From: Planctomycetota bacterium
GTDB lineage: Bacteria > Planctomycetota > Phycisphaerae > Sedimentisphaerales > Anaerobacaceae
NCBI GenBank assembly: GCA_043824065.1
Contig: JBDRTM010000428.1
Span: 1 to 15,798 of the forward strand
Reading direction: 5' to 3'
Length of the DNA stretch: 15,798 nucleotides
Made by a program: the position numbers and the translations under genes. Below the pieces are notes generated by a model. It saw nothing but the letters and a program-made list of their open reading frames with translations. It ran no database searches and was not told where the DNA came from. Shown here piece after piece: positions 1-15,798 of this stretch; within the stretch, counting starts at the first letter, position 1; every line of letters starts with the position of its first letter.

Positions 1-1
1 A

Positions 2-934
2 GTGGGCGTCTGCGGTTCCGATGTGCACTACTACGAGACCGGCAGAATCGGCGAGCAAATTGTCGAGTATCCTTTCATAATAGGCCATGAATGTTCCGCA
101 ACGGTCGAAGCTGTTGGCAGCTCAGTTACCCACGTCAAAGCCGGCGACCAGGTAGTAGTGGATCCGGCTGCATCGTGCCACCAGTGCGACCAGTGCATCC
201 AGGGCAGAGAGAACACTTGTCATAATGTCCGTTTTCTTGGCGCACCGGGACAGGGCGGTGGCTGTTTATGTGAGTATCTTGTTATGCCGCAGGAGTGCTG
301 CTTTCCAACCAATGGGGCGATTACCCTCGAACAGGGAGCTTTGTGTGAGCCGTTGTCCATAGGTGTATATGCCGTCAAAAAAGCCTGCTTACCCAAAGAT
401 GCCGACGTGGCGATTCTCGGTGCAGGGCCAATCGGCCTAAGCTGTCTGCTAAGCGCCCGCGCGGAAAATGCACGTGCCTGTTATATGACTGAGAAAATTG
501 ACGAGCGCATAAAAGGTGCAAGGCAGGGCGGTGCAGCCTGGGTCGGCAATCCGAATAAACAGGACATAGTTAAAGAAATTCTTCAGCAGCAACCTGCCGG
601 AATGGACGTTGTTTTCGAATGTGCCGGCCAGCAGGAAACAATCGACCAGGCCATTGAGCTGCTCGAACCGGGCGGAAGACTCGTGCTTATAGGCAGTCCC
701 CGCACGGAAAGGGTCTCTTTTGATATCGACAGGATACGCAGAAAAGAAATTACCATTACAAATATCAGAAGACAGAACAAATGCACACAGAAAGCGATTG
801 ATTTAATAGCTTCAGGCAAAGTTAATGCCGATTTTATGATAACCCATCGTTTTGGACTGGAGCAGACAAAGAAAGCGTTTGACCTGGTCGCCGGCTATCG
901 CGATGGCGTAATCAAAGCTATGATTAACGTGTAG
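2..934 (+). CDS. Zn-dependent medium-chain dehydrogenase/reductase (sorbitol/L-threonine dehydrogenase-like), 5'-truncated by the window edge
   Basis: The ORF is open at the left edge. It has the catalytic-Zn motif GVCGSDVHYY...GHE and the structural-Zn cluster CHQCDQCIQGRENTC (C-x2-C-x2-C-x7-C). The Rossmann GxGxxG is present as ILGAGPIGL. Stop codon TAG at 932-934. Confidence 0.9.
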   Translation: MGVCGSDVHYYETGRIGEQIVEYPFIIGHECSATVEAVGSSVTHVKAGDQVVVDPAASCHQCDQCIQGRENTCHNVRFLGAPGQGGGCLCEYLVMPQECCFPTNGAITLEQGALCEPLSIGVYAVKKACLPKDADVAILGAGPIGLSCLLSARAENARACYMTEKIDERIKGARQGGAAWVGNPNKQDIVKEILQQQPAGMDVVFECAGQQETIDQAIELLEPGGRLVLIGSPRTERVSFDIDRIRRKEITITNIRRQNKCTQKAIDLIASGKVNADFMITHRFGLEQTKKAFDLVAGYRDGVIKAMINV

Positions 935-1090
935 GTAAGTGGTGAGTAGATTATCAGGTTATTAGGATATCAGGTTGCAGGGAATCAGAAAATCAGGGAA
1001 TCAGGAAAAGACAAATTTACTCTGATACCCTGGTAACCTGATACCCACTACTTAGTCACCTGATACTCTGATAACCACTTACCACTCACC
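934..1090. repeat. Long imperfect inverted repeat (about 157 nt hairpin) built from ATCAG(G)/CTGAT motifs
   Basis: Five ATCAG(G/A) copies start at 953, 969, 984, 992 and 1000 on the left arm. Four CTGAT copies start at 1022, 1038, 1060 and 1068 on the right arm. The base of the stem, GGTAAGTGGTGAGTAG (934-949), pairs with CCACTTACCACTCACC (1075-1090) at 13 Watson-Crick pairs plus 1 wobble out of 16. Confidence 0.6.
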
Positions 1091-1138
1091 AATCAACCAA
1101 TTAACTAATTAACCAAGTTTTTTTGGAGATTGAATTCT

Positions 1139-1957
1139 ATGGGTTGGCTTAATTTGAAAGGAAAAGTCGCAATCGTTACAGGGGGGGCCTGCGGCCTCGG
1201 CAGGGCCGTCTGCGAAGGATTAGCGGAAGTCGGAGCAAAAGTTGTCGTTGCTGATATAGACCAGCAGGGTGCTAAACAGCTTGCCAGGGCCTTAAAGGAT
1301 AAATTCGGCCCCAGTCATATATCGACGACAACCGACGTAACTAACAAGTCAAGTGTTGATGCCATGATACAGACGGCCCTCGATGCCTTTGGCAGCATTG
1401 ATATATTGGTCAACAACGCCGGGATAAATATCCCAAGATTACTCGTTGACCCCGCCGGCAAAGAGGAGCTGACGGAAGAGATTTGGGACAAAGTCGTTTT
1501 GGTAAACCAAAAAGGCCTTTTCCTGTGCGCCCAGGCCGCTGCTCGGGTTATGATTCAGTCCGGCAAGGGTGGTGTCATAATCAATATGGCCTCCGAATCC
1601 GGAATGGAAGGCTCGCAAGGCCAAAGCGTCTATGCCGCCACAAAGGCGGCTGTTTACAATCTTACACGTTCCTGGGCAAAGGAGCTTGGCAAACATAATA
1701 TCCGTGTCGTTGGCGTTGCGCCGGGAATCCTCGAAGCAACCGCTTTGCGCTCCGACGAGTACGAGCGAGCCCTGGCCTATACCCGTGGAATCACCGTCGA
1801 AGAGCTGCACCGCCGTTATAAGGAAGCTTCAATCCCCCTCGGAAGAAGCGGCAAGCTCAGCGAAGTTGCCGGCACGGTCTGCTTTTTGGCCTCCGAACGT
1901 GCCGGCTATATTCACGGCACTGTCATTAACGTCTCAGGCGGTAAAACCAGAGCCTGA
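1139..1957 (+). CDS. SDR family oxidoreductase (classical short-chain dehydrogenase, sugar/polyol-dehydrogenase-like)
   Basis: Motifs seen are TGGACGLG (TGxxxGxG), NNAG, and the catalytic S...YAATK (YxxxK). The track ORF starts at TTG 1130. ATG 1139 sits 10 nt after GGAG (1125-1128) and gives an MGWLNLKGK N-terminus, so I prefer it. Confidence 0.9.
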   Translation: MGWLNLKGKVAIVTGGACGLGRAVCEGLAEVGAKVVVADIDQQGAKQLARALKDKFGPSHISTTTDVTNKSSVDAMIQTALDAFGSIDILVNNAGINIPRLLVDPAGKEELTEEIWDKVVLVNQKGLFLCAQAAARVMIQSGKGGVIINMASESGMEGSQGQSVYAATKAAVYNLTRSWAKELGKHNIRVVGVAPGILEATALRSDEYERALAYTRGITVEELHRRYKEASIPLGRSGKLSEVAGTVCFLASERAGYIHGTVINVSGGKTRA

Positions 1958-2037
1958 GTCATCTTTGTGGACTGAAACAATCAATTTTTCTTGAAAATGC
2001 TCTTTTTTATTTTTATATAAATAAAAAAAGCGAAAGA

Positions 2038-2046
2038 TGATATAAT
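2038..2046 (+). promoter_or_regulatory. Extended -10 promoter element TGaTATAAT, positioned for a leaderless MNT transcript
   Basis: TGATATAAT lies at 2038-2046 and ends 6 nt before ATG 2053. No SD sits in between. An alternative promoter is TTGAAA (1991-1996), 17 nt, TATATA (2014-2019). Confidence 0.4.
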
Positions 2047-2052
2047 TTATCT

Positions 2053-2322
2053 ATGATTGCTGAATCGGATAAACGGAAAATTAGAGAAATTTCGGAAAAG
2101 TATCACGCCAAACGTGTACTCCTTTTTGGTTCCTGCTTAGATGTCACAAGAGAAAGCCGTGATATTGATATCGCCGTAGAAGGGGTCTCTCCTGAAGATT
2201 TTTTTAAATACTACGGTGATCTTATGCTAAAACTCTCCAAACCTATCGATGTAATTGATTTGTCTGGGAGGTCAAAATTCATCGAATTGATTCAGCTGGA
2301 AGGAGTTCTGCTATATGGCTGA
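2053..2322 (+). CDS. Minimal nucleotidyltransferase (MNT/MntA-like antitoxin)
   Basis: 89 aa. The pol-beta NTase signature LFGS-x9-DIDIAV (G26-S27 ... D37-x-D39) is present. The gene overlaps the downstream HEPN gene by 8 nt (ATGGCTGA). Confidence 0.85.
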
Positions 2323-2731
2323 CTATAAAAGGCACATCGAAGCCGAATACGAAGCTATAGAGAATACTCTTTCTTCGCTTCCTGATAAGTCTTTATATCA
2401 ATTATCGAAATTGGAAGTTGCGGGTGTGGCAACCTTAATACATAATTTCTATAACGGCGTTGAAAATATAATAAAGCAAGTATTTCAAGCGAAATCTCTT
2501 AAGATTCCCACTGGCCAATCATGGCATCAAAATTTATTGCTTACAGCGACAAAAGAAAATATAATTTCTCAACAGCTTGCAGATGAACTCAAGGGATATC
2601 TTGCTTTTAGACACTTTGTTGTTCATGCTTACGCTCTCGACCTCCAACCACAAAGAATCGAATCGCTTGCAACTAATATTATAAAAGTATTTGACAAATT
2701 TAAATCTGAAATAAACAAGATTGCCGTATAA
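2315..2731 (+). CDS. HEPN-domain protein (HepT-like putative RNase toxin)
   Basis: 138 aa. An R-x4-H motif is followed by x-Y in FRHFVVHAY (R99...H104, nt 2609-2626). The gene is translationally coupled to the upstream MNT gene, which is the classic MNT-HEPN gene order. Confidence 0.75.
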
Positions 2732-2904
2732 CAAGTTACTGTACCTGATCTCTTACTCCTGTGCACTTCATATTGCACATTCTCCCGCATTTTTTCCCTT
2801 GTAAATTCTCCTTCTATAGTGTAGATACTATGCCTTTTATCCGGCCCTGTTCGGTTCCGGCTCGACCGGGTTAGGAAGAGACCTTTCAATTTGAGGTGGG
2901 AAAA

Positions 2905-3645
2905 ATGAATTACTATCTCCCGAAAAAATCAAAGTTATTGAAAGATTTTGATAAAACAGCGGACCTGATGGAAGATTATCTTGTCGAGCGTTATGGGGAA
3001 GAATTAGCTGACAGACTATATAGAGAAACACGGCAGGAGTATGAAAAAATAATTCCGGAGATACCGCATATTGAAGGCCCAAGGGCTCGTGCTCTCAATC
3101 TATTTCTCCTTATCGTTGCCCAGGAGCTGGCTGTTTACAGAATCATGAAAAAGCATGGCAAATCTCTGGGTGAAACTTGGGAAATATGTCATGAGGCAAT
3201 TAAGCTAAGAATGGAGAAGTTTTCAAAGATTAAACGCTGGTTACTCAAAAAATTGATGTATTCTAATTTCCTGATGAAAAGAGTAAAAAGGCGGGCCGAG
3301 AGAGGTGAACAGCTAAAGTTTGGAGATTTTGAAGTCAGATATCTCATTGGGGATGGAAAAGAATTTGATTGGGGTGTGGATTATGTCGCATGTGGACATT
3401 ATACTTTTTTGAAAGCTCAAGGAGCGGAAGAATTTGCTCCGTATGTTTGTTTGTCGGATATAGCTTTAGGAGATGCACTTGGTTGGGGACTAATCAGAAC
3501 TCAAACAATTGCCGATGGATTCCAAACATGCGACTTTAGATTTAAAAAAGGAAGCGAAACTAAGATTTCTTCCAAAACTCCGGAAGTCCAGGCGACTATT
3601 GAGAAAATTTTGAAATCACAAGGTGAAAAAAATGTATACTCTTAG
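2905..3645 (+). CDS. L-2-amino-thiazoline-4-carboxylic acid (ATC) hydrolase family protein
   Basis: The C-terminal region ACGHYTFLKAQGAEEFAPYVCLSDIALGDALGWGLIRTQTIADGFQTCDFRF matches my recollection of the PF14196 pattern (...C..D....G..L.RT.T.A.G...CDFRF). The track start is GTG 2896. ATG 2905 follows GAGGTGGG (2893-2900), so I prefer it. Confidence 0.65.
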   Translation: MNYYLPKKSKLLKDFDKTADLMEDYLVERYGEELADRLYRETRQEYEKIIPEIPHIEGPRARALNLFLLIVAQELAVYRIMKKHGKSLGETWEICHEAIKLRMEKFSKIKRWLLKKLMYSNFLMKRVKRRAERGEQLKFGDFEVRYLIGDGKEFDWGVDYVACGHYTFLKAQGAEEFAPYVCLSDIALGDALGWGLIRTQTIADGFQTCDFRFKKGSETKISSKTPEVQATIEKILKSQGEKNVYS

Positions 3646-3739
3646 GGTTGATGTACATCATCATATTGTACTGCCTGAATATGCTGCAAGGCTCGCAAAA
3701 ATGGAAGATAATTTATTTACAAGTCCTATGGAACTATGA
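3632..3739 (+). pseudogene. 35-codon ORF resembling the N-terminal HxH metal-binding start of an amidohydrolase-2 family enzyme (gene remnant or coupling ORF)
   Basis: Not in the ORF track. Translation is MYTLRVDVHHHIVLPEYAARLAKMEDNLFTSPMEL. The SD-like AAGGTG (3620-3625) ends 6 nt before the ATG. The stop TGA (3737-3739) overlaps the cinA ATG (3736-3738) as ATGA. Confidence 0.35.
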
Positions 3740-4974
3740 AAAAAGCAAGTATCGTCAGCATCGGCAATGAGCTCCTCAGCGGTCAAACAGTAGATACTAA
3801 CGCCGCATACTTGAGTGGCGAACTGCTTTCAATCGGCATACCCGTTGTCAGCTCTTATACCATCGGCGATGATATGGATGCAATTGTACGGGCATTTAAT
3901 CTGGCAAGCACCGATGCTGATATAGTCCTGGCTACCGGCGGGTTAGGCCCGACCGACGATGATTTGACCCGCCAGGCGTTCGCAAAGTTCCTCGGAACCG
4001 AGTTACAATTAAAGACCGACCTTCTGGACAGGATTCAGAATTTTTTCGCTAAGCGGAATTTGCAGATGTCGGATAAGAATAAGATTCAGGCATACATACC
4101 AGCCGGCGCAAAGGCGCTTGCAAATCCTCTTGGCACGGCCCCCGGCATTATGGCCGAAGCAAAAGGAAAACTGATTGTTGCTTTACCTGGTGTGCCGTCG
4201 GAAATGAAGCGAATGTTCGCCGAATCGGTCCTTCCGGAACTTCAGAGGTTCGCCGGCACGCAGGCTGTGGTGGTGCGAAAACTAAGATGCTTCGGAACAG
4301 GCGAATCGAACATCGCTGAATTACTCGGCCCGCTTATGCAAAGAGGAAGGAACCCATTGATCAACTGCACGGCCAAGTATGGTATAATCACCCTGACAAT
4401 TACAGCAACCGTAAAAGACAAAGATAAGGCCCATCAAATGGCCGAAAAAGACGAAAAATTGCTGCGTAATAAGCTCGGAGAGCTGGTTTACGGCACAGGG
4501 GAGCAAACTTTAGCCGAAGTGGTCGGCGAAAAATTAGCCCGGGAAAAAATGACTATCGCCGTAGCCGAATCCTGCACAGGCGGCACCTTAGCCAAGCTGC
4601 TGACCGATATCCCCGGAGCAAGCAGATATTTCACGCACGGATGGATTACTTACAGCAACACCGCAAAGACCGGCGAACTGGGCGTACCTGCCGATTTGAT
4701 TGAAAAATACGGCGCTGTCAGCGAACAGGTCGCTCAGGCTATGGCCCAGGGCGCCAGAACAAAAGCCCGAACAGATTTTGCAATTAGCATAACCGGCATA
4801 GCTGGCCCAGCCGGCCGAGCTGAACAAAAACCCGTAGGACTGGTATATATCAGTGTGGATTCCCATAATGGCTGTGATACCAAACGCTGCCGTTTTTCTC
4901 ACGATAGACGCTACATACGCCTTAGAGCGGCACGTACTGCTCTGAATATGCTCAGATTGAAATTGAACATTTGA
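3736..4974 (+). CDS. cinA: CinA family protein (MoCF-type N-domain plus PncC nicotinamide-nucleotide amidohydrolase C-domain)
   Basis: The N-terminus MKKASIVSIGNELLSGQTVDTNAAYLS is typical of CinA. The C-domain motif AESCTGG is present. The 412-aa length fits the family. Confidence 0.93.
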   Translation: MKKASIVSIGNELLSGQTVDTNAAYLSGELLSIGIPVVSSYTIGDDMDAIVRAFNLASTDADIVLATGGLGPTDDDLTRQAFAKFLGTELQLKTDLLDRIQNFFAKRNLQMSDKNKIQAYIPAGAKALANPLGTAPGIMAEAKGKLIVALPGVPSEMKRMFAESVLPELQRFAGTQAVVVRKLRCFGTGESNIAELLGPLMQRGRNPLINCTAKYGIITLTITATVKDKDKAHQMAEKDEKLLRNKLGELVYGTGEQTLAEVVGEKLAREKMTIAVAESCTGGTLAKLLTDIPGASRYFTHGWITYSNTAKTGELGVPADLIEKYGAVSEQVAQAMAQGARTKARTDFAISITGIAGPAGRAEQKPVGLVYISVDSHNGCDTKRCRFSHDRRYIRLRAARTALNMLRLKLNI

Positions 4975-4999
4975 CTAACTGCGTTGGAGATGTTATAAT
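4971..4999 (+). promoter_or_regulatory. Near-consensus sigma70 promoter for pilB
   Basis: TTGACT (4971-4976), a 17-nt spacer, then TATAAT (4994-4999), with an extended TG at 4991-4992. SD GAGGAG lies at 5025-5030 and the ATG at 5036. Confidence 0.6.
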
Positions 5000-5035
5000 A
5001 GTAATTATTGGGTTTAGCAGGATTTTGAGGAGAAT

Positions 5036-6772
5036 ATGGCAAAGCAGCGCAAACGTTTAGGTGAAATACTTTACAAGGCAGGGCTTGTAGAAAAGCAGGC
5101 TCTCATCAATGCCATTAAAACTTCCAAGAGCAATAACAAACGGCTTGGCCAGATATTGCTCGAACTTGGCCTGATAGATGAAGATGCTCTGACCAAGGCA
5201 ATCGCCAAGCAGTTTGACTTACAATACATAGATCTGGACAAAACTACCATCCCGCAGGATGCCGCTAAGTTGATTCCACAGGAGCTTATGAAAAGGCATA
5301 ATGTCCTGCCTCTCGGTATGAACAACGGCAAATTGAAAGTGGTTATTTGCGACCCCCTCGACCTGGAGATGATGGACGCAATTCGGTTCCGATTGAATAC
5401 CGAGCTGGAGTGTTGTGTTGCAAACCCTACGAAGATTCGCTCCTACATCCAGGATTCCTTCGACCAGACACAAAAGGAGGAAAGCGACAGGCTAAGGCAT
5501 AGCATCGACGCAACTGCCGCTGAGCTTGCCGAGGTCGGCCACGAGTTACAGGCCGAAGCACTCAAGGCACAAGTTGCAGGCGGGGATGATGACGCACCGA
5601 TTATCAGATTGGTAAACCTGATAGTGGATAATGCCTATTATATGCGGGCCAGCGATATACACATTGAACCAATGGAAGATAGGGTACGCATAAGATACCG
5701 CATCGACGGCGTCTGTATGGAAAGAGACAATATTCCCAAGAATATGCAGGCACCGTTGACTACCCGCCTCAAAATCCTATCCGGTATGGATATTGCCGAG
5801 AAAAGGTTGCCGCAAGATGGTCGTATTAAACGTGTGATAGGAGGACAGGACATCGATTTTCGTGTCTCGGCTCTGCCGGGCAACCACGGAGAAAGTATAG
5901 TGCTGCGACTTTTGCGCCGCGATGCCGTAAACGTCGGTATTGAGTCTTTGGGCTTTGAACAGGACAATTATGAGCAATTCCATAAGATAATCAAAAGACC
6001 GAACGGCATCTTTTTGGTTACAGGCCCCACCGGTAGTGGCAAAACCACAACCTTATATGCTGCTTTGCAGGAGCTTAACAAGCCGGATAAGAAAATCATC
6101 ACCGCCGAAGACCCCGTCGAATACAACTTCGACGGAATGAATCAGTGCCAGGTCAAAGAAGATATCGAATTGACTTTTGACAGGATTTTAAGAGCGATGT
6201 TGCGACAGGCCCCCAATATCATACTCATCGGCGAAATCCGTGACGGCGTCGTCGCTGATATCGCAATCCAGGCCGCACTTACCGGTCACCTCGTTTTCAG
6301 CACTTTGCACACTAATGACGCACCAAGCGCAATTACCCGTCTCATAGATATGGGCGTAAAGCCCTTTCTCGTAGCAAGCTCCATACAGGCCATTATGGCA
6401 CAGAGACTTGTAAGAATCATTTGCAAAAAGTGCAAGGTGGTGGACGAAAATCCGGACCCATATCATTTACAGTCATTGAGTATCACACCCGAAGACCTCG
6501 AAAAAAGTCCCGTTTATAAAGGAGCAGGTTGTAGTCAGTGCCAGCATACCGGCTACAAAGGACGTATCGCCATATTCGAAATGTTTGAAATGAACAATGA
6601 GATAAGAGAGCTGGCCTTTGCAAAGGCTCCTACTACCGAGTTGAGAAAGGCTGCAAAAGCAAGCGGTATGAGAACCCTGATGGAAGACGGAAAGCTCAAA
6701 ATATTCAAAGGAACAACCACGCCGGCTGAAGTCGTCAGAATAACCCAGACCGAAGGTGCGGCGGTCAGTTGA
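5036..6772 (+). CDS. pilB: Type IV pilus assembly / type II secretion ATPase (PilB/GspE family) with N-terminal MshEN/T2SSE_N domain
   Basis: Walker A GPTGSGKTTT is present. The tetracysteine motif is CKKCK...CSQCQHTGYKGR. An N-terminal tandem of RLGxxL...G motifs is also present. 578 aa. Confidence 0.93.
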   Translation: MAKQRKRLGEILYKAGLVEKQALINAIKTSKSNNKRLGQILLELGLIDEDALTKAIAKQFDLQYIDLDKTTIPQDAAKLIPQELMKRHNVLPLGMNNGKLKVVICDPLDLEMMDAIRFRLNTELECCVANPTKIRSYIQDSFDQTQKEESDRLRHSIDATAAELAEVGHELQAEALKAQVAGGDDDAPIIRLVNLIVDNAYYMRASDIHIEPMEDRVRIRYRIDGVCMERDNIPKNMQAPLTTRLKILSGMDIAEKRLPQDGRIKRVIGGQDIDFRVSALPGNHGESIVLRLLRRDAVNVGIESLGFEQDNYEQFHKIIKRPNGIFLVTGPTGSGKTTTLYAALQELNKPDKKIITAEDPVEYNFDGMNQCQVKEDIELTFDRILRAMLRQAPNIILIGEIRDGVVADIAIQAALTGHLVFSTLHTNDAPSAITRLIDMGVKPFLVASSIQAIMAQRLVRIICKKCKVVDENPDPYHLQSLSITPEDLEKSPVYKGAGCSQCQHTGYKGRIAIFEMFEMNNEIRELAFAKAPTTELRKAAKASGMRTLMEDGKLKIFKGTTTPAEVVRITQTEGAAVS

Positions 6773-6800
6773 ACCAAATATAGTTATTGAGGATTCTTAA

Positions 6801-7952
6801 ATGGCAACAGTCAATATGGACAGATTACTCGAAGCCTGTGTTGCACAGGGGGCTTCCGATTTACATATTGTTACCGGCCGCCCGCCTGTATTAAGGGTAG
6901 ATGGTTCGCTCAGGTCACTGGAAACCAAGGTGCTCGAACCTGATGATACCACCGCTTTAATGAAGAGCATCACACCTGACCGAAATCAACAGGAGCTTCA
7001 GGAAGAGGGTGGTACCGACTATGGTTTTGCTTATGGCGATGTGGCAAGATTTCGCGTCTCTGTTTTTCGACAGAAAGGCAATATCTCCATTGTCTTGCGG
7101 CGTATCCCAACAAGTATTATGACCTTTGAGGAGATAGGTTTGCCTAAGATTTGTGCCGCTCTGTGCCGCAGGCCCAGAGGGATGTTCCTGGTTACCGGAC
7201 CAACCGGATGTGGAAAAACTACCACACTTGCTTGTATGATAAACTACATCAACGAAAATTTTGACCGCCACATTATAACCGTTGAAGAACCAATAGAATA
7301 TTATCACCCACACAAAAAATCTATTATTAATCAGCGGGAAGTCGGCGTTGATGTCCCCAGCTTTGGCGAGGCACTAAAACGCGTTTTGAGAATGGACCCT
7401 GACGTGATTCTGGTAGGTGAATTGCGCGATTTGGAAACAATCGAATCAGCCGTCAGGGCCGCCGAGACCGGACACCTTGTCTTCAGCACAGTACACACTA
7501 CAAGCGCCGCAGGAACCATTACCAGATTGATTGACGTCTTTCCCGTGGACCAGCAAGAGCAAATTCGAATTCAGTTAAGCAGCAATTTGATAGCCGTTCT
7601 CAGCCAGGCACTTTTACCTTTAGCTACCGGCAGGGGAAGAATTGCTGCTTATGAGTTTATGGTTGTAACGCCTGCAATTGCAAATCTTATCCGCGAGAAC
7701 AAGACTTACCGAATCGATTCCAGCATTCAAACCGGCAAAAAGCTCGGTATGCAGCTTCTTGATGAGCACCTCTGGAAACTATATGATACCGGCATAATCA
7801 ACCTCGAGGAAATGATCGACAAAGGACGTCAGCCCGGCGCATTGCAGGACAAGGCTATGGCCAAAATAGAGGCCTTAAGGGGAAAGCATAGAACCAGGAA
7901 GAGAGAGGCAAAGAAGGAAATGGACGATTTAGGAACTATCTTAAGGACCTGA
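6801..7952 (+). CDS. pilT: Type IV pilus retraction ATPase PilT (twitching motility)
   Basis: Walker A GPTGCGKTTT is present. The PilT signature is AIANLIRENKTYRIDSSIQTG. SD GAGGA lies at 6790-6794, 29 nt after the pilB stop. The protein has a roughly 35-aa basic C-terminal extension. Confidence 0.93.
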   Translation: MATVNMDRLLEACVAQGASDLHIVTGRPPVLRVDGSLRSLETKVLEPDDTTALMKSITPDRNQQELQEEGGTDYGFAYGDVARFRVSVFRQKGNISIVLRRIPTSIMTFEEIGLPKICAALCRRPRGMFLVTGPTGCGKTTTLACMINYINENFDRHIITVEEPIEYYHPHKKSIINQREVGVDVPSFGEALKRVLRMDPDVILVGELRDLETIESAVRAAETGHLVFSTVHTTSAAGTITRLIDVFPVDQQEQIRIQLSSNLIAVLSQALLPLATGRGRIAAYEFMVVTPAIANLIRENKTYRIDSSIQTGKKLGMQLLDEHLWKLYDTGIINLEEMIDKGRQPGALQDKAMAKIEALRGKHRTRKREAKKEMDDLGTILRT

Positions 7953-8022
7953 CAAACGCCTTCCTTTTATATTTAAACCCGCGTTTCGCTCGGATTTTAT
8001 GCCGTTTTGTTTAGCCCCCAGG

Positions 8023-8170
8023 CCTGCCCTGAGCACAGCCGAAGGGCCGAAGGTACTCACTTCAACTCCCATTCCTCACAATTGCCTAAGATCCTTCATC
8101 ATTCAGCATTCCTTGTTCGATACCTGTCCTGAGCACAGCCTGCCCTGAGCGTAGTCGAATGGGTCGAAGG
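8023..8170. repeat. GC-rich intergenic direct repeats (CCTGCCCTGAGC...CGAAGG family)
   Basis: Copy 1 is cctgccctgagcacagccgaagggccgaagg (8023-8053). A partial head cctgtcctgagcacagcc lies at 8123-8140. Copy 2 is cctgccctgagcgtagtcgaatgggtcgaagg (8139-8170). Confidence 0.6.
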
Positions 8171-8186
8171 ATTCGATATTCCTTTC

Positions 8187-8338
8187 TTATACCAAATTGC
8201 ATTTAATTACTGCGCTTCTTGTGTTTGGCATAGAAGGGTGGCAGCCTCAAGCGTAGCCCCTTGGGGACGCCTTACGGCGCTTGGGGATGGCTCGCTGCTC
8301 TTTATGTAAAGCGCAACTTTTAATTACAATTGGTATAA
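8187..8338. terminator. Nested inverted repeat between convergent pilT and the LamG gene (putative bidirectional terminator or structured RNA)
   Basis: The AT-rich outer arms are ttataccaaattgcatttaattactgcgct (8187-8216) and agcgcaacttttaattacaattggtataa (8310-8338), an imperfect reverse complement. Inside are GC-rich stems: AGCGTAGCC/GGCTCGCT, CGCC-TTAC-GGCG, and two TTGGGG boxes. Confidence 0.45.
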
Positions 8339-8346
8339 ATCCCAGC

Positions 8347-10515
8347 TTACGGCACCGGCTCTGGCGGCGGAGGATACAGACGAATATCATCAAAGTACAT
8401 CGTACCTGAACCACCTGCTTGCGGGTTGTTCTTATTGCCTAAACCAAGGGCAATAGTATTGACATTGGCAAGGTTCACACCCTGGTCTGCAAAGGCCTGC
8501 AGGTCGATATTCCATTTCGTCCAGGTGCCTATCTGTGCGGCATTAGGATTGTCATGAGAGACGACCGCGCTGCCATTGAGGGCAACATACAACGTCTCAG
8601 CAGCGTTGTCCGAATTGCCCCTGAACCAAATTGTTAATGTGGTAATTCCATTCTCGGTCCAGTCGCGCGGATAAGTCAACGTCAATGTCGCCTCAGAGTA
8701 ACCAACGCTATTGTCGTAGTAGAGTGGCATCGATTGGCTGCCGCTGTGAACGATAGTTTGCTCGGCATAAGGAGGAAGGTCATTACCAACGAGAGCTCCG
8801 TTTGTCGGGACATCATAACCGTCCGTCCACGCTTCAAATATCCTATTGCTCCCCGGGTCAGGGGGGTCAATGTCGTTGTAGGACTCAAAATCGTCCACGA
8901 CAAGGAAGTTTGCGGTCGTAAAGCTCCAAAGGTTGCCTGTCCATGGGCTGTCGGGATTGGTGTTATTGGCCTCGACAATACGCCAATAGTAAGCGCTGTT
9001 CCACTCAAGCTTTTCGGGTTCGTAGCTCTCGGCACCGAGATTCCCGCTGCCTTTGTATTCCGGCGAACTTGTATCGGCATTTTTCACGGCATCTTCATCA
9101 GCGCCGAAAAAGACCTGATGGGAAGCAGCATAGACTCCCGGTGACCAGGTAAGAACCGGTGTATGCTCTACATCCACAGCGCCATTATCCGGGTCCGGGC
9201 TCCCGACGGCACCCTCAGTAGTAAAGCTCCAAACGTCGCCTTTATGCGTGTCGGTGACATCAAACTCATCGACCCGCCAGTAGTAAGTCTTAGCCATTTT
9301 AAGCGGGCCGGGATTGTAGGTTGTAACTCCCTGTGAGAGTCCACCAGTGGCGTTGTCCACATCGTCAAAATTCTCGCCGAAATATACGGTGTGCAATTTA
9401 GCACCGAAACCTCCCGTCCAGCTAAGTTTCACATCCGGGGCCACCAGCTCGGCATCATCAGCCGGGTCGGGATAATACGCAGTCTTTGGTGGAATCGTAA
9501 AGCTCCAGACATTGCCTTTGTGTATTGTAGTACCATCGGCCTCGACTTCATCTATCCGCCAGTAGTAAGTCATACCCGGAACAAGGCCGTCCGGAAAAGG
9601 AAATCCGGGAAAGCCAACAACAATAAACATCGCATTCTGATTGCCCTGGAAAGTATCTGCAATGCCGTCGTTCACATCGTCAAAATTATCGCCAACATAT
9701 ACATCGTGCGAGACCGCAGTATCTCCTGGTGACCACGAGAGGTTCGCCCATGTATCGGTATGAAGAGCACCATTAGCCGGGTTCGGGTCATCGGCCTTTA
9801 CAAACGATGCCGGGATACCGTGAAACAGGTCCACTATCTGGTTATCCGACAGCGTCCGGCTGTAGATGTAGATTTCATCCATAAGGCCATTGAATGATTC
9901 GTCGTAGTCATCGCGGTCTTCCCCGAAACCGAGTGTAACGTTTGCTTCCACGGCGGAATCGGGGCTGAATCCACTTGGCCCTTCACCAACTATCTCACCG
10001 TTGATAAAGACCTTTGCATAGCTTCCATCGCATGTCCCGGCCACGTGCTGCCACTCACCTATTGCCGGAGCAACATCGCTCCATATATCCAGGTTATCCG
10101 AGTCCGAACCTCCCCATTGGATAAAACCATCGTCGGCACGAAGCTGGAGTATCCACCTTCTTTGTCCATATTGGAAGCTTTTGCCGGCTATCCCCTGCCA
10201 GTTACCGTTCAATCCATCCCATTTTATCCAGACAGAAACGGACAATTCGCCGCCGGCCGATGGGTCGTCGGTTCCGCAGTTAATACGGCTCGGCAGACTG
10301 GGCTGGTCATTAAACGCAACAACCCAGCCTCTTTCAGCATCGAATACCGTTACCGGGCCATCTACTGCCGTCCCGTGGCGGTCATTACCGGAATAGTCAT
10401 TTAAGTCGTTCTCGTTGATAGGATAGTATCCCCAGAGACTTCCGCCATTCGCTACGCCTGCAGTTACTCCCAGCACCAAAACAAAAGAAACCAAATAAAT
10501 CAATTTTTTACACAT
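8347..10515 (-). CDS. Secreted LamG/concanavalin-A-like lectin domain protein with three tandem roughly 90-aa beta-sandwich-type repeats and a C-terminal CBM-like domain
   Basis: Signal peptide MCKKLIYLVSFVLVLGVTAGVANG. LamG-type region, about aa 25-232, includes ...LMDEIYIYSRTLSDNQI. The three repeats (aa 243-341, 349-433, 439-534) each read P.(N/D)GA...LSW(S/T)(P/G)G...H.V(Y/F).G...DDV...YYWR(I/V).E...G(N/D).WSFT. SD GGAGG (10522-10526) lies 6 nt before the ATG. Confidence 0.88.
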   Translation of the reverse strand: MCKKLIYLVSFVLVLGVTAGVANGGSLWGYYPINENDLNDYSGNDRHGTAVDGPVTVFDAERGWVVAFNDQPSLPSRINCGTDDPSAGGELSVSVWIKWDGLNGNWQGIAGKSFQYGQRRWILQLRADDGFIQWGGSDSDNLDIWSDVAPAIGEWQHVAGTCDGSYAKVFINGEIVGEGPSGFSPDSAVEANVTLGFGEDRDDYDESFNGLMDEIYIYSRTLSDNQIVDLFHGIPASFVKADDPNPANGALHTDTWANLSWSPGDTAVSHDVYVGDNFDDVNDGIADTFQGNQNAMFIVVGFPGFPFPDGLVPGMTYYWRIDEVEADGTTIHKGNVWSFTIPPKTAYYPDPADDAELVAPDVKLSWTGGFGAKLHTVYFGENFDDVDNATGGLSQGVTTYNPGPLKMAKTYYWRVDEFDVTDTHKGDVWSFTTEGAVGSPDPDNGAVDVEHTPVLTWSPGVYAASHQVFFGADEDAVKNADTSSPEYKGSGNLGAESYEPEKLEWNSAYYWRIVEANNTNPDSPWTGNLWSFTTANFLVVDDFESYNDIDPPDPGSNRIFEAWTDGYDVPTNGALVGNDLPPYAEQTIVHSGSQSMPLYYDNSVGYSEATLTLTYPRDWTENGITTLTIWFRGNSDNAAETLYVALNGSAVVSHDNPNAAQIGTWTKWNIDLQAFADQGVNLANVNTIALGLGNKNNPQAGGSGTMYFDDIRLYPPPPEPVP

Positions 10516-10531
10516 AATAGTCCTCCTTCAT

Positions 10532-10600
10532 CCCGTCCCGTCTTTGCCGCAAGGCATCCGCCGCAAGGCGTCCCTTTCGGGACTGCGGACGACGGGCGGG
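10532..10600 (-). promoter_or_regulatory. GC-rich four-way-junction (cloverleaf-like) structure in the 5' leader of the LamG gene
   Basis: The outer stem pairs 10532-10542 with 10588-10600 (10 bp, 1 bulge). It encloses three hairpins: TGCC-GCAA-GGCA (10545-10556), CGCC-GCAA-GGCG (10559-10570) and GTCCC-TTTC-GGGAC (10570-10583). In the minus-sense RNA the last loop is the GNRA tetraloop GAAA. The structure ends 5 nt upstream of the SD. Confidence 0.5.
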
Positions 10601-10610
10601 CTTCATAAAA

Positions 10611-10638
10611 TTAATATTGATTGTTAATTGAAATGCAA
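10611..10638 (-). promoter_or_regulatory. Putative sigma70-type promoter of the LamG gene
   Basis: On the minus strand: TTGCAT (10633-10638), a 16-nt spacer, then TATTAA (10611-10616). The predicted TSS falls a few nt before the outer stem of the leader structure. Confidence 0.4.
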
Positions 10639-11016
10639 AAAACATGACCGCCAAGCACAACGCTTCGGCTGCAACTTTGTGCCTCGCATAATAACTCCTC
10701 CTCTATTCGAAAAACTCCAGGAATTGCACCCGCAGGGAAACCAAAATACACAGATATCAGACTGTGCAGGCGCAAGCTTCACTAATATTATCTATACCAA
10801 ATTATCTACTTCCCCGTCAAGTAAAATCTGCCGAATTATGCATCCTTTTTTCAGCACCCTCAAATAAAATCAGCAATCTCTCCCCAAATAATCAAGATCG
10901 TAGTCGAAGTCGCCAGATGTGCCCCCTGCCTGTGCCCACGAAGCCTGTCCTCGACTTAGATCGGGTAGCGGGTAGCGGGATTTGCTCCGGGCGAAAACCG
11001 CCGCCTTTTGGCGAAA

Positions 11017-11484
11017 TCATTTATTTGCCGCCAGTGCCCGAGCCAACGTTACCGCCCAGCCGGCTGCAATAATAACTATTAGGGCTAAAATGATGTACCT
11101 TACCTTAACCTCCCTAAAAAAACGCTCTAAAAAGCGGAAATACACCCCAAAAACGGCTATAACAAGAGCCAAAAGCGCTATAACCACCAGCACACAACAT
11201 AATAACGCACATGCCGGCTGGATATAAAACGCCTCGAAGATTTTGCCCTGGGCGAAAGCAAGTGTCGCAGTAGTCATTCTGCAGGTTGGACACGGCAGCC
11301 CGTATCTTTGCTTGAAACCGCAATACCCAAGCCACCGCCCCATATCTATGTTATAATGTCCCGCCAGCGCGAAAAAACCGAAGAAACCAACCACCGCCAA
11401 GCAAACAATCACCGCTGCCATCCGCTGGCGAGACGACGCTCGGATAAAAATTTTCAACTTATTTATCTGTTGGCTTGTTGGCAT
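11017..11484 (-). CDS. DUF2752 family membrane protein
   Basis: 155 aa with several hydrophobic helices. The DUF2752-like motif YGLPCPTCRMTTA matches the family pattern GxPCPxCGxTRA. Confidence 0.75.
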   Translation of the reverse strand: MPTSQQINKLKIFIRASSRQRMAAVIVCLAVVGFFGFFALAGHYNIDMGRWLGYCGFKQRYGLPCPTCRMTTATLAFAQGKIFEAFYIQPACALLCCVLVVIALLALVIAVFGVYFRFLERFFREVKVRYIILALIVIIAAGWAVTLARALAANK

Positions 11485-11493
11485 AACTAGGTT

Positions 11494-11522
11494 AGAATAG
11501 AGCAGCCGGGTAATTCTGTCAA
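11494..11522 (-). promoter_or_regulatory. Putative promoter giving a near-leaderless DUF2752 transcript
   Basis: On the minus strand: TTGACA (11517-11522), a 17-nt spacer, then TATTCT (11494-11499). The ATG (11482-11484) starts 9 nt after the -10 element. No SD is present. Confidence 0.4.
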
Positions 11523-11583
11523 GAAATGACTAATACCCGTGAGTTATTGACAAAATACGAAGTATGCGATACGAGATACGAAT

Positions 11584-12408
11584 ATGCCGTTAGAGCAGAG
11601 AGATTTGAGCAGAATGCTGGAGACAGCTATCGTGGCAGCACACCTGGCCGGGCAGCGGGCGATGGAAGAAATCAATTTCGTCAAGGCCTCAGTGAAGAAC
11701 GCCACCGAATTGGTAACCCAGACCGATGCCCGATGCCAGAAGATAATCATCGACCGAATCAAGGAGAACTATCCCGACCACGGCTTTATCGCTGAGGAAG
11801 GTGACCAGGGTAAGATTTTCAAACAACCGCCACGAGGCGACCAGCAGCTCTTCTGGGCCATCGACCCGATAGACGGAACAAACAATTTTGCACATCGCAT
11901 GCTTTTATTCGCCATCAGCATTGCAGTACTCTACGAGGGCGAACCGATTGTAGGTGTGATTTTCGAGCCGGCCACGGATTCAATGTTCACTGCTGTCAAA
12001 GGCGGCGAGGCACAATTGAACAGCAGGCGAATAACCGCAAGCCAGGAGACGATGGATAAATTTTCAAGCATTGGTCTGGACAGTCATTTTGATAATGGTG
12101 TGCCGTCCTGGACCTGTGAAATTATGCAGCGGACAAGATTCCGAAACTTGGGCACAACCGCCCTGCAATTGGCATACGTGGCAAAGGGCGGCCTTATAGC
12201 CACTATCGCCTCCGACCCGAAGATATGGGACATAGCAGCCGGGACCGTAATCGCCGAGGCCGCCGGAGCCATCGTTACCGATTGGCAGGGTGGAAAAATC
12301 TTTCCCCTCGATTTGGAAAGCTATGAAGCTCAGCAATTTCAGGTAATAGCGTCTAACAAAAAAGTCCATCCCAACTTACTCGAACTTCTAAATCGTGATC
12401 GTGAGTGA
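11584..12408 (+). CDS. suhB: Inositol monophosphatase family protein (SuhB/IMPase-like)
   Basis: Both IMPase signatures are present: WAIDPIDGTNNFAH and WDIAAG. 274 aa. Confidence 0.9.
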   Translation: MPLEQRDLSRMLETAIVAAHLAGQRAMEEINFVKASVKNATELVTQTDARCQKIIIDRIKENYPDHGFIAEEGDQGKIFKQPPRGDQQLFWAIDPIDGTNNFAHRMLLFAISIAVLYEGEPIVGVIFEPATDSMFTAVKGGEAQLNSRRITASQETMDKFSSIGLDSHFDNGVPSWTCEIMQRTRFRNLGTTALQLAYVAKGGLIATIASDPKIWDIAAGTVIAEAAGAIVTDWQGGKIFPLDLESYEAQQFQVIASNKKVHPNLLELLNRDRE

Positions 12409-12497
12409 AAATTAAAAATTAAAGAGCGAAGCGACAAGTAAAAACCCAAACTGGCATGCCGGATGCTCGATATTAGCAGCTAAAGAAAAATAAAAAA

Positions 12498-12525
12498 AGC
12501 CATCAATGTACTTACACTGATGGCT
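12498..12525 (-). terminator. Rho-independent terminator, strong on the minus strand and weaker on the plus strand
   Basis: The stem pairs AGCCATCAATGT with ACACTGATGGCT (12 bp, 1 mismatch). On the minus strand it is followed by TTTTTTT (complement of A-run 12492-12498). On the plus strand it is followed only by TTTAT. Confidence 0.75.
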
Positions 12526-12552
12526 TTATGATAATCTAAGATTATCACATTT

Positions 12553-12618
12553 TTACTTTTTCTTCTTTGCTGTTTTCTTCTTGGTCGCCTTTTTCTTTGT
12601 GGCTTTCTTTTTTGCCAT
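12553..12618 (-). CDS. Unlisted 21-aa polylysine micro-ORF (MAKKKATKKKATKKKTAKKKK)
   Basis: Start ATG at 12616-12618 and stop TAA at 12553-12555, 66 nt in frame. SD GGAGG (12626-12630) lies 7 nt upstream of the ATG. The terminator hairpin begins about 28 nt downstream. 13 of 21 residues are Lys, in a repeating KKK(A/T)(A/T) pattern. Confidence 0.6.
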   Translation of the reverse strand: MAKKKATKKKATKKKTAKKKK

Positions 12619-12687
12619 TTTTAGGCCTCCATGTAACTAAAAAAAATTGGTTGTTAGTAAGTGGGCTAAAACCCACCAAATCCGCTT

Positions 12688-13947
12688 TTATTGGTCCCGA
12701 TTTTTTAAAAGCTCTAAATTTTTGTCGATGTTAAATAGCAAGAATACTCGTTTCATATAAAAACTTCTAATCAAGTTTTTTTTTATCCCTTCCAACTGGC
12801 GTACTAAAAACTCGGCCAGCAATAATGTGCGTTGCAGGATGCCGATTCGCTGCACTGCTTCCTGTGGTGTGTACAGTTGCTTCGAAATTGGGCCGAGGCC
12901 ACACACAACCCTGGTAGATTCTGGTACAAGGCCGGCAATAGTTGGCCATACAGATGATTCCTGGTCGAGGGGGATGTCCCATTTGTCAGCAACTTCTTTT
13001 AGATCTCTTGCGAGTTTCTGATTTCTACGGCTAATCTTCATAGGAAGGCGGTCTGAAAGCATTTCGAGTTCCCATTTCGCTTCACCTTTACCTAAAATGT
13101 CCCGCATCTTCTTTTCTACCGCGTCAGCAAGTCGTTGCTCTGGGTAGCTAAGTAGCAGAGTAACAACTATCCGATGAGGCAAAAGCATAGGAAAGCTTGT
13201 CGTCTTTATATTTGAAGCAGCCACCGCAATGCGTTCTTTTCTGGAGGACAGTTTCGATAGTTTCTCAATCTTAGCACATACCCAATGGAGAGCTTCGGGG
13301 CTTTTATTAGCTTTTCCAATGCGTCTTGGGTAAGTTTCTACGCGTAAAACGTATTTCCGTTGTCCCCGACGCCGGGTAACAATTTTATTTCCTGGATTTC
13401 CGGCTCTCAAAACTAAAACTTGAATGGCTTGCTGTAGCTCCTCTTCATTGTTGACGATTCTTACGCCAAAGGATACCGATTCGTTTTTGGGCTTGACAAT
13501 TAAAGGGTATATCAGATCACAAGTCATGTTCTCCAACGAATCCACTACAGTGAAATCCGGTGTCGGCAGACCATGCTGCCTAAATATTGTTTTCGCGACT
13601 ACTTTATCCAGAGCCATACCGTGAGCAAGCGGCCCCGAACCTACATAAGGTATGCCAACCATCTCCAAAATACTTGGCACATGTGTATAGCGAGCCTGTC
13701 CTTGAATTCCATACGAAAGATTAAAAACCAAACCCGGTTGCTCACCTTTGAGAACCCGTGGCATAAAATCTTCGAGTTTGTTGATAAGGTCTTTGTCCCC
13801 TTCGATTGCCTTTACCTGGTGCCCACCGGCTTTTAGGGCATTGGCAATTCGTTTAATGGTATTCTGGCCTATTCTTTCCTTGTTGGGAATTCCAAACAGG
13901 TTGATTACATTCTGAAAATCGTGGTTGTAAACAATAGCAATTTTCAT
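12688..13947 (-). CDS. Chimeric protein: Ddl-type ATP-grasp N-terminal half (about aa 1-178) fused to an M20-peptidase-like dimerisation and C-terminal half (about aa 183-383)
   Basis: The N-terminal part is MKIAIVYN...GIQGQARYTHVPSILEMVGIPYVGSGPLAHGMALDKVVAKTIFRQHGLPTP...YPLIVKPKNESVSFGVRIVNNEEELQQAI, which is D-Ala-D-Ala-ligase-like. The C-terminal part aligns by eye with CPG2-type M20 enzymes. VTRRRGQRKYVLRVETYPRRIG corresponds to ...V.V.GK..HAG. GLGPISKQLYTPQEAV...LLLAEFL corresponds to GLGP.G...HT..E.V. It is one intact 419-aa ORF. Confidence 0.8.
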   Translation of the reverse strand: MKIAIVYNHDFQNVINLFGIPNKERIGQNTIKRIANALKAGGHQVKAIEGDKDLINKLEDFMPRVLKGEQPGLVFNLSYGIQGQARYTHVPSILEMVGIPYVGSGPLAHGMALDKVVAKTIFRQHGLPTPDFTVVDSLENMTCDLIYPLIVKPKNESVSFGVRIVNNEEELQQAIQVLVLRAGNPGNKIVTRRRGQRKYVLRVETYPRRIGKANKSPEALHWVCAKIEKLSKLSSRKERIAVAASNIKTTSFPMLLPHRIVVTLLLSYPEQRLADAVEKKMRDILGKGEAKWELEMLSDRLPMKISRRNQKLARDLKEVADKWDIPLDQESSVWPTIAGLVPESTRVVCGLGPISKQLYTPQEAVQRIGILQRTLLLAEFLVRQLEGIKKNLIRSFYMKRVFLLFNIDKNLELLKNRDQ

Positions 13948-14019
13948 ACTGTTTTGCTGTTTGCGTGAAACTTATGGTACTTCTTTGTGTAAATAATACC
14001 CTTATGTCTTAGGGTACCA

Positions 14020-14562
14020 TTAATATGGTTCCTCGTTATATGATTCATCATAGCTATCATCATCTTGTTCCTCGTCGAAATGTTCGCTATCTTCCGATTC
14101 ATCAATAAAATCTTCTCTGGCAAAAGTACCTTTCTCAAACATACTGGCACATAAAACGCAGTATCTGGCCCATGGAATTGCGTCCAATCGCCCCTTTGGG
14201 ATCGGTTCGCCATTGCCTTCACAAATCCCGTATGTTTCATCTTCTATACGTTCCAGTGCGGCGTCGATTTCCGAGATAAGTTTTCTCTCGTTGTCCATCA
14301 GTCCCAATGTATTTTCTATCTCGTAATTATCACTGCCAACGTCAGCCATATGGATTGGCAAATTTGATAAGTCACTTCGTTGCCTATGAAGGGTTTCGGC
14401 TTCCATGCAGGTCATATTGCCCAATATCTCGTTTCTCTTGGCCAGCAATATAGCCTTGAACTTCTGTATTTCGGCTGGCATCAAGCTGGTTTTGCTTTTT
14501 CGTTCTTCTTTCATTGTAAGTCCAGTGAATACAAATAGATTGCAATCTCCGGGGTATCGCAT
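14020..14562 (-). CDS. DksA/TraR family protein with degenerate zinc finger and polyacidic C-terminal tail
   Basis: The coiled-coil region includes ...ADVGSDNYEIENTLGLMDNERKLISEIDAALERIEDETYGICEGNGEPIPKGRLDAIPWARYCVLCA, matching the family pattern YG.CE.CG..I...RL.A.P.A..C..C. The true start may be ATG 14514 (MKEERK...). Confidence 0.85.
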   Translation of the reverse strand: MRYPGDCNLFVFTGLTMKEERKSKTSLMPAEIQKFKAILLAKRNEILGNMTCMEAETLHRQRSDLSNLPIHMADVGSDNYEIENTLGLMDNERKLISEIDAALERIEDETYGICEGNGEPIPKGRLDAIPWARYCVLCASMFEKGTFAREDFIDESEDSEHFDEEQDDDSYDESYNEEPY

Positions 14563-14588
14563 CTTATAAGATACTTAACTGACAGATA

Positions 14589-15233
14589 TCATCGTCCAAG
14601 GAATGCACATAAGCCCTTGACAAAGACCCTTCTGAGTGGTTTTACACTTGTATCGATCTCATCGGCTGTCATGCCTATCATGGCAAAAGAGAAAAAGCCA
14701 AAAACAAATCCTGCTACCGCACATGCCAGACGGCGGACTTTCAATGGGTTTATCCTTGGAGATAGGTATTTTGAGATATTCTGTTCAATTTCTCCCAGAT
14801 AACGTAAATATGGTTCTTCCAGTTCATCCAGTGTATCAGACTGAAGCTTTAGTAATAACTTGCCCTGGAAAAGCAAAAGGAACTCTTCCTTGGAATCAAT
14901 ATAAAACTCATAATGGACATTCAATAAATGTTCCAGCATCGCTTCCAGGGTTTCTGGGGCAGAATCATACGAGCGGATATACTCGATAAGATGGTTAACC
15001 GCTTCTTCTACCAGTATGACGACAATTTCTTCTTTATCTGCAAAATGCTGATAGAGAGTTCCCTTGCCCAGGTCAGCTTTTTCCGTGATATCCTCGACGG
15101 TAGCCGCATCAACGCTTTTTTCGCTGAAAATATCGAGGGCAGCTTTTTTGAGTTTTTTCCGAGTTCTTTTAGCTCTCTTTTGCGACCTACTTTTCTCAGA
15201 TTTCCTGGTTTGGGCCTTCATAAATTTGACCAT
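14589..15233 (-). CDS. TetR/AcrR family transcriptional regulator
   Basis: The HTH region is KKAALDIFSEKSVDAATVEDITEKADLGKGTLYQHFADKEEI. The track start at 15281 is a TTG lying upstream of two operator-like palindromes. ATG 15233 or ATG 15221 is a more plausible start. Confidence 0.85.
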   Translation of the reverse strand: MVKFMKAQTRKSEKSRSQKRAKRTRKKLKKAALDIFSEKSVDAATVEDITEKADLGKGTLYQHFADKEEIVVILVEEAVNHLIEYIRSYDSAPETLEAMLEHLLNVHYEFYIDSKEEFLLLFQGKLLLKLQSDTLDELEEPYLRYLGEIEQNISKYLSPRINPLKVRRLACAVAGFVFGFFSFAMIGMTADEIDTSVKPLRRVFVKGLCAFLGR

Positions 15234-15259
15234 TAAGTCAATATTGACCAAATGGTCAA
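15226..15259. promoter_or_regulatory. Two tandem 16-bp palindromes (putative TetR operators)
   Basis: TTGACC-ATTA-AGTCAA lies at 15226-15241 (5/6 symmetric). TTGACC-AAAT-GGTCAA lies at 15244-15259 (perfect 6-4-6). They are 18 bp apart centre to centre and overlap the 5' end of the TetR ORF. Confidence 0.6.
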
Positions 15260-15268
15260 GAAAAAAAT

Positions 15269-15296
15269 TTGACTTTTGCAAAAATATTATTATTAT
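15269..15296 (+). promoter_or_regulatory. Putative promoter for the divergent Ser/Thr kinase gene
   Basis: TTGACT (15269-15274), a 16-nt spacer, then TATTAT (15291-15296), within a (TAT)n-like AT tract. The choice of -10 element is ambiguous. Confidence 0.35.
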
Positions 15297-15339
15297 TTAG
15301 CTCGATTAAACCGTAGGTTAGAAGGAAATAATTGGCAGG

Positions 15340-15798
15340 ATGAATAAAAGTAGAACATTAAATTCAGATAGCTCCGGGCTGCATCTTAAAAGAGGCAACC
15401 GCCTTGGTAAATACCGCCTGAAAAAGTGTCTCGGTACAGGTGGAATCTGCGAGATCTGGGAGGCAAGAGACCGCGTAGAAGATATCTGGGTCGCCTTAAA
15501 AATACCTCTGGCAGATATAAATGGCAGGCGTAATAATGAGGCTTTATTACGGGAAGTCCGTGCAGTTTCCAAGTTGCGTCATCCCAATATACTCTCAGTC
15601 AAAAATGCTGACATTATTGATGGTCACGCAGTACTTGCTACCGAATTATCCGCAGGTACTTTAGCCGATTGTTCCAAGCCGATGTCTGTCAGAAGAATTA
15701 TATCAATTATTGCTCAAGTACTCGAAGGTCTGACCTACGCCCACCACAATCGAATAGTGCACTGTGATGTTACACCAAGCAACATATTTCTATTTCCG
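15340..15798 (+). CDS. Ser/Thr protein kinase (Hanks-type), 3'-truncated by the window edge
   Basis: Not in the ORF track because no stop falls in the window. ATG 15340 is the first start after an in-frame TAG (15319-15321), and 153 codons stay open to the window edge. Motifs seen are the G-loop LGTGGICEIWEA, VALK, and the catalytic loop IVHCDVTPSNIF. Confidence 0.85.
   Translation, partial: MNKSRTLNSDSSGLHLKRGNRLGKYRLKKCLGTGGICEIWEARDRVEDIWVALKIPLADINGRRNNEALLREVRAVSKLRHPNILSVKNADIIDGHAVLATELSAGTLADCSKPMSVRRIISIIAQVLEGLTYAHHNRIVHCDVTPSNIFLFP

Follow-up and report, generated by a model that had tools for sequence, protein, structure and literature searches.

The described proteins closest to the locus examined here are the D-Ala-D-Ala ligases (Ddl) and the M20 metallopeptidases of the carboxypeptidase G2 (CPG2) type. 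In ATP-grasp enzymes such as Ddl, the Mg-binding Asp, Glu, and Asn residues are required for the acyl-phosphate intermediate. For E. coli DdlB, we take the relevant sites to be K144, E180, K215, Y216, R255, D257, E270, and N272. The di-zinc center of CPG2 has five ligand positions (H112, D141, E176, E200, and H385), and E175 is its general base. A fusion of a ligase with a hydrolase is also known from small-molecule amide metabolism, namely the glutathionylspermidine/trypanothione synthetase-amidase (PMC2427367).

The window, that is, the whole 15,798-nucleotide stretch of Planctomycetota DNA that was analyzed, carries on its minus strand an open reading frame (ORF) of 419 codons at positions 12688 to 13947, with an ATG start and a TAA stop. 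Its exact product is deposited at NCBI as MFH1883785.1 ([quoted passage not shown]). A first-pass annotation had described this ORF as intact and as composed of the N-terminal part of an ATP-grasp ligase (residues 1 to about 178) and of the lid domain and last catalytic segment of a CPG2-type M20 peptidase, with the catalytic C-terminal half of the former and the Zn-ligand-bearing N-terminal half of the latter missing. This description of its composition holds throughout. We propose that the ORF is a real allele of a single gene that has recently lost its function through a deletion (probability of about 0.7), the parent being an ATP-grasp/M20-like fusion gene whose product has about 720 amino acids (aa).

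The ATP-grasp part of the ORF (residues 1 to 177; 13417 to 13947, minus strand) comprises the N-domain and, from the central domain, the initial strands and helix, and the profile matches stop at residues 176 to 178. The NCBIfam D-Ala-D-Ala ligase models match residues 17 to 177 (profile positions 12 to 164 of 305; E = 3.6e−24), and the NCBIfam Ddl score of 85 bits is below the cutoff of 243 bits (PF07478, TIGR01205, and NF002378 served as the Ddl reference models, and the 305 positions are those of NF002378). The Pfam model PF07478 matches residues 125 to 177 only (profile positions 5 to 67 of 204), which leaves the fold incomplete. Residues K152 and S159 of the ORF align with K144 and S151 of E. 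coli DdlB. The equivalents of the Mg/ATP ligands D257, E270, and N272 are missing, and all of them fall within the deleted residues 178 to 506 of the parent.

No M20 model, PF01546 and the lid model PF07687 included, matches the 419-aa product even at E < 1, and its M20 half was therefore assessed via its relatives. The secondary structure of the AlphaFold model of the nearest relative, a 721-aa protein (P0002), delimits an intact lid/dimerization domain at residues 515 to 632, which corresponds to residues 186 to 303, approximately, of the ORF (13039 to 13392, minus strand). In this domain, R-I-G (R209-I210-G211) replaces the H-A-G of M20 enzymes. Family alignments assign residues 304 to 390 (12778 to 13038, minus strand) to the last M20-like catalytic segment, where Y359, within the motif GLGPISKQLYT, replaces the final Zn-ligand His. 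Among the five CPG2 di-zinc ligand positions, the ORF keeps only the Arg site (R181) and the Tyr site (Y359). As a whole, the ORF is collinear in its homology with both halves of the family of about 720 aa (whole-protein E = 4e−237) and, with 329 codons gone, falls short of the family's length of 714 to 732 aa.

The family itself was delineated by a search of 5.8 billion proteins, which returned more than 1,700 homologues. Its members are single chains of about 715 to 725 aa: nearly all of the best 120 matches are 714 to 732 aa long, all 12 of the nearest protein clusters (83 to 95% identity) have 718 to 730 aa, and more than 100 further matches of about 714 to 732 aa cover PF07478 in full. 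Each chain is laid out as a complete Ddl-like ATP-grasp ligase, a conserved linker, and an M20 (CPG2-like) domain. The first-pass annotation had proposed to look in relatives for either the same architecture as in the window or separate ddl-like and M20 genes; the full-length relatives have neither. It had also considered that the ORF might prove to contain a complete ATP-grasp fold or an unrelated C-terminal fold, and we found partial ligase profiles and an M20-like C-terminal half.

In full-length members, the match to PF07478 spans the entire model (E = 1e−39); in P0002, the matches cover positions 28 to 204 of 204 in PF07478 and 13 to 303 of 305 in NF002378. The family profile also matches Ddl crystal structures (E = 1e−39). 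Because P0002 scores 181 bits against the NCBIfam Ddl cutoff of 243, and is below every curated Ddl cutoff, we class the intact family, on its profile scores, as Ddl-like and not as Ddl. When compared with E. coli DdlB, the family conserves the equivalents of K144, E180, K215, R255, D257, E270, and N272, and has Thr at the position of the omega-loop Tyr216. Given the established chemistry of ATP-grasp enzymes, these conserved positions imply an ATP-dependent acyl-phosphate ligase mechanism for the parent, and its ligase half is apparently an active ATP-dependent ligase whose specificity would differ from that of Ddl. None of the curated NCBIfam models reaches its cutoff for the family or covers either the fusion or its C-terminal half. 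The PADLOC defense-system models matched neither the parent nor the products of the two genes that often accompany it (GGT-like and FGase-like, see below). Full-text literature searches (ATP-grasp with M20, FGase, GGT, and pseudoenzyme) found no description of the family, and M20 is not covered in a review of pseudopeptidases (PMC11266112).

The C-terminal half of the parent is related to M20 peptidases by several lines of evidence. Over residues 419 to 711, two members, P0050 and P0111, score 25.2 and 24.8 bits against PF01546, whose gathering score is 24.6, and the family profile matches CPG2 (1cg2) with an E value of 1e−9. In Foldseek, 1cg2 is a match for the AlphaFold model of P0002 (TM 0.73, E = 1e−18), which also resembles PahZ2 (7ljh), carnosinase CN2 (4ruh), and Dug1p (4g1p). 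In this model, the C-terminal half is predicted to adopt the two-lobed M20 fold, with the catalytic domain interrupted by the lid/dimerization domain. In a HMMER alignment of the family to CPG2, the di-zinc ligand positions H112, D141, E176, E200, and H385 read H, L, G, R, and Y family-wide, such that four of the five are replaced: D141 by Leu (Ser or Cys in some members), E176 by an invariant Gly, E200 by Arg, and H385 by Tyr. Only H112 and the general-base E175 have retained equivalents, and R-[IL]-G replaces the lid H-A-G throughout the family. The conserved residues R510, Y688, and R453 of the family make up a pocket. With four of five metal ligands replaced in all members, the M20-like domain therefore cannot hold a di-zinc center, and we predict that it is inactive, an ancestral pseudo-peptidase and not a case of local decay. 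The Arg-Ile-Gly and Tyr replacements had initially been taken for catalytic residues lost in the ORF; the replacements are real, but they are conserved across the family, and decay specific to the ORF was rejected. The dN/dS values of intact orthologue pairs are 0.08 to 0.13, and the pseudo-peptidase domain of the family is under strong purifying selection.

The family gene was found in 356 GTDB species representatives from more than 12 phyla, at 55 to 60% identity. The taxa include Planctomycetota, Desulfobacterota, Zixiibacteriota, Verrucomicrobiota, Nitrospinota, Nitrospirota, Latescibacterota, Acidobacteriota, and Scalindua, with Desulfonema magnum (Desulfobacterota; NZ_CP061800.1, locus L086) as a cultured member. 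In 67 of the 80 species-representative loci that were fetched, the gene is adjoined by a GGT-like gene (PF01019), located downstream in all but two, and an FGase-like gene (PF05013) usually comes next. This three-gene cassette (ligase/M20-like, GGT-like, FGase-like) is conserved in most phyla, and gamma-glutamyl and polyamine genes lie in the neighborhood in some relatives. The clade of the window (L001, L009 to L011, L013, and L014) is without the GGT-like and FGase-like genes, neither of which was found in the window, and has TetR and DksA/TraR genes upstream instead. In the window, these are a DksA/TraR-type zinc-finger gene at 14020 to 14562 (PF01258 and PF21157) and a TetR-family regulator gene at 14589 to 15281 (PF00440), both on the minus strand; the same upstream order is present in L001, L002, L005, L006, and L009 to L011.

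Comparison of the ORF with its relatives locates a single internal gap. Residues 1 to 178 of the ORF correspond to residues 1 to 178 of P0002, and residues 173 to 390 to residues 502 to 719, both at 95% identity. At the DNA level (BLASTN), window positions 15798 to 13417 align with positions 451 to 2835 of L001, and 13422 to 12601 with 3817 to 4636; the flanks on either side of the junction run collinear with L001 in one orientation, at 92 to 93% identity. Exactly 987 nt are missing relative to L001, which equals 329 codons, in frame, and corresponds to residues 178 to 506 of P0002. The junction (13417 to 13422, minus strand; codons Q176-V177) is a 6-nt microhomology, CAAGTT, that in a three-way alignment is common to the window and both L001 breakpoints, with 10 of 13 bases shared in the wider context. 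Because each close relative has one continuous two-domain ORF, the gap represents an internal deletion within a single natural fusion gene.

The deletion removed what follows of the ATP-grasp central domain together with the whole C-terminal domain and the Mg/ATP ligands (R272, D274, E287, and N289 of the family, aligning with R255, D257, E270, and N272 of DdlB), the linker, and about 165 residues at the N-terminus of the M20-like catalytic domain, among them the only ligand His that the family has retained. What is kept are the ATP-grasp N-domain with a few elements of the central domain, a single strand, the entire lid/dimerization domain, and the last catalytic segment. A tblastn search of the window for the deleted 329 residues gave no match with an E value below about 1. 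A frameshift hiding the rest of the ATP-grasp domain was rejected, as the three minus-strand frames over 12300 to 14000 show no continuation. In an exact search of metagenome contigs and contigs of GTDB genomes, a 27-mer spanning the junction occurred in no other contig, and the junction allele is a singleton, with one protein record and one contig. Looking up contigs by the exact protein likewise gave no result.

The 3′ end of the ORF also differs from that of its relatives. At a run of nine A residues (12776 to 12784, minus strand), the window has 2 nt more than L001 and L009, as seen in DNA alignments of the 3′ ends. The frame is therefore shifted past the ancestral stop, a TAG at 12767 to 12769, and gains a 29-aa read-through tail (NLIRSF...NRDQ) that ends at the TAA stop (12688 to 12777, minus strand; columns 721 to 749 of the family alignment) and has no counterpart among the aligned relatives. 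Downstream lies a small Lys-rich ORF of 21 aa, MAKKKATKKKATKKKTAKKKK, at 12553 to 12618 on the same strand, preceded by a GGAGG at 12626 to 12630. A homologous ORF of 20 to 26 aa occupies the same position in L010, L011, L013, and L014, and the small ORF is probably co-transcribed with the main one. A terminator-like hairpin (12496 to 12527, minus strand), with a stem of 14 bp and a T run after it, has a matching hairpin in L010 and L011 and is predicted to end the transcription unit.

In AlphaFold predictions, the 419-aa product reaches a mean pLDDT of 52 and a pTM of 0.37. The lid domain alone is predicted confidently (residues ~190 to 320, pLDDT ~72 to 92); the junction (residues 174 to 190) and everything after residue 323, which includes the remnant of the M20 catalytic domain, are below 50, as are ~56% of all residues. 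The model of full-length P0002 has a mean pLDDT of 69, with most of the M20 half at 75 to 94, and its residues matching the C-terminal segment of the ORF are at ~71 to 91, with a dip to ~51 to 54 around residues 681 to 700. We infer from these models that the 419-aa product would be largely misfolded.

To L001, the dN/dS of the window ORF is 0.10 in the left block and 0.14 in the right block, values that equal those of intact orthologues, and neither dN/dS nor the relative-rate test separates the rival explanations. When L009 and L010 serve as outgroups, 5 amino acid changes are unique to the window lineage and 10 to L001. Relaxed constraint on the ORF was thus seen neither in dN/dS nor in lineage-specific changes, and the deletion is therefore either very recent or an artifact.

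Shortened alleles are also present in another lineage, represented by L012 (an ENA assembly) and L093 (a JGI assembly), in which all three cassette genes are shortened in frame, to 554 or 493 aa for the ligase, 359 aa for the GGT-like protein, and 105 aa for the FGase-like protein; two more cluster members come from ENA and JGI/Logan. This shows that shortened cassette alleles recur in independent assemblies and can persist. L012 and L093 differ by another in-frame deletion of 61 codons and are nearly clonal (dS 0.011), and therefore do not demonstrate long-term maintenance. As a long shot, we conjecture that the cassette may constitute an undescribed cross-phylum pathway for making and recycling an amide metabolite of the gamma-glutamyl or N-acyl-glutamate type, and that the shortened alleles (in the window and in L012/L093) may be kept because the lid/dimerization module retains a non-catalytic role, in the window's clade perhaps together with the Lys-rich micro-ORF. 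Within the proposed pathway, the GGT-like member would be a cytoplasmic Ntn hydrolase and the FGase-like member an amidohydrolase.

The absence of relaxed selection and the singleton status of the allele, whose junction was in no other contig searched, would also be expected if the shortened gene were an assembly or library artifact, with the genome carrying an intact gene of ~2.16 kb from which the contig skips 987 nt by a chimeric read path or a mis-join. The nearby 2-nt difference, moreover, sits in a homopolymer and could be a sequencing error. We nevertheless regard an assembly chimera as unlikely, because the shared sequence is only 6 nt long and the two flanks have the order and orientation of a single relative and the same level of identity to it (~92%). 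Six nucleotides would be far below any assembler k-mer, so that repeat collapse is not expected, and a random mis-join would be in frame with a chance of only 1 in 3. The first-pass annotation had listed first an in-frame deletion that fused two neighboring genes, one for a ligase and one for a peptidase (ddl-like and M20, respectively). The in-frame deletion stands. The two genes do not and were rejected: the ORF does join the start of one domain family to the end of another, but both domains lie in one ORF of 714 to 732 aa, with a conserved linker, in every relative examined, across the 356 GTDB species representatives, which makes such a fusion scarcely credible.

A further possibility is that the 419-aa protein is a maintained, shortened pseudoenzyme with a non-catalytic role, perhaps a lid-domain dimerizer that regulates or binds a full-length paralogue or partner. 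Its frame is intact, the upstream genes and the downstream terminator are kept, the lid/dimerization domain is complete and confidently predicted, dN/dS is 0.10 to 0.14, and the shortened ligase, GGT, and FGase versions of L012/L093 are seen repeatedly, in assemblies from ENA, JGI, and Logan. Yet the low dN/dS mostly reflects the history before the deletion, our searches revealed no second genome with the same architecture or junction, more than half of the predicted structure, including the junction and the entire C-terminus, is of low confidence, the added 29-aa tail is without a homologue, and the near clonality of L012/L093 leaves their long-term maintenance undemonstrated. Maintenance of the truncated protein is, in our view, improbable; maintenance as a pseudoenzyme, as initially suggested, does apply where the M20 domain of full-length members is concerned. 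Some observations count against the deletion-allele reading too: the open frame and a dN/dS that is not raised give no positive sign of pseudogene decay, the junction is a singleton, and shortened forms persist in L012/L093.

For the deletion allele that we favor, we hypothesize the following origin. Two CAAGTT hexamers, spaced by 987 nt, would have undergone illegitimate recombination or a slip during replication, with the loss of codons 178 to 506 and the frame preserved by chance. The product would be unable to bind ATP and, without the Asp, Glu, and Asn Mg ligands, to form an acyl-phosphate intermediate, and would thus be catalytically dead. The gene would then be a non-functional remnant that may still be transcribed from the unit led by the TetR and DksA/TraR genes.

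With the middle 329 codons of a ligase-family gene lost, the ORF is most likely such a dead remnant, an ordinary deletion allele or pseudogene and not a new enzyme design or architecture. It is an annotation trap, in which a long open frame and two recognizable half-domains are really what a deletion left behind, and an intact ORF is no evidence of a functional architecture. The parent family, for which we found no description, is strongly conserved and combines a Ddl-like ligase that appears to be active with an M20 domain lacking four of its five metal ligands. We suggest that the family lends itself to the assignment of a new ligase function.

Among known systems, Ddl (E. coli DdlB, 2dln/1iov; P. 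aeruginosa DdlA/B, 8evx/8evy) resembles the N-terminal half of the parent in fold profile and ligand positions. Unlike Ddl, the parent has an M20-like domain of ~390 aa fused at its C-terminus, and its gene lies outside cell-wall clusters; of the Ddl-like part, the window ORF has only about the first 55%, with all Mg ligands gone. The C-terminal half of the parent shares the two-lobed fold of CPG2 (1cg2) and the dimeric M20 peptidases and differs from them in its replaced metal ligands, whereas the window ORF additionally lacks the N-terminal ~165 residues of the catalytic domain. As in the synthetase-amidase and in GshAB (3ln6), whose Ddl-like domain weakly matches the family profile, the parent appears to combine an ATP-dependent amide-forming domain and a domain of hydrolase ancestry in one polypeptide. 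The partner domain in those proteins is CHAP or GCL, whereas in the parent it is an M20 domain predicted to be inactive, and the likeness is one of analogy only.

Homology between the window and two related loci ends close to the truncated ATP-grasp/M20-like gene. Comparison with the nearest relative's locus (L001) and with a second locus (L002) places the end of homology at position 12601, where the similarity to L001 breaks off 6 codons into a small Lys-rich ORF. Beyond this point, the window carries an inositol-monophosphatase-family gene (11584-12408, on the strand opposite to that of the truncated gene), and L001 has unrelated small ORFs in its place. Position 12601 is a rearrangement breakpoint near the gene with the deletion.

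The Lys-rich ORF itself (MAKKKATKKKATKKKTAKKKK; 21 codons, positions 12553-12618, minus strand) begins about 70 nt past the truncated gene, is preceded by a GGAGG motif (12626-12630, minus strand), and is followed by a terminator-like hairpin (12496-12527, minus strand). Homologues of 20 to 26 aa are found at the matching position 3′ of the full-length gene in L010, L011, L013, and L014. The clade carrying this ORF is also the clade without the GGT-like and FGase-like genes. The ORF could encode a small basic protein; alternatively, its product might serve the ligase as a substrate or a partner.

Elsewhere, the ligase gene belongs to a cassette. In most of 80 species-representative loci, from more than 12 phyla, the ATP-grasp/M20-like gene is followed by a GGT-like gene (PF01019) and then by an FGase-like gene (PF05013) (L003-L008 and L015-L092; for example, L006:7001-11463). 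All three proteins retain approximately 50 to 70% identity across phyla, and the GGT-like protein has no obvious signal peptide. We found no description of this cassette in the literature. One near-clonal lineage (dS of 0.011), present in ENA, JGI, and Logan assemblies, has a shortened cassette (L012:319-3388 and L093:1597-4483), in which all three genes carry internal in-frame deletions: the ligase is reduced to 554 or 493 aa, the GGT-like protein from ~537 to 359 aa, and the FGase-like protein from ~227 to 105 aa.

Among the other genes of the window, a HepT-like toxin gene (PF20797; 2315-2731, plus strand) overlaps by 8 nt an upstream 89-codon ORF (2053-2322, plus strand), which probably encodes its MNT-type antitoxin; the domain check of this pair covered the HepT half alone. 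Two tandem T2SSE-family secretion/pilus ATPase genes (5036-7952, plus strand) are ordinary and have no relation to the truncated gene; one is PilB/GspE-like (578 aa) and includes an MshEN domain, the other is PilT-like (383 aa).

Several relatives carry polyamine-pathway genes, encoding a pyruvoyl arginine decarboxylase, an agmatinase/arginase-family protein, and a deoxyhypusine-synthase-like protein, divergently oriented upstream of the TetR, DksA, and ligase genes (L005/L006:3641-6106 and L009:795-3243). These neighbors may hint at the ligase substrate. Within the ligase family, the equivalent of Lys215 of Ddl is retained. Where Ddl has its omega-loop Tyr216, in a column that is not conserved in the family alignment, the nearest relative (P0002) and most other members instead have Thr (residue 231 of P0002, in YEDKT), a substitution that argues against canonical D-Ala-D-Ala specificity.
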